64,000 nucleotides of DNA from a candidate division WOR-3 bacterium (GCA_965649205.1 CBFGJV010000013.1:1-64000); one strand, 5' to 3'. Shown: positions 1 through 64,000, counted from the first letter of the stretch. Notes: generated from the sequence alone by a model not told the origin. Made by a program: numbers and translations.

Positions 1-1
1 C

Positions 2-193
2 TACCGCTGGTACGCAAGAGAGCTGGGTCGGCTTTTCCGAACTAAGTTCGGCCCGGACCTGGCGATGAACCTGGAGCTGGTTCTGCGCACGTGGCGGGCC
101 AACGGTCTGGAGCTGAACACGATGCAGTTCCTCATCACGCTCATCTACGGCAAGCTGAAACTGGCCGCAGGCGAGAACGGAGGCGGACAATGA
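2..193 (+). CDS. Partial (5'-truncated by window edge) small helical protein, paralog A of the SIRV2-MCP-like array
   Basis: Open frame from nt 2: YRWYARELGRLFRTKFGPDLAMNLELVLRTWRANGLELNTMQFLITLIYG...GQ*. TGA 191-193 overlaps the next ATG (ATGA). Shares the Y-x-x-[FY]-[AG]...[WY]-x3-GL motif with the three downstream ORFs. Not in the ORF track. Confidence 0.75.
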   Translation, partial: YRWYARELGRLFRTKFGPDLAMNLELVLRTWRANGLELNTMQFLITLIYGKLKLAAGENGGGQ

Positions 194-459
194 AGGAGCA
201 CAGAGTGCAGCAGATTTCCAGACGGCTGGACAGTATGGTGGATCAGGTTCTGGGTAGAGAGAAGAAAAGGCGCAGGGCCTATCGGGCATTTGCTGAGGAG
301 ATGCTTTTGGCCGTGCGCCGTGGGGCGGAGAGGTTCGACGAGCGGGCCGGTAACATACTGGTCAAGTATCGCAACCGCGGTTTGTCGGTGGAGCTGCTCT
401 GGTTGGTGGGCCGTGCGGTGCTGGAAGGATTCGCCGGAGCAAAGGAAAAGGGGAAGTAG
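190..459 (+). CDS. Small helical protein, paralog B of the SIRV2-MCP-like array (89 aa)
   Basis: ATG 190 is coupled to the upstream stop. Motif AYRAFAEEM...VKYRNRGLSVELL. Stop abuts the next ATG at 460. Confidence 0.7.
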   Translation: MKEHRVQQISRRLDSMVDQVLGREKKRRRAYRAFAEEMLLAVRRGAERFDERAGNILVKYRNRGLSVELLWLVGRAVLEGFAGAKEKGK

Positions 460-813
460 ATGGCTCGGAGTCTGGAACGAGCCTGTCGGCACTACCATAT
501 GTCGCTCTCATCCGGCACATCCAAACGCTGGGATGGTGATATGGAGGCCCAGGTGCGGCGCTACCGCCAGGGTATGGAGCTTGTCCGCATGGCCGAGGCC
601 CGGGTGCGGCGGGTGGTGCTGGCGCGGGAAGGAAACGCTGCGCGCCTGTCGTGCTATGCGAACTTCGGCCGCCGTCTTGTCGGCCTGGCCCGAAGATACG
701 CGGGCAAAACCCTTGCCCTGCAGTGCAGGCTGGCGGTTGAACTGTGGGAAGCCAAGGGGTTGTCCCGCGAAGTCCTAGAAGAGGTTTGTCATGAGCTGCT
801 CCACCTTGGGTAA
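460..813 (+). CDS. Small helical basic protein, paralog C of the SIRV2-MCP-like array (117 aa)
   Basis: Motif CYANFGRRL...AGKTLA...ELWEAKGLSREVLEEV, colinear with paralog D. Confidence 0.75.
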   Translation: MARSLERACRHYHMSLSSGTSKRWDGDMEAQVRRYRQGMELVRMAEARVRRVVLAREGNAARLSCYANFGRRLVGLARRYAGKTLALQCRLAVELWEAKGLSREVLEEVCHELLHLG

Positions 814-822
814 AGACGATTC

Positions 823-909
823 GGCGGGTGCCGGCGCGGCAGTGCCTGCCCTGGCCCGGCCAGGTACGCCGGCATCCGCCCGCGGTCTTGCTGTCTGCCG
901 CAGGAGACC
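823..909 (+). other. Structured intergenic RNA element (branched stem plus second hairpin)
   Basis: A 14-bp stem 823-836/867-880 (one G-U) encloses two short hairpins (838-850, 850-864). A second hairpin is closed by GGTCT 884-888/AGACC 905-909. Confidence 0.55.
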
Positions 910-935
910 AGCCTACGTGAAAGGAGGTGATAGCA

Positions 936-1301
936 ATGGATCCGATAAAGAGAGTTGCGAAGTGGAATGCGAAATACGACTCGACTCGGCTGAAGAACGA
1001 CATCGACAAGATGCGGCCGGATATGCTCGCAAACGCAACCGCGGCATTCCCGCTGATCTATGCCATGGAGCAGCAGGTCAAGCAGGTACTGGACGCGGAA
1101 GGCGTGAGCATCATCACCTACCCGTTCTACCTCAACTTCGGACGCGAGATGTGGCACCTGCAGCGAATCAATCTCTCTGGTGAGTCACTGGCGGTTGAGG
1201 CTGCCACCTTGATCGGCAAGTGGGTGGCGAGAGGTCTCTCTCAGTCAGTGCTGGAGAGGATCCGGACCCAGGTGTTCAACATCGGTGCGCCGAGTCCGTA
1301 G
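936..1301 (+). CDS. SIRV2/Adnaviria major-capsid-protein-like protein, paralog D (121 aa)
   Basis: Strong SD AAGGAGGTG at 921-929, ATG 936. RVAKWNAKY...P-x4-N-x5-P...VKQVLDAEGV...YLNFG...RINLSGESL...VLERI resembles rudiviral MCP as recalled (RYAKWQAKF...VSAVLTQYGI...YQGFG...RIGSGPAL...VLDAV). Confidence 0.75.
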   Translation: MDPIKRVAKWNAKYDSTRLKNDIDKMRPDMLANATAAFPLIYAMEQQVKQVLDAEGVSIITYPFYLNFGREMWHLQRINLSGESLAVEAATLIGKWVARGLSQSVLERIRTQVFNIGAPSP

Positions 1302-1320
1302 TCGCTGTTGCGCAGTAAAG

Positions 1321-1362
1321 CTCCGGCCCCGCCTCAAGGCAGGGCCGGAGTGATTTTTCTTC
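1321..1362 (+). terminator. Rho-independent terminator after the MCP-like operon
   Basis: CTCCGGCCC-cGCC-TCAA-GGCa-GGGCCGGAG stem followed by TGATTTTTCTT, between convergent genes. Confidence 0.75.
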
Positions 1363-1368
1363 TGTGCG

Positions 1369-3414
1369 TCAGTTGCCGGCGGATAGCACCAGTTTGGTCC
1401 AGTCAGAGGAGCTTTCCGCAGCGCAGCAGAAGTAAACGCCGGGAGGAAGCGGTTTGCCCGTCTGGCTGCGACCGTCCCAGACAGTTGCGCCCTGAGCGAT
1501 GAGTTGTCGCACCAGCCGGCCGCTGTTGTCGTAAATGCGGAGCAGGGTTGGTTTCGTGCTGCCCGGAGCTGGGGAAATGGTGGTGGTGTGAGTGAAGGGG
1601 TTGGGTCGGGCCGTAAGCCGGGCTGGACAGGCTGGAGTCTTAGACTGGTTGCCGATTCCTACCTGCGGCGGGTTGTGGAAGCCGGAGATTTTGATGATGG
1701 TGTTGTCGTGGCCGCCGGCAGTGGGAGCGGTTACCCAGTAGGAGCCGTCGCGTGGGTCGTAGGCGATGCCGCGCAGGTTCCAGACCGGAGCGGCGAATTT
1801 GTAGCTGTTGAGGATGGAGAAGGTGACGCGGTCTATTTCGTAGAGCAGGCAGCTGTCCAGAACGGTGCCGCTGGTGTCGTTCCAGATGTATATGTTGAGG
1901 AGCGAGGGTGGGTTGATAGCTACACCCTGATCCAGAGCCAGGCAGCGGCTGGCAAGTCTGCCCGTGCTTTTCGGGTGGTACACGGCGCGGATGAAGTTGC
2001 CGCGGTTGTCGTAGATGAAAATGCGCTGTTGTCCGGCGGTGGTAAGGCGGCGGTCGGTGATGTAGAGCCTGCCTTCTGCCGGGTTTTCGACTAGACCGTA
2101 GGGGAATTCTACGGGTGAAATGGAGAAGTCGCGCAGGACAGCACCAGTGACAGCGTCCAGTTTGTACACCTTCTTACTCTTGTTGGCGAGGACCCAGAAG
2201 GTGTTGTCGTAGGCACAGTAGTGAATGTCGGTGCAGGAGTCTTCGGGCGTGGGAAGAGCGCGGCGGAAGGTGAGCAGGCTGTCGGCGCTGTAGGCGTATA
2301 TGCTGTTGGTGAGCAGGTGGGTGCAGTACACGTTGTCGTCCTGCGGGTTGTAGGTGATGCCGCAAATCTCCGGGCTGGCCGGCATACCTACACAGGGTTT
2401 GGGCCCCCACAGGCGCGTGCCGCCAGGTAGTCCGACGGTGAGGGCGAAGACAAAGGTCCATTCCCGGTCCCGGTTTTCTGAACGCACCAGGAGGGTGCAG
2501 GGAACCTGCGTGCCAGGGTCAATGGTGCCTAGAGCCGTGGCGGCAAAGGGGTCTGTGTGGTTGGTGCGGGTTCCCTGGCGGGGGATGTTGCCGAAGAATG
2601 CTTCGGAGTCACTGATGACAAAGTGGCGATGTCCGGAGCGGAGAATAGCCGATACGTCCTGTGCATCCGCGCCCAGGTTTTTCAGGGTGATGAGCAGTTT
2701 GCCACTTTCGCCGGGATCAAAGCGACCGTTGGCGTTGCCGCCGGGCGGGCTGTCTATTACCGTGTGGGACTGTCTGATGATGTAGGGGGCCTGAGATTCG
2801 TCTCTCAGGGAGATGTCGTCGGCGAAGACCTTCGCCGTAGTGGCACAGCCCCCTCAACCTGACCGGCCGTTGCCGGCTGCCTCTAGGCGGATGTTTATTT
2901 TGGCTACTTTGGCAGGGTCAATACCGGGCAGGTTGGTGAGTTCGTCGGCCAAAAGGAATTCGTAGCGTTCCCAGTTGGTGCTGGGCGCCTGAATGACGTG
3001 TTGAGTGGAGGTGTTCTGGGGCGTATAGGCGTAGGCCCGGTAAATCATGGTGCTGCCCAGATGGTTGTCGGCCGAGTCCAGATACTGCAGGATGATACTG
3101 GCGATGGCATAGTAACCCGCCACGCCCGCGGTTGTGGCTTCCAGTTTGGCCGAGGCAGAGAATCTTACCAGAGGACCGGGTACGTTGACTGTCTGGTCAA
3201 GCCGCGTGTAGGAAGCGTAGTACTGGTATAGATACACTTCCAAGTCTGGGTCAGAAGGGTCATAGGTGGGGTCCAGAGTGACGGTGGAGGTGCCGCCTTC
3301 GTTGCTTCTCGTCCAGTACTGGAGAGAGTCTTCGAAGCCACCGTTTCTGACCAGTTCCTGACCGAGGCAGATTGTCAGGAGGGCGCAGAAGGCGAGAAGA
3401 CAAATTTTTTTCAC
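1369..3414 (-). CDS. Secreted multidomain protein (signal peptide, CBM-like jelly roll, Ig-like domain, beta-propeller, FlgD/T9SS-like C-terminal domain) with in-frame TGA; putative selenoprotein, 681 aa, Sec187
   Basis: Track ORFs 2854-3429 and 1369-2487 are in the same frame and TGA 2856-2854 is the only stop between them. Context G-R-S-G-*-G-G-C-A-T-T-A-K-V-F-A-D-D-I-S-L. GTG start 3414 after SD GAGGAGG. C-terminus PNPF...IYDNSGRLVR...WDGR...PGVYF. Confidence 0.7.
2808..2853 (-). promoter_or_regulatory. Bacterial SECIS-like hairpin directly 3' of the in-frame UGA
   Basis: mRNA: UGA-GGGGGCUGUGCCACUA-CGGCGAA-GGUC-UUCGCCG-ACGACAUCUCCC. Perfect 7-bp apical stem 16 nt after UGA, loop starting with G, and a possible lower stem GGGGG/CUCCC. 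Confidence 0.65.
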
Positions 3415-3434
3415 AAGTCCTCCTCTCATTAGTT

Positions 3435-3462
3435 ATTCTATGGTGGCTGCCGAGGCTGTCAA
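3435..3462 (-). promoter_or_regulatory. sigma70-type promoter of the putative selenoprotein gene
   Basis: Minus strand TTGACA-N16-TAGAAT. Confidence 0.6.
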
Positions 3463-3488
3463 GGTGTCTGTCCAGCAGCGGTCGGTGC

Positions 3489-3516
3489 TTGACTTCAGAG
3501 TGGGTGCTTCTATAGT
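3489..3516 (+). promoter_or_regulatory. sigma70-type promoter of smc (probably leaderless mRNA)
   Basis: TTGACT-N16-TATAGT, with the GTG start 10 nt after the end of the -10. Confidence 0.55.
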
Positions 3517-3525
3517 TAGGCCCAA

Positions 3526-6500
3526 GTGTACATAAAAGAACTGCAGCTTACCGGTTTCAAGTCTTTTCAGGAGAAAACTACGCTGCGTCTGTCGCCCGGT
3601 ATGAACGCCATCATCGGGCCGAACGGATGCGGCAAGACGAATATCCTGGATGCTCTGCGCTGGGTGCTGGGCGAGCAATCGTTCAGCCTTCTGCGTTGTG
3701 GCAAGAATGAGGATCTGATTTTTGGCGGGACCGCAGAAGTGCCGCCGGTGAATTATGCGGATGTGAAGCTGGTTCTGGAAAACAATGAGTTGCCGCAGTA
3801 TCCCACCGAGATTGAGATAAGACGACGGTATTTCCGCACCGGCGAGAGCGAGTATTACCTGAATCGGCAACCCTGCCGCCAGAAGGATATTCAGGAGGTA
3901 TTCCTGGCTTCTGGCATCGGCACCAAGGCTTATTCCATTTTTGACCTGCGGCAGATGCGGGAGATTATCGCCGGCAATATCCGCAAGATGTTTGAGGAAG
4001 CTTCCACTCTGGCCAAGTATCAGGAGGCGAAGGCAGATTGTGAGCGCAAGCTGGCGCTGACGGATGCCGACCTTACCCGGCTGAGCGATATTGTCGCAGA
4101 ACGGGAGCGGGTGGTGCGAAGTCTGCGCTACCAGCTGGGTAAGCAGCGTTCCTGGGAGAAGCTGAAGGAAGAGGAGAAGAGCTATCGGCTGGTGGAGTTG
4201 AAGGCGGAGTATATTTCCGTTTGTCAAGAGCTGGAGCGGCTGGCGCGGGAAAGGGAGAGTCTGGAGCAGGCGGATGCCGAGCGTCTGGTGGAAATCAATC
4301 GGCTGGAGGAGGCGTTGCACCAGCAAAGGGGTAGACTCAGAGAAGAGCAGAGTTTGAAGGACGAACTGGCTGACCGGGCGCGGGCGCTGCGTACTTATCT
4401 GAGTGAACTGGAGGGGAAGGAGCTGATAGGAAACGAAAGGGTGCGTTCTCTGCGAATGCAGGCGGAGCAGGCGGAGGAAGAGGCCGGGCGGCTGGCCCGC
4501 AGTCTGCAGGAGACAGAGCCGGTTGCGGCTTCTGTGCTGGAACGTCTGGCCGAAGCCACTGCACTGCAGAGCAAGCTGGAGGCGACACTGCAGGAGGCGC
4601 AGGAAGAGACGCGGGCAGCGGAAACCAGGCTTTATACCTACCGCACGCACGAACAGTCTCAGCGTCAGACGCTTCTGGCTTTGCTGCAGAAGCAGCAGGA
4701 ACTGGAGCGCAGGTTGGCGTACGAGGAAGCGGTCAGACAGAATACCGCCGAGGCGGAGGCAAGGGCTAAAGCTGAGTTTGAAGAGCTGGAGCAGCGACTG
4801 GCAGAGTGTCGCAAGGAAGAGGAAGAAGCAGTGTCGAACGCAGCAGCGGCAGGCGCCCGGCTGGAGCAGATGCGTCAGGAAGTTTCTGGCGTGGAAGCCG
4901 AGCTGGCAAAGGTGGCCGCCGAGCTGAAGCAGGTGAGCGAGGAGCTTGTCCGGGCGCGCGAGAAAAGAAACAGACTGGAGCGGGAGCTGGCCGCATTGGG
5001 AGCGGCTGCGCCTGACCGCAGCGCACAGTGCCGTAGTGTTCTGGGTGATGCGTTGTCGGGAGAGGTGAGCAGTTTTCTTTCCGTGACGCCGGGCTGGGAG
5101 CTGGCCTGCGAGGCAGCGCTGTATCCGCTGTTGGAGTTTCAGGTGACAAAAGAAGAGCCGAGTGTAGCGGTCTTGAGGCAATTGAGCGAAGCCGGTCTGG
5201 AAGCTTGGTGTGGTTTTGTCGTGGCCGGCTCTGAGGATACCTCCAGTACGTCGGCTGAGGCGATAGGAGTAAGACTGTCGCAGTATGTGCAGGTGCAGCA
5301 GGGCGCGCCGGCTTTGCTACGCAATCTTCTAGATTCTTTTATTGTGGTGGATGGCGAAGACGACGGCTGGAAGCCGGGCCGTAATGTGGTGAGCCGGGAG
5401 GGCTGGGCAGTTTACGCTGACGGTCGGTTCGTGGTGGCTGCCGCCAGGAATGGTCCGTTGCGGGTGCAGGCGAGTCGTACGCAGAAGACGACAGAGTTGC
5501 AGGAAGCGGTGGTGCAGGTGGAGGCGCTGGAGACCAGACGTCAGGCGCTGGAGACCAAAAGAACGGAACTGGAGCGGCAGCAGGAGGAGGCGCGGGCTTT
5601 GGTGGAGGAGGCGGGAGAGAAGAAGGCTCTGGCAGACGCCCGGCGGGAAGCGGCTACTGCCCGACGGCAGGAACTGGAGCGGGAACAGGCCAGAGTCCGG
5701 CAGGATACGGTCCGGAGCAGGGGGGAGAGCGAGCGGCAGAGTCTGGAGTCTGTGCAGGAGGAACTGGAGGCGGTACGGAGACAGGTGGCGGAGCAGACAG
5801 ATTTTGTGCACAAGGCCGAGAGCGCAGTGCGAGAGCAGGAGCAGATAGCCCGTGCGGCTCTGGAACGGGCGGCAGAGCAACTGGCCGCGCTTTCCGAGCA
5901 GAAGCAAAGAGTTTCCCGACTAGAGACGGAGGTTGCCTATGTGCGACGAGAACTGCAGGAGCGGCGCAATCGGCTGGCGGAATTGCAACGAACCGCGGAG
6001 AAGCTGCGGCAGGAAGCAGAGAGTCTGGAGCAGGAAACGGCAGGACTGAAGCCGGAACTGGAAAGAGTGCGGGAAGAGCTGGCCAGTCTGGAGACAAAAA
6101 TAGGCGAGCTGAAGGTGACAGATCTGACTCTGGCCGAGGAAGAGCTGGAGAAAAATCTGACAGAGCTGCGTAAGGTGCGCGAACAGGGGCAGACTCTTCT
6201 GATGGAGCTGCGTCTGCGCGAGTATGAGCTGAATACGCGGCGCCAGGCCATAGAGCAGGAAGCGCGGGGAGAGTATGGAACTGACATAGCTTCTTTTGAG
6301 TCTTCCGAGGTGGAGGACGTGGTGAACCGCTTGGCACAGGTGAGGCAAAGGCTGGCTGCTCTGGGGGCGGTGAATCCCCTGGCGCGGGAAGAATACGAGC
6401 GGGAGCGAAAGGACCTGGAGTTACTCATCAGCCAGCGCAATGATGTGCTGGCGGCAAAGGAGAATCTGCTTCTGTCTCTTAAGGAGATTGACCGACACGC

Positions 6501-6990
6501 CCGGGACAGGTTTCTGGAAACATACAACCAGGTGCGGACCCATTTCCGGGACATTTTCCGTCAGATGTTTCTGGAAGGCGAGGCAGACCTGGTGCTGGTG
6601 GATGAATCCCGGCCACTGGAGTCAGAGGTGGCGATAATCGCCAGACCCAAGGGTAAGATGCCCAAGCGGTTGGAGCAACTCTCAGATGGCGAGAAGGCGC
6701 TTCTGGCCGTGTCTTTGCTGTTTGCGTTCTATCGGGTGAAGCCCGCACCCTTCTGTTTTCTGGACGAGATTGACGCTCCGCTGGACGACGCCAACACCGC
6801 CCGCTTTGCTGATTATCTGAAACAACTGTCCACTACCACGCAGGTTATAGTTATTACGCACAACCGGCTGACAGTAGAGAGGGCTGACGCCCTATTTGGA
6901 GTGACGGCAGAACAACCCGGGGTCTCCAAGCTGATTTCTGTCAGTCTGGCAAATTACCGCAGCTCGCCCGCGGCTGTGGCGGTGAGTTAG
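3526..6990 (+). CDS. smc: Chromosome segregation protein SMC
   Basis: N-terminal GFKSF...GPNGCGKTN Walker A, long coiled coils, hinge, C-terminal LSDGEK signature and FCFLDEIDAPLD Walker B. Confidence 0.95.
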   Translation: MYIKELQLTGFKSFQEKTTLRLSPGMNAIIGPNGCGKTNILDALRWVLGEQSFSLLRCGKNEDLIFGGTAEVPPVNYADVKLVLENNELPQYPTEIEIRRRYFRTGESEYYLNRQPCRQKDIQEVFLASGIGTKAYSIFDLRQMREIIAGNIRKMFEEASTLAKYQEAKADCERKLALTDADLTRLSDIVAERERVVRSLRYQLGKQRSWEKLKEEEKSYRLVELKAEYISVCQELERLARERESLEQADAERLVEINRLEEALHQQRGRLREEQSLKDELADRARALRTYLSELEGKELIGNERVRSLRMQAEQAEEEAGRLARSLQETEPVAASVLERLAEATALQSKLEATLQEAQEETRAAETRLYTYRTHEQSQRQTLLALLQKQQELERRLAYEEAVRQNTAEAEARAKAEFEELEQRLAECRKEEEEAVSNAAAAGARLEQMRQEVSGVEAELAKVAAELKQVSEELVRAREKRNRLERELAALGAAAPDRSAQCRSVLGDALSGEVSSFLSVTPGWELACEAALYPLLEFQVTKEEPSVAVLRQLSEAGLEAWCGFVVAGSEDTSSTSAEAIGVRLSQYVQVQQGAPALLRNLLDSFIVVDGEDDGWKPGRNVVSREGWAVYADGRFVVAAARNGPLRVQASRTQKTTELQEAVVQVEALETRRQALETKRTELERQQEEARALVEEAGEKKALADARREAATARRQELEREQARVRQDTVRSRGESERQSLESVQEELEAVRRQVAEQTDFVHKAESAVREQEQIARAALERAAEQLAALSEQKQRVSRLETEVAYVRRELQERRNRLAELQRTAEKLRQEAESLEQETAGLKPELERVREELASLETKIGELKVTDLTLAEEELEKNLTELRKVREQGQTLLMELRLREYELNTRRQAIEQEARGEYGTDIASFESSEVEDVVNRLAQVRQRLAALGAVNPLAREEYERERKDLELLISQRNDVLAAKENLLLSLKEIDRHARDRFLETYNQVRTHFRDIFRQMFLEGEADLVLVDESRPLESEVAIIARPKGKMPKRLEQLSDGEKALLAVSLLFAFYRVKPAPFCFLDEIDAPLDDANTARFADYLKQLSTTTQVIVITHNRLTVERADALFGVTAEQPGVSKLISVSLANYRSSPAAVAVS

Positions 6991-7008
6991 CAAACCCAAG
7001 TTTGTTCT

Positions 7009-7881
7009 GTGAAGTTCGGATTCCATAAACTCAAGGAAGGTCTGAGTAAGACAGCGGCAGTGTTCAGGCGGCTGCTTACCGCCAAGGACGAGGTTGAGTT
7101 TGAGGAGCTGCTGCTGGGTGCGGATGTGGGAGTGGAGGCAACCAGATTACTGACAGACAGGGTACTGCGGGCCGCGGACCGTCGGGCAGCACTGGAACAG
7201 GAAATTGTGGCTATCCTGAAGAAGGGAGCGGAACGGACAGGGGGGACGCTGGCCGCCAGTCAGGTACGTCCGCAGGTGATAATGATTGTGGGGGTGAACG
7301 GCTCCGGAAAGACAACCACGGTGGGAAAGTTGTGCTTCCATTTTGCCCGGCAGGGAAGAAAGGTGGTGGTAGCCGCGGCTGATACTTACCGGGATGCGGC
7401 AGCCGAACAGTTGGCCATCTGGGCGGCTCGGGCCGGGGCAGAAATAGTTTCCTCTACTAAGGGACAGGATGCAGCCGCCGTGGCCTACGACGCTATTGTC
7501 AAGGCGGTGAGCAAGGAAATGGATTTGGTGCTGGTGGATACTGCCGGACGTCTGCATACCCGCAAGGACCTGATGGCCGAGCTGGAGAAAATACGCCGGG
7601 TGTGCGCCAAGGCCAGACCGCAGGCGCCGGACGAGACCTGGTTGGTGCTGGATGCCACGGTGGGCCAGAACGGGCTGCGACAGGCCCGAGTGTTTCACGA
7701 ACAGCTTTCTCTTACCGGGGTGGTGGTGGCCAAGCTCGACGGCACTGCCCGCGGAGGCATTCTCATCCCGATTGCGCTGGAGCTGGGATTGCCGGTGAAG
7801 TTTGTGGGTACGGGCGAGGACATTGAGGATTTGGAGCCGTTTGACCCGGAAGCATTTGCCCGCCTGCTACTAGAACCGTAG
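7009..7881 (+). CDS. ftsY: Signal recognition particle receptor FtsY
   Basis: GVNGSGKTTT, DTAGRLHT and KLDGTARGG motifs; follows smc. Confidence 0.95.
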   Translation: MKFGFHKLKEGLSKTAAVFRRLLTAKDEVEFEELLLGADVGVEATRLLTDRVLRAADRRAALEQEIVAILKKGAERTGGTLAASQVRPQVIMIVGVNGSGKTTTVGKLCFHFARQGRKVVVAAADTYRDAAAEQLAIWAARAGAEIVSSTKGQDAAAVAYDAIVKAVSKEMDLVLVDTAGRLHTRKDLMAELEKIRRVCAKARPQAPDETWLVLDATVGQNGLRQARVFHEQLSLTGVVVAKLDGTARGGILIPIALELGLPVKFVGTGEDIEDLEPFDPEAFARLLLEP

Positions 7882-7902
7882 AACTGTCTTCAGTAGAAAA
7901 CT

Positions 7903-8229
7903 TTAGTCGGAAGCGAGAACTGACCGTAGCCAGCGCAGGTAACGCTCATTCCCGGCGGAAATGGCCAGGGCGATTATCTCGGGCGTGTCGTAGGGATGTT
8001 CCTTCTGTATCTCCGCCATCAGTTTTCGGAGTCTGGCGCTGTCAGTCTTGGCCAGGCATATCCATTCTCTGGCTTTTTCCACCTTTCCCTGCCACCAATA
8101 GGTGCTGCTGATAGGCCCCCACACCTGACAACAGGCAGCCAGTTTCAAGTTTACCAGATGCTGTGCCAGCTTGTCAGCTGCGGTCCGGTTGGGCAAGGTT
8201 GTGCTTACCTGAAAAAAGCGGGCTGGCAT
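7903..8229 (-). CDS. cutA: Divalent-cation tolerance protein CutA
   Basis: LAACCQ...STYWWQGKVE...HPYDTPEI. ATG 8229 chosen (track uses GTG 8235). Confidence 0.9.
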   Translation of the reverse strand: MPARFFQVSTTLPNRTAADKLAQHLVNLKLAACCQVWGPISSTYWWQGKVEKAREWICLAKTDSARLRKLMAEIQKEHPYDTPEIIALAISAGNERYLRWLRSVLASD

Positions 8230-8314
8230 AGACACAGTTTGCCGCGCCGCAGGCTTTCGTCAAGTGCTGCTCTTCTGGGCAGGAGACTTTTTTGAGTTTG
8301 GCGTCGCTCGCCAG

Positions 8315-8342
8315 TTGACAACCTCAGGTCTGGGCGTATCTT
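8315..8342 (+). promoter_or_regulatory. sigma70-type promoter of the ECF sigma gene (probably leaderless)
   Basis: TTGACA-N16-TATCTT, GTG start at 8350. Confidence 0.55.
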
Positions 8343-8349
8343 AGAAACA

Positions 8350-9048
8350 GTGGAACAGAAGCAGAAGGCGGTCGAGGAATCGGGCGAGAGTAAAACCGCG
8401 GCAGCCGGCAAGGTTCAGCCCCAAGAGGCAAAAGAAAAGCCTCGCGCAACCGGCACGGCTCTGGCAGTGGCGCCGCAGGCACTGCCGGTGCCGGACGAGG
8501 AACTGGTACGCCGGGTACAGGCCGGGAATACGGAGGCTTTTGAAGAGTTGGTGCGCCGGTATGAGAGAAAAGTCTACAATGTGATTTACCGGCTGGTAGG
8601 AAATGAACAGGACGCCAAGGAAGTGTTGCAGGACACATTCCTGCGGGCCTACCGTTTTATCGGCAAGTTTCAGTTCAAGTCAGGCTTTTTTACCTGGCTC
8701 TACCGGATTGCAACCAATACCAGCCTTACCCGGCTGCGGCAACGGAAAACGCCAGTGATGGTTTCTCTGGACGAGCCGGTGGGTGAAGAGGGAGACCTGC
8801 CTCTGGAGATTCCGGATTACAAGTATAATCCAGAGCAGATGATGAAGCAGCGGGAGTTGCGTATGGCTCTGAAGAAGGCGGTTGATTCCCTTCCTCCGGA
8901 TTATCGCTCGGTGGTGGTGCTACGCGACCTGGAGGGACTGAGTAACGAAGAGGTGGGGAAGATTCTTAAGCTGTCGGTGCCGGCTGTGAAGTCCCGTCTG
9001 CACCGGGGCCGGCTGGCTTTACGGGAAATGCTGGCCGATTATCTGTGA
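8350..9048 (+). CDS. ECF RNA polymerase sigma factor (RpoE/SigW-like)
   Basis: Region 2 (AFEELVRRY...FFTWLYRIATN) and region 4 (LRDLEGLSNEEV...VKSRLHRGR). Confidence 0.92.
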   Translation: MEQKQKAVEESGESKTAAAGKVQPQEAKEKPRATGTALAVAPQALPVPDEELVRRVQAGNTEAFEELVRRYERKVYNVIYRLVGNEQDAKEVLQDTFLRAYRFIGKFQFKSGFFTWLYRIATNTSLTRLRQRKTPVMVSLDEPVGEEGDLPLEIPDYKYNPEQMMKQRELRMALKKAVDSLPPDYRSVVVLRDLEGLSNEEVGKILKLSVPAVKSRLHRGRLALREMLADYL

Positions 9049-9099
9049 GAATGAACCGGAATTCAGAAATGGTGAGTCAAAAACTTACAGGGAGAAGTA

Positions 9100-9375
9100 A
9101 TGAATTCCCCGGATAAGTCCTTGTCTTCCTGCTCAGAGTGTGAACAGCTGTTCGTCCTGGTGAATGAATATCTGGACGGCGAAGTAAGTGTTCAGGCGCG
9201 GCAGGAGTTGATGGCGCATGTTACCTCCTGTCAGGATTGTGCCCGGATGTTGTGGAAGATGGAACGGCTTGTCTGCTGCTGCCGGGCAGAACCAGGAGAA
9301 TCGGTGCCCGAAGCTGTACACCGGGAGCTCTGGCAGGTATTGCTCAGGGAATTACATTCGCAGGCAGAAGAGTAG
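9100..9375 (+). CDS. Zinc-binding anti-sigma factor (zf-HC2/ZAS)
   Basis: EYLDGE...HVTSCQDC (HxxxCxxC), directly downstream of the ECF sigma. Confidence 0.85.
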   Translation: MNSPDKSLSSCSECEQLFVLVNEYLDGEVSVQARQELMAHVTSCQDCARMLWKMERLVCCCRAEPGESVPEAVHRELWQVLLRELHSQAEE

Positions 9376-9384
9376 AATCTTCAC

Positions 9385-9423
9385 AGACGGAGAAGAGGCT
9401 GCCGTATTCTCCGTCTTTTTCTT
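9385..9423 (+). terminator. Rho-independent terminator
   Basis: AGACGGAGAA...TTCTCCGTCT stem followed by a T-run. Confidence 0.6.
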
Positions 9424-9436
9424 CTGGGGACCTTAG

Positions 9437-10528
9437 TTGACCAAGATGCGGATTGCAGTGGCAATAAGCGGGGGGGTGGATTCGGCGGTTGCAGCCCTGT
9501 TGCTGCGACAACAGGGATACGAAGTCATAGGTGTGACTATGCTACTTGCCGAGGAAGGACTGGGTGGTCCAGCCTCCGGTGAAGTCAGACACCCGCTCAG
9601 ATACGCCCGGCGGGTGGCAGCAGAGCTGGGTATTCCTCACCACACGCTTGACTTCCGGGAACAGATGGAGCAGGAGGTGATTTTCGATTTCTGCGCGCAG
9701 TACGCGCGTGGGCGTACGCCAAATCCGTGTGTCAGGTGCAACGAACGGCTGAAGTTTCGACTGCTTCTGCAACAAGTCAGGCAGTTGGGGGCAGAGAAGT
9801 TGGCTACCGGACATTATGCGCGCATCTGCCAGGACGGAAGCGGAAGATGGCAACTACTGCGGGCAAAAGATAGAGCCAAGGACCAGTCATATTTTCTTTA
9901 TCGGGTGACGCAAGAGCAGCTGGAGCAATTGGTAATGCCGTTGGGAGATTTGAGCAAGCAGGAAGTAAGAGAGTTGGCCGGGAGGTTTGGATTGCCGGTA
10001 GCCGAGAAAGAGGAAAGCCAGGAAGTATGTTTTGTGCCGGACGGTGACCGGCCCGCGTTTCTGAGACAACGAAGGCCAGAACTTATCCGGGCGGGTAAGA
10101 TAGTTGATACCAGAGGCAGAGTACTGGGTGAGCACGAGGGCATTGCTTGTTATACGGTAGGCCAGCGCAAGGGACTGGGAATAGCGCTGGGCGGACGGAG
10201 GTATATTGTACGACTGAAACCGGAAACGAACGAAGTGGTTGTGGGCACCTACGAAGAGGCGCTTTCCGCTACGGCGGAACTGGAGGAGGTACACTGGATT
10301 TCTACAGAACCGGCGAGTGCGATTGAGGTTATGGTGAAGATACGCAGTCAGCATGAAGGGGGGATGGCCATAGTAGAACCACAGGGAAGAGAGGCGAGAG
10401 TGAGTTTCAGAGAGCCGCAGTTTGCGGTGACAGCCGGTCAGTCTGCGGTGTTCTATCAGGGCGATGTGGTACTGGGCGGAGGAATAATAAGAGCAGCGAA
10501 AAGCAAGATTGCTAACCAGGAGGTATGA
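9437..10528 (+). CDS. mnmA: tRNA 2-thiouridine(34) synthase MnmA
   Basis: SGGVDS, TPNPCVRCN, ATGHYA, KDQSYFL, ESQEVCF and GQSAVFY motifs. Confidence 0.95.
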   Translation: MTKMRIAVAISGGVDSAVAALLLRQQGYEVIGVTMLLAEEGLGGPASGEVRHPLRYARRVAAELGIPHHTLDFREQMEQEVIFDFCAQYARGRTPNPCVRCNERLKFRLLLQQVRQLGAEKLATGHYARICQDGSGRWQLLRAKDRAKDQSYFLYRVTQEQLEQLVMPLGDLSKQEVRELAGRFGLPVAEKEESQEVCFVPDGDRPAFLRQRRPELIRAGKIVDTRGRVLGEHEGIACYTVGQRKGLGIALGGRRYIVRLKPETNEVVVGTYEEALSATAELEEVHWISTEPASAIEVMVKIRSQHEGGMAIVEPQGREARVSFREPQFAVTAGQSAVFYQGDVVLGGGIIRAAKSKIANQEV

Positions 10529-12099
10529 TGTTTGCAGTGCTGCTGGCACTAATTTCTGTAAACGTAAGTTCAAGCATCGATTCGGTGGTGGTGTATCCTC
10601 ACTTGGTGCAGGTTGTACGTACGGCCCGGGTTTCTGTTTCGGGTCCGGGCGAACTGGTGTTTACTGGGCTGTCTGGTGCTCTGGATGATAATACGGTACG
10701 GATCAGTGCTCCCGGGCTGGGCGTGGGTGAAGTCCAGGTGCGGCGGGGTTATCTGGCTGAGCCGACACCTGCCGTGAAAAAGCTGGAACAGAAGGTAAAA
10801 GACCTGGAGGATAAGCTCAAGAAGCTCAGAGACGAAGCAGATATCGTCAAAGCGAAGCTAGAGTTCCTGCAATCCGTCAAGCTGGGAACGCCGGAACTGA
10901 TAGCCAAGGAATTGCAGCAGGGCAAGGTGTCGGTTCAGTCCTGGCGCGAGGCGCTTTCTTTTCTGGCCGAGGAGATGGCCCGGGCTATGGCGCGGCAGGT
11001 TGGACTTGACCGGGAACAGGAGGAAGTAAGAAAGGAGCTGGAAGCCGCCCGACAGGAATATAACGACGCCCGAGCGCAGATGGAGAATCGCAAGGAGGTG
11101 AGGCTGGACTACAGCGCAACTGCAGGTACCTACGAGGTACGTTTGTCTTATGCTGTGCCTTATGCGGCGAGCTGGTCGCCTTACTACGAACTGCGCGCTC
11201 AGCCGGATAGGGATAAGGTGGCTTTATCCTACTTCTGCAAGCTTGCCCAGAAGACCGGGGAAGACTGGGAGCAGGTGAAGGTAGTTATTTCCACCTCTCG
11301 GCCTGAATTCGGTGTTACGTTGCCGGCTCCAGAACCCTGGTATGTTTCTTTGATTGAAACTTGGGACCGTCCCACATACGACGGAGCTATGGCGACTGAG
11401 GCCATGCCTGCTCCGGGTGTGGCGATGAAGGCTGAGGTTCCGGGGCGCCAGTATGAACAGGTTGAAGCAGTGGAAACAGGCATTTCACTGCAGTATGTCA
11501 TACCTGGTCGTGTTAGTCTGAAGTCAGGAGAACCGGCCAAGAAACTTCTCTTGCGAGAAGCGAGCTTGGCAGCCGAATACAGCTACTTCAGTCTGCCGCG
11601 TAGCCGACCCCAGGCTTTTCTGCAGGGCAAACTGGTCAACACCACGCCATTCGTATTTCTGGCAGGCGAAGCCGGCACTTATGTGGGAGACGAATATACC
11701 GGATCCAGCTATCTGCCTGCGGTCGCACCGGGCGAGACCACCGAGCTTAGCTTCGGTACCGATGAACGGGTGAAGGTTACGCGGGAACTGGTGAAGAGCT
11801 TCAAGTCCAGAGGCGGACTTTTTTCCCGGACGGAGAAGGTTCAATTCACTTACAAAACCACCGTGGAAAACTACTTGCCCAAGACCATTCGTATAGAGGT
11901 GATGGAACAGGTGCCGGTGTCACAGCAGAGCGAGGTGAAGGTCACGGTGAACAGAGTGGAACCAAAGTTCCTTGAACAGGATAGGGACAATGGCACCTAT
12001 ACCTGGAAGCCGGAATTGGAAAGCAAAGCCAAGTTCGTGATAGACTTGGACTTTACTGTGGAATATCCTGCTGGCAAACGAATACAGGGACTATACTAG
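10525..12099 (+). CDS. DUF4140/DUF4139 (MuiA-like) protein
   Basis: IDSVVVYP...VVR N-terminus, coiled coil, ASWSPYYELR, QKTGEDW...ISTSRP, LSFGTDERV. Confidence 0.8.
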   Translation: MMFAVLLALISVNVSSSIDSVVVYPHLVQVVRTARVSVSGPGELVFTGLSGALDDNTVRISAPGLGVGEVQVRRGYLAEPTPAVKKLEQKVKDLEDKLKKLRDEADIVKAKLEFLQSVKLGTPELIAKELQQGKVSVQSWREALSFLAEEMARAMARQVGLDREQEEVRKELEAARQEYNDARAQMENRKEVRLDYSATAGTYEVRLSYAVPYAASWSPYYELRAQPDRDKVALSYFCKLAQKTGEDWEQVKVVISTSRPEFGVTLPAPEPWYVSLIETWDRPTYDGAMATEAMPAPGVAMKAEVPGRQYEQVEAVETGISLQYVIPGRVSLKSGEPAKKLLLREASLAAEYSYFSLPRSRPQAFLQGKLVNTTPFVFLAGEAGTYVGDEYTGSSYLPAVAPGETTELSFGTDERVKVTRELVKSFKSRGGLFSRTEKVQFTYKTTVENYLPKTIRIEVMEQVPVSQQSEVKVTVNRVEPKFLEQDRDNGTYTWKPELESKAKFVIDLDFTVEYPAGKRIQGLY

Positions 12100-12131
12100 A
12101 CAGAATTAGGCGAAAATGGGCTAGGCTTCTG

Positions 12132-12992
12132 CTACCTTTGTACTACTAGCTTCTTCGTCTCACTCCAGTCGTCGGCTTCTAATTTTACCAGATATCTGCC
12201 TGCGGGAACCTGGCTCAGATCGATTTGCACCACGCCGTTTTTTTCGGCCATTTCTTGCATGGTCCTCACCGGCCGACCAAGCTCGTCGAAAATGGTGATG
12301 GTAACGGGTCCTGGCCGGGGCAGGTTGTAGCGGACCGTAGCTGAACGGGTTGTGATCAGATTGGGCGATATGATGAAACTCGGCCGTACGACTAGCGGAG
12401 GTTTGGTTACGACTCCGGTGTTCGGCAGTATCGTAATTGGAAAACCAGTTCCTACCCCTACGCTGTATTGTCGCAGCGGCACACCTAAGTAGTTGAAGCT
12501 CTCGTGCACATGGTAATCTATCGAGTAATCTCCAGGAGGCATGTTGCGCGGGACATCAACCTCTATGGAACAGGTAAAGGCTCCGGCATCCGCATGATTA
12601 TAGAGTTCATCGGCATAGCTGAACCAGGCGTATCCCGGCGGCGGAGGAACGCTGTCATTCATGTGCGTATTGGCTTCTTCGTCCTGCTGGGTTTGTACAA
12701 AGCGCGGACAATCATCGGTGTAGTTGAAAATAGCCTGGACCACGGACATCCCTTGATCAGCCTGAGGCAGAGTTTTGGAAAAGATGAAGCCGCAGGGATT
12801 GTAGACGCTTGCCCCTTCCCAGGTGCATTCCATCACCACCCAGTATCGGCTACCCTGCATTGCTTGGGAAGGCTGGGCAATAGTTCCTCCAGTGAGGTAG
12901 CACGCCACGATGAGCAACCCGACCAGCAAAATAGTCAGAGTCACTCGTATCGGTACCCGCAGCTTCCGCGGCCAGCGAACATTCGTAATCAT
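12132..12992 (-). CDS. Secreted protein with T9SS-type-A/FlgD-like C-terminal domain
   Basis: SD GGAGG, N-terminal hydrophobic segment, C-terminus ISPN...ITIFDELGRPVR...PAGRYLVKL...KKLVVQR. Confidence 0.75.
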   Translation of the reverse strand: MITNVRWPRKLRVPIRVTLTILLVGLLIVACYLTGGTIAQPSQAMQGSRYWVVMECTWEGASVYNPCGFIFSKTLPQADQGMSVVQAIFNYTDDCPRFVQTQQDEEANTHMNDSVPPPPGYAWFSYADELYNHADAGAFTCSIEVDVPRNMPPGDYSIDYHVHESFNYLGVPLRQYSVGVGTGFPITILPNTGVVTKPPLVVRPSFIISPNLITTRSATVRYNLPRPGPVTITIFDELGRPVRTMQEMAEKNGVVQIDLSQVPAGRYLVKLEADDWSETKKLVVQR

Positions 12993-13308
12993 CTTACCTC
13001 CAATCTGCGCGAGAAGCGCTTCTTGCTGCAGTAGCTGGTTTCCTGCGTCTTCGCTGTCCCCTTCTTTTTCTGTCTAATACATAAGCGCGGAAACGATATC
13101 TGTCAAGTGGCAGGCAAAACTTGTCAAAAGCACAGCTGGTAGAGATTCGGGAAAAGAATTAGTTTATGTGGTCTATGGGGCCTCCAGATGGCGCAACCTT
13201 GCGTACCGAATGCATGCAAGGTTCAGTACGGTGGTGTCATTGACGAGGCAGTTGACTATGACTGTTGCTATTGCTTTTGCCACCACGTCGTACCACCCTT
13301 GCCTTAAA

Positions 13309-13336
13309 TTGACACTTAGAAGAAATTTGCTATGCT
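13309..13336 (+). promoter_or_regulatory. his operon promoter
   Basis: TTGACA-N16-TATGCT with TG extension. Confidence 0.65.
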
Positions 13337-13344
13337 TTCTCCCG

Positions 13345-13440
13345 ATGATATATAGCTTCGGTGTTCTTCTCGGACTGCATAAGTGTAATCATAAGCATAC
13401 CACCGGTGGCTCGGGGCCGGTGCAGAGCCGTATGAAGTAG
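13345..13440 (+). CDS. Putative his leader peptide (31 aa, HKCNHKH)
   Basis: MIYSFGVLLGLHKCNHKHTTGGSGPVQSRMK*. Three CAT codons, located between the promoter and the attenuator hairpin. Confidence 0.65.
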   Translation: MIYSFGVLLGLHKCNHKHTTGGSGPVQSRMK

Positions 13441-13491
13441 AAGCACCGAGTAACCCGAAGCCACCGTCCCGCAAGGGGCGGTTTTGCTTTT
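13404..13491 (+). terminator. his attenuator (terminator/antiterminator)
   Basis: Terminator ACCGTCCC-GCAA-GGGGCGGT-TTTGCTTTT (13463-13491). CGGTGGCTCGGG (13404-13415) can pair with CCCGAAGCCACCG (13454-13466), overlapping the terminator 5' arm. Confidence 0.7.
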
Positions 13492-13507
13492 GTAAGGAAG
13501 AAGAATT

Positions 13508-14566
13508 GTGAAGAAAGATACTTCAGAACCGATTGCTCCGAATCAGACCGTAGGCTTATCGCCCCACGTGGTCAGTCGCCGTTGGCGAGCGCAGGAAATA
13601 ATGCGCCGCACCTTTGAGAAGTTCGGCTATCGTCCGCTGGAAACCCCGGCTCTGTACCGAGCCGAAGCTGTAGCTCCGGGGTATGGAACCGGAATCCAGG
13701 GATTGATGTGTACATTGCGGGACGACAGTGGACAAGAGTTGACCCTGGCCTATGACCTTACGGTGCCACTGGCCCGCTATGTGGCGGCCAACGCCAAGCG
13801 TCTGTCTTTGCCTTTCAAACGCTATCAGGTGCAAAGCGTCTGGAGGCCTCTATCCGGACGGCCGGGCCATTTCCGCGAGTTTCATCGCTGCGATGTGGAT
13901 ATAATCGGCTCTGCTCATCTGGCCTGCGACGCGGAAATATGCCGGGTTGTCGCCGATACGTTGTCTGCGTTGGAACTGGAACCTTTTGTTATCTGTTACA
14001 ATCTGGCAGACCCGGCCCAGGTGGACACGGCTGAGTTTCTTTCCTGTTGTGAGCGGTTGGGTTTAGCCAAAGAGAGACTAAGGCGGGACAGCGGGTTGGT
14101 GCGGGATCTGGGCTATTACACCGGTCTTGTCTTCGCGGTGGAATTGGTCGGTAAGGAAAGTCCGGTTTGCGTGGGAGGGCGCTACACCATCGCTCTGAGC
14201 GGACAGCGTGTTACCGGGGTGGGAGTTTCCTTTGACTTGGACCGGATTGTAACCGAGCTTGCTCACCGCAAAAGGGAACGCCACACCAGTGTCAATGTGC
14301 TGGTGATGTCGCATCCGCAGCGGGAAAAGCAGACGTTGGAATTGTATCGGGAATTACTGGATTCTGATGTTTCTGCCAGTTGCTACTTCGAGGCAGTTTC
14401 GCTTTCCCGTCAGCTCAGCTATGCCCGCGAGCAGCACATCCCCTTTGCTGCTGTCCCGAATCCGGACGTGGGCAACGTTACCCTCATCCATGTTCCTACC
14501 GGTCGCAGAAAGAGTATCCCCCGAGGTCAGGTGGCAGAATATCTGCGAGGTTTCTATGATACATAA
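13508..14566 (+). CDS. HisRS-derived protein, probable ATP phosphoribosyltransferase regulatory subunit (HisZ-like) or degenerate HisRS
   Basis: YDLTVPLARYVA, PFKRYQ..VWR, FREF..CDVDIIG, YYTGLVF, GGRY and a C-terminal anticodon-binding-like domain. First gene of the his operon. Confidence 0.75.
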   Translation: MKKDTSEPIAPNQTVGLSPHVVSRRWRAQEIMRRTFEKFGYRPLETPALYRAEAVAPGYGTGIQGLMCTLRDDSGQELTLAYDLTVPLARYVAANAKRLSLPFKRYQVQSVWRPLSGRPGHFREFHRCDVDIIGSAHLACDAEICRVVADTLSALELEPFVICYNLADPAQVDTAEFLSCCERLGLAKERLRRDSGLVRDLGYYTGLVFAVELVGKESPVCVGGRYTIALSGQRVTGVGVSFDLDRIVTELAHRKRERHTSVNVLVMSHPQREKQTLELYRELLDSDVSASCYFEAVSLSRQLSYAREQHIPFAAVPNPDVGNVTLIHVPTGRRKSIPRGQVAEYLRGFYDT

Positions 14567-15185
14567 TGGCGTCAGAATTGCCCTGCAGCGCGACGGCCGA
14601 CTGCGGGCCGGAAGCCTGGCGCTCCTGGCACGTTGCGGTCTGATTCCCCGGCCAGAATCAGAAAGGGCCCTGGTCGTACCCTGTGGAAAAGGCGTCTCCC
14701 TGCTTTATGTCCGCCATCGCGACATCCCCCGCTACGTGGAACTGGGCGCAGCAGACCTGGGTGTCGTGGGAGCCGACCTGCTGGCTGAACAGAAAACCCG
14801 TTGCCAACCGGCCGCCAGACTGGGTTTTGGCCGCTGCCGTCTGGTTATTGCCGTGCCCGCGTCTTCGCCTGTCCGTCAGCCGTCCGAACTGGAAGGCGAA
14901 CGTATCGCCACCTCCTACCCGATTACCCTGCGCCGGTTCTTGGCCCGCCAGCATATCTCTGCCTCAGTCATTGAGCTGTCCGGTTCGGTTGAAGTTGCCC
15001 CGGCCCTGGGTCTGGCTGACGCAATCTGTGACATAGTGGAGACCGGTAACACACTTCGGGCAAACAACCTTGTTCCGGTAGCGGAAGTGGCAGAATGGGA
15101 AGCGGTGCTGATAAGAAACCCGGGAGCGGAAAACCTGGCTGTAAGTGAATGGGTCGCAAAGATAGCCCGCGAGGTGCAGATATGA
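14556..15185 (+). CDS. hisG: ATP phosphoribosyltransferase, lacking the C-terminal regulatory domain
   Basis: RIALQRDGRL, DIPRYVE.G.ADLGVVG, RIATSYP, GSVEVAP.LGLADAICDIVETGNTL; 209 aa. Confidence 0.92.
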   Translation: MIHNGVRIALQRDGRLRAGSLALLARCGLIPRPESERALVVPCGKGVSLLYVRHRDIPRYVELGAADLGVVGADLLAEQKTRCQPAARLGFGRCRLVIAVPASSPVRQPSELEGERIATSYPITLRRFLARQHISASVIELSGSVEVAPALGLADAICDIVETGNTLRANNLVPVAEVAEWEAVLIRNPGAENLAVSEWVAKIAREVQI

Positions 15186-16477
15186 AACTGTACGATATCC
15201 GCCAGAGCGAACCTGCCGAGCTGGAGCATCTATGCCGGCGCCAAACCGGCAATATGGAGTCTGCGCTGCAAGTCGCCCGTAGAATACTGAGTGAGGTAAG
15301 ACACAGAGGGGAAGAAGCTCTGCGCGAGTATACAAGAACTTTTGACCGGGTAGAGCTGAAAGAGCTGGCTGTATCCCAGGACGAAATCGCAACCGCCGTG
15401 TCCCGCCTGTCGGATGAGCTTCTGTCCGCAATGAAACAGGCGGCGGACAACATTGAGCAGTTTCACCGCTCTCAGATGACAATCTTTCCCCGGCTGGAAA
15501 CAACTCCCGGGGTTTTATGCTGGACAGAAACCCGGCCCATAGAAAAAGTAGGGCTGTATGTGCCGGGAGGCAGCGCCAGCCTTGTTTCCACTCTGCTGAT
15601 GCTGGCGATTCCGGCCCGGCTGGCCGGCTGCCCTACCGTAGTTGTTGTCACTCCGCCAGGACCAGAAGGTAAGATAGCTGACGCTCTGCTTGCCGCCTGT
15701 CATCTGTGTGGCGTGGAAACTGTTTTCCGCGTCGGCGGAGCCCAAGCCATTGCCGCTCTGGCCTATGGCCAGGCCGGTCTGCCCAAGGTGGACAAGATAT
15801 TCGGCCCGGGCAATCGCTATGTGACAGCGGCCAAATTGCTGGTGTCTGCAGACCCTGCCGGCGCCGCAATAGATATGGCCGCCGGGCCCAGCGAAGCGCT
15901 AATCATCGCCGACCGCTTCTGCCGGCCCGACTTTGTCGCCGCCGACCTATTGGCTCAGGCAGAGCACGACCCAGATGCCGCTGTGGTACTGGTATCAGAC
16001 AGAAGTGAAGTTCTCCAGGCGGTAGAAGAAGAACTAGAACAGCAGTTACAGACTTTGCCCCGTGTCGACATCTGTCGTCGCTCTCTGTCCCATGGCCTGC
16101 TGCTTTTGGCCCGAGATCTGTTTCAAGCCCTAGAGTTCTCCAACCGCTATGCACCCGAACACCTCATACTGAATGTCGCCGACTGGCAGGAATTTGTTCC
16201 TCTCATTCGCAATGCCGGCTCGGTGTTTCTCGGTCCCTATGCCTGCGAGGCTGCCGGCGACTATGCCAGCGGCACCAACCACTGCTTGCCTACTTCCGGC
16301 TGGGCAAGGGCGGTATCTGGCCTTGCCGTCGCTGATTTTCAGAAACGTATTACCTTTCAGACTTTGTCAGCCGCTGGCGCACGCCAGCTCGCACCAACCG
16401 TGTGTCAACTGGCTGCTGCCGAAGGTCTGGAAGCTCATCGCCGGGCTATGGCCTGGCGGGCAGGAGGAGATGTATGA
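15182..16477 (+). CDS. hisD: Histidinol dehydrogenase
   Basis: GLYVPGG, GGAQAIAALAYG, KIFGPGN, AGPSE, QAEHD, APEHL, GDYASGTNH. Confidence 0.95.
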   Translation: MKLYDIRQSEPAELEHLCRRQTGNMESALQVARRILSEVRHRGEEALREYTRTFDRVELKELAVSQDEIATAVSRLSDELLSAMKQAADNIEQFHRSQMTIFPRLETTPGVLCWTETRPIEKVGLYVPGGSASLVSTLLMLAIPARLAGCPTVVVVTPPGPEGKIADALLAACHLCGVETVFRVGGAQAIAALAYGQAGLPKVDKIFGPGNRYVTAAKLLVSADPAGAAIDMAAGPSEALIIADRFCRPDFVAADLLAQAEHDPDAAVVLVSDRSEVLQAVEEELEQQLQTLPRVDICRRSLSHGLLLLARDLFQALEFSNRYAPEHLILNVADWQEFVPLIRNAGSVFLGPYACEAAGDYASGTNHCLPTSGWARAVSGLAVADFQKRITFQTLSAAGARQLAPTVCQLAAAEGLEAHRRAMAWRAGGDV

Positions 16478-17535
16478 AGTACCGCCCGCCAATTCCTGAC
16501 CGCATCCGCCGTCTGGACCGGTTTCTTGCTCCTGAAGCTTGTCGGACCACGTACGCCGGCCTGCTCCTTGACTTCAACGAGCGCACCACCGCCCTCAGTC
16601 CTGCCGTGCGCCAGAGATTCCTCCAACTGGCAGCAGATTTGCCTACCCACCTCTATCCAGAGTACGATGGCTTGGAAACCCGGCTTGCCCGCTACGCAGG
16701 AGTAAACAAGGATCAGATACTTGTCACCAACGGCTCATCCCAGGCTTTGGACATCATACTGCGTACATTCTGTGAACCGCGCGGTCAGGTCATAATTCCC
16801 CAGCCTTCCTTTTCGGTGTACGAGCGGCTTGCTTTCATCAATCGCTGCCGGATAGTCTCCTTGCCTCTGTGTCCGCCCCGCTTCACCTTTCCTCTGGCCG
16901 CAGTGCTGGAGAACATCCGGCCGGACACTCGTGTGATCATAATCGGTTATCCCAACAATCCCACCGGCACAATGCCCAGCCAGAAGGCTGTCGCCCGTAT
17001 CTGCCGCGCTGCTCCCCAGAGCATCGTTCTGGTGGACGAAGCCTACTACGAGTTCAGTGGCAAGACCTGCGTAGAGCTGGTTTCGCGCTTTCCCAATATC
17101 ATCATTACCCGTACTTTTTCCAAGGCTTTTGGTCTGGCTGCGCTGCGCGTGGGCTATCTCCTTGCTTCTTCCGCTTGCGTGACAGAACTGGCCAAGGTGC
17201 GCGGCCCCTTTGATGTGAATCTTGTCGGCTATCTCCTTGCCTGTGCCGCGCTTGACGACCTTGGTTCAGCACAGGGCTACAGTCGGGAAGTGATGTGTCG
17301 GGCCAAGCCGCTGGTAGAGAAGTTTCTGCGTCGTCACCGCATCAGGTTCGCTCCTTCGGCGGCCAATTTTATTCTCTTTCAGCCCCGGGACGCCGCCAGC
17401 CTGCGCCAGCGTCTGGCAGATACCGCCAGATTACGCGCGGGACCGCCGGGCTGGCTGCGACTTACCGTCGGTACGACACAACAGATGCGCAGGTTCATAG
17501 ACGCCTGGGATAAACTGTTGCAGGAGGGAGGATGA
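16474..17535 (+). CDS. hisC: Histidinol-phosphate aminotransferase
   Basis: TNGSSQ, PNNPTG, VDEAYYEF, RTFSKAFGLAALRVGY. Confidence 0.9.
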   Translation: MKYRPPIPDRIRRLDRFLAPEACRTTYAGLLLDFNERTTALSPAVRQRFLQLAADLPTHLYPEYDGLETRLARYAGVNKDQILVTNGSSQALDIILRTFCEPRGQVIIPQPSFSVYERLAFINRCRIVSLPLCPPRFTFPLAAVLENIRPDTRVIIIGYPNNPTGTMPSQKAVARICRAAPQSIVLVDEAYYEFSGKTCVELVSRFPNIIITRTFSKAFGLAALRVGYLLASSACVTELAKVRGPFDVNLVGYLLACAALDDLGSAQGYSREVMCRAKPLVEKFLRRHRIRFAPSAANFILFQPRDAASLRQRLADTARLRAGPPGWLRLTVGTTQQMRRFIDAWDKLLQEGG

Positions 17536-18119
17536 AAGCCAGAAGTCGCACAGCCCGAATCCACCGCAAAACAAAGGAGACAGACGTCCAAGTGCGAGTG
17601 AATATGGACGGAACCGGCCGCGCGCGTATCCGCACCGGTCTGGGGTTTCTGGATCATATGCTAGCGCTTCTTGCCCGCCACAGTCTGATTGATATCAACC
17701 TCGAAGCCAGAGGTGACCTGCACGTGGACGAACATCATACAGTAGAAGACATTGGCATCTGTCTGGGTCAGGCGTTCAGTCAGGCCTTAGGGGAGAAGCG
17801 CGGTATCGGCCGCTACGGCTTCACGGTACCTATGGATGATACGCTGGCAGAAGTAGCCCTTGACTTGGGAGGAAGGCCCTATCTGGTCTGGCACGCCCGT
17901 TTCCGCCGCGAGCGGCTGGGCGACCTGCCCACCGAATTGCTGGAAGATTTCTTTCGGGCTCTGGCCGACAATCTGGCGGCTAATATCCACGTCAATGTGC
18001 GCTACAGTCGTAACGAACATCATCAGGCAGAAGCCATCTTTAAGGCCCTGGGTCGGGCACTGCGTATGGCCATCCGGATTGACCCGGCCGAAAAGGACCG
18101 CTTTCCCACTACCAAATGA
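17532..18119 (+). CDS. hisB: Imidazoleglycerol-phosphate dehydratase
   Basis: RKTKETD, GFLDHML, DEHHTVED, NEHHQAEAIFKA. Confidence 0.95.
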   Translation: MKARSRTARIHRKTKETDVQVRVNMDGTGRARIRTGLGFLDHMLALLARHSLIDINLEARGDLHVDEHHTVEDIGICLGQAFSQALGEKRGIGRYGFTVPMDDTLAEVALDLGGRPYLVWHARFRRERLGDLPTELLEDFFRALADNLAANIHVNVRYSRNEHHQAEAIFKALGRALRMAIRIDPAEKDRFPTTK

Positions 18120-18703
18120 TTGCTGTCATTGACTACGGGGCAGGCAATATCACCTCGGTTGTAAACGCCTTGCGCCGCTTGGGACAGGACTGCGTAGTTA
18201 CAGCCGACCCTTCCCTGTTGGCTGATTGCGCAGGAGTGGTGATGCCCGGGCAGGGACGAGCCCGGGCCGCACTGGAGCATCTTGCCCGCACCGGTGCCCT
18301 GGCAACCCTCCGCAAACTGCAGAAGCCCTTTTTAGGCATATGTCTGGGAATGCAGATACTGGCCGAGCATCTGGCTGAAGACAATACCGCCGGTCTGGGT
18401 ATTCTGCCCGGAGAAGTGGTGCGACTGCCTGCTCTCCGGGTACCGCACATCGGCTGGAATCAGGTACACATCTCGGCCACCGACCCTTTGTTGGAGAACA
18501 TCGGCTCGACCGTCTGGTTCTACTTTGCTCACTCTTACTATCTGGAGGTGCCGGCTGCATGCGTCCTCGCTTACACCTGGTATGGACTTCCGTTTCCCTC
18601 TGTTGTCCGGCAGGCGAACTTCTGGGCCGTACAATTCCATCCCGAAAAGTCCGGGCCGGCGGGAATGAGACTGCTTGCCAACTTCTTGTCGCTATGCAAA
18701 TAA
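18116..18703 (+). CDS. hisH: Imidazole glycerol phosphate synthase glutaminase subunit
   Basis: IDYGAGN, LGICLGMQ, PHIGWN, QFHPEKS. Confidence 0.95.
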   Translation: MIAVIDYGAGNITSVVNALRRLGQDCVVTADPSLLADCAGVVMPGQGRARAALEHLARTGALATLRKLQKPFLGICLGMQILAEHLAEDNTAGLGILPGEVVRLPALRVPHIGWNQVHISATDPLLENIGSTVWFYFAHSYYLEVPAACVLAYTWYGLPFPSVVRQANFWAVQFHPEKSGPAGMRLLANFLSLCK

Positions 18704-20193
18704 TTCCGGCCCTTGACCTTATGCAAGGACGTTGTGTACGGTTGCAGCAAGGCGACTACAACCGTGTCAGTCATTACGACGCCGACCCCGTGGAACTGGC
18801 CATCCGCTTGGTAGAGGAAGGCGCCCGCCGACTGCACGTGGTGGATCTGGATGGGGCCCGCCTCGGCTCTCCGTGCAACTATTCCGCTATCCTGACTTTG
18901 GCCCAAGCTTTGCAACCTGCTTCCTGCTCTCTGCAGGTAGGCGGCGGGATTCGCACTGTAGAGCAGGCTCGGCTCTATTTGGACAATGGGGTTGATCGCA
19001 TCGTATTAGGCACAGCCGCGGTTGAAACTCCTGACCTTATTTCTGCTCTTGTCCAACGCTACGAACCCCGTCGCCTGGCCATCAGCCTTGACCTTGCCGG
19101 CAGTTTTCCGGCCATAAGAGGGTGGACAGAAACTGCTTCTCTATCTGCCGGCGAACTGTTCTCCGGACTGCGGCAGGCAGGTGTCAGCGTGTTTGTCATC
19201 ACGGATACGCGACGGGACGGAATGCTCACCGGCCCCAACCTGGAGCTGGTGCGTCCGTTTGTGCAACCCGGGCTGGAAATCATCGTGGCCGGAGGAGTAA
19301 GCCGCTACCGTGACCTTTTGGAGCTGAAGCGTCTGGGCGTGGCTGGCGTCATCATCGGCAAGGCTCTATATGAAAATCGACTGCAGTTGCGCCAGTGTCT
19401 TGATGTTATCCGCGAAAGAAGCGACCTCAGCCGCCGTATAATCCCCTGTCTGGACGTGAAAGACGGCCGTGTGGTCAAGGGCACGCATTTTCGTAATCTG
19501 CGTGATGCTGGAGACCCTCTGGAGCTGGGCCGACGTTACAGTGAAGATGGCGCAGACGAACTGGTATTCCTGGACATTACCGCCACGGTGGAAGGACGCA
19601 AAGCCTGGCTCCAGCTTATCTCCCGTCTTGCCCGCCATCTGACTATTCCCTTCACTGTGGGCGGTGGAATCAGCACGCTTGCTGACATCAACGCTCTGCT
19701 TTGTGCCGGAGCAGACAAGGTGTCGCTCGGTACAGCCGCAGTACTCAACCCGGAACTGGTTGCTCAGGCGGCGCGCCAGTTTGGTTCGCAATGTTTGGTC
19801 GTGTCAGTGGACGCCCGCCGCCGGAACGACAGCTGGATATGTTACATCCGTGGCGGTACTCAGCCGACAGGCACAGATGCAGTGCAATTCGCCGCGCGGA
19901 TGGCTCGGCTCGGAGCCGGCGAACTGCTGGTAAACAGTCTAGACCGGGACGGAACCGGGCAGGGATATGATTTAGGTCTTTTGACCGCCATATGCCAGAC
20001 TGTGAACATACCGGTCATTGCCTCTTCCGGAGCCGGCACCATTGAAGATTTTGTTCAGGTTTTGACACTTACGCCAGTGGATGCGGTGCTGGCGGCAAGT
20101 GTATTTCACTACGAACTAATAAGCATCAGAAAACTGAAGGAGGTACTTTGCGCACACGGCATACCGGTCCGACAATGCGATTGCGAGACGTAA
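18694..20193 (+). CDS. hisA/hisF: Fused HisA (ProFAR isomerase) - HisF (IGP synthase cyclase)
   Basis: The N-half (IIPALDLMQGRCVRLQQG...LHVVDLDGA...GGGIR) runs without a stop into RRIIPCLDVKDGRVVKG...ADELVFLDIT...PVIASSGAG. Confidence 0.9.
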   Translation: MQIIPALDLMQGRCVRLQQGDYNRVSHYDADPVELAIRLVEEGARRLHVVDLDGARLGSPCNYSAILTLAQALQPASCSLQVGGGIRTVEQARLYLDNGVDRIVLGTAAVETPDLISALVQRYEPRRLAISLDLAGSFPAIRGWTETASLSAGELFSGLRQAGVSVFVITDTRRDGMLTGPNLELVRPFVQPGLEIIVAGGVSRYRDLLELKRLGVAGVIIGKALYENRLQLRQCLDVIRERSDLSRRIIPCLDVKDGRVVKGTHFRNLRDAGDPLELGRRYSEDGADELVFLDITATVEGRKAWLQLISRLARHLTIPFTVGGGISTLADINALLCAGADKVSLGTAAVLNPELVAQAARQFGSQCLVVSVDARRRNDSWICYIRGGTQPTGTDAVQFAARMARLGAGELLVNSLDRDGTGQGYDLGLLTAICQTVNIPVIASSGAGTIEDFVQVLTLTPVDAVLAASVFHYELISIRKLKEVLCAHGIPVRQCDCET

Positions 20194-20813
20194 AAAAACT
20201 GGACTTTGCCAAGTTGAACGGCTTGATACCTGCGGTCATCCAGGATGCTGCCGACCGCCGGGTACTTATGCTGGGTTTTTTGGACGAAACCGCGCTCCGG
20301 CGTACCCTGCGGGAAAACAAGGTTACTTTCTGGAGCCGTTCCCGGCAGCGCTACTGGCAGAAGGGGGAAACTTCTGGCAATTTCCTGCGCGTAGTTTCGG
20401 TGGCTACTGATTGCGACCGGGATGCGGTATTGATAACCGTGCAAACTTCCGGCCCGGTCTGTCATACTGGAGCAGACAGTTGTTTTGACCCGGTTGTATT
20501 TACGGCCGACTCGGCCGCCTTTCTGGACCAGCTGTACCGAATCATCCTGGACCGCAAGGAAAAACTCCCCTCCAGTTCCTATACCACCAAACTGCTTTCC
20601 GGTGGTCTGCCGCTGCTCACCAGCAAAGTGGTGGAAGAATCTGTGGAAACGTGCCAGGCGGCAAGGAAGGAGTCAGCAGGCAGACTGGCTGCCGAGGCAG
20701 CTGACCTGCTCTTTCATCTTCTTGTTCTTTTGGCAGCAAGGGAAGTATCGTTGTCTCAGGTAATGACTGTACTCAAGAATCGTCATATTTCTTTTTCAAG
20801 GAGGAAAAAGTGA
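20175..20813 (+). CDS. hisIE: Bifunctional phosphoribosyl-AMP cyclohydrolase / phosphoribosyl-ATP pyrophosphatase
   Basis: FWSRSR..W.KGETSGN, DCDRD, CHTG..SCF, SYTTKL, KVVEE, EAADLLFH. Confidence 0.93.
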   Translation: MRLRDVKKLDFAKLNGLIPAVIQDAADRRVLMLGFLDETALRRTLRENKVTFWSRSRQRYWQKGETSGNFLRVVSVATDCDRDAVLITVQTSGPVCHTGADSCFDPVVFTADSAAFLDQLYRIILDRKEKLPSSSYTTKLLSGGLPLLTSKVVEESVETCQAARKESAGRLAAEAADLLFHLLVLLAAREVSLSQVMTVLKNRHISFSRRKK

Positions 20814-21715
20814 GCATCATCTCTGCCATTGGCAATACGCCTCTCGTAGAACTGACCAATCTGCATTCTGGCCCGAACCGTATCCTGGCCAAGTTTGAAG
20901 GTGCCAATCCCGGTGGGTCAGTCAAAGACCGGCCGGCCCTGTATATGATAAGGCGGGCCGAAGCAGCCGGAGAGTTGACTAAAGACAAAACCATTCTGGA
21001 AGCCACTTCTGGTAACACCGGCATCGCTCTGGCTATGATAGGTGCGGCGAAGGGTTATAGGGTGCAACTGATGTTGCCCGAATGCGTGAGCGTGGAACGT
21101 CGCCATGTCCTTGAGGCGTTTGGAGCCAAAGTGGTGCTGACGCCGGCAGCAGAAGGCACAGATGGAGCCATTCGCCGCTGTCGAGAGCTTATCGCCCGCG
21201 AGCCCGAGCACTACTATATGCCCGACCAGTTCACCAACGAATGCAATATCTTAGCCCACTACGAGACTACCGGGCCGGAAATCTGGCGTCAGACTGAGGG
21301 GACAGTGGACATTTTCGTGGCCGGTCTTGGTACTTCCGGAACCCTGATGGGAGTAGGCAGATATCTGAAGGAGAAGAAACCTTCGGTACGGATTGTGGCG
21401 GTAGAACCCACACCCGGCCACCGGATTCAAGGGCTGAAGAATATGTCGGAGTCCATCGTGCCGGCTATCTACGACCCGCAAATGTTAGACGAGAAACTCA
21501 CGGTTGAAGACGAGGAAGCATTTCACTTTACCCGTCTGCTGGCTACCCAAGAAGGTATTTTCGCCGGTATGTCAAGCGGTGCGGCTGTTGCTGGCGCTCT
21601 GCGCCTTGCCCGCACCACCAGCGGAGCCACTATCGTCGTCCTTTTGCCCGACCGCGGCGAACGATATCTGAGCACCGGACTTTTCCGCTCGGTCTGTGGC
21701 CGCTGTTCTCCCTAA
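20810..21715 (+). CDS. Cysteine synthase family PLP enzyme (CysM/CysK)
   Basis: IGNTPLV, NPGGSVKDR, EATSGNTGIALA, GLGTSGT, PDRGERYLST. Confidence 0.9.
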   Translation: MSIISAIGNTPLVELTNLHSGPNRILAKFEGANPGGSVKDRPALYMIRRAEAAGELTKDKTILEATSGNTGIALAMIGAAKGYRVQLMLPECVSVERRHVLEAFGAKVVLTPAAEGTDGAIRRCRELIAREPEHYYMPDQFTNECNILAHYETTGPEIWRQTEGTVDIFVAGLGTSGTLMGVGRYLKEKKPSVRIVAVEPTPGHRIQGLKNMSESIVPAIYDPQMLDEKLTVEDEEAFHFTRLLATQEGIFAGMSSGAAVAGALRLARTTSGATIVVLLPDRGERYLSTGLFRSVCGRCSP

Positions 21716-21727
21716 AAGGAGACCTGA

Positions 21728-23047
21728 ATGATAGTAATGAAATTCGGTGGTACGTCTGTGGCTGATGCCGCAGCCATTAGGCAAGTGGCAGATATTGTCG
21801 GCTCCCGGCTTGCTCTTCGCCCCGTCGTGGTCGTAAGCGCCATGGCTGGCGTGACGGATACGCTCATTCGACTCTGCAAAGAACCAGATTGCCGCAAGAC
21901 GGAAACTGCCCGCCTGGTGAAACGACACTTGAAGACAGCCCGGGAACTAGGCCTGGACGAAACCACCGTCGCAGCAGAATTAGCTGAACTGGAGCAAACT
22001 GTGTTTCGTTGCGGCCAACGTCGGAAACTCTCTTCGGCCGAGACCGACCTTATCCTCTCCTTCGGCGAAAGACTCTCAGCCCGATTGGTAGCCGGGTACC
22101 TAAACCAGACAGTTGCGCCGGCTAAGCCAGTAATGAGCTATGAAGCGGGGTTGGTGACCGATGCCAACTTTGGATGCGCTGAACCTCTGCCTGTGTCGCG
22201 CATCAACCTGCGTCGCTCGCTTTCTCGCATCAGAGAACTGTCCGTGATTACCGGTTTTCTGGGACGAACTCCAGATTGTCACCTGACTACGTTGGGACGA
22301 GGTGGTTCTGATTTCACCGCCGCATACGTGGGTGCCGCTCTGGGTGCCCGCCGGGTGGAAATATGGACAGACGTGGACGGAATAATGACTGCCGACCCCA
22401 GAGTAGTGCCCGGCGCCCGTACCGTTTCCCGTCTGTCTTTTGCCGAGGCTGCCGAGCTGGCTTATTTTGGCGCCAAGGTGCTCCACCCCAAGACTTTGCT
22501 TCCTGCCATAGAAATGAACATACCGGTATGGGTGCTCAATACTTTCCGTCCTGCCGGAAATGGTACGATCGTGACCCGGTCCAGCCGAAAGAGCGCAGAA
22601 GTGGTGAAAGCTATCGCCTGCAAGAGAAACATCCATGTACTTAACGTGGTATCCACCCGCATGTTGATGGCGCATGGGTTTCTCGCCCGGCTGTTTCAGG
22701 TGTTTGCCGACCTGGAAATCGTAGTCGACCTACTCGCAACTAGCGAAGTCTCTGTTTCCCTGACGGTGGACTGTCCAGACCGGCTGCAAGAGGCGTCGCG
22801 TCGCCTCGCTCGTCTGGCCGAAGTACGTCTGGAACAAAATCGTGCGTTGGTGTGTGTGGTTGGCGATGGCATAGGCAAGACCCCGGGACTTGCCGGCGCC
22901 GTCTTCTCCATCTTGGGAAAGGCCGGCATCAATGTGGAGATGATTTCTCAAGGCGCATCGCGTACTAATCTGTCCTTTGTTGTGGACAACAGATACTCCC
23001 GCCGGTGCGTCCGCCTGCTGCATGGCTACTTCTTCGGCAACAAATGA
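21728..23047 (+). CDS. lysC: Aspartate kinase
   Basis: MKFGGTSV, TTLGRGGSD, WTDVDG, FGAKVLHP, two ACT domains. Confidence 0.92.
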   Translation: MIVMKFGGTSVADAAAIRQVADIVGSRLALRPVVVVSAMAGVTDTLIRLCKEPDCRKTETARLVKRHLKTARELGLDETTVAAELAELEQTVFRCGQRRKLSSAETDLILSFGERLSARLVAGYLNQTVAPAKPVMSYEAGLVTDANFGCAEPLPVSRINLRRSLSRIRELSVITGFLGRTPDCHLTTLGRGGSDFTAAYVGAALGARRVEIWTDVDGIMTADPRVVPGARTVSRLSFAEAAELAYFGAKVLHPKTLLPAIEMNIPVWVLNTFRPAGNGTIVTRSSRKSAEVVKAIACKRNIHVLNVVSTRMLMAHGFLARLFQVFADLEIVVDLLATSEVSVSLTVDCPDRLQEASRRLARLAEVRLEQNRALVCVVGDGIGKTPGLAGAVFSILGKAGINVEMISQGASRTNLSFVVDNRYSRRCVRLLHGYFFGNK

Positions 23048-24279
23048 AGCTGACCACAAGGAACAATCAGTTGCTGTGGGGCGGCGTAAACTGCGAAAAA
23101 CTGGCTCGCCAATACGGCACGCCGCTGTATGTGTACGACGAATTCGTTATTCGCCGCCAGGCTCGCCGCCTCCGTCAAGCATTCTCTGCCTGTTCTCCTA
23201 GGCTGCTCTACTCTGCCAAAGCAAACACCAACCTTTCTATTCTTCGCGTGCTCCGGGAAGAGGGATACGGACTTGATGTTGTTTCCCCAGGCGAAATTCT
23301 TCTCGCCCTGCGGGTCGGCTTCAGTCCCCGCGACATCCTCTACACCGGCAACAATCAGACTGAAGCGGAATTGTGCTTCGCTTTGAGCAGAGGGGTGGCT
23401 GTAACAATAGATTCTCTTTCTGCTCTGAAACTATTCGGCAAACTGCGGCCGGGCGGAAAACTCGCCGTACGTATCAATCCCGCCATAGGAGCAGGTCATC
23501 ACGCCCACGTCATCACCGGTGGCCCGGAATCCAAGTTTGGCGTCTGGGTAGGTCAGCTTGAAGAAATACTGCGGCTGGCAGCGCATTACCGTCTGAAAAT
23601 AGTCGGCTTGCATCAGCACATTGGCTCCGGTATCCGTTCGGTGCAAATTTTTCTACGCGCAATGTCCGCACTCCTGAGGATAGCTGACTCTTGCCCGGAC
23701 TTGGAATTCCTGAATTTGGGCGGCGGTCTGGGCGTACCCTATACACCACGTCAGCGACCTCTGGACGTTTCGCGTCTGGGCAGGGCCGTCTGCCAACGTT
23801 TCCGCAACTTTTGCCAGAGGTATGGCCGTCGGCTGCGGCTTCTCCTTGAACCAGGTCGCTATCTGGTAGCCGAATCTGGTATCCTCTTGACCCGTGTAAC
23901 TACAGTGAAAAGCACGCCTGGGCACACATTTGTCGGCACCGATTCCGGTTTCAACCACCTCATCCGGCATCCCCTTTACGGCGCACATCACGAAATAGTG
24001 AATGCCAGCCGCGTACGCGGACCGCGTCAATTTGTCGCCGTGGCAGGTAACATCTGCGAAAGCGGTGATTTGTTCACCCATGGCCGCAACATAACTGCTC
24101 CGCGAGAAGGAGACCTGTTAGCAGTTCTTAACGCCGGCGCTTACGGTTACGTGATGGCCAACCAGTACAACTCCCGACCCCGACCAGCAGAAGTAATGGT
24201 CAGGGCTGGCCGCTCTCGCCTTATCCGCGCCCGGGAAACACTTTCTGACCTCCTGCGCGGTCAAACAATCGGCAATTGA
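23044..24279 (+). CDS. lysA: Diaminopimelate decarboxylase
   Basis: YGTPLYVYD, YSAKAN, SKFG, HIGS, LGGG, EPGR, ICESGD, GAYG...YNSRPRP. Confidence 0.92.
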   Translation: MKLTTRNNQLLWGGVNCEKLARQYGTPLYVYDEFVIRRQARRLRQAFSACSPRLLYSAKANTNLSILRVLREEGYGLDVVSPGEILLALRVGFSPRDILYTGNNQTEAELCFALSRGVAVTIDSLSALKLFGKLRPGGKLAVRINPAIGAGHHAHVITGGPESKFGVWVGQLEEILRLAAHYRLKIVGLHQHIGSGIRSVQIFLRAMSALLRIADSCPDLEFLNLGGGLGVPYTPRQRPLDVSRLGRAVCQRFRNFCQRYGRRLRLLLEPGRYLVAESGILLTRVTTVKSTPGHTFVGTDSGFNHLIRHPLYGAHHEIVNASRVRGPRQFVAVAGNICESGDLFTHGRNITAPREGDLLAVLNAGAYGYVMANQYNSRPRPAEVMVRAGRSRLIRARETLSDLLRGQTIGN

Positions 24280-24303
24280 CAGACAGTCTCCGGACGCTAT
24301 AAT
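24276..24303 (+). promoter_or_regulatory. trpB2 promoter
   Basis: Consensus TTGACA-N16-TATAAT. Confidence 0.75.
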
Positions 24304-24311
24304 GCCCGCGA

Positions 24312-24398
24312 ATGGCTGACGGCCTCAATCTCATGCGGAGCAGCGCTTGGCGCTGGTGCCCTGCTTTGCCAGGGAGGTTGGGGCTGATTCGGCCATAA
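24312..24398 (+). CDS. Putative trp leader peptide (28 aa, W-R-W)
   Basis: MADGLNLMRSSAWRWCPALPGRLGLIRP*. TGG codons at 24348 and 24354. Not in the ORF track. Confidence 0.7.
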   Translation: MADGLNLMRSSAWRWCPALPGRLGLIRP

Positions 24399-24449
24399 CG
24401 GCTTAGAATTGCCCAACAACCACCTGGCAATGCCAGGTGGTTTCTTTTT
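24366..24449 (+). terminator. trp attenuator (terminator/antiterminator)
   Basis: Terminator AACCACCTGGC-AAT-GCCAGGTGGTT-TCTTTTT (24418-24449). TTGCCAGG (24366-24373) and GGTTG (24376-24380) can pair with its 5' arm. Confidence 0.75.
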
Positions 24450-24496
24450 AGGGCAAAGACGATAGTAGAACCGTAAACAGAAGAAAGGAGAAGCAT

Positions 24497-25852
24497 ATGT
24501 CCGAACAACGTATACTGCTCAGCCCGAAGGAAATCCCGCAGGCTTGGTACAATATAATACCAGACCTGCCCGCACCACCCAGTCCGCCCCTGCATCCGGG
24601 AACCCATCAGCCGGTCACCCCCGCGGACCTGAATCGGGTTTTTCCTCTGGAGCTTATCCGCCAGGAAGCCACCTCCGAACCCTTCGTTCCTATTCCGGAA
24701 CCGGTACTGGAAGTGTATCGGTTGTGGCGGCCAACCCCGCTGTGCCGAGCCCGCAACCTGGAACAGGCCCTTAATACTCCAGCTCGCATCTACTACAAGA
24801 ACGAAAGCACCAGCCCGGCCGGTAGCCACAAACCCAATACGGCTGTAGCTCAGGCGTACTACAACAAACAGGAAGGCGTGACTAGGCTCTGTACCGAGAC
24901 CGGAGCCGGACAGTGGGGTAGCGCTCTGTCCTTTGCCTGTCAGCACTTCGGTCTGAAGTGCACCGTGTATATGGTAAAGGTCAGCTATCAGCAGAAGCCC
25001 CAGCGTAAATCACTGATGGAAGTATGGGGAGCCGAGGTATTCGCTTCTCCCAGCGATCGCACCAACTTTGGTCGCAAGGTGCTGGCCGAAAACCCCAACT
25101 CATCTGGCAGTCTGGGGATTGCCATCTCCGAAGCTCTGGAAGATGCGACCAGTCACGACGAAGCCAAATACTCTCTGGGCAGTGTACTGAATCACGTTCT
25201 TTTGCACCAGACCATAATCGGCCTGGAGTTGAAACAGCAGTTGCAGATAGCTGAAGAAAAGCCGGACGTTATCGTCGGCTGCGTTGGCGGCGGCAGCAAC
25301 TTTGCTGGCGCTGTTTTCCCCTTCGTCCAGGATAAGCTCAAAGGAAATGATATCCGCTTCGTGGCGGTGGAACCGACCGCTTGCCCTACCCTGACCAAAG
25401 GTCCTTACCGCTACGATTTCGGTGATACCGCTGGAATGACTCCCCTTCTCAAAATGCACACCCTGGGCCACTCCTTCATGCCTTCGGGCATTCATGCCGG
25501 AGGCCTGCGCTACCACGGTATGGCCCCTCTGGTCTCCCTGCTCGTCAATCAGAAACTTATCGAGCCGCGCGCTTACCCTCAGACGGCAACCTTTGATGCT
25601 GCCTTGCTCTTTGCCCGCACCGAAGGCGTCCTGCCTGCACCCGAAACGTCTCATGCCATCAAAGCCGCAGTAGATGAAGCAATCCGGTGTAAGGAAACCG
25701 GCGAAGAAAAATGCATAGTTATCGCCTTCAGCGGTCACGGTCACTTTGACCTGGCTGCCTACGAAGACTTTCTGGCCGGCAAACTTACCGACTATGAACA
25801 TCCGGAGGAAAAAATCGAGCAGGCGCTCAGGGAGCTGCCGCCCATTGGTTGA
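24497..25852 (+). CDS. trpB2: Tryptophan synthase beta chain, type 2 (TrpB2)
   Basis: [61 protein letters not shown]. Confidence 0.93.
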
Positions 25853-26070
25853 CCTACTTGGCGCAGAACCTGTCTTCTCGCCGATGCGAAACCGGAAGAA
25901 AGCTCTGTTATCCTGCAGGACCCAGGCCTATGGGTTTGCGAGCGGGGCTTTCTTCCGGTTTCCCTCTAGAAGTCCCACATAACCAGCGGGAACAGGTGTC
26001 TGCGCGAGTCAGTTGCAGCCACCCTAAACTCTCCAACACACCCTGCACAGATTCAAGGTAATGTGTCAGA

Positions 26071-27438
26071 TTAAGTAGCGTCGTTCCACAGTCTGACAGA
26101 AAATTCCTTTGCTGCTGCCAGTGCCCGCTCAGATAAAAGTCGCTTTTTCTCCCGTCCTTTTGCTTTGGACTCCAGCGGCGGCAACAGGCCAAAGTTGGCA
26201 TTCATCGGCTGAAAACTTGGCACCCTATCTTCTGTGCTTGTAGCAGAACTATTATCTTCGTTCTCACAACCTGTGCCAGCTACATAGAGTAGCAGGCTTC
26301 CCAGCATCGTTTCCTGGGGTGGCACAACCGGCTTCAGGCCCCGCACCCATCTGGCCGCATTAGTACCCGCGATCAGTCCGGCGCCGATTGACTCTACATA
26401 TCCTTCTACCCCGGTCAGTTGTCCGGCAATGAACAAATCCGGCCGCGCCCGAGTCTGCAAAGTAGGCAAGAGAACCTTTGGCCCGTGCAGATACGTATTC
26501 CTGTGCATCGAACCATAGCGCAGAAATTCAGCCTTCTCCAAACCCGGGATCATTCGGAACACCCGAGCTTGTTCGCTGTACTTCAACCTGGTCTGGAAAC
26601 CAACCAGGTTATACATCGTGCCGGCGGCATTCTCCCGGCGCAACTGGACAACCGCAAAAGGTCTCCTGCCTGTTGTCGGATCGAACAGGCCTACCGGCTT
26701 CATCGGTCCGTACGCCGGCGCCAGCCTGCCCCTTCTGGCAATCTCTTCTATGGGCAGACAGCCGGCAAAAAATTTCTTCTGCTCAAACTCGTGTGCCGGA
26801 TGCAATTCCGCCTCGAGCAATGCTTCAATGAACCGGTTATATTCCTCCTCCGTCATAGGACAATTCAGATAATCCGCTCCCGCGCCGTAGCGCGAACCGA
26901 CAAACACCCGGTTCATATCTACAGACTCGGCAGTCACAATCGGTGCGATGGCATCGTAGAAGAATAAACTTTCTGCTCCCAGAAGTGTCTGCAACTCCTC
27001 TGCCAGCGCAGGCGACGTCAAAGGTCCGGAAGCAACAACGCAAACCGCATCCTGAAAACCCGGACGCGAAAATTCCTTCACTTCCTCTCTCACAACTTCT
27101 ACTCCTGCCCGGTTCAACTCTGTCTGCACCTCGGCGGAAAACCGCCTGCGGTCCACCACCAGGGCTCTGCCGCCCGGAATCCGCGCCCGTTCTGCACACG
27201 CAAGCAGAACCGAACCCAGAATCCGCAACTCGGCCTTGAGAAGTCCGTGTGCGTTATGGGGCTCATCTGACTTCAAGGAATTGGAACAGACCAGTTCGGC
27301 CACATCTCCGGTCTGGTGCGCCTCGGTCATCCTCACCGGCCGCATCTCCCAGAGCCGCACCGCCACGCCGTGGCGGGCGCATTGCAAAGCTGCCTCGCAA
27401 CCTGCCAGCCCTGCGCCGATAACCGTCACGCGGTCCAA
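26071..27438 (-). CDS. trmFO: tRNA (uracil-5-)-methyltransferase TrmFO
   Basis: VIGAGLAGCEAA, ELVCSNS, FYDAIAP, VGFQTRL, MHRNTY, AGQLTGVEGYVES, QPMNANFG. Confidence 0.95.
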   Translation of the reverse strand: MDRVTVIGAGLAGCEAALQCARHGVAVRLWEMRPVRMTEAHQTGDVAELVCSNSLKSDEPHNAHGLLKAELRILGSVLLACAERARIPGGRALVVDRRRFSAEVQTELNRAGVEVVREEVKEFSRPGFQDAVCVVASGPLTSPALAEELQTLLGAESLFFYDAIAPIVTAESVDMNRVFVGSRYGAGADYLNCPMTEEEYNRFIEALLEAELHPAHEFEQKKFFAGCLPIEEIARRGRLAPAYGPMKPVGLFDPTTGRRPFAVVQLRRENAAGTMYNLVGFQTRLKYSEQARVFRMIPGLEKAEFLRYGSMHRNTYLHGPKVLLPTLQTRARPDLFIAGQLTGVEGYVESIGAGLIAGTNAARWVRGLKPVVPPQETMLGSLLLYVAGTGCENEDNSSATSTEDRVPSFQPMNANFGLLPPLESKAKGREKKRLLSERALAAAKEFSVRLWNDAT

Positions 27439-27875
27439 AGAGTCAAATCTCCTTCTACATCAAGACGTGCCGTCCAGAAACTAGGAAGGCGGCCGAGGTA
27501 TTGTTCTCGCACGTCGCCCACCCAACTATGGCAGCGGTTTTAGGCTCAACCGAATAGGCGCGCACAAGCGCAACCGAAAGACGCAACACCGCCGGCACAG
27601 GGAAAGTCTGCCGCATGCTCATGCCCTCAGTATCGGTGAATTCTTTTATCCGTCAATGACCTGACCGTTCCTCAAGGGCGTGCTGGAACACCTATTTGGT
27701 ATTGTTTACGGTTCAGCGGCATAGGGACGAGTTAGCCCGAAAAAGTGTGCAATTGTCTTCATCTGCGTAATCTGGCTGGCAGGAGGATAGCTGGGAGTAT
27801 GGAATGCTGGCGGAAAGTTGCCTGCTGCCCGAGGGAGTTTTGACTTGGCAGGGAGGGAGGTTAGCATATGACTGG

Positions 27876-29390
27876 ATGAATACGGGAAAGTTTGTGGCAG
27901 TGGTCTGGGCTCTGACGATCAGCGCCGGAGCCGGAACTTGGCTGGCGCAGGTTTTTCCAGAGAGCCCGGCCCAATTGGCGGGAGCAGGTCTTCCGGTGGT
28001 GTTTGTCGGGCCGGGATACTGGCTGGTGAAGCTGGAGGAGGGAGCGCCGGCTCCGAGTCTGCCGTTTAGGCTGTTGGATAGGGAGCCGGAAAAGAAGGAG
28101 TATGTGTATGTAATGTGGGAACCCGGGTTCGACCGGCGGACGCTGGCGCAGTACGGCACGTTGCTGCTTGAGGACGAGGGGGGAGCGCTTCTGCGTACCG
28201 GGGCAGAAGGAATAGAAGGGTTGAATACTTTGCCGGTGGAGTTGTGTGGTGTTGGTATGGAGCCCCTAGTGCCAGGGCCGCTTTTTGTGCCAGAGCCGCT
28301 GTCAGTGTCCGACAGTCTGATAGAGGAGCTGGTCGCCCGCGTGAGCGCAGAGAGTTCGGAGCAGAATCTGGTGAGGCTGCGACAGTTCCGCACCCGATAT
28401 TCCACGACCGATTCCTGTCGCCGGGCTGTGGAATGGATGCAGAAACGGTTGCAGGAGTACGGTTGCGACAGCGTCTGGTTGGAGGCGTTCCGGTCCGGCT
28501 ATGCGCCGAATGTGGTGGGCAGGAAGCAGGGGAAGGTAAGTCCGCAGCAGGTATATGTGGTCTGCGGTCATATAGACTGCACCTCAGAGTCGCCCACTAC
28601 GCTGGCACCGGGTTCGGATGATAATGCTTCAGGTGTCAACGTGGTGCTGGAAGCATGTCGGGTGTTTCAGGATGTGGAGTTTGAGAAGACGGTGTTGTTT
28701 ATCGGTTTTTCAGGAGAAGAGCAGGGGCTGGTTGGCTCGGACAGTTTTGCGCGGCGGTGCAGGAATCGGGGAGATTCAATAGCCCTGGCTATCAATTTTG
28801 ATATGGTTTCCTATGCGCTTACCGATTCCCAGCTAATTGTCTATACCTCGTTTTTGCCGCAGACAAAGCAGTTTGCGGAGCTTTTTGTGGCGCAGGCCCA
28901 GAGGTTTACGGAGTTGAAGTGCCGGACGATGCTGCTGGATGATGCGGTTTCAGACCACTATTCATTCTGGAAGTACGGATACCTTGCCATTCGCAGCCGA
29001 TACAAGGACCGAACACCTAAATACCACACAACCGGGGATACTATCGGTCCCTTTCGGTATGTGAACTGCGGCACGAATAATTTTCCTATGCATGTGGAGG
29101 TAATCAAGGCGCTGGTGGCAACGGTGGCCAGACTGGCCGGAGCCTATGTGCCGGTAGCCGTAAAGGAACGCGGGACGCCGTATGTTGTCGGTTTTGAGTC
29201 CGGGCCGGGCGTTGTGCGGGGTGAATTGGGCAGGCTTACCGAGCTGGGGCCGGGCTGGCTTTTGGATGCTACCGGCAGGAAGGTGCAGGAGCTTGGTTCT
29301 GGCAAAAGCGAGGCGGGAAGGTTGAGTCCAGGCGTGTACTTTGTCTGGCGAGGAAGAAAGAGTATGACAAAGCTGGTGGTGGCGGATTAG
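27876..29390 (+). CDS. Secreted M28-family metallopeptidase with reduced C-terminal sorting-like domain
   Basis: GHID, APGSDDNASG, FSGEEQGLVGS, INFDM, SDH, YHT. C-terminus LLDATGRKV...SPGVYFV. Upstream TTGACT-N16-TAGCAT supports ATG 27876. Confidence 0.85.
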   Translation: MNTGKFVAVVWALTISAGAGTWLAQVFPESPAQLAGAGLPVVFVGPGYWLVKLEEGAPAPSLPFRLLDREPEKKEYVYVMWEPGFDRRTLAQYGTLLLEDEGGALLRTGAEGIEGLNTLPVELCGVGMEPLVPGPLFVPEPLSVSDSLIEELVARVSAESSEQNLVRLRQFRTRYSTTDSCRRAVEWMQKRLQEYGCDSVWLEAFRSGYAPNVVGRKQGKVSPQQVYVVCGHIDCTSESPTTLAPGSDDNASGVNVVLEACRVFQDVEFEKTVLFIGFSGEEQGLVGSDSFARRCRNRGDSIALAINFDMVSYALTDSQLIVYTSFLPQTKQFAELFVAQAQRFTELKCRTMLLDDAVSDHYSFWKYGYLAIRSRYKDRTPKYHTTGDTIGPFRYVNCGTNNFPMHVEVIKALVATVARLAGAYVPVAVKERGTPYVVGFESGPGVVRGELGRLTELGPGWLLDATGRKVQELGSGKSEAGRLSPGVYFVWRGRKSMTKLVVAD

Positions 29391-30030
29391 TTTGAGAGGG
29401 CAGAATTCCGGCGGATTGTAGGGATACTTTCCAGACCTGTCTGTTGTTCTGAGTCTGGTCGAGAGGAAGCCGCAAGGTAGTTTTTCTCGCCAGCTAAATA
29501 ATAATACTAATGAGTATTATTTTCAGGAAGGCATTTTCCAAGATAAGTGATTACTTTTCAGGGGGTTGGTTTATTCGGGCATTCACCCGCTCCCCAGCTC
29601 CCCCCGCCGTTCCCCCCTTCGCTTAGGGGGCGGTCTGGAAAGTAGTCTGGTTAGCGGCGGGGTGAGGGGTTGGGTAGGTTTGGCGGTGAGCTTCCGGCTG
29701 GACGGTGGACAGAGTTTCGGGCGGGGCGGGGCGCTGAGCTTCTGGCCGGGCCGGAGCTTGAGCCGGCGGATAGATTGTTCGGCTGGTTTGGGGCTGAGTT
29801 CGGGTGAGGGCAGGATAGCGAGGGGATGGGTGAGGAGTTCTAGAAGTTGGTCGGCAGACTGCGGGGATGGCAGGGGGGAAGAAGGGCGGTAAAGAAGGGC
29901 TGTAGGCCGGGTTATGCCGATTTTGGTTGCGGGTTTGTCAGAGGGGTCGGCTTGACACTTGCGGTCGCCAGAACTAGCATTTCGCAGTTCTATGCCGTTC
30001 GGCCATAGTGCGGGTACGAAGGGAGATGTT

Positions 30031-31296
30031 ATGAATATCCGTGTTTTATTAGGCTGTTTTCTTATTTTGCTGCTGGTGTCCTGCGCGGCGTATCTGAATC
30101 TGGAGCGGGCGAGCCGGACGGCAGTGGCCAGGGGCGATTATGATGCCGCGGTGTATTACGCCTGCGCTTCTTTGCGCCATAAGCCGGACAACCTGCGCGC
30201 GCAGCAGTTGTTGCAAGATGCTTTTCGCATTGCGGTGAATCGACGGCTGGACCGGGTGAAGGAACTTGCCGGTTCCAGTAACAAGTTCCGCTGGGACGAA
30301 ATAGTGGCGGAGTACGAAGCCCTGGTTAGTCTTAATCGGGCAGTGCGGGATTTGCCTACTCTGGTGAATCCGGTGTTGCCGGGCGGTGTGTTCACAATTC
30401 CTACGTCTGACTATACCGCGGCTCTGGCTGAGGCAAAGCAGCGAGCGGCAGAGGAGCATTATCAGGAGGGAATCAGGCTGTCGGCCAATCCGGAGGATGT
30501 GGCGGCGCAGAAGCAGGCGGCGCTGGAGTTTCGCCGGGCTGAGGAGTTTGTAGCCGGATACAAGGATGCTGCCGCCCGGTTTGCCGCGAGTCGCAAGGCA
30601 GGGACCACCCGACTGGCGATTGTGCCTTTTGAAGACCGTTCCGGCCAGACGGCAAAGTTCGGAGCTATGGTCGAGCGGATTGCGGACGAGGCGATAAGCC
30701 GGTTGCTGGCTGATGCGGCGGCGAGCGAGTTTCTGGAGGTGGTGACGCGGGAGCGGCTGGAGCAGGTGATGCGGGAGCAGAATCTGCAGTTTTCCGGGCT
30801 GGTGGACCCGGCCAGCGCGGTGCGGCTGGGAAAGCTTCTGGGTGCGCATTACATTCTTACCGGCCGGTTGACGCAGGTGCTCTATGTGCCGCCGCGGGTG
30901 GAGAGTCGCAAGCTGGAGCTGGAGAATAAGGTGGTGGTGCGTCGGGAGAAGCGGGTGGATTCTACCGGCACGGAAGTGGAAGTGCCGATAGAGTCAATAG
31001 TGCATGCCACGGTTACGGTGTTTACCAAGAATTCATCCTTGAGTCTGGCAGGCGCCTACGAGGTTATCAATGTGGAAACCGCCGCCATAGCCAGGACAGA
31101 GACGGTGGAAGGCAAGGACGAGTACAGCGCAAGGTGGGCAGTGTATGAGGGTGACCGGCGGGCGGTGACCGGCGAGTATGGCGAGCTGGTGCAAAAATCA
31201 GAGCCGGACTCGCCGACCGAGGCGGAGATGATGTATAACGCCGCGGCCCGGGTGGGTCAGAAGATGGCAGAAGGTCTGCGGGCGTTTTTCCGCTAG
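30031..31296 (+). CDS. Lipoprotein with helical repeats and a CsgG-like domain
   Basis: Lipobox LVSC. RLAIVPFED...VVTRERLEQVMREQNL...AVRLGKLLGA..ILTG. Promoter TTGACA-N17-TAGCAT at 29952-29980. Confidence 0.75.
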   Translation: MNIRVLLGCFLILLLVSCAAYLNLERASRTAVARGDYDAAVYYACASLRHKPDNLRAQQLLQDAFRIAVNRRLDRVKELAGSSNKFRWDEIVAEYEALVSLNRAVRDLPTLVNPVLPGGVFTIPTSDYTAALAEAKQRAAEEHYQEGIRLSANPEDVAAQKQAALEFRRAEEFVAGYKDAAARFAASRKAGTTRLAIVPFEDRSGQTAKFGAMVERIADEAISRLLADAAASEFLEVVTRERLEQVMREQNLQFSGLVDPASAVRLGKLLGAHYILTGRLTQVLYVPPRVESRKLELENKVVVRREKRVDSTGTEVEVPIESIVHATVTVFTKNSSLSLAGAYEVINVETAAIARTETVEGKDEYSARWAVYEGDRRAVTGEYGELVQKSEPDSPTEAEMMYNAAARVGQKMAEGLRAFFR

Positions 31297-31332
31297 GCCC
31301 GTGTGCAGAACCGGATAACCGGTTTTTCCGCG

Positions 31333-32439
31333 CTAAGTTAGAAGAAACTTTCCGTTGCGGGCGATGAGCTGTCCGTCGCCGTAGATGGAGGAGTTCTGCC
31401 GGGTATCGCAGACCATATCCCAGTGAATTGCAGATTTGTTTTTGCCGCCGGTCTGGGGCAAAGCCGCGCCCAGAGCCACGTGCACGGTGCCGCCTATCTT
31501 TTCGTCGAAGAGGGTATTCTTGGTGAAGCGCTGGATGGAGTAGTTTGTGCCGAACGCCAGTTCTCCTACGCGGGATGCGCCCGGGTCGGTAGCGAGCATA
31601 GCCCGGAGCAGGCTTTCATTCTTGTCCGCAGTGGCTTTTACCACCTTGCCTTGGCTGAATTCCAGGCGCACGTTTTCCACTTCCTTGCCCATATATACGG
31701 CGGGGAAGCTGTAGCGAATGTAGCCTTCGGTGCCATCTTCGTGGGGGCTGGTGAACACTTCTCCGTCCGGAAAGTTTATCCGGCCGTCGCAGTTGACCCA
31801 GCGGCGCCCGCGCACCTGGAAGGTTATGTCTGTATCCGGTGCCTGGATGCGTATCTGGGAGAAACGGTTGAGCTGGCGGACCAGTTTTGCCTGACGCCGG
31901 GAGAGCTTTTTCCACTCCGCGATGGGGTCTTTTTTGTCCAGCATACCGGCGCCGAAAACAAATTCTTCGTATTCTGGCCGCGACATTTCTGCATCCTGGG
32001 CAGAGGAGAAGTTGGGAAACAGGGTTCCTACCCAGCGGAATTTGCCCGCGGCTTCGCGGCGCAGCCGTTTTTCAAACAGGGGCCGACGCGCTGCTGCGGC
32101 CAGGGCAAGACGTTGGGGCTCTATGCCGGTGAGTTCGCGGGTGTTCCAGCCGCCCCAGATGAAGAGCATGGCATCAAGTTTTTCCACAACCACTTTGTCT
32201 AGAGGGCTGATGAACTGGAGCTGGTCGGAAGAAGCGTGTTTGTAGAACAGGTAGTTGACATCGGGCAGGTTGATGCGCAGGCTGGGGTAGGCACCCACGG
32301 CCAGAGCTTCCACCAGGCAGGCGCGGATGAGTTCTTCGGCATTGGCCGGGCCGATTATTTCCACCCATTCTTTTTTCTGCAGCCGCAGACTATAGCGTAC
32401 GAGCAGACGGGCCAGGTTTTCTATTCTTTTGTCAGCCAA
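31333..32439 (-). CDS. M29 aminopeptidase (AmpS/PepS/aminopeptidase T type)
   Basis: NFPDGEVFTSP, GELAFGTN, LFDEKIGGTVHVALG, SAIHWDM. Confidence 0.9.
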   Translation of the reverse strand: MADKRIENLARLLVRYSLRLQKKEWVEIIGPANAEELIRACLVEALAVGAYPSLRINLPDVNYLFYKHASSDQLQFISPLDKVVVEKLDAMLFIWGGWNTRELTGIEPQRLALAAAARRPLFEKRLRREAAGKFRWVGTLFPNFSSAQDAEMSRPEYEEFVFGAGMLDKKDPIAEWKKLSRRQAKLVRQLNRFSQIRIQAPDTDITFQVRGRRWVNCDGRINFPDGEVFTSPHEDGTEGYIRYSFPAVYMGKEVENVRLEFSQGKVVKATADKNESLLRAMLATDPGASRVGELAFGTNYSIQRFTKNTLFDEKIGGTVHVALGAALPQTGGKNKSAIHWDMVCDTRQNSSIYGDGQLIARNGKFLLT

Positions 32440-32508
32440 GTAACACCTCCTAAGTGTTTGGTAACTGTTTTTTGTATTCCTGCCAAGTCCAGAGTGGGGA
32501 CATTTCGT

Positions 32509-33891
32509 CTATCCTATGTTTTTTCCCCGGGTGAGTAGTAGTCCGGTTCCGGCCAGAGCAGTGGTCAGGGCGCCCACGCCCAATAGCAGATGCCGGACCG
32601 CAAAAAGACGGGTGAGCTGTCCCAGCAAAAGAGAAGTAAAGGCAAAGCAGAGGGAGAGCAGCCATTCTCGGGTGGAGAAGATGCGCCCGCGGATGTTTTC
32701 GGGTACGGCCTCGTGCAGGAGCGTGTCCATACCGATGTTGATGGGCGAAAGGGCTAGTCCGGCCAGAAAGGCCAGAGGGATGACTAGAAGAAACTGACGC
32801 AGGAGGGCCAGGGCTATGGTGATGAGACCGAGGAGAGAGAAGGAAGCGAGCATTACCTTGTGCTTGCGGAAGCGGTGACCGAGGAGTCCGTAGGCCATGG
32901 AGGAAAGCACCAGTCCCACCGAGCCGATGGCGGCAATATAGCCTACGCCTTTGGTGCCCAGGCCGACCCCGTCCAGTTCCCGGCCGGACTGGACGATGGG
33001 AATGTAAAGCACAAACACAGCCGACCCGAGTATCACATACATCAGCACTGCGCAGTTGACGAAGAACACCGTGGGCTGGCGGGAGACCAGCTGCCACAGT
33101 TCTCTGACCTCGCGCAGCATGCGGGATTGCTGGGAAATAAATATTCTGGTTTCGTCTTTGACCCGGAGCCGGGTGCGGGGTCGCTGCCAGTTGCCGGCTA
33201 GGCGCCGAAACACAATGAGCAGCGCAAGGACCGAAAGGAAATAGGTGAGTGAGTCAAGATAGAAGCCGGCGGTCCACACCGGCCGGATGCCCAGGCGCAG
33301 CCAGCCGGACCAGTCCACGATGAGCCCGCCCAAAAGCACGCCCAGAAGCGTCGCCACCCGGCCGATGAGGTTCATAAAGGAGTTGGCGCCCAGCACTCGA
33401 TCTTCGCCCACCAGATTGGGTATGATGGCGAGACGGGAGGTGTTGAAGAACAGACCGAAGAGAAAGACGCAGAAGGCCAGAGTGTAAATAAGATAGAGGC
33501 TGCGGGTGGCAACGGCCAAAAGGGGAATGGCCAAGACCAGCAGCGCCCGCGCCGTGTCGCACACCACCATTACTTTGCGCCGGTCCCAGCGGTCCACGAG
33601 AATACCGGCCAGAGGGCCGAAGAGTATGGTGGGCAGGGCGATGACAGCAGAAAGAAAAGAAATGGCCTGCGCGCTTTTCCAGCCGAACTCGGCGGAATAG
33701 TAGGCGATCATTGCCAGCAGGGCCATATAGTCCAGTTTGTCGCCAAAAAGCGAAACAGCCTGGGAGACGGAGAAAATGAGAAATTCGGGCAGGCGCAGAA
33801 CAAGCAGCAGGGTGCTACGTCTGGTGGTCAGCAGTCCCAGCTCTTCGCCTGGTGAAGACAGGGCAGCCGGACCGGGCGGTTCAGCCGGCAC
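32509..33891 (-). CDS. MFS transporter
   Basis: About 12 hydrophobic segments and the GILVDRWDRRKVM motif A. Confidence 0.85.
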   Translation of the reverse strand: MPAEPPGPAALSSPGEELGLLTTRRSTLLLVLRLPEFLIFSVSQAVSLFGDKLDYMALLAMIAYYSAEFGWKSAQAISFLSAVIALPTILFGPLAGILVDRWDRRKVMVVCDTARALLVLAIPLLAVATRSLYLIYTLAFCVFLFGLFFNTSRLAIIPNLVGEDRVLGANSFMNLIGRVATLLGVLLGGLIVDWSGWLRLGIRPVWTAGFYLDSLTYFLSVLALLIVFRRLAGNWQRPRTRLRVKDETRIFISQQSRMLREVRELWQLVSRQPTVFFVNCAVLMYVILGSAVFVLYIPIVQSGRELDGVGLGTKGVGYIAAIGSVGLVLSSMAYGLLGHRFRKHKVMLASFSLLGLITIALALLRQFLLVIPLAFLAGLALSPINIGMDTLLHEAVPENIRGRIFSTREWLLSLCFAFTSLLLGQLTRLFAVRHLLLGVGALTTALAGTGLLLTRGKNIG

Positions 33892-33894
33892 AGT

Positions 33895-35115
33895 TTACTC
33901 CTCGCGGCCCAGACGCGGCACCGGATAACGGGCGAGCAGTTCGTAATAAAGGTCTTCCACCTGTTCGGCCACCCGGGACCAAGAGTAGTAAAGGGCCTTT
34001 TTTCTCCCTGCTTCGCCCATCTGCCGGCGTAGGTCGGGGTCCTTCAGCAGTCGGACAATAGCCTCGGCGATGCGTTCCGGGTCGCGGGGAGGGACTAATA
34101 GTCCTTCCTTGCCGTGCTCCAGAACCTTGCGATAGCCTTCTATGTCCGAAGCGACTACCGGTTTGCCGGTAGCCATAGCTTCCAGGAGAACGATGCCAAA
34201 GCTTTCAAAGCCGATAGCTGGAGAGCAGTACACATCACAGGTGGCGTAGTAACGAGGTCGGTCTTCATTGGGAATCACGCCCGCCCAGTGGACGTGCGAT
34301 TCCACTTCTTTGTCCAGATAGCTTTTGTAGGAATAACCGAAAAGGCCAGCGCCCACCGCTATCAGTTGTACGTCCGGGACCTGGCGGACTATTTCCGGCA
34401 GCGCCATCAACAGATATTTCAGTCCCTTGCGGGGTTCAAAGCGGCCCAGGAAAAGAACGTTGGGCCGACCGTTGTCAAGCTCGGGTATTGGTTGCACATC
34501 GGGCCGGAACAGATTGGTATCCACGGCGTTGGGAATGATGCGATAGGGTCCGGGGAAATACTTAGCGGTGGAGTCACGCGCTCGTTCGGACACTGCCACC
34601 AGTCCGTGCAGGTGATGAAAGTAGGGCCGTAGCGCCGGCCAGAAAAGCACATAGGGAATGCTGCGTTGGTAATCTGAATGCATCGTCATCACATTCACCA
34701 CCCGGGAGGCCCGGATAGCGACCAGCGGCAGAGTAGGAGCAAGGGAGCCGTGAATGTGGATGATGTGGAATTTTTCCCGGGCAAAGAACCGTTTTACCTT
34801 GTCCACCGGACGCCAGGCGACCGGTACCCGGGCAAATGACTTGTTGGAGCGGATGAGCAATCCTTTGCCTACGCGGTAGATATGCTCTTCATCCGGAGCC
34901 GCGGGCAGACATTCTACGGTACTGCCGCCGTAATGAGTGGTGAGTACCTTTACGGTATGGCCTTTCTTGCGCAGTTCCGAGGAAAGGTGGTAGATGTGAT
35001 CCGGTATGCCGCCAATATAGGGATAATAGTTGTCCGATACCATGCAGATGCGCAGAGAAGAGGGGATGCGTTCGGGACTGCGGCGGCCCGGCGTGGCCGC
35101 TTCTATTTGGTTCAT
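33895..35115 (-). CDS. Glycosyltransferase family 4 (PimA-like)
   Basis: FLGRFEPRKG, ESFGIVLLEAMATGKPVVASD. Confidence 0.88.
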   Translation of the reverse strand: MNQIEAATPGRRSPERIPSSLRICMVSDNYYPYIGGIPDHIYHLSSELRKKGHTVKVLTTHYGGSTVECLPAAPDEEHIYRVGKGLLIRSNKSFARVPVAWRPVDKVKRFFAREKFHIIHIHGSLAPTLPLVAIRASRVVNVMTMHSDYQRSIPYVLFWPALRPYFHHLHGLVAVSERARDSTAKYFPGPYRIIPNAVDTNLFRPDVQPIPELDNGRPNVLFLGRFEPRKGLKYLLMALPEIVRQVPDVQLIAVGAGLFGYSYKSYLDKEVESHVHWAGVIPNEDRPRYYATCDVYCSPAIGFESFGIVLLEAMATGKPVVASDIEGYRKVLEHGKEGLLVPPRDPERIAEAIVRLLKDPDLRRQMGEAGRKKALYYSWSRVAEQVEDLYYELLARYPVPRLGREE

Positions 35116-36320
35116 CGGCTCTGGTTGTACGCAGCCAGACCGGCGGCGAGCAATTTCATCGCTCTTTCCAGCTCGGTGCAGTTGAGTACATAGGCAATGC
35201 GTACTTCGTCCTTGCCCGCTCCGGGCGTGGCGTAGAAGCCGTCCGCGGGCGCCACCATTACCGTCTCCTGGTTCTGCTGGAATTCGGCGAGAAGAAAGGT
35301 GGCGAATTCTTCCGCGTCGTCTATGGGAAGTTTAGCCATCACATAGAAGGCGCCGGCCGGCTTCCGACAGAAAACGCCTGGCATGGCGGCAAGGGCCTCG
35401 CATACCAGGTCTCGGCGTCGCCGGTATTCGTCTCGTACAGCGGCGAAATAGGAAGGCGGAGCGGAAAGGGCTGCCTGAGCGGCAAGCTGGTCCACGGTTG
35501 GAGCACAGAGCCGGGCCTGGCCGAATTTGAGCACGGTCTGCATGAGCTCTCGGTTGCGGGAAACAATGCAGCCGACGCGGGCTCCGCAGGCAGAATAGCG
35601 TTTGGAAACAGAGTCCACCATTACGGCCCGATCAGCAATGTCAGCCAGGTTAAGCACGCTATGATGTGTGACGCCGGAGTCGTAGATGAACTCGCGGTAC
35701 ACCTCGTCCGCAATAAGGTAGAGGTTGTGCTTGAGCGCCAGTTGCCGGAGAGTTTCCATCTCTTGTTGGGTGTAAACCACGCCGGTGGGATTGCCCGGGT
35801 TGGAGAAAAGAATGGCGCGGGTGCGAGGCGTAATCCGGGTTTCGAATTCTGCGGCCGGCGGCAGGGCAAATCCGTTTTCGGCCCGGCTGGTTACGGGCAC
35901 CAAGGAAATATTGTTCATGCAGGCGTAGCCGGCGTAGTTGGTGTAGAACGGTTCGGGAACCAGGATTTCGTCTCCCGGGTCGGTAATGGCCTTGTACACA
36001 AAGGATATTGCTTCGCTGCCACCGGTTGTCACTAGAATGTCGTCTGTTTCAACCTTGATGCCCACGCTGTCATAGTAACGGACTAAAGCGGCAAGGTAAG
36101 AGCTCAGTCCGTTGGAGGGGCCATAGGCGATTACCTTGAGGTTGAGATGGCGGTACGCGTCCAACATCTCCTGCGGGGTTTCAATGTCGGGCTGGCCGAT
36201 GTTTAAATGATAAACTTTGATTCCCCGGCTTTTGGCCTTTTCCGCCAGAGGTACCAGCCGACGAATGGGAGAGGCAGGCATCTGCCGGCCTCTTGCCGAA
36301 ATCTGCACCTTTCCGGGCAT
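35112..36320 (-). CDS. Class I/II PLP-dependent aminotransferase (aspartate aminotransferase-like)
   Basis: HLNIGQPD, NPGNPTG, DEVYREF, SVSKRYSACGARVG. SD AAGGAG before ATG 36320. Confidence 0.9.
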   Translation of the reverse strand: MPGKVQISARGRQMPASPIRRLVPLAEKAKSRGIKVYHLNIGQPDIETPQEMLDAYRHLNLKVIAYGPSNGLSSYLAALVRYYDSVGIKVETDDILVTTGGSEAISFVYKAITDPGDEILVPEPFYTNYAGYACMNNISLVPVTSRAENGFALPPAAEFETRITPRTRAILFSNPGNPTGVVYTQQEMETLRQLALKHNLYLIADEVYREFIYDSGVTHHSVLNLADIADRAVMVDSVSKRYSACGARVGCIVSRNRELMQTVLKFGQARLCAPTVDQLAAQAALSAPPSYFAAVRDEYRRRRDLVCEALAAMPGVFCRKPAGAFYVMAKLPIDDAEEFATFLLAEFQQNQETVMVAPADGFYATPGAGKDEVRIAYVLNCTELERAMKLLAAGLAAYNQSR

Positions 36321-36364
36321 AATACTCCTTTCCATCAAGTCCCGGCCGTTTTTCTGGCCGGCAA

Positions 36365-37630
36365 CTATTGCAGAAGCCGTACAAGCTCGGCCGCAGAAAG
36401 TGGCCCTACCGCGGCTGCACTCCAGCCATCCGGACTAACCACCTCTGCACACAGCCGGTTGACTTCTTCCAGCGTCAACCGGTCCAGGGCCTGCAGTGTT
36501 TCCCCGATAGGCTGTGGCCGGCCCAGCAGATGCATGGTGCGTATCAGTCGCATCAGGCGACCGGTGGGACTTTCCAGGGCCAGAAGCAGTGAGCTTCTGG
36601 TCATGACCAGGGCGCGTTGAAACTCTTCGACGCTGAGCCGGTCGCTACGGAACCGATTCAACTCCTCGCGGAGCACTTCCAGACACCGGCCGAGCTTACT
36701 GGCTTCAGCCGCAAAGTAAATACCAAGCATGCCGCTGTCCTCAAACAGATCGGCAAAGCTGGATACGGAATATACCAAACCTTCGCTTTCGCGCAAGCGC
36801 TGGAAGAGGCGGGAGGAAAGACCACCACCCAGAGCAGTGTTGAGCACGGCAAGCGCATGGCGGCGCGGGTCTTTGTAGGCAAAAACCGGCCGGGATAGAC
36901 ACAGGTAAACTAAAGACAAGTCTTTGCGGGTTTCGGTGCGAATACTGCACTGGGAAACTATGGGCGGGCGACGTACCATGGCCGGGCCCGGTTGCCAGTG
37001 GCCGAGTTTACGTTCCAGAACAGAGAGCAGTTCTTCGTGGCGGACATCGCCCACCGCCACTACTACACAGGTGCCGCTGTGGTACCAGTCAGCATAGGTG
37101 CGACGCAGCAGTTCCGCGTCTATGCGGGCCAGAGTTTCGGGCCGGCCGTTTACTGGTCTGCTGAGCGGGTCCGAGTCGAAGAGCGACTCAAACGCCAGCT
37201 GGAAGACTTGCGAATCCGGGTCTTCGTCCGCGGCTCTGATTTCCTCCACGATTACCCCTTTTTCCTTTTCCAGCTCAGCCGGTGCAAAAGCGGGATGAGC
37301 CACTATTTCCGCCAGAAGTTCGGCGACCGCTGTCTGCTGGTCAGAGGGAAAACGGCTGTAGAAGCAGGTAAGCTCCTTGTCAGTGAAACCGTTGAGTTCC
37401 GCGCCTAAAGACTCCGCCGCATAGGAAATAGCTCGGGCGTCCAGTTGTTCTGTCCCCTTGAATACCATGTGTTCATTGAGGTGACACAGTCCGGTCAGGT
37501 CGTCCGGGTCGTCTCGTCCACCTACGCGGAAGGAAATACCCAGCGCCAGAGAACGGATATAGGGCATCTGCTGGGTTACGAACAGAAGCCGATTGGGGAG
37601 CGTGTCTACTCTGGGCGAATCGGCAAACAT
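36365..37630 (-). CDS. M16 family zinc peptidase
   Basis: HLNEHMVFKGT (HxxEH), GGGLSSRLFQRLRE; typical position downstream of pnp. Confidence 0.88.
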   Translation of the reverse strand: MFADSPRVDTLPNRLLFVTQQMPYIRSLALGISFRVGGRDDPDDLTGLCHLNEHMVFKGTEQLDARAISYAAESLGAELNGFTDKELTCFYSRFPSDQQTAVAELLAEIVAHPAFAPAELEKEKGVIVEEIRAADEDPDSQVFQLAFESLFDSDPLSRPVNGRPETLARIDAELLRRTYADWYHSGTCVVVAVGDVRHEELLSVLERKLGHWQPGPAMVRRPPIVSQCSIRTETRKDLSLVYLCLSRPVFAYKDPRRHALAVLNTALGGGLSSRLFQRLRESEGLVYSVSSFADLFEDSGMLGIYFAAEASKLGRCLEVLREELNRFRSDRLSVEEFQRALVMTRSSLLLALESPTGRLMRLIRTMHLLGRPQPIGETLQALDRLTLEEVNRLCAEVVSPDGWSAAAVGPLSAAELVRLLQ

Positions 37631-37686
37631 CTCTTCCGGTCCCGGACATTCAGACCGGGCTGTTTTCTGGCACGAAGACCTGGTTT

Positions 37687-39897
37687 CTATTTTCTTCTCT
37701 TGTGGGTTCGGCCGCGGTCCTGTTTGTCGCGGCTGTGTCCTTCCCGTTTCGGTGGTCTGCGGGCCACACCGGTGTCGTCCGAAGGAGGGATTTCTCCCCG
37801 CTCTTCCAGCGCCTTTTTACGGGAAAGATTAACCCGCCCCAAATCGTCAATTTCTATGACCTTTACCCATACCTTGTCGCCAACCCGCACCACATCCTCT
37901 ACCTTGTTCACCCGGTCTTCTGCGAGCTGGGAGATATGGATCATGCCTTCCTTACCCGGGAGGACTTCCACAAAGGCGCCGAAATTCATTATGCGGGTGA
38001 CAGTGCCCTGGTAGATTTTGCCCACTTCCACCTCGGCAACCAGCGATTCCACCCAGGATTTGGCTTTCTCCAGCGCCTCTGCCTTGTTGGAGGCGATGGT
38101 TACAGTGCCGTCGTCTTCGATGTCTATGGTGCAGCCGGTTTCTTCGGTGATCTTGCGAATCGTTTTGCCGCCCGGCCCGATCACCGTGCCTATCTTATCC
38201 TTGTCTATCTTCAGGAACACAATACGGGGAGCCAGACGGGATATTTCCGGCCTGGGCTTGGCCAGCGCCTGATCCATGATGTCCAGAACGTGCAACCGGG
38301 CGGCAGTGGCTCGGCGGATGCCTTCAGCCAGCACCGCATAGGGGACTCCGGGCAGTTTCAGATCCAATTGTATGGCGGTGATGCCCTGTCTGGTTCCGGC
38401 TACCTTGAAGTCCATATAGCCGTAGTGGTCTTCGTCGCCCAAGATGTCTGTGACCAGTCGGTAGGGAGCTCCCTGCGCTATGTCTCCGTCGGTGATGAGC
38501 CCCATGGCCATGCCGGCTACAGCCGCCCGTATCGGTACACCGGCATCCATTAGGGATAGAGAGCCGGCGCATACCGAGGCCATGGAAGAGCTGCCGTTGG
38601 ATTCCAGAATGTCGGAAACAACCCGGATGGTGTAGGGGAAATTCTCCTCTGCGGGTATAACAGAGGCGAGAGCCCTTTCCGCCAAGTCGCCGTGACCAAT
38701 GTCCCGACGGCCCGGACCCCGCAGGAATTTTACCTCTCCGACCGAGAAGGGGGGGAAGTTATAGTGGAGCATGAAACGTTTGGTTTCTTCCATTTCCAGC
38801 TCCACGTCGTCTACTATCTGTTCGTCCTGTTTGGTGCCAAGGGTGGTGGCGGCTAGCGACTGTGTCTGCCCGCGAGTAAAGAGCGCAGAACCGTGGGCGC
38901 GGGGAAGAACTCCTACCTCGCAGGTAATGGGTCGGATTTCGTCTTCTTTCCTACCGTCCAGCCGCACACCATCCTGAAGAATGCGCCGGCGCATATCTTC
39001 GCCGAACATCGCATCCAGTACGCCCTTTATCGGCCCTTCTGAATCGGGGAACTGTTCTTCCAGTTCGGCTACCAATTTACGGGCCAGCTCGGTGCGGGCA
39101 TTGCCGCGGGCGAGCTTGTCCTGAATGTCATTGGCCGCTTTTACGGCATCGGCTGCGCGTCGGCGTACTTCTGCCTCCAGTTCAGGTGCCAACAGAGGCT
39201 GGTCGGTTTTGAGTTTGGGTTTGCCGGCGAGTTTCTGCAGTTCTAGCTGCAGGTCTATCGTCTGACGTATGACCGGAAGAGCCAGTTCCCAGCCTTTATC
39301 TATGTCTTCCGGACTGGCGTCTTTAGCCTGGCCGGCAATGGTCATTACCCGGTCGGCGATACCGACATATATCATCCACATATCCGCTTCTTCTTCTCTG
39401 GTCATGGGCGGATTCAGGACAAACTCGTTGCCAAACTTGCCGACGCGACAGGCACCGATGGGGCCAAGGAACGGAATTTCCGACACGGTGAGAGCCGCGG
39501 AAGCGGCAATAAGACCCAGAAGTTCGCTTTCGTTTTCCAAGTCAGTGGAAAGGAGGAAGGCTACTATTTGTGTCTCGGAGCGGAAGTTGTCTGGAAACAG
39601 GGGGCGTATGGGCCGATCAATTAGCCTGGCCGTTAACGTCTCTTTGTCCCGGGGGCGACCTTCTCGTTTGAAGAATCCTCCGGGAATTTTTCCCGCGGCA
39701 TAAGCCAGTTCGCGGTAGTCAACCGTAAGGGGAAAGAAATCTTGGTAGGTTTCCAGCGGCTCCTTTTTGTAAACGGCGCTGGCCAGAATCACGGAGTCAC
39801 CATACCGGGCAAGGACCGCACCGTCAGCCTGACGGGCAACGCGACCGAATTCCAATGATAAGGTCCGGCCGCAGACCTCTTGTTGTACGCGGGTCAA
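37687..39897 (-). CDS. pnp: Polyribonucleotide nucleotidyltransferase
   Basis: DFFPLTVDYRE, RAHGSALFTRGQTQ, ESNGSSSMAS, KH and S1 domains. Confidence 0.97.
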   Translation of the reverse strand: MTRVQQEVCGRTLSLEFGRVARQADGAVLARYGDSVILASAVYKKEPLETYQDFFPLTVDYRELAYAAGKIPGGFFKREGRPRDKETLTARLIDRPIRPLFPDNFRSETQIVAFLLSTDLENESELLGLIAASAALTVSEIPFLGPIGACRVGKFGNEFVLNPPMTREEEADMWMIYVGIADRVMTIAGQAKDASPEDIDKGWELALPVIRQTIDLQLELQKLAGKPKLKTDQPLLAPELEAEVRRRAADAVKAANDIQDKLARGNARTELARKLVAELEEQFPDSEGPIKGVLDAMFGEDMRRRILQDGVRLDGRKEDEIRPITCEVGVLPRAHGSALFTRGQTQSLAATTLGTKQDEQIVDDVELEMEETKRFMLHYNFPPFSVGEVKFLRGPGRRDIGHGDLAERALASVIPAEENFPYTIRVVSDILESNGSSSMASVCAGSLSLMDAGVPIRAAVAGMAMGLITDGDIAQGAPYRLVTDILGDEDHYGYMDFKVAGTRQGITAIQLDLKLPGVPYAVLAEGIRRATAARLHVLDIMDQALAKPRPEISRLAPRIVFLKIDKDKIGTVIGPGGKTIRKITEETGCTIDIEDDGTVTIASNKAEALEKAKSWVESLVAEVEVGKIYQGTVTRIMNFGAFVEVLPGKEGMIHISQLAEDRVNKVEDVVRVGDKVWVKVIEIDDLGRVNLSRKKALEERGEIPPSDDTGVARRPPKREGHSRDKQDRGRTHKRRK

Positions 39898-39899
39898 GG

Positions 39900-40169
39900 C
39901 TAGCCCCTCAACCCGAGTTCTTCCACTATTTTCTTATAGCGGTCCTTATGACGTTCGGCCAGGTAGTTCAAGTGACGGCGTCTTTCGTTGACCATCTTGA
40001 TGAGGCCGCGGCGCGAATGCTTGTCTTTCTTGTGTATTTTGAGGTGTTCGCTCAACAGGCTGATACGTTCGCTCAAAAGAGCGATTTGTACCTCCGGCGA
40101 ACCCGTGTCTTTTTCGTGCAGCTGGTACGTGTGAATGAGCTGCTCCTTTTTCTCTTTTGCTATTGGCAT
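39900..40169 (-). CDS. rpsO: 30S ribosomal protein S15
   Basis: [12 protein letters not shown]...[11 protein letters not shown]. Confidence 0.97.
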
Positions 40170-40191
40170 TTTTTAGTCTTCCTCCGGCCTA

Positions 40192-40219
40192 AGAATACTC
40201 AAATTCCCGACATTGTCAA
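40192..40219 (-). promoter_or_regulatory. rpsO-pnp promoter
   Basis: Minus strand TTGACA-N16-TATTCT. Confidence 0.55.
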
Positions 40220-40368
40220 TTATACATACTATCTCGCATTCATAGAATTGTCACTGTAACTATTCGCAAATACGACACATACAAGTCAGGACCAATGGCA
40301 GGCGGTAAAGATTTTACAGTATTAGCGGGCGGCTAGGGATATTTCCAGGTGCAGGGCTCGTGGTTGCG

Positions 40369-40397
40369 TTGACATAAGGGAAATAACAGCATATAAT
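40369..40397 (+). promoter_or_regulatory. tRNA-Val promoter
   Basis: TTGACA-N17-TATAAT just upstream of the tRNA. Confidence 0.75.
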
Positions 40398-40406
40398 AGC
40401 TACACA

Positions 40407-40480
40407 GGGCGATTAGCTCAGTTGGCTAGAGCGCCTCCCTTACAAGGAGGAGGTCATCTGTTCAATTCAGATATCGCCCA
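40407..40480 (+). tRNA. tRNA-Val(TAC), 3' CCA not encoded
   Basis: Acceptor GGGCGAT/ATCGCCC, D-arm GCTC/GAGC, anticodon arm CCTCC-CTTACAA-GGAGG, T-arm ATCTG-TTCAATT-CAGAT. Confidence 0.95.
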
Positions 40481-40745
40481 TCTTCTAACATAAACCAAGT
40501 CAACAGGTTAGATACATTCCGTCCCTAGCAGGGCAAAGGAGTTTATTTGCTGGTCTTGGAATCTAACCGGCATTTTCGTTGGTCTAATGGTAGCGAATGG
40601 AAGGTAGTTATTTGCAGGGTTGTCTGCAAATAGTCAGTGGTAATGCTGGTTCAGCATAATCCAGCAAAGAACAGGAAGTGCCGCAGAGCCCGGCATAATT
40701 GCCGGGTCACGGGCAAAGGTGCTAAAAGTCAAACTGGAGGAAATG

Positions 40746-41039
40746 ATGAAAGTAAAACCGCTGCAGGATAGAATCCTGGTAGAGCGAGTAGAGGAGGAAG
40801 TGAGAAAAGGCGGCATCATCATCCCGGATACGGCGAAGGAAAAACCGCAGAAGGGAAAGGTGATTGCCGTCGGGCCGGGTCGCGTGGATGAAAACGGAAA
40901 GAGAATCCCGATGGATGTGGCCAAGGGCGATTATGTCCTTTTCGGCAAGTACGCGGGTAATGAGATACGCATAGACGATAAGGAGTATCTCATTATGCGC
41001 GAGGAAGACGTCCTGGCCATTATTGAAAAGGAAAAGTAG
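40746..41039 (+). CDS. groES: Co-chaperonin GroES
   Basis: KPLQDRILV...[22 protein letters not shown]. Confidence 0.97.
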
Positions 41040-41050
41040 AGGAGGACTGA

Positions 41051-42703
<1,653 letters not shown>

Positions 42704-42710
42704 ACTCAGA

Positions 42711-42805
42711 ACGGTGGCCAGGTGACCGGGCAGTCGGGTGTTGAGTTTCCGCAAGCAGCGAGCGGGACACCTGATTACCTGGTCACCTGGTTGCCCGATT
42801 ACCGT
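42711..42805 (+). repeat. Octamer-based imperfect inverted repeat / long hairpin after groEL
   Basis: GCCAGGTG ACCGGGCA GTCGGGTG on the left; CACCTGAT TACCTGGT CACCTGGT TGCCCGAT on the right. Confidence 0.65.
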
Positions 42806-42818
42806 AGAGGTTAGAACC

Positions 42819-43085
42819 ATGCCTACCTACGAATACGAATGCAGGAAATGCGGCCACCGGTTTGACGTGTTTCAGCGTATAGTGGACCCGCCGGTGAAAA
42901 ACTGTCCCCGGTGCAAGAAAAGGTCCTGCGTGGAACAGATCATATCCGGTGGCAGCGGTCTTATCTTCAAAGGGTCGGGCTTCTATATCACCGATTACAA
43001 GAAAAACTCCTCACCGCCGGACGACGGAAAGGGAAAACCACCTGCAGAAGGTAAGAGTTCGGCGGACACCCAGAACAAAAACTAG
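42819..43085 (+). CDS. FmdB-family zinc-ribbon protein
   Basis: MPTYEYECRKCGHRF...CPRC...FKGSGFYITDY. Confidence 0.9.
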   Translation: MPTYEYECRKCGHRFDVFQRIVDPPVKNCPRCKKRSCVEQIISGGSGLIFKGSGFYITDYKKNSSPPDDGKGKPPAEGKSSADTQNKN

Positions 43086-43451
43086 AAACGGCCGCGGGCC
43101 GCTGGAATAAGGTTGGAGTACAGGACCGCGCGGCCTGTTTTGTCGTATTACGGATGGCATATTTAGCGACCCTGTTACTCGGGGATTTGAGTGGGAAAAT
43201 AGGAGCCCAAGCATGTACCAGCTTATCCCTGTGGTTTCACAGACGAAAATCGTCTTCTTGACATAATGTGTCATCCTGGTATAACGCGTTGTTGGCGGAA
43301 GCGTGCCACAAAGTGCGTTTGGGTGCAACACCCGGACGAGACAGCAGAATTCCATTGAGTGAAAAGATACCCGTTTCAACGGCGGCACCGGTATATTTTG
43401 AGGAACTCAAGTCTTAGGTGCGACACGGCTGGTAGAGATGCAGGAGGTACT

Positions 43452-44135
43452 ATGATGAAGTTTAGGTCGCGGGTTGTTTTCGTTCTGGTTCTGCTTGTGG
43501 GATGGGCGCTAGCTGAGGGCTTTCAGGTCATCTATCTCGCGAACGGAACCTCTGTCAGGGGCATCGTCGCGAGAGAAGGGGTAGATACGCTCTATGTGGA
43601 AACAGGCTATGGCCGACTTGGTATTCCGAAAGCGAGGGTGCTGGGAATGGACTACGTTCAGGACACCGGTCAGTTCTCGCTGGGACCACGGGTGGGCGGG
43701 TTGGACTGCGGCAACTCGTGCAGTCCAAAGCCTAAGAATACATGTTTGGGTTGCTTGTTTTGCTGGCTTGTGCCGGGGGCGGGCATGCTGTACGCTGAAC
43801 AGTACGCGGGGGCTGCCGGGTACTTTTTGTTCTGTACGCCGTTGACCGTCTGGTACGCGATTGAGGCCAAGTCGGATCGAGGCGATAGAAGCCACCCTCC
43901 GATTCTAGCCATTTTGGTTCCCATTCGCATTCTAGAGTGCATCCATACATACGTCGCTGTCCAGAGCTACAATGAGACGCATGGATGGGCGTTCAATTGG
44001 AACAAGCATCAACACACTGCCGGGCTTGAATATAGATTTGGTCCGATTGGAACAGATATGCAGCCCGCATTGGCACTGGATTTCTCCGCCGACCGTCCAG
44101 AGGTCAAGGCCGGCGTCAAGTTGTGGTTTCAGTAG
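43452..44135 (+). CDS. Hypothetical exported/membrane protein (TM2-like segment)
   Basis: SD GGAGG, signal peptide, IYLANGTSVRG, WLVPGAGMLY followed by hydrophobic segments. Upstream TTGACA-N16-TATAAC at 43258-43285. Confidence 0.65.
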   Translation: MMKFRSRVVFVLVLLVGWALAEGFQVIYLANGTSVRGIVAREGVDTLYVETGYGRLGIPKARVLGMDYVQDTGQFSLGPRVGGLDCGNSCSPKPKNTCLGCLFCWLVPGAGMLYAEQYAGAAGYFLFCTPLTVWYAIEAKSDRGDRSHPPILAILVPIRILECIHTYVAVQSYNETHGWAFNWNKHQHTAGLEYRFGPIGTDMQPALALDFSADRPEVKAGVKLWFQ

Positions 44136-44555
44136 TCGAATCGTCTCTGGATGGCCACGTTGTAAAGGAGGGCGGCGACCGGAAAGATGTTGCCCGCAGA
44201 ATGCTGTTCATCGCCAGTATTACTCAAATGTGAGTCTTGGAGAGAGAAGTAAGGAGGTCGGGTTTGCGGTGATAGATAATGTCCTGTACGGCAGTTATCT
44301 TCCGGCCGGCGTTGCGGAACCCGAAGCTGAAATACTTCCGGCTAGTGCGTGTGAAATGGATTAAACTCTCTCAGGTATTTTGGCTGCTATGGAGTGTGCT
44401 TGTTTAGGTCAGGACTAAAGAAAGTTCTTGACAACCTGTCTTTTTAAGCTCCCACAGGTTTGCGTCTTTTCTGACGAAAAGACTGTTTTCGGGGCAGATT
44501 ATTTCTGAGGAAAGTCGCTGTCTTGACATAGCCAAGCTTTAGTATATAAGTTGTC

Positions 44556-45752
44556 GTGCGAGTTCTCGCTTTAGACCATCAGGCTGACCTGGAAACTGAG
44601 CTGGCGCGAGTGGGCGCAGACCCGGCGTCGTGGTCAATTTTTGCGGCCAAGGCAGAGGTATTGCCGATATGGATTGATAAACTGTCTACTGCCGGGGCAA
44701 ATATACTGAAACAGACAGCTCTGGCCTGCGGCGGGGATTGCGCCGTCCATTCCGGTACTGTGGGGGGCAGGGTAAGATATACGAGCGCAATCCTGTTTCT
44801 GAATCGTAGACAATTGAAGAATCTGACTGACAGGTTGTTGCAGCAGCCGAATTGTGTGGCTGCACTGGTTCCGCAGTTGATTGCTCTGGATAATGCGTTT
44901 CACCAGCAGGAATTCCGTATGAGCGTGGGGGGTAGGACGTTTGACTTGGGGTCACGTACTTATGTCATGGGCGTGCTCAATGTTACGCCGGATTCCTTTT
45001 ACGACGGCGGCAGGTATCTGGAGCCGAAGAATGCTGTAGAACAGGCAGTGAAGCTGGAGCAGGAAGGAGCTGATTTTCTGGATGTTGGTGCCGAGTCAAC
45101 CAGGCCGGGGGCGAAGCCGGTTCCGGCCCGTGAGCAAATTTCTCGTCTGCGGCCGGTGCTGAAAGAGCTGCGAAGAAAGGTCAAGATTCCTCTTTCAATT
45201 GACACCACCAATGCGGAAGTGGCAAGAATGGCTCTGGACGCGGGCTGCCACATGGTCAATGACATATCCGGTTTTGGTTTCGACCCGGGCATGGCAAAAT
45301 TGGTTGCTGTCACGGGCGTGCCGTGCGTGGTGATGCATATGCGCGGTACACCCAGAACGATGCAAAAGAATCCCCGTTACAGAAACCTGATGCAGGAAAT
45401 AATCACCAGATTGAAAGAGGCGATAGATAGAGCAGGGCAGGTTGGCGTGAAGCCTGAGCAGATTATTGTAGACCCCGGCATAGGGTTCGGTAAGAAACTG
45501 GAACACAATCTTGAAATTCTGCGTCGGCTGACCGAGTTGCGTTCTCTGGGTCGGCCCATCCTGGTGGGACCTTCGCGCAAATCCTTCATTGCCGGAGTGA
45601 CAGGGCTGGAACCGCAGGAACGCCTGGAGGGTACCCTGGCCGCGGTGGTACTCGCAGCACAGAGGGGAGCGAACATTGTACGGGTGCATGATGTACGGGA
45701 AGCGGTGCGCGCGTTGCGGGTGGTAGATGCAATAGAGGGAAAGGGCAGATAG
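44556..45752 (+). CDS. folP: Dihydropteroate synthase with N-terminal extension
   Basis: MGVLNVTPDSFYDGG, GAESTRPG, SIDT, DPGIGFGK, SRKSFI, RVHDV. Confidence 0.93.
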   Translation: MRVLALDHQADLETELARVGADPASWSIFAAKAEVLPIWIDKLSTAGANILKQTALACGGDCAVHSGTVGGRVRYTSAILFLNRRQLKNLTDRLLQQPNCVAALVPQLIALDNAFHQQEFRMSVGGRTFDLGSRTYVMGVLNVTPDSFYDGGRYLEPKNAVEQAVKLEQEGADFLDVGAESTRPGAKPVPAREQISRLRPVLKELRRKVKIPLSIDTTNAEVARMALDAGCHMVNDISGFGFDPGMAKLVAVTGVPCVVMHMRGTPRTMQKNPRYRNLMQEIITRLKEAIDRAGQVGVKPEQIIVDPGIGFGKKLEHNLEILRRLTELRSLGRPILVGPSRKSFIAGVTGLEPQERLEGTLAAVVLAAQRGANIVRVHDVREAVRALRVVDAIEGKGR

Positions 45753-46516
45753 TGTTGTATCTATCCTTCCTTAAGTTCAGGTTGGTTGATGCGGTGGACG
45801 TTCTTATCGTGGCGCTCATAGTGTTTTACTTCTTGCGGTTCTTGAAAGGTACTAGGGCAATCAGGATGCTTTACACACTTCTGTTCCTAGTGGCCGTGTC
45901 TCTCGTGGCTCGCTGGTTGGACTTCCGGGCTTTGGGTTTGATAGTGAATTCTCTGACCACTTTGTGGATAGTGGCATTCGTCATTATTTTCCAGCCGGAG
46001 ATACGCAATATGCTGGCCAGGGTGGGAAGATTGCGTCCTCTGCGTTTTTTGCTGAAACAGGAGGCGAGCCGGGAAGTGCTGGAAGAGCTGGTGGAAGCTG
46101 CAGTACAGATGAAAGAGAATCGTATTGGTGGTTTGGTGGTGATTGAGCGGGACTTAGGTATCAGAGAGTACGCAGATACCGGAACACGTCTGGACGCAAA
46201 GGTGTCGTCTGCCTTGATTGTTTCCATTTTTACCCCGCCTTCACCTCTGCACGATGGTGCGGTTATCGTGGTGGGCGACCATATTGTGGCCGCGGGCTGT
46301 ACTTTGCCCTTGAGTGACGTGGCATATCAGGATGGTTTTCTGGGAATGAGACACCGCGCCGCGCTGGGAATAGCCACGGTGTCTGACGCCGTGGCTATTG
46401 TCGTCTCTGAAACCACCGGAAGAATTAGTTTTGCCAATCGCGGAAGATTGATATTGAATTTGACCACTTCCCAACTCCGTTATAATATGACGCAAGCCCT
46501 TCTAAAGGAGGCCTAG
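45752..46516 (+). CDS. cdaA: Diadenylate cyclase CdaA/DacA
   Basis: Three N-terminal TM helices, FQPEIR, PLHDGA, GMRHRAALG, VSE.TG.IS. Confidence 0.92.
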   Translation: MLYLSFLKFRLVDAVDVLIVALIVFYFLRFLKGTRAIRMLYTLLFLVAVSLVARWLDFRALGLIVNSLTTLWIVAFVIIFQPEIRNMLARVGRLRPLRFLLKQEASREVLEELVEAAVQMKENRIGGLVVIERDLGIREYADTGTRLDAKVSSALIVSIFTPPSPLHDGAVIVVGDHIVAAGCTLPLSDVAYQDGFLGMRHRAALGIATVSDAVAIVVSETTGRISFANRGRLILNLTTSQLRYNMTQALLKEA

Positions 46517-46519
46517 TTT

Positions 46520-49357
46520 ATGACTGAGCGCCAGGTGCGCATTATTGTTTTCGTACTGATCTTTCTGGTAGTAGGTGGAGTCTATCTGTATTCGGCCGCG
46601 CCTACTGCGTCTTTCTGGGATTGTGGCGAGTTTATCGCCTGCTCATACGTTCTGGGTATTCCTCACCCTCCCGGAACCCCTCTGTTTGTGGCCATTGGGC
46701 GGCTGTTTACGCTTCTGCCAATTGGTCGAGAGGTGGCTTTCCGGGTGAATCTCATTCCCGTCTTGTTTGGCGCATTTTCATGCGGACTCATCTACCTTAT
46801 CGTGCTCAGGCTGATTTCTTATTACTCCGACAAGGACCGTTTTCCCTGGCTCAAGCATGTGGCAGGAGTGTTGGCGGCGCTGGCTTGCGGGTTTGCGTAT
46901 TCCTACTGGGATAACTGTGTGGAGGCGGAGGTATATGCGCCCTGTGTGGTGGTGGCTCTGACTGTGCTCTATATGGCGCTGCACTGGCGAACGAAAGTGG
47001 AAACGGCTACAGGAGACAACCGGCTGATATTGCTTGCCATATTTATTCTGTTTCTTTCCACCGGCATTCACTTTACGCCCATGCTGGTAGTATTTTCTGT
47101 AGTCATATTTGCGCTGATAGTGGACCGCGATTCCATACTGCAGCTGCGACTATTCGAGTTTGTGATGGGGTTTCTGATAATCTTGAGCGTGAACGCTATG
47201 GGCGGAGATGGAGCCGAAGCAGGTATACTCAAGGCGGTAGTAGCGGCGCTGATGCTGGCAACGACTTGGTTTGGTATCCGGGTTATAGAGCGCTCACAGA
47301 ACAATGTGTCTGTGTTGTGGGGACTATGTCTTTTGGCGATTTCGTTTGGCATCGGATACGTGGCTTCGGGTGGGGACGTGATGGACAATACTGTGTTGTT
47401 TCTGGCATCTCCGGCTGTCGCTTTCATAGAGATGTGGGTGGAGTCCAAGATACTCCTCATACTGTTTGTGTTGGGTTATGGAGGCTATCTGGCCTGGTTG
47501 CACTCTCAGGGTAAGCTGAGACCCGGGTATGTGGGTCTGATGCTCGGCCTGATTTTTGTGGCAAGTTCTGTACAGTTTTTCTTGTTGGTGCGGGCAAAAG
47601 TGGGACCGCCCATCAACGAAGTAGACCCGTCGAACTGGCGAGATTTTGTTTCGGTATTGAGACGTGAACAATATGACCCGATGAAGCTGTATCCGCGTAA
47701 GACGATGTTTCTTACTGAGGATGACTACCGGCAGAACATAAACGCACGCTACAGTTTCTTGGTGGGCTATTTCGAACAGATTAAGTTCTACGTACGGTAC
47801 TTCCTCTGGCAGTGGGGCAACGAGAGGTTTTTCGACATATTTCTGGGTGTGAAGTGGCAAGCCCTTTTGGGTCTGATACCGCCGTTGTTGGGTATCTGGG
47901 GCATGTGGCATCAGTTCAAAAAAGAGAAGAAGTCTTTTGTTCTTATATTTATTGCCTTTCTGGTTGCTTCTCTGGTGCTTCTTACTTATCTCAATCTTAA
48001 GTACTCGCCCTCTGACCCCCGGCCGCATTTACGTTTCCGGGAGGTCCGCGAACGTGACTACTTCTTCGCCTTTTCCTTTGTGTTCTATACCATATTCGTG
48101 GGGATAGGCGCCTACGCTTTTCTGCGCTGGATAACCGAACAACTACGAGCCAAGAAGGTAATGGTAGTCGGACTTTCTTCCTTGACTATTGCCTACGGAT
48201 TTGTGCCCATGTTTCTGAATTACGATACGGTTACGCGCAGGCACAACTGGATACCGGCAGAATACGGATACAATATGCTGGTCTCCTGCCCGGGCGAACA
48301 TGCGGTTCTGTTTACCAACGGCGATAACGATACTTTCCCCCTGTGGTTTATGCAGACCGTTCCTTCCCAGGTTGCCGGTCTGGACCCCAACTTTGGCAAG
48401 AACGTGGCTGTGGCCAACCTTTCTCTGCTCAACACCAATTGGTATTGTCGGCAGCTTAAACGCTGGGGAGCGCCGATTTCCTTTACGGAAGAAGAGATAG
48501 ACCGACTGCCGCAGGGATTTGTCGGACAGAACGGACGAACTGTTCTTTTGAAGGACATAATGATACGGGACATAGTGGCTACGAGCGCAGGGGTAAAGTT
48601 GCGCTGGCCGGATGACTATGGCTCCAGTTCTAAGGAGTTTATGGCCAAAGTTTTTACGCCAGACTATAAACCCAAGACACCGGTTTACTTTGCGACTACG
48701 GTTTCCAGTGATAATCTGCAGGATGTGGAGCCGTATCTGCGGTTGGAGGGATTGGTGAACCGGGTGGTGCCGGAGCGCGGACAGCGACAGGTTGATGTTG
48801 AACGCACCCGAGAATTGCTGTTTGAGGTATACAAGATGAACTCTATGCTGGACAAGCGGGTGAAGAAGGATGAGAACACGCGTGGACTACTTATCAACTA
48901 CGCGGCAAGTTATCTGGCGCTGGCGCAGGAATACCAGCGCATGGGCCGTAATCGGGAAGCGCAGGAGGTGATGACCAAGGCTTTGGCTTTTGACCTGGAT
49001 AGAGAACGAAAGATACCTCTCTACTACCATTTGTCTATTTTTGCCATGCTGAACGGAGATTTTGACAATGCTTTGGTCTATCTTGACTCTATTCAGGCGC
49101 AGGGATTTGACGACCCGGAATTTATGCTGCGGCGGGGTTTGGCTTACCAAGGTAAGGGAGACTACGCGCGAGCCGAGCAGTATTATCGTCAAGCAGCCGA
49201 GGCGTCGCCGGAAAGGCCGGAGCCGGTACAGGCTCTCTATAAGCTATATCTGGAAGACATGCATGATACAGCGCGGGCATGGGCGGTACTCGAAGGTTGG
49301 CTACAGCGGGTGCCGAATGACAGCGTGGCCAGGAATATACTGAAAAACATTCGTTAG
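46520..49357 (+). CDS. DUF2723 / TMEM260-like membrane glycosyltransferase with C-terminal TPRs
   Basis: SFWDCGEFIA...GIPHPPGTPLF, EAEVY, RERDYFF, FTNGDNDTFPLW. Confidence 0.85.
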   Translation: MTERQVRIIVFVLIFLVVGGVYLYSAAPTASFWDCGEFIACSYVLGIPHPPGTPLFVAIGRLFTLLPIGREVAFRVNLIPVLFGAFSCGLIYLIVLRLISYYSDKDRFPWLKHVAGVLAALACGFAYSYWDNCVEAEVYAPCVVVALTVLYMALHWRTKVETATGDNRLILLAIFILFLSTGIHFTPMLVVFSVVIFALIVDRDSILQLRLFEFVMGFLIILSVNAMGGDGAEAGILKAVVAALMLATTWFGIRVIERSQNNVSVLWGLCLLAISFGIGYVASGGDVMDNTVLFLASPAVAFIEMWVESKILLILFVLGYGGYLAWLHSQGKLRPGYVGLMLGLIFVASSVQFFLLVRAKVGPPINEVDPSNWRDFVSVLRREQYDPMKLYPRKTMFLTEDDYRQNINARYSFLVGYFEQIKFYVRYFLWQWGNERFFDIFLGVKWQALLGLIPPLLGIWGMWHQFKKEKKSFVLIFIAFLVASLVLLTYLNLKYSPSDPRPHLRFREVRERDYFFAFSFVFYTIFVGIGAYAFLRWITEQLRAKKVMVVGLSSLTIAYGFVPMFLNYDTVTRRHNWIPAEYGYNMLVSCPGEHAVLFTNGDNDTFPLWFMQTVPSQVAGLDPNFGKNVAVANLSLLNTNWYCRQLKRWGAPISFTEEEIDRLPQGFVGQNGRTVLLKDIMIRDIVATSAGVKLRWPDDYGSSSKEFMAKVFTPDYKPKTPVYFATTVSSDNLQDVEPYLRLEGLVNRVVPERGQRQVDVERTRELLFEVYKMNSMLDKRVKKDENTRGLLINYAASYLALAQEYQRMGRNREAQEVMTKALAFDLDRERKIPLYYHLSIFAMLNGDFDNALVYLDSIQAQGFDDPEFMLRRGLAYQGKGDYARAEQYYRQAAEASPERPEPVQALYKLYLEDMHDTARAWAVLEGWLQRVPNDSVARNILKNIR

Positions 49358-49373
49358 CCGTCCAGTCTCTTTC

Positions 49374-49760
49374 ATGCATGAGTTGACCGTGACCAGGCAC
49401 ATGCTGGAGCAGGTATTGACTGAGGCCCGCAGGATAGGAGCGGAACGTGTTACCAAAATAAACCTTGTGGTGGGCAGAGAAGCAGGGGTGGTACCAGATT
49501 GCGTTCGCTTCTATTTTGACCTTCTGAAGCCAGGCACGGTGGCCGCTGAAGCAGAACTATGCTTCAGAATTACTTCTCTACGGCTTAGATGTCGTTCTTG
49601 TCAGAAGGAGTTTTCCACACTAGAGCATATGTGCGAGTGCAATTGCGGAGCGGATATCATAAGCGGCCAGGAGTTGGTTATTGAGAGTATAGAAATAGCC
49701 AATTTACCTGTTGAAAGTTCGACCGCACAAGGGCAGGTTACAGAACTAGCAGCAGGGTAG
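49374..49760 (+). CDS. hypA: Hydrogenase maturation nickel metallochaperone HypA
   Basis: MHE N-terminus, CRSC...CECNC, SGQELVIESIE. Confidence 0.88.
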   Translation: MHELTVTRHMLEQVLTEARRIGAERVTKINLVVGREAGVVPDCVRFYFDLLKPGTVAAEAELCFRITSLRLRCRSCQKEFSTLEHMCECNCGADIISGQELVIESIEIANLPVESSTAQGQVTELAAG

Positions 49761-49774
49761 GTTAAGGCGGGGTT

Positions 49775-51736
49775 TTGGTTATCTTAGTAGTGTTAGCAGC
49801 TCTGGTTGCGGTTCTTGCCGGAGGATTAGCGATTTTTGTTTTTCGTCACCGCGCTTCTGGTATCAGAATGTTGGAGATGGAAAAGCGACTTTATCGGCTG
49901 GAAAGGACTTCTTCGCGCGGCATCCAGGAGCGGTTGCGGCAACTGCGTCAACGTGTGGGCTTGGTGTATCTGGATGGATTAGCTGCTGCGGGAGGTGAGA
50001 ATGGACGGAGGTTTGAACAGGGCGTGCAGGCGGCAGCGCGAGGAGATTGGAAGAGGGCGCTTGCCGAATGGAGGGAGGCAGAAAAAGAGGCGAAGGGAGG
50101 GCAGAGAGTAGCCCTGCTTTTTCTTGTGGCATCCTGCCAGTGGTTGAGTGGAAGCCTTGACGAGGCAAAACAGAATCTGCAGCTGGCCCTGGGTCTGGCA
50201 CAGAGTCTCAGAGACCGGGCGGGTGAGGCCAGCTGTTTGTTTGTATTGGGAAGAATGGAACAGGAAAGTGGATTATTGAAAAACAGTCGGGGGCGCTATC
50301 TGAAGAGCGCTCGTTTATGGAGTCAACTTGGCGATGTGCCGTTAGAGGTGAAAGCGCTGGTGCGCGCAGCGGAGGTAGAGGAGCAGCTGGGAAGGACAAA
50401 TCAGGCGTTGGAACTGCATCGACGCGCCCTTACCATATGCGAAAGAGCTGGAGACAGGTCGGGTGCAGCTCAGCGCTATATTGCTACGGGGCGGATACTG
50501 GAAGCGGGTGGGACGTTGGACCGAGCCCGGGCCGCCTACGAGGATGCGCTTCATCTGGCAAGAGAGTGTCAGGACCGAACTGCGGAGGGTGCGGCACTTG
50601 CTGCCATTGCGGGAATCCATGCCAGGCAGGGTGATCTAAAGCGTTCACTGGAAACATACAGCAAAGCTCTGCGTCTGTATCGCGATACCCAGCAGTTTTC
50701 CCGGCAGGCGTACACCTTGCTACAGGTGGCTTCCTGTCACGAACAACTGGGTGAGGCGGCGACAGCTCTGGAAGTGTACGAGCAGGCTCTGCGTCTGGCG
50801 CGGCGGATGGGTGACAAGAAAGCTATTTCCAAATCTCTTGTCGGGATGGCCGAGGGGTTGTTGTTGCACAGCGAATATGAGCGAGCGGCAGCTTTGTTGG
50901 AAGAGGCGGTATCTTTGGACCGGGAAAGCAATGACAAGCAGGAGCTGAGTCGACACCTGATTATTCTAGGCCGGGTGCTGTTGGAGCAGAACGAGACGGA
51001 AAAAGCCCAGGAGGTATTGAGAGAGGCATATGAACTCGGTCGGATGCAGAAGGATGGAGATGTGGAACTGCTCGCCGCGTTGGAATTGGGGCGAGCGCTA
51101 AGAGAATCAGGACGTACCGAAGAAGCACTCACGCTGCTGCAGCATTACCGCGAAACGAAAGACAAGGATAATCAAGTAGTAGCGCGGTTATGCGAAGAAC
51201 GGGGACTGTGTTTTCTACGACTCGGTCGGGCGGCAGAGTCAGTAATTGAGTTAGAACGTGCAGCAGAGTTGAGAAGGAATAAGAACGACAGAGAATATGG
51301 GCGAATACTGGTGAATCTTGGGGTCGCCTTGAGCGGTAGTGGGAATGTTGAATCGGGTTTCCACAAGGTTCAAGAGGGGATCAATGTTTTGCACAGCTGT
51401 GGAGCGACGAGCGAAGAAGTCCGGGCCTTAAGGACTCTTGCTCGGCAGGAAAAAGAGCAGGGGAGAAAGGAACTGGCGCGGCAGAGTCTAGAGCGGGCTC
51501 TGGCCAGAGCAAAGGAAGCCGGGGAGGAGGTGGAGGAGGCGAGGTGTTTGTCTGAACTGGGCAGGTTGGCAGTGGAAAGCGGAGAGAGTGCTCGGGCACG
51601 TACCTATTTGGAACAGGCGGCAAAGGTTCTTATCCAAGCCGGGAAAAACGAAGAGGCACGTGCGGTGCTGGATGAATTGTTACGTCTGCCCCACGAGGGC
51701 GTAGGCGTGCAGCTAGTTGACGAACGTGACGTGTAG
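49775..51736 (+). CDS. Membrane-anchored tetratricopeptide-repeat protein
   Basis: N-terminal TM helix and many ~40-aa TPR-like repeats (A...Y..AL.LAR...D...E). Confidence 0.8.
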   Translation: MVILVVLAALVAVLAGGLAIFVFRHRASGIRMLEMEKRLYRLERTSSRGIQERLRQLRQRVGLVYLDGLAAAGGENGRRFEQGVQAAARGDWKRALAEWREAEKEAKGGQRVALLFLVASCQWLSGSLDEAKQNLQLALGLAQSLRDRAGEASCLFVLGRMEQESGLLKNSRGRYLKSARLWSQLGDVPLEVKALVRAAEVEEQLGRTNQALELHRRALTICERAGDRSGAAQRYIATGRILEAGGTLDRARAAYEDALHLARECQDRTAEGAALAAIAGIHARQGDLKRSLETYSKALRLYRDTQQFSRQAYTLLQVASCHEQLGEAATALEVYEQALRLARRMGDKKAISKSLVGMAEGLLLHSEYERAAALLEEAVSLDRESNDKQELSRHLIILGRVLLEQNETEKAQEVLREAYELGRMQKDGDVELLAALELGRALRESGRTEEALTLLQHYRETKDKDNQVVARLCEERGLCFLRLGRAAESVIELERAAELRRNKNDREYGRILVNLGVALSGSGNVESGFHKVQEGINVLHSCGATSEEVRALRTLARQEKEQGRKELARQSLERALARAKEAGEEVEEARCLSELGRLAVESGESARARTYLEQAAKVLIQAGKNEEARAVLDELLRLPHEGVGVQLVDERDV

Positions 51737-52036
51737 CGTATCACGCTGTGCTACGATTTCGGTCCGGCGATAATTTCTGCGGTGATGGATTACTCTGTCC
51801 GTTGCGGTTGAGGCGGGGTTGTTGCATTTGGGGAGAAAGAAGAACCCTTTGTTTTCACGCGCCTCGTCGGAAGCGGACCTACGCTTCTTTTTGGCAGCAA
51901 CCACGTTAGTTCGATTCTTTGTTGGTTCGTGCCTGCTTCTAGCTGACACAACTTATTTTTGCCACCGTTGTTTGACTCCGGCAGTGAAAATGACTATATT
52001 TCTCGCCTAAAGCGTAACCAATACAAGGAGTGTGAA

Positions 52037-53014
52037 ATGGCCAGAAAACAGATAAAGAGGATTCTTGTAACCGGCGCTGTTGGACAGATAGGCTCGGAGC
52101 TCACTTTGGCTCTGCGCAAGAAGTACGGTGCGGAGAATGTAGTTGCTACCGGTAGGAAAACGGCTCCTAGTGAGGAACTTAAGAATTCTGGTCCCTTTTA
52201 CTTCATAGATGTTACTAAGCGCGAAAGTCTAGAAGAGGTAGTCAGAAAACATAACATAGACACAATAGTGCACATGGCTGCCATTCTGTCTGCTGTGGGC
52301 GAAAAGAATCCTCTCTTGTGCTGGGATGTTAATGTTAACGGTACCCTTACCGTGTTGGAATGTGCCCGGGAACACGAGATGGCTCAGGTTTTAATTCCCA
52401 GCTCGATAGCTGTTTTCGGACCGGAGACTCCCAGAGATAATACGCCCAACGATACTATTCTAAAACCGAAAACCATGTACGGTATAACCAAGGTGGCGGG
52501 CGAGCTGCTCGGGGATTACTATTTCTATCGTTACGGGCTGGATGTGAGAGGTCTGCGTTATCCGGGCATCATATCTCACGAAACCCCGCCGGGTGGTGGT
52601 ACGACCGATTATGCTGTAGCGATATACTACGAGGCGGTGAAGCACCGTCGCTATACCTGCTTTGTCCGCGAGGATACGAGATTGCCGATGATGTATATGC
52701 CTGACTGCTTGAAGGCGACCATGGACCTGATGGAAGCAGATTTGTCTCGACTAAAGCATCATTGTGATTTTAACGTAGGGGCGATGAGTTTTAGCGCTGG
52801 TGAGTTGGCAGCGTCTATCAAGAAGTACTACCCAGATTTTGTTTGTACCTACGAGCCGGACTTCAGGCAGCAGATAGCAGATTCTTGGCCTAAGTCACTG
52901 GACGATAGCGCCGCTAGAGAGGAATGGGGCTGGCAGCCAGCTTACGACTTGGACGCCATGACTAGAGATATGCTGGCAAACCTGGAGCGCAAACACCAGC
53001 TCGGTAAGATTTGA
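52037..53014 (+). CDS. NAD-dependent epimerase/dehydratase family, L-threonine 3-dehydrogenase (SDR type)
   Basis: ILVTGAVGQIG, PSSIAVFG, MYGITK, PGGGTTDYAV, LPMMYMPD, RQQIADSWP. Confidence 0.88.
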   Translation: MARKQIKRILVTGAVGQIGSELTLALRKKYGAENVVATGRKTAPSEELKNSGPFYFIDVTKRESLEEVVRKHNIDTIVHMAAILSAVGEKNPLLCWDVNVNGTLTVLECAREHEMAQVLIPSSIAVFGPETPRDNTPNDTILKPKTMYGITKVAGELLGDYYFYRYGLDVRGLRYPGIISHETPPGGGTTDYAVAIYYEAVKHRRYTCFVREDTRLPMMYMPDCLKATMDLMEADLSRLKHHCDFNVGAMSFSAGELAASIKKYYPDFVCTYEPDFRQQIADSWPKSLDDSAAREEWGWQPAYDLDAMTRDMLANLERKHQLGKI

Positions 53015-53053
53015 TCCTCTTGACGGTTTCCTTCGGCTGGAATACTATAACTT

Positions 53054-53548
53054 ATGCTGCACTATCCCAAAAGAGACCTTTCTAAGCTGTTCGACGTTGA
53101 CCGTATCTATTATGGGCAGGGTCGCGGGGAAACCGGTGTATGTCTGCACATTCCTTTTCGAAACCACGTCGCCGGCAGTGCTCAGTCGGAAGAGCATATT
53201 ATCATGATAAATGTAGCCAATAACCTCATTGAGTTTCTGCGCTACAAACGAGCAATACGTGGTCCGCAACTCTGGGACTACGATGCAGAGAAGGCGGCCG
53301 AGCCGTACACCGTGTGCGGCGACAATCCGAACGGCAGTGGTGTCATCATCCAGGATATGAGTTACATCGGTGGGCCGAAGTTGCAGATTTTTCTGGACAA
53401 GACGTTCGGAGCTAATGAAATAGCAGTACTGTGGAGAAATCAGATGGTGGGTGATGACCGACTACTCCATGACTATGAACAGTACTTAAAGGAGACGCTT
53501 TCTCAAGGCGGAGAAACAGAGTCCGAGCAAGCGGAAACTGCACCGTGA
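53054..53548 (+). CDS. Hypothetical protein
   Basis: 164-aa ORF with globular composition filling the gap, with a promoter-like TTGACG-N17-TACTAT just upstream. No recognised motif. Confidence 0.65.
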   Translation: MLHYPKRDLSKLFDVDRIYYGQGRGETGVCLHIPFRNHVAGSAQSEEHIIMINVANNLIEFLRYKRAIRGPQLWDYDAEKAAEPYTVCGDNPNGSGVIIQDMSYIGGPKLQIFLDKTFGANEIAVLWRNQMVGDDRLLHDYEQYLKETLSQGGETESEQAETAP

Positions 53549-53586
53549 AAGCCAGCGACACTGCTGGTTCGTTAGGAGTAGGTACA

Positions 53587-54279
53587 ATGCAAACAGACTT
53601 TGTGGGCGTGGCAGAGACAGGGCCAACATTCCGAGCTGTAGTGAAAGATCCGGAAGTTACCGCGTTGGTGCGAGAGGCTGACCGGCAGCTTGCCATCTTG
53701 GGGTATACTGAACACGGACAGCGTCATGCCAGGTTAGTAGCGAAGAATGCCCGTGCGATACTTCTGGCCTTAGGTAAGGAAGAAAGACTGGCTGAGTTGG
53801 CTGCCATCTCCGGTTATCTGCATGATATAGGCAACGTGGTAAACCGGGAACAGCATGAGCAGATGAGTGCTATTTTAGCCCGCGATGTGCTGCTCCGGTT
53901 GGGAATGAAGTATGAAGAAGTATTGCGGGTGATGGGGGCAATAGGAAATCATCACGAGGAGAACGGTAATCCGGTATCAGAAGTGTCGGCAGCGCTTATT
54001 CTGGCGGATAAGGCTGACGTACACAGAAGTCGGGTACGCAATCCGGCCTTTGTGAAGTTTGACATTCATGATCGGGTCAACTACGCGGTGCGTAGCTCCA
54101 CATTATCTGTTGACCATCAGGCCAAGAAAATTGTTTTTGAGCTCAAGGTTGATACGTCCATATCACCGGTGATGGAATATTTTGAGATATTTCTGTCCCG
54201 CATGACGATTTCCCGACGGGCTGCCAGTTTTCTTGGGCTGCATTTTGAGCTGCGCATAAACGGAACGAAGCTAGTTTAG
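53587..54279 (+). CDS. HD-domain phosphohydrolase
   Basis: GYTEHG.RH, GYLHDIGN, IGNHHE, LILADKADVHRSRVR. Confidence 0.88.
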   Translation: MQTDFVGVAETGPTFRAVVKDPEVTALVREADRQLAILGYTEHGQRHARLVAKNARAILLALGKEERLAELAAISGYLHDIGNVVNREQHEQMSAILARDVLLRLGMKYEEVLRVMGAIGNHHEENGNPVSEVSAALILADKADVHRSRVRNPAFVKFDIHDRVNYAVRSSTLSVDHQAKKIVFELKVDTSISPVMEYFEIFLSRMTISRRAASFLGLHFELRINGTKLV

Positions 54280-54296
54280 CACGAAACTGGAGAAGC

Positions 54297-54325
54297 AAAC
54301 GGACGGGCATTTTGCCCGCCCGTTT
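54297..54325. terminator. Bidirectional terminator between convergent genes
   Basis: AAACGGACGGGCA-TTT-TGCCCGCCCGTTT. Confidence 0.65.
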
Positions 54326-54340
54326 CTATGTCAGAGATGA

Positions 54341-54652
54341 CTACTGATTGTCCGCAGAACCCCGGTTTCTTGCAGAACCACCTGAACGGCCCGGTTTACC
54401 TTCGGTACGAGGTCGGGCTTCGTTTACGGTGAGGGGGCGGTTTTCTAGATTATAGCCGTTCAAGGCAGAGATGGCGGCGGCAGCTTCGTTGTCTGAAGCC
54501 ATTTCCACAAAACCAAAACCGCGAGAACGGTCGGTGAATTTGTCCCGTACGATTTCTACGGACGTCACTTCTCCGTGCTGGGCGAAGAGCTCGCGCAGCT
54601 GATCTTCTGTGGTCGTGAAGGGAAGGTTCCCTACGAACACACGCTTTGCCAT
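54341..54652 (-). CDS. RRM-domain RNA-binding protein
   Basis: RNP2 VFVGNL, RNP1 RGFGFVEM, LTVNEARPR. SD GGAGG. Confidence 0.93.
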   Translation of the reverse strand: MAKRVFVGNLPFTTTEDQLRELFAQHGEVTSVEIVRDKFTDRSRGFGFVEMASDNEAAAAISALNGYNLENRPLTVNEARPRTEGKPGRSGGSARNRGSADNQ

Positions 54653-54820
54653 TCTTACATACCTCCGGTCTGTGCCTAGCTTGAGATGGGTTCCAAGTTT
54701 CCGTACGGTGCGTAGCGGGAAGTTGCGCAACCTGCCGGTTTCCTGGAAGAGCTACCTGCAAGCCTTGTCGGGCCTCTTATCTACACGGTCGCTTGCCCGG
54801 CCCCGGGCAGGCGGCAAAAC

Positions 54821-54848
54821 ATTATAGTATTCTCCATGCAGTCGTCAA
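54821..54848 (-). promoter_or_regulatory. Promoter of the RRM gene (long 5' UTR)
   Basis: Minus strand TTGACG-N16-TATAAT, about 165 nt upstream of the ATG. Confidence 0.6.
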
Positions 54849-54984
54849 GGGAAATCTTGACCGGGTTATGCAGGGTAATGCGCGGGTTATCGGTTGGGTG
54901 CCCCAAGTCAAAGAAGGTCTGTTTCGCAGGAGAATTGCCTACAAGAGGAAAAATGTTTTCTTCAGCCGTTCTGGCCGGTGGAGG

Positions 54985-55995
54985 CTAACCTACCCAGCGT
55001 TCAAAGGCAGCTATGTAGTCTTGGCTTGGTTTGTGCAGGGCTGCAGCTTCCAGTATTTTACGGGCCTGTTTACGGTCGAGCGGAGACCAGTGCTGCCATT
55101 TGGTCGGTCCATAGTTCTTTAGTCCTTCCAGCACCATGCTGGTACGGCCTGAGGCTAGCTCGGCTGCCGTGCCGAATTGTTTTTTCATTTCCTTTGCTTT
55201 GTCATAAGCGAGCTTGAAAAAAGCGGGGTAGCGATAATCTCGGGCCAGGTGATGGTCAATTACTAGAGTGACTAGCTCGGGCTGGGAAAGTATTCGGCAT
55301 ATGTTGATTATGCTTCGTATGAGATTGAGGTCAGGCCCGGCTTTGCTCATTACCGCGGTAGGGTAGCCATCAAGGACAACGGTTTGAGCTTTGGCCGCAC
55401 AGATAAGGTCTGTGATTTCCTCTTCTACGGGACCGCTCACGTCTGAGGTGACAAGTACTTTTTCCTTGCCTCTGCTGACTTCAGTCATTATCACCGTACC
55501 AGGTTCGGCGTCTTTGGTGCCATGCCAGACCGGTCGGGAAAAGCTGATTTCTGTTTTCTTGAAGCGGAAACGTCGTCCGTCGGCTTCGATAATGTCGGTG
55601 GGCAGACCGTCAATGGAGCGGAGGAACCTTTCGGCGCGTTCAGTTTGGCTGGGAGGCAGGTCTTGGCGTGATTTTATGAAAAGCGTTTTGCGGGAGTATG
55701 CTTCCACGGAGCGTTGCGGTAGGAAGTGGTCCAGATGGTAGTGGGATATGACTATGGCAGTGGAGGAACTGCAGGTAAGGCGACATACTTCCTGGTATCT
55801 TCTAGCCAGTTCAGCTCTCTTTTCTTCCGGCAGAGGAAAGGATGCGGCTTCAGCCGAAGCTCCGGGGTCGATAGTGAGGCAGAGTTCGGGAGTAGTAATG
55901 CGGGTGCACATGCTTTTTACGCCGTGCGAGTCAAAGGCCACATACTCAACTCTGATGCGAGGCTGGTTTCCAAAAACCGAATCAGCGAGTCTCAT
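54985..55995 (-). CDS. Metallo-beta-lactamase-fold hydrolase (UPF0282-like)
   Basis: FDSHGVKSMC, IDPG, ISHYHLDH, HG, TSDV, LDGYP, IDHHLARD. Confidence 0.75.
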   Translation of the reverse strand: MRLADSVFGNQPRIRVEYVAFDSHGVKSMCTRITTPELCLTIDPGASAEAASFPLPEEKRAELARRYQEVCRLTCSSSTAIVISHYHLDHFLPQRSVEAYSRKTLFIKSRQDLPPSQTERAERFLRSIDGLPTDIIEADGRRFRFKKTEISFSRPVWHGTKDAEPGTVIMTEVSRGKEKVLVTSDVSGPVEEEITDLICAAKAQTVVLDGYPTAVMSKAGPDLNLIRSIINICRILSQPELVTLVIDHHLARDYRYPAFFKLAYDKAKEMKKQFGTAAELASGRTSMVLEGLKNYGPTKWQHWSPLDRKQARKILEAAALHKPSQDYIAAFERWVG

Positions 55996-56804
55996 ACCAG
56001 ATAGAGTTGAAGGAGGTAATACCAGGCAGGAATGACGAACAGCAGGCTATCAACGCGATCCAGAAATCCGCCATGTTGACCGAGTACACTGGAAGTGTCT
56101 TTTAGCCCGGCGGCTCGCTTGAAGATCGATTCGAACAAGTCTCCTATATGGGCGACTGTGCCGAGTCCGATTCCATACAATGCCAGTAAAGTCCAGTGTT
56201 TTCCCGCAAATGTTTCCGGAAACCGAGAGAGAAAAAGGCCGGCCACGATGGCCGAGACCAGTAGCCCGGCGAAAAATCCTTCCCAAGTTTTGTTGGGACT
56301 CAGAAGAGGGGCTAGCTTGCGACGACCCAGCAGGCTGCCCACGGCCCAGGCGGCGGTATCGTTCATCCAGGTGAGAAGTAGGGGAAAGAAAACAAGCCAA
56401 TTTGAGGCGGCAGCGCGGACACAGGCTGCTTTGAGCATTACCAGGTGAGCGGGCAGGAATCCGAGATAGATTATGGTGAAAACACCATAAACTGGTATTC
56501 GAGGTTTGGTTTCGTTCAGAGCGACTGCCGCAATCAGGACAGCGGCGATAGGAGCGAGCAGGAAGTGGGGCAGCCACCCGCGCCAGGCTGCAGCTGTCAC
56601 GGAAAAATTGAGTAGTCCGAGAAACCAGGGGTTGAGTTCAATGTCAGCGGTCCGCAACAGGCGGACGAATTCCAGGGTGGCTAAAACTGACCAACAGGCA
56701 ACCAGCAGGACCAGAAGGAGAGAGGGGCCATAGAGGACGGTCAGGAACACAGCGACGGCGAGGAAGGTTCCTATGCTCACTCTGCCCAGCAGGCCTGACT
56801 TCAT
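55992..56804 (-). CDS. cdsA: Phosphatidate cytidylyltransferase
   Basis: SPNKTWEG, GDLFESIFKR...KD...HGGFLDRVDS. Confidence 0.93.
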   Translation of the reverse strand: MKSGLLGRVSIGTFLAVAVFLTVLYGPSLLLVLLVACWSVLATLEFVRLLRTADIELNPWFLGLLNFSVTAAAWRGWLPHFLLAPIAAVLIAAVALNETKPRIPVYGVFTIIYLGFLPAHLVMLKAACVRAAASNWLVFFPLLLTWMNDTAAWAVGSLLGRRKLAPLLSPNKTWEGFFAGLLVSAIVAGLFLSRFPETFAGKHWTLLALYGIGLGTVAHIGDLFESIFKRAAGLKDTSSVLGQHGGFLDRVDSLLFVIPAWYYLLQLYLV

Positions 56805-57499
56805 ATACGTCCGAATCTTCTCTGGCGTTTGCCGAATTCTTCCAAGGCAGCTTCCAGATGAGCAGGCGTAAAATCGGGCCAGAGTGTCTCGGTAAAGTAA
56901 AGTTCTGTGTAAGCCAGCTGCCAGAGGAGGTAGTTGGAAATGCGGTAATCGCCACCAGTGCGGATGAGCAGGTCAGGGTCAGGCAGAGATGGGTCGTAAA
57001 GGAAAGCCGCAAAGTCGGCATCGGTATCCACAGAAGCATGTTTGGCAATGGCGCGGCGACAGGCGTCAACTATTTCCGCGCGTCCTCCATAGCTTATGGC
57101 CAGGGTAAGAACTAAGCCGGTATTTGCGGCAGTGTCAGCGATAAGTTTCTGGAGTTTTCTCCTCAGGGCTTCGGGAAGGTCCTGGCTGCGGCCAATGGTG
57201 CGCACCTGGATGTTGTTCTTTATGAGACCGGGCCTTTCCTGGTCCATTGTACGACCCATCAGAGACATCAAATTCTTTACTTCTTTGTCAGGCCGTTGCC
57301 AGTTCTCAGTAGAAAAAGTGTAAGTAGTGAGATACTTTATGCCCAAATCAGAACAGGCAATGACAATGTTGTGGAGGGCTTTGACGCCTTGGCGGTGTCC
57401 CATAACCCGGGGCAACCCGCGGCGGCGGGCCCAGCGGCCGTTTCCGTCCATTATGACGGCTATGTGCTGAGGTAAGCGCGAGGGGTCAAGTTTTTTCAT
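56801..57499 (-). CDS. uppS: Undecaprenyl/polyprenyl diphosphate synthase
   Basis: HIAVIMDGNGRWA, FSTENW, YGGRAEI, PDLLIRTGG. Confidence 0.95.
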   Translation of the reverse strand: MKKLDPSRLPQHIAVIMDGNGRWARRRGLPRVMGHRQGVKALHNIVIACSDLGIKYLTTYTFSTENWQRPDKEVKNLMSLMGRTMDQERPGLIKNNIQVRTIGRSQDLPEALRRKLQKLIADTAANTGLVLTLAISYGGRAEIVDACRRAIAKHASVDTDADFAAFLYDPSLPDPDLLIRTGGDYRISNYLLWQLAYTELYFTETLWPDFTPAHLEAALEEFGKRQRRFGRI

Positions 57500-57557
57500 C
57501 TTACGGAGAAGGCGACCGCTGCTGCCTGTAAGCAGGAGGCGGTATTATTGCTTAGCC

Positions 57558-58115
57558 TTACTTCTCCAGTATTTCTGCTTCCTTGTTTTTCAGAAGTTCG
57601 TCCAGTTTCTTGATGTACTCGTCTGTTAATTCCTGCGTCTTTTTCACTGCGGCCTTGGAGTCGTCTTCGGAAATTTTCTTTTCTTTTTCCAGCTTTTTTA
57701 TAGCTTCATTGGCTTCGCGACGCAGGTTACGAATAGCGATGCGTGCATCTTCTGTTAGCTTGGCGCAGAGACGGACCAGTTCTTTTCTCCGTTCCTCGGT
57801 AAGCGGGGGAATCTGCAACCGAATCAGGTTGGCCTCTACTTTCGGGTGCAGACCGAGTTCCGCCCGATGGATGGCCTTTTCGATTTCGGGTAATAGACTA
57901 CGGTCCCAGGGTTGTACTACAAGTTGGCGGGGTTCAGGTACCGATATGCTTGCCACCTGTTTGAGCGGGGTGGGGGTATCGTAGTAGTTCACCCGGACGC
58001 CATCCAGAATCGCAGGATTGGCGCGAGAAGTACGGATGCGGGCGAACTCCGCTTCCAAAACTTCTAGCGTCTTGGTCATTTTGGTTCTGAGGTCTTTATA
58101 CACTTGTTCTAGCAT
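57558..58115 (-). CDS. frr: Ribosome recycling factor
   Basis: IRTSRANP, PPLTEERRKELV, AIRNLRR. Confidence 0.95.
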   Translation of the reverse strand: MLEQVYKDLRTKMTKTLEVLEAEFARIRTSRANPAILDGVRVNYYDTPTPLKQVASISVPEPRQLVVQPWDRSLLPEIEKAIHRAELGLHPKVEANLIRLQIPPLTEERRKELVRLCAKLTEDARIAIRNLRREANEAIKKLEKEKKISEDDSKAAVKKTQELTDEYIKKLDELLKNKEAEILEK

Positions 58116-58807
58116 ACTAGACTCCCTATTTCTTTCCCTGATATGATATTGATTATCGAATCTGGCTGGTGCAAGTTAAATATACGGATGGGTATCTTTT
58201 GTTCCAGACAAAGGGCAAAGGCAGAGAGGTCCATTACGGCCAGGCGTTCCTGCAGGGCCTGTTCATAGGACACTCGGGGGTAGAATTTTGCCTGTTTGTG
58301 CTTTCGGGGATCAGCCGAGAATATACCGGCAACATTGGTGGCCTTGAGCAGTATCTCTACGCGCAGTTCGGCCGCGCGCAAGGCGGCAGCTGAATCTGTG
58401 GAGAAGAAAGGATTGCCGGTACCTCCTGACAGAACCAGCACTTCCTTACGTTCCAGCGCTTCTCTTCCTCTGGCTACAGAGTACCGTTCGGTAATACCGG
58501 AGATGTCCAGGGCGCAGAGGTGGCGACTGGGAACTTTTTTCTGAAGAAGCGCATGTAAGCGGATACCGTTGATGACAGTGGCGAGCATTCCACAGTGATC
58601 AGCGTCCACGCGATCGAGTTGCTCTTCGTCCCGACCACGGAGCAGGTTGCCGCCACCAACAACAATGGCTAGGGCCACTTTTCTTTTTCTCGCCAGAGTC
58701 ACCTGACGGACCAGGTCGTCAACTCTAGAAGGAGAAAGAAAATACTCTCCGGAGAGCTTGAGGAGAACTCTATGGTAACGGCAGCCCCGATTCGGGATTT
58801 TACTCAC
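58109..58807 (-). CDS. pyrH: UMP kinase
   Basis: RVLLKLSGE, VVGGGN, GTGNPFFSTD. Start uncertain. Confidence 0.92.
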   Translation of the reverse strand: MSKIPNRGCRYHRVLLKLSGEYFLSPSRVDDLVRQVTLARKRKVALAIVVGGGNLLRGRDEEQLDRVDADHCGMLATVINGIRLHALLQKKVPSRHLCALDISGITERYSVARGREALERKEVLVLSGGTGNPFFSTDSAAALRAAELRVEILLKATNVAGIFSADPRKHKQAKFYPRVSYEQALQERLAVMDLSAFALCLEQKIPIRIFNLHQPDSIINIISGKEIGSLVC

Positions 58808-59393
58808 CCACCTTGAAACGGACAAAACGTCGTATGCGAATGTTCTCGCCGAACTTGGCGATTTGCTCCTTCAGATATTGACCGACAGAAATCTCCGGGT
58901 TCTTCACAAAAGGCTGCTCTAAGAGACATACGTCTGTGTAAAACTTTTCCAGCTTGCCTTCGACTATCTTGGCTATGACATTGGCCGGCTTACCCGACTG
59001 GGCTACCTGTTCTTCATAGATGCGTTTTTCTCTTTCCAGCATTTCGGCCGGCACACCGTCCCGGTCAATTGCCACCGGGTCGGCTGCGGCTATCTGCAGA
59101 GCCAAGTCCCGCACGAAGCGGCGAAATTCCTGATTCTTGGCGACAAAGTCGGTTTCTACGTCTACCTCAATAAGTACGCCCAATCGTTCGCCAGGATGAA
59201 TGTAGGCATCCACCACTCCGGCTGAAGTCGGACGTTCTGCTTTCTTTTCGGCTTTGGCTATGCCCTTGGCGCGCAGAATCTCAATGGCTTTGTCAATGTC
59301 GCCAGCGGCCTGTTCCAAAGCAGTTTTGCAGTCCATCATACCGGCGCCGGTGCGCTGGCGCAGGCTTTTTACTAGTTCTGCCGGTTGACTCAC
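58800..59393 (-). CDS. tsf: Translation elongation factor Ts (short form)
   Basis: LRQRTGAGMMDCK, ETDFVAKN. Confidence 0.95.
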   Translation of the reverse strand: MSQPAELVKSLRQRTGAGMMDCKTALEQAAGDIDKAIEILRAKGIAKAEKKAERPTSAGVVDAYIHPGERLGVLIEVDVETDFVAKNQEFRRFVRDLALQIAAADPVAIDRDGVPAEMLEREKRIYEEQVAQSGKPANVIAKIVEGKLEKFYTDVCLLEQPFVKNPEISVGQYLKEQIAKFGENIRIRRFVRFKVGE

Positions 59394-59402
59394 AGTTCCT
59401 CC

Positions 59403-60134
59403 CTAGATGTTTGTTCTTGCCGAGTCTGTATAGTCTGGCTCGGGTTCGTGTGCTTTGTGTCCTTCCATGTAGGCGTTGGCTATCGTGCTTGTGACCAGCT
59501 TGATGGCGCGCAGAGCGTCGTCGTTGCCCGGAATGGGGTAATCTACCAATTCCGGGTCGCCATTGGTATCTATCAGGGCTATAACTGGCACTTTCATGCG
59601 GCGACATTCGGCAAGGGCGGTTTCTTCTCTCACCGGGTCAACAATGAAGACTGCGCCTGGTAGGCGGTCCATGGTTTTGACCCCGGAGAACATCTTGGCC
59701 AGTTTGCGGTATTCGCGCTGCAGAAGCAGAGCTTCCTTCTTTGTGGCCCCGCCGAAGTCAGATTCCGCTATCATACGTTCCAGCTCTGTCATTCTCACGA
59801 TACGTTTAGAGACTACTTCGAAGTTGGTCAGCAGACCGCCAATCCAGCGCTCGGTTATGTAGTAGGCACCGCAGCGTCTGGCCTCTTCTTCAATGATGGG
59901 GCGAGCCTGCTGTTTGGTACCTACAAAGAGCAGGTCCTGGCCGGACTCGGCGATATTTCGCACTGCATCGTAGGCGATACGAAGTCGTTCGAGAGTTTTC
60001 TCTAAGTCAATGATATAGATGCTGTTCTTCTTACCGAAGATGAATGGCTTCATCTTCGGATTCCACTTGCGGGAACGATGGCCGAAATGCAGTCCGGCCT
60101 CAAGTAATGTTTTCAGGTCTAACGTTTGGTCCAC
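59403..60134 (-). CDS. rpsB: 30S ribosomal protein S2
   Basis: LLEAGLHFGH...WNPKM, RWIGGLLTN, IPGNDDA. Confidence 0.97.
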   Translation of the reverse strand: MDQTLDLKTLLEAGLHFGHRSRKWNPKMKPFIFGKKNSIYIIDLEKTLERLRIAYDAVRNIAESGQDLLFVGTKQQARPIIEEEARRCGAYYITERWIGGLLTNFEVVSKRIVRMTELERMIAESDFGGATKKEALLLQREYRKLAKMFSGVKTMDRLPGAVFIVDPVREETALAECRRMKVPVIALIDTNGDPELVDYPIPGNDDALRAIKLVTSTIANAYMEGHKAHEPEPDYTDSARTNI

Positions 60135-60508
60135 TGGAAACGTTTCCTCCTTTTGGCAAGGCCATACTTCATACGTTCTTTTTCGCGCGGGTCTCTTTTC
60201 AACAGCTCCGCATCTTTCAGGGTCTTACGGAATTCTGGATTGGCTGCTACCAGTGCCCGGGCCGTGCCCAGAGCAACAGCATCAGCCTGCGCCGCCAAGC
60301 CCCCACCTGCCACCTGAGCACGCAGACCGAATTGGGAAAGAGTGTTGGTAGCATTGAGGGGAGCAAGGGCGTCTCGTACCAGATCGGCGCGACCGAAGTA
60401 TTGCTCACAGGGTCTGCCGTTGACTGTTATTTCGGTGCTTCCGGGAACCAGCCAGACTTTCGCCGTGGCGGTCTTGCGGGAGCCTGTGGCAAAGTATGTT
60501 TGATTCAT
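60119..60508 (-). CDS. rpsI: 30S ribosomal protein S9
   Basis: ATGSRKTATA, GGG..AQA.A, RDPREKER.KYG...QWTKR. Confidence 0.96.
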   Translation of the reverse strand: MNQTYFATGSRKTATAKVWLVPGSTEITVNGRPCEQYFGRADLVRDALAPLNATNTLSQFGLRAQVAGGGLAAQADAVALGTARALVAANPEFRKTLKDAELLKRDPREKERMKYGLAKRRKRFQWTKR

Positions 60509-60933
60509 AGTGTTATGGGTTTCGGGTTTTGGGCCTGGTGTTTATGCTCCGGTCCTGGGTAGATGTGCAGCCGGTTCATGCGGCGGGATTGCAGGCGGTT
60601 CTTGGGCAACATACGTTTGACGGCAAGTTCCAGAGGTCGGGTAGGAAATCGTGCTCGCATTTGACCGTAGGTTTCTGATTTCAGTCCGCCGGGATACATA
60701 CTGTGACGGTAGTACACCTTGTCAGTGACTTTCTTGCCTGTTACTACTATACCTGAGGCGTTTACTACAACCACGTGGTCGCCTGCGTCCACGTGCGGGG
60801 TATAGGTAGGCTTATGCTTGCCCATCAGGAGCCGGGCAATGCGCGAAGCCAGTCTGCCTAGAACCTGACCGTTGGCATCAACCAGGTGCCAGTTGCGGGT
60901 AACTTCTTCTTTTTTAGCTACAAACGTTTTCAT
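60505..60933 (-). CDS. rplM: 50S ribosomal protein L13
   Basis: WHLVDA...LGRLAS...GKHKPTYTPH, AVKRMLPKN. Confidence 0.97.
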   Translation of the reverse strand: MKTFVAKKEEVTRNWHLVDANGQVLGRLASRIARLLMGKHKPTYTPHVDAGDHVVVVNASGIVVTGKKVTDKVYYRHSMYPGGLKSETYGQMRARFPTRPLELAVKRMLPKNRLQSRRMNRLHIYPGPEHKHQAQNPKPITL

Positions 60934-61001
60934 TTACAACTTCCTTTTCGCATTCTGCAATACTGTCAAGGTGTTGACTCTGACCCTGACGATGAAGCCA
61001 C

Positions 61002-61029
61002 ATTATACGCATAATTGAGGTTGAATCAA
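61002..61029 (-). promoter_or_regulatory. rplM operon promoter
   Basis: Minus strand TTGATT-N16-TATAAT. Confidence 0.55.
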
Positions 61030-61088
61030 GATGATAGTAGCATAAGGAGAAGATATGGGCCTAAGGCTCAAAGAAGGGGGAGGACAGC

Positions 61089-62051
61089 TTAGGTGTGGCG
61101 TGCAGGCGCCGCAGAACTGTGGGTTTCCAGCCATTGCAGAATCTCCGAGACGCGTCCGTAGGCTAGGCCGATACAAGTGTCCGCAGCACCATAATAAAGG
61201 TAGATGGTGTCACCATCCGCTCCCAGGGTATAGCCGCAGGGAAAGACTACATCGCTCACATCCCCCTGACGTTCGTAATCCTCCAGAGGACCGAATATCC
61301 ACTCGTCGCCACGAGCTAGAACTCGACGGGGATCAGCATGGTCAAGCAGGGCTACGCCCAGTCGATAAAGACAGCCGGCCGCAGTCTGACGGACACCGTG
61401 GTAGAGCATCAGCCAGCCGCGCGGTGTTTCCACAAGGGGAGGGCCTAGTCCTATCTTGTTAGCATCCCACCAGGCACCGCGTCGGGCTGCCAGTAAGAGC
61501 TGGTGTCTGCCCCAGTGTACCAGGTCAGGAGATTCAGCCAGCCAGATGTCTGAACCCAGCCAGGTATGCGGACGGTGCAACATCAACCAGCGGCCATTAT
61601 AGCGTCTGGGAAGCAGGGCAGCGTCTTTGTCATCAGGAGGCATGACCACGCCCATGCGTTGGTAGGTGCGAAAGTCGGTGGTCAGAGCTAGGGATACGGC
61701 CGGCCCGGTTTCAGAGTAGGCCGTGTAGGTTACCGCATAGCACTGAAGTTCCTCCAGCCAGACAATTCTGGGGTCTTCCACACCCCAGGTTTCCTCCGGG
61801 TAGTTTTCAGGGTCGGGGACCAGAGAAGGCTGGGGATCAATGTGCCAGTTGGAGATGCCGTCGGCAGAGCGGGCCACCCAGAGGCAAGAGATGCCCCGTC
61901 GGTCCTCCACGCGGCACAAGAGCAGGGTGGTACCATCAGGGAGTTTCACCGCACCGGGGTTGAAAACAGCGTTTATGGTATGGGGCCAGTCTGCGGCAGT
62001 GAGTATCGGATTTCCCTCGTAACGTCGAAACAGCGGTTGCGGATTCTTCAT
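61089..62051 (-). CDS. GH130-family glycosidase/phosphorylase
   Basis: NPIL, VFNPGA, GVEDPR, DKDAAL, LHRP, YHG, VVFPCG, YYGAAD. Confidence 0.88.
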   Translation of the reverse strand: MKNPQPLFRRYEGNPILTAADWPHTINAVFNPGAVKLPDGTTLLLCRVEDRRGISCLWVARSADGISNWHIDPQPSLVPDPENYPEETWGVEDPRIVWLEELQCYAVTYTAYSETGPAVSLALTTDFRTYQRMGVVMPPDDKDAALLPRRYNGRWLMLHRPHTWLGSDIWLAESPDLVHWGRHQLLLAARRGAWWDANKIGLGPPLVETPRGWLMLYHGVRQTAAGCLYRLGVALLDHADPRRVLARGDEWIFGPLEDYERQGDVSDVVFPCGYTLGADGDTIYLYYGAADTCIGLAYGRVSEILQWLETHSSAAPARHT

Positions 62052-64000
62052 CTGTGTTCGGTTCCTCCTACAGTTTCGGCATAGCGCATGCTGAGCAGAG
62101 CGGCAAGAAACGCCAGGGTCGACTCGGCTCCTTCATTGGCATTGACTCCCTCGGTGTGCAAGCCGTCGTGACATCCACCAGTGGCGTAGTCGTAAAGCGG
62201 TCGCCCCAAGTCATTGCGACCTAAGAACCATTCAAACGCCAAAGTCATCTTTTCCCGCCAGTGCCGTTCCCCCGTAGCGAGCCAGGCCCGCAGGCAGGCT
62301 TCAACGGTGCACTGGGCTTCTATGGGCTGCTGATCAAAACGGGGTCGCTGTCCGGTGCGATGCCAGCCGGTATTGGGAACCGGGGCAAAGTGCCCCCCAG
62401 GAGCGGTCTGGATTTTCACCAGCCAAGCAAGCGATTCTAGTCCAACTGAGAGCATTTCTTCGTTACCCATATCCGCGCCGGCACGGATGAGAGCCTGACT
62501 CAGTCGCGCGTTAGCGTAGGCCAGCGACTGTTCGAACCAGGGCCAGTCGGGCGTGGCGTTTGCGCGGTAGAGCAGAAGCAGACGTTGAGCCAACGCTTCC
62601 CGGAAACGTCGGGCGGCGCTGGCTCCGGGAAACCGTTTGATATAGGAACAGGCGCCGAGCAGAGTGTAGGCCCAGGCGCGGGGGCTGGAAAACATTTCTA
62701 CCGCCGGCAGAGCTGCGTCAAACAGGTTGACCGCCCGGGCCACTATGCCTTCGTCTGTGGCAGCGCCAATGGCCGAACCCAGACTCCAAAGCGCCCGTCC
62801 GTGGGCGTCTTCCGAGCCGGCCTGTTCCAGCCAGCGTCGGTCGTAGGAGAGGAAATTCCGAAAGCGGCCATTCTCGCGGTTGAAGGCAAAGTCAACAAAG
62901 GCTAGATACCTGCAGGCCAGACGCCGCAGAAGCGCAGTATTCCGTTCCAGCTGCCAGGCACGCAGGGTGACAATCAGGGCCCGGCCATTGTCGTCGGTAG
63001 TGTAGCCTTCCTGCAGATTGGGTATGGTGTTGCGCGCATGCTGGATGATGCCGGTGTCATCAGAGAGTATGAGGAGATGGTGCAGATTGAGTTCCGGCAG
63101 TTCCATATCCAGCGGGTCTTCCACCGGAATCCGGTCCACATAGACCGGTTCTCGCAAACGTTCTTCTGCCGCACGCTGGAAGGTGTTGAGGTATTCGCGG
63201 GCCACTTCTTTCCAGACCATCTGGCGCCCGAAGGCATAGGCGCGCTTGCGCATAGCGTGCCGTTCTGCTTCGTTGGCAAACAGCTCTGTTACGGTTTCAG
63301 CCAGCGCTTCGGGGTCGCGGAAGGGAACAAGGCGGCCTCTGCCTTCGGCCAAAAGTTCCTCCGCGTACCAGTAAGGCGTAGATACCACGGCTTTGCCGGT
63401 GCCCAGAGAATAGGCCAGAGTGCCGGAGACTGCCTGGGCCGGATTCAGATAGGGCGTCACATAGATGTCCGCGGCGCCGAGGAAGCGGCAGAGTTCATCC
63501 AGTTCTACGAAGCGGTTGTGAAATATGACCCGGTCGTGGACTCCGGTTTCGCGGGCCAGCCGTTGCAGGCTGATGCGATACTCTTCTCCTTTCTGGCGTT
63601 TGACGTGGGGGTGAGTGACGCCGAGCACTAGATATACCACGTCAGGAAATCTCTGACTGATGGCGGGCAGCGCCTGGATCATATTCTCGATTCCCTTGTT
63701 GGGGGAAAGCAGGCCAAAGGTGAGTATTACCCTGCGTCCTTCCACTCCGAACAGGTCCTTGTAATAGTTCGGGTCAACAAAGGGCATATCCGGAATGCCG
63801 TGATGAATGAGGTCTATCTTCTCCGCAGGTACGGCGTAGATTTCCTCCAGAAACTGGCGGGAGCGTTCGCTCATAACCACGACCCGGTCGGACAGGCGGC
63901 ATATTTCCGCAAGCACGTTACGTTGCTGTTCGTCGGGCTCCTTGAGCACGGTGTGCAGAGTTGAGACCAGAGGCATATGCAAACGTCTCAGTGCCAAGAG
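62048..64000 (-). CDS. Partial glycosyltransferase family 4 with C-terminal glycosidase-like domain (5' end outside window)
   Basis: TFGLLSPNKGIE, VSGTLAY, STPYWYAEE, then DDTGIIQHA...YTTDDNGRAL...FDQQPIE...NEGAESTL. Confidence 0.85.
   Translation of the reverse strand, partial: LLALRRLHMPLVSTLHTVLKEPDEQQRNVLAEICRLSDRVVVMSERSRQFLEEIYAVPAEKIDLIHHGIPDMPFVDPNYYKDLFGVEGRRVILTFGLLSPNKGIENMIQALPAISQRFPDVVYLVLGVTHPHVKRQKGEEYRISLQRLARETGVHDRVIFHNRFVELDELCRFLGAADIYVTPYLNPAQAVSGTLAYSLGTGKAVVSTPYWYAEELLAEGRGRLVPFRDPEALAETVTELFANEAERHAMRKRAYAFGRQMVWKEVAREYLNTFQRAAEERLREPVYVDRIPVEDPLDMELPELNLHHLLILSDDTGIIQHARNTIPNLQEGYTTDDNGRALIVTLRAWQLERNTALLRRLACRYLAFVDFAFNRENGRFRNFLSYDRRWLEQAGSEDAHGRALWSLGSAIGAATDEGIVARAVNLFDAALPAVEMFSSPRAWAYTLLGACSYIKRFPGASAARRFREALAQRLLLLYRANATPDWPWFEQSLAYANARLSQALIRAGADMGNEEMLSVGLESLAWLVKIQTAPGGHFAPVPNTGWHRTGQRPRFDQQPIEAQCTVEACLRAWLATGERHWREKMTLAFEWFLGRNDLGRPLYDYATGGCHDGLHTEGVNANEGAESTLAFLAALLSMRYAETVGGTEHR

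Follow-up and report, generated by a model that had tools for sequence, protein, structure and literature searches.

The question raised by this locus, which lies in a 64,000-nucleotide window (the whole stretch of DNA analysed) from a candidate division WOR-3 bacterium, is whether a TGA between two annotated ORFs ends a gene or is read as selenocysteine (Sec). The two ORFs occupy one minus-strand frame running from 3429/3414 to 1369, with a single internal TGA at 2856-2854 and a terminal TGA at 1371-1369; counted from the GTG at 3414, the internal TGA is codon 187 of 682. A preliminary description of this DNA had joined the ORFs in one frame and had held that the 122 codons 3' of the TGA (2853-2488) offer no start for a separate gene. 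Both points were confirmed, as this interval is without ATG, GTG or TTG and also without a stop codon. Our comparisons indicate that the conserved UGA is almost certainly read as Sec, joining the two annotated ORFs in one protein. The features of the gene and its surroundings are collected in Table 1.

Table 1. Coordinates of features at the selenoprotein locus, in window positions.
Feature	Position	Strand	Basis
Single gene, 681 aa, Sec at codon 187, terminal TGA	1369..3414	-	Frame and sequence
Sigma70-like promoter, TTGACA-16-TAGAAT	3435..3462	-	11/12 positions; consensus match only
Ribosome-binding site AGGAGG, 4 nt 5' of GTG 3414	3419..3424	-	Sequence
Predicted signal peptide, 18 aa	3361..3414	-	Sequence; similar leaders in homologues
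Sec-bearing CBM-like beta-sandwich domain	2800..3360	-	AlphaFold pLDDT 97.4, fold searches
In-frame UGA, presumed selenocysteine	2854..2856	-	Frame, conservation, contigs from public runs
Cys at +3 (UGGC), presumed Sec partner in the subfamily of the window protein	2845..2847	-	Sequence; motif classes
SECIS-type hairpin, 7 bp, GGUC loop, overlapping last-strand codons (AKVFA)	2820..2837	-	Conservation, folding
Ig-like module, common to C25-peptidase (gingipain-like) cargo proteins	2428..2799	-	Homologue searches; Ig label presumed
Repeat region, probable beta-propeller	1675..2412	-	Sequence repeats only
T9SS type A C-terminal sorting-like domain	1390..1605	-	TIGR04183 25.9 bits (cut-off 23); PF18962 26.5 (cut-off 27)
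13-bp GC-rich hairpin, likely terminator	1321..1350	.	-30.2 kcal/mol, z -5.1

A sequencing error at the TGA could be ruled out. Contigs from three public runs, belonging to two studies, cover the TGA and the hairpin downstream of it with no listed difference there, and the same contigs do differ from the window at nearby positions. The lookup of public runs found no RNA run holding the stretch, and Rfam gave no relevant match within window positions 1-4500. When the read-through protein was used as the query in a word-based homologue search, relatives of the Ig region only were returned because the databases split the gene. A single-sequence model of the C-terminal 476 residues, the repeat region included, reached a pLDDT of 38.8, too low to be informative; the repeats make a beta-propeller probable in this part of the protein. 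The sorting-like domain that had been placed downstream of the TGA was recovered with TIGR04183, while PF18962 fell 0.5 bit under its cut-off. The GC-rich hairpin beyond the end of the gene separates it from a convergent ORF at 927-1301 and was not called by the terminator scan.

The source genome, which is 97.95% complete, encodes the machinery for Sec incorporation in full. Its selA, selB and selD scored over their cut-offs and its tRNA-Sec gene (selC) scored 73 bits; selD contains an in-frame TGA of its own, with an AGUUG-loop hairpin 22 nt downstream. UGA is the commonest stop codon in this genome, ending 472 of 1107 long ORFs, and a genome-wide reassignment of UGA (codes 4 or 25) is thereby ruled out. 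Only one Trp tRNA was found, with the anticodon CCA, and this likewise speaks against a reading of UGA as Trp or Gly. Such a reassignment belongs, together with a true stop in a split gene, a pseudogene or an error, to an alternative to which we give very little credence. In its favor, public gene calls end at the TGA in most representatives (see below), and two family-bearing genomes appear to lack the machinery: none of selA, selB, selC and selD was found in G058 (76% complete), and a search of G191 (96% complete) for selA, selB and selD found none of the three. Over 251 genomes, the family and selB occur together in 85, the family alone in 6, selB alone in 19 and neither in 141; selA or selD is present in four of the six genomes with the family only. 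Two genomes, G014 (92%) and G039 (98%), are without selA, selB and the family, all of which their genus-mates have, and each gives a weak tRNA-Sec match just over the cut-off (50.7 and 49.2 bits, respectively). In eight genomes, picked by eye from lists with no background for comparison, a sel gene is found about 8 kb or less from a gene of the family. As a separate observation, a selB match of a relative (G059:C176:2155-2823) has an internal TGA, which may reflect a broken gene or an assembly error.

The conservation of the TGA bears most directly on whether it is a true stop. Profile A1 for the N-terminal domain, comprising 57 sequences, matched 91 of the 251 genomes sampled in this phylum, which is WOR-3 according to the labels of homologues, with at most nine matches per genome. 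Among the matches listed in the phylum, beyond which there were 71 more, 149 of 150 contain one TGA. In a second phylum, to which a record with the label Ca. Eisenbacteria belongs, the profile matched 10 of 151 genomes, and all 25 matches contain one TGA; each of the ten loci fetched has Cys-TGA followed, at 20 nt, by the same hairpin. The TGA falls in the same loop in 118 of 121 distinct full domains with a mean identity of 40%, these domains being mostly top matches from fetched loci plus three TGA-less ones that were noticed. The equivalent of position 187 was never TAA or TAG in the domains examined. A codon so fixed at one position across two phyla argues against a true stop, which would moreover cut off a core strand of the domain. 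The reading as a pseudogene was rejected on the conservation of the TGA in both phyla and the covariation of the hairpin. The public gene calls for 120 of 150 protein representatives stop exactly at the Sec loop, which is what one would expect if gene callers stop at UGA. It should be noted that these domains and genomes are related by kinship and are not independent, so the shuffle and Fisher figures given below overstate.

Replacement of Sec by Cys is rare in the family, and standard searches for Cys/Sec pairs would therefore miss it. A Cys in place of the UGA, or directly beside it, was seen in only one of the 121 domains (L063) and in five of the 150 representatives (P0022, P0073, P0075, P0156 and P0160). 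The distant homologues P0019, P0094 and P0145 have no Cys in the loop, from which it follows that the fold also works without selenium or sulfur there. One of them, P0019, is a 2727-aa kelch-repeat protein labelled as from a Thermoplasmata archaeon; it has three tandem copies of the domain with Cys-free loops, and a selenium-free form of the fold thus exists in archaea. The source genome itself holds a second family copy at C6:77680-78249 (+) (L056), with a UGGC motif, an imperfect hairpin of -6 kcal/mol and a different C-terminal half.

A perfect hairpin had been described 16 nt 3' of the TGA, and it is indeed there: CGGCGAA-GGTC-TTCGCCG spans 2837-2820, with its loop 23 nt from the TGA. We take its AGGUCU apex to resemble that of the element in E. 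coli fdhF, the prototype of bacterial SelB/SECIS selenoproteins. As a 20-nt piece, chosen after the fact, the hairpin has a folding energy of -10.8 kcal/mol and was equalled by none of 200 shuffles. In longer context it is not special, with a z of -0.75 for a 42-nt piece, and a 71-nt piece around it adopts a different structure (z -1.35). The source genome contains 327 GGTY-loop hairpins of at least 5 bp and 97 pairings of a TGA with a hairpin 14-33 nt apart; among the pairings listed, only that of the window links long frames on both sides (192 and 494 codons). Since the hairpin alone is common in the genome, it is its conservation that sets the one in the window above chance.

This conservation is extensive across the 118 TGA-containing domains. 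The distance from the UGA to the loop is 17 nt in 43 domains, 20 nt in 62, 23 nt in 11, and 26 and 41 nt in one each, the stem of the member at 41 nt being broken. The loop is GGUC in 109 domains, AGUU in five, GGUU in three and GGUG in one, and the six stem pairs are intact in 116, 118, 117, 118, 117 and 114 of the 118. At the variable pairs, A-U, G-C, C-G and U-A alternate, changing two residues at once and giving encoded variants such as AKVFA, AEVSA, ARVLA, AQVCA and AWVYA. The pairing observed at four variable pairs was matched by 0 of 2000 shuffles. Codon usage in the stem is skewed as well: GCG is used for Ala at 96 of 117 stem codons versus 353 of 1578 elsewhere, and GTC for Val at 109 of 118 versus 449 of 1258. 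On a quick tree of the residues before the Sec loop, from which the hairpin region was excluded, the stem-pair types require about 30 changes, and well-supported branches force at least 8 and at least 10 changes for the two commonest types. The stem is missing in two of the three TGA-less domains. From the compensatory pairs, the codon skew and the repeated switches on the tree, we conclude that the hairpin is kept by selection as an RNA structure, and its covariation is further evidence against a true stop. In the sections of PMC13188914 covered here, the bSECIS model has a loop of 3-9 nt with an early G, a stem of 4-16 bp, a spacing of 16-37 nt and an MFE of -7.5 or lower. The hairpin in the window fits this geometry with its GGUC loop, 7-bp stem, 23-nt spacing and -10.8 kcal/mol, and 113 of the 118 homologue hairpins reach -7.5 kcal/mol. 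The conditions that the preliminary description had named as refuting its reading (no Sec machinery, another residue at this position, an unconserved hairpin) were each checked, and all of these checks favored that reading.

To what kind of domain the presumed Sec belongs was addressed by structure prediction. AlphaFold on A1 gave an all-beta sandwich at a pLDDT of 97.4; Sec, for which the model has Cys, falls in the loop that connects the penultimate strand to the last. This confident model rules out a thioredoxin fold for the domain. The nearest folds are the CBM domain of a tailspike (5w6h; Z 15.2, rmsd 2.3 Å, 141 residues aligned), a porphyran CBM (8xmz; Z 13.4, 2.5 Å, 131 aligned) and the CBM16 structure 2zew (Z 12.6, 3.0 Å, 138 aligned), in keeping with the CBM-like assignment in the preliminary description. 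With CBM4/16/61 members (2zew, 8xmz, 2xom) and 5w6h taken together, the fold is the same at Z 11-15 and rmsd 2.3-3.2 Å, and the family likewise has NGxFE at its start and an aromatic residue close to the tip. The family differs from these CBMs by less than 20% identity and by its Sec/Cys loop, and no glycoside hydrolase domain was detected in the window protein. Pfam CBM_4_9 (PF02018) gave weak matches to 7 of the 57 members, with an E of 2.8e-4 at best and the window copy unmatched, and a PDB sequence search with the domain profile gave one weak partial match, to a module of 5x7o. When we call the domain lectin-type, we refer to the carbohydrate-binding-type fold of this model, sugars being candidate ligands.

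A reading that follows from the fold is that the protein is a lectin or adhesin whose real Sec attaches covalently, through an Se-S bond, to thiols or disulfides of particles, of substrates or of partner cells. The fold matches of Z 12.6-15.2 agree with it, as do the aromatic residue at position 84, beside the Sec site, in 107 of 118 domains and the occurrence of the domain as a modular, multi-copy, N-terminal unit on varied stalks. We nevertheless consider it distinctly unlikely in view of the low identity to solved CBMs, the sparse CBM_4_9 matches and an internal partner Cys that is almost always present, as would suit a pair that cycles more than an anchor used once.

The position of this Cys varies in a patterned way. 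Within the Sec loop the Cys may be at -1 or further downstream, and its presence there and at position ~83 is nearly mutually exclusive: the partner is in the Sec loop only in 53 of the 118 domains, in the adjacent loop only in 50, in both in seven and in neither in eight, and all eight of the latter have another loop Cys. In a set reduced to less than 55% identity the corresponding counts are 27, 12, 1 and 5, with a Fisher p of 2.4e-6 that is overstated by kinship. In a jelly-roll topology, the Sec loop and the adjacent Cys loop would meet at one tip. The exclusivity and this topology together suggest a Sec-Cys pair in which the Cys may have moved between the Sec loop and its neighbor. The UxxC motif given in the preliminary description stands for the window copy, which has UGGC, but not for the family. 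It is ruled out as the family motif because only 7 of 118 domains have UxxC versus 52 with Cys-Sec (CU), and most others have the Cys in the neighboring loop.

The prevalence of CU also speaks for a different role of a real Sec, namely a non-catalytic surface site that binds soft metals (Hg, Cu, Ag, Ni) for capture or detoxification. CU is the commonest motif in the 118 domains, Cys ends 87 of the 120 truncated representatives and CU occurs in 10 of 10 loci in the second phylum. An extra Cys or His is often present in the loop (CU-xGHC), and hot-spring metagenomes are the source of close strains. In Table 1 of PMC13188914, CU marks the metal-linked selenoproteins SaoL, HgcA and MbdU; the family shares its Cys-Sec with these and with SaoC and KCU-star, but differs from them in fold and location. 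On the other hand, many members have Sec and one Cys with no other conserved ligand nearby, and a reading by eye of the 45 largest clusters of neighboring genes revealed no conspicuous gene for metal transport or resistance. We regard the soft-metal site as unlikely, although it is the chief competitor of the redox reading.

The architecture of the family is that expected of exported proteins. A signal peptide precedes the Sec domain in the members examined, and the domain is followed by Ig-like and repeat modules with a sorting tail, by the tail alone or by nothing. The Ig region of the window protein is common to WOR-3 C25 peptidases, and SprA and PorV-like genes are present in the source genome. 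With T9SS type A cargo such as the gingipain-like C25 peptidases, the window protein shares a signal peptide, a Gln as the first residue of the predicted mature protein after the 18-aa leader, the Ig-like module and the sorting domain; it differs in having the Sec domain in the N-terminal slot. Judged on these features, the window protein is very probably exported to the surface via a T9SS-like system.

This arrangement allows a structural or regulatory role for Sec, in which the Se-S bond stays closed in sulfidic, reducing habitats or the display of the tail is tied to selenium supply. The last strand and the sorting tail would be lost without readthrough, leaving only a fragment that lacks both. 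Se-S bonds resist reduction more than S-S bonds do, which we count in support of this role as well. However, the short stand-alone forms, some of them lipoprotein-like, have Sec about 15-20 codons before their end and no tail to gate; since they keep Sec, it must matter in itself and not only for the tail. In addition, a buried structural bond would not be expected to have a partner Cys that shifts from one exposed loop to another, as it does here. A structural or regulatory Sec is thus quite improbable.

The preliminary description had envisaged other secreted proteins with a TGA and a hairpin, and four more exported UGA genes of other folds were found in the source genome. In five of its 135 sorting-tail-like matches the only signal peptide, as called by a crude hydrophobicity test, precedes an in-frame TGA: the window gene, its C6 paralogue, an FG-GAP protein, a Cys-TGA protein and a TlpA-like protein. 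A lipoprotein with an Omp28-like domain was a further TGA gene obtained from a de novo genome scan, which missed the C6 paralogue and gave many implausible candidates, so that the selenoproteome it yields is incomplete. The exported FG-GAP protein (C22:18852-20057 (+), L142:1353-2558) has a sorting tail and TGA-Cys (UC); its hairpin is conserved, and its TGA is kept in 43 of 46 matches from 30 of 61 genomes, the other three matches not spanning it. The exported Cys-TGA protein (C4:64583-65566 (+), L148:584-1567) has a sorting tail and no Pfam family, and its TGA is kept in 17 of 18 matches, also with a conserved hairpin. In both families the loops are mostly GGU and the spacing is similar. A TGA-less relative of the C4 domain is the second domain of many proteins of the CBM-like family. 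The exported TlpA/redoxin-type UxxC protein (C16:18813-20225 (+)) has a sorting tail and keeps its TGA in 29 of 33 relatives, a TGA-less form being present in G014, which is without selA and selB. The Omp28-like UxxC lipoprotein (C8:78268-79011 (-)) keeps its TGA in 15 of 31 relatives. The TlpA-like and Omp28-like proteins are probably members of known selenoprotein kinds. Family genes lie near such TGA genes in seven loci (Omp28-like in four, TlpA-like in one and FG-GAP in three); in L217 (G005:C1:2862000-2881999, 8765-15282), three exported TGA genes, CBM-like, TlpA-like and FG-GAP, fall within about 7 kb. The window protein has no neighboring redox gene.

We propose a model of a Sec-Cys redox center on an exported lectin-type domain. 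With hardly any doubt, SelB carrying tRNA-Sec would bind the downstream GGUC hairpin and insert Sec at codon 187. The signal peptide and the C-terminal sorting domain would then, in all likelihood, direct the protein to a T9SS-like translocon. Outside, Sec would probably form a reversible Se-S bond with a Cys of its own loop (CU, UxxC) or of the adjacent loop. For the last step we see an even chance that substrates docked at the tip of the sandwich undergo thiol-disulfide or persulfide exchange with the center, which would work together with exported UxxC proteins of thioredoxin fold whose genes are often close by. The chain as a whole, from recoding and export to the Sec-Cys pair and a redox center at the sandwich tip, is about as apt to be right as wrong.

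How this protein relates to known selenoproteins was examined by comparison with catalogues. It resembles the bacterial SelB/SECIS selenoproteins, as described in the part of PMC13188914 covered here, in its in-frame UGA, a hairpin located within the coding sequence whose small loop begins with G, and selABCD; it differs as an exported beta-sandwich protein rather than a cytoplasmic or periplasmic metabolic enzyme. With the UxxC thioredoxin-fold selenoproteins (Trx, Prx-like, redoxin, GOS_C NF045500) it shares UxxC in the window copy, and genomes with the family also encode exported Trx-fold proteins in TGA genes, which sometimes adjoin it. The family differs from them in being a beta-sandwich in which UxxC is scarce and the partner Cys shifts. 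NCBIfam selenoprotein models matched none of the 57 members, and no Pfam or NCBIfam family covers the Sec domain, which does not thereby exclude an unlisted family. Deng et al. 2026 reportedly put forward new selenoprotein candidates that are unvalidated. No CBM-fold, FG-GAP or T9SS-cargo family is among the 119 prokaryotic families in Table 1 of PMC13188914, an inventory of 2026, and Haft and Tolstoy 2025 or Deng et al. 2026 could still include the family. BSepDB (PMC13326102) and deep-Sep (PMC12013277) were covered in part, by term search, and the BSepDB family table may hold more. No literature was found on WOR-3 selenoproteins, on T9SS in WOR-3 or on UGA-encoded Sec in type IX secretion. 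Set against the catalogues checked, this is a real and apparently uncatalogued selenoprotein family, in agreement with the view in the preliminary description that it is unlike the known ones.

The recoding mechanism is that of the textbooks while its client is no textbook case: a multi-copy family in two phyla with Sec on a lectin-type fold and a type IX tail, stored in databases as truncated hypothetical proteins. These findings suggest selenium chemistry outside the cell in uncultured anaerobes. We tentatively extend the proposal, at somewhat less than an even chance, to a selenium-based redox coat in WOR-3 and some Eisenbacteria. The lectin-fold Sec domain would be a new class of selenoenzyme, and the type IX system would export it alongside FG-GAP propellers that also contain Sec, another uncatalogued domain with Cys-Sec, and partners of thioredoxin fold. 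Sec would be so indispensable here that upon loss of the machinery the family is dropped rather than switched to Cys. If this is true, exported Sec proteins would be a main reason why the lineage keeps selenocysteine. The more than 100 covarying SECIS hairpins are a natural series on how RNA structure constrains protein sequence, and the compact 187-residue domain makes its function directly testable.

The surroundings of the gene provided some additional observations. The convergent 124-aa ORF at 927-1301 (+) belongs to a family of 161 matches, of which the named ones are all from WOR-3. It resembles the capsid protein that wraps the DNA of filamentous viruses of archaea: the profile matches PDB 3j9x and 6wq0 (E ~3e-4), and 29 of 34 members of the family are recognized by Pfam Sulf_coat_C. 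An ORF at 190-459 (+) may be a weak paralogue of it (pairwise E 0.038). The portion of a 2026 preprint covered here still calls Adnaviria archaeal. A frame is open at the start of the contig, and these sequences make an Adnaviria-like provirus at the end of a bacterial contig possible. On the other side, about 110 bp from the selenoprotein gene and divergent from it, are SMC-like and FtsY-like genes at 3526-6990 and 7009-7881 (+), respectively; as identified by their sequence motifs, these neighbors are an ordinary housekeeping context.
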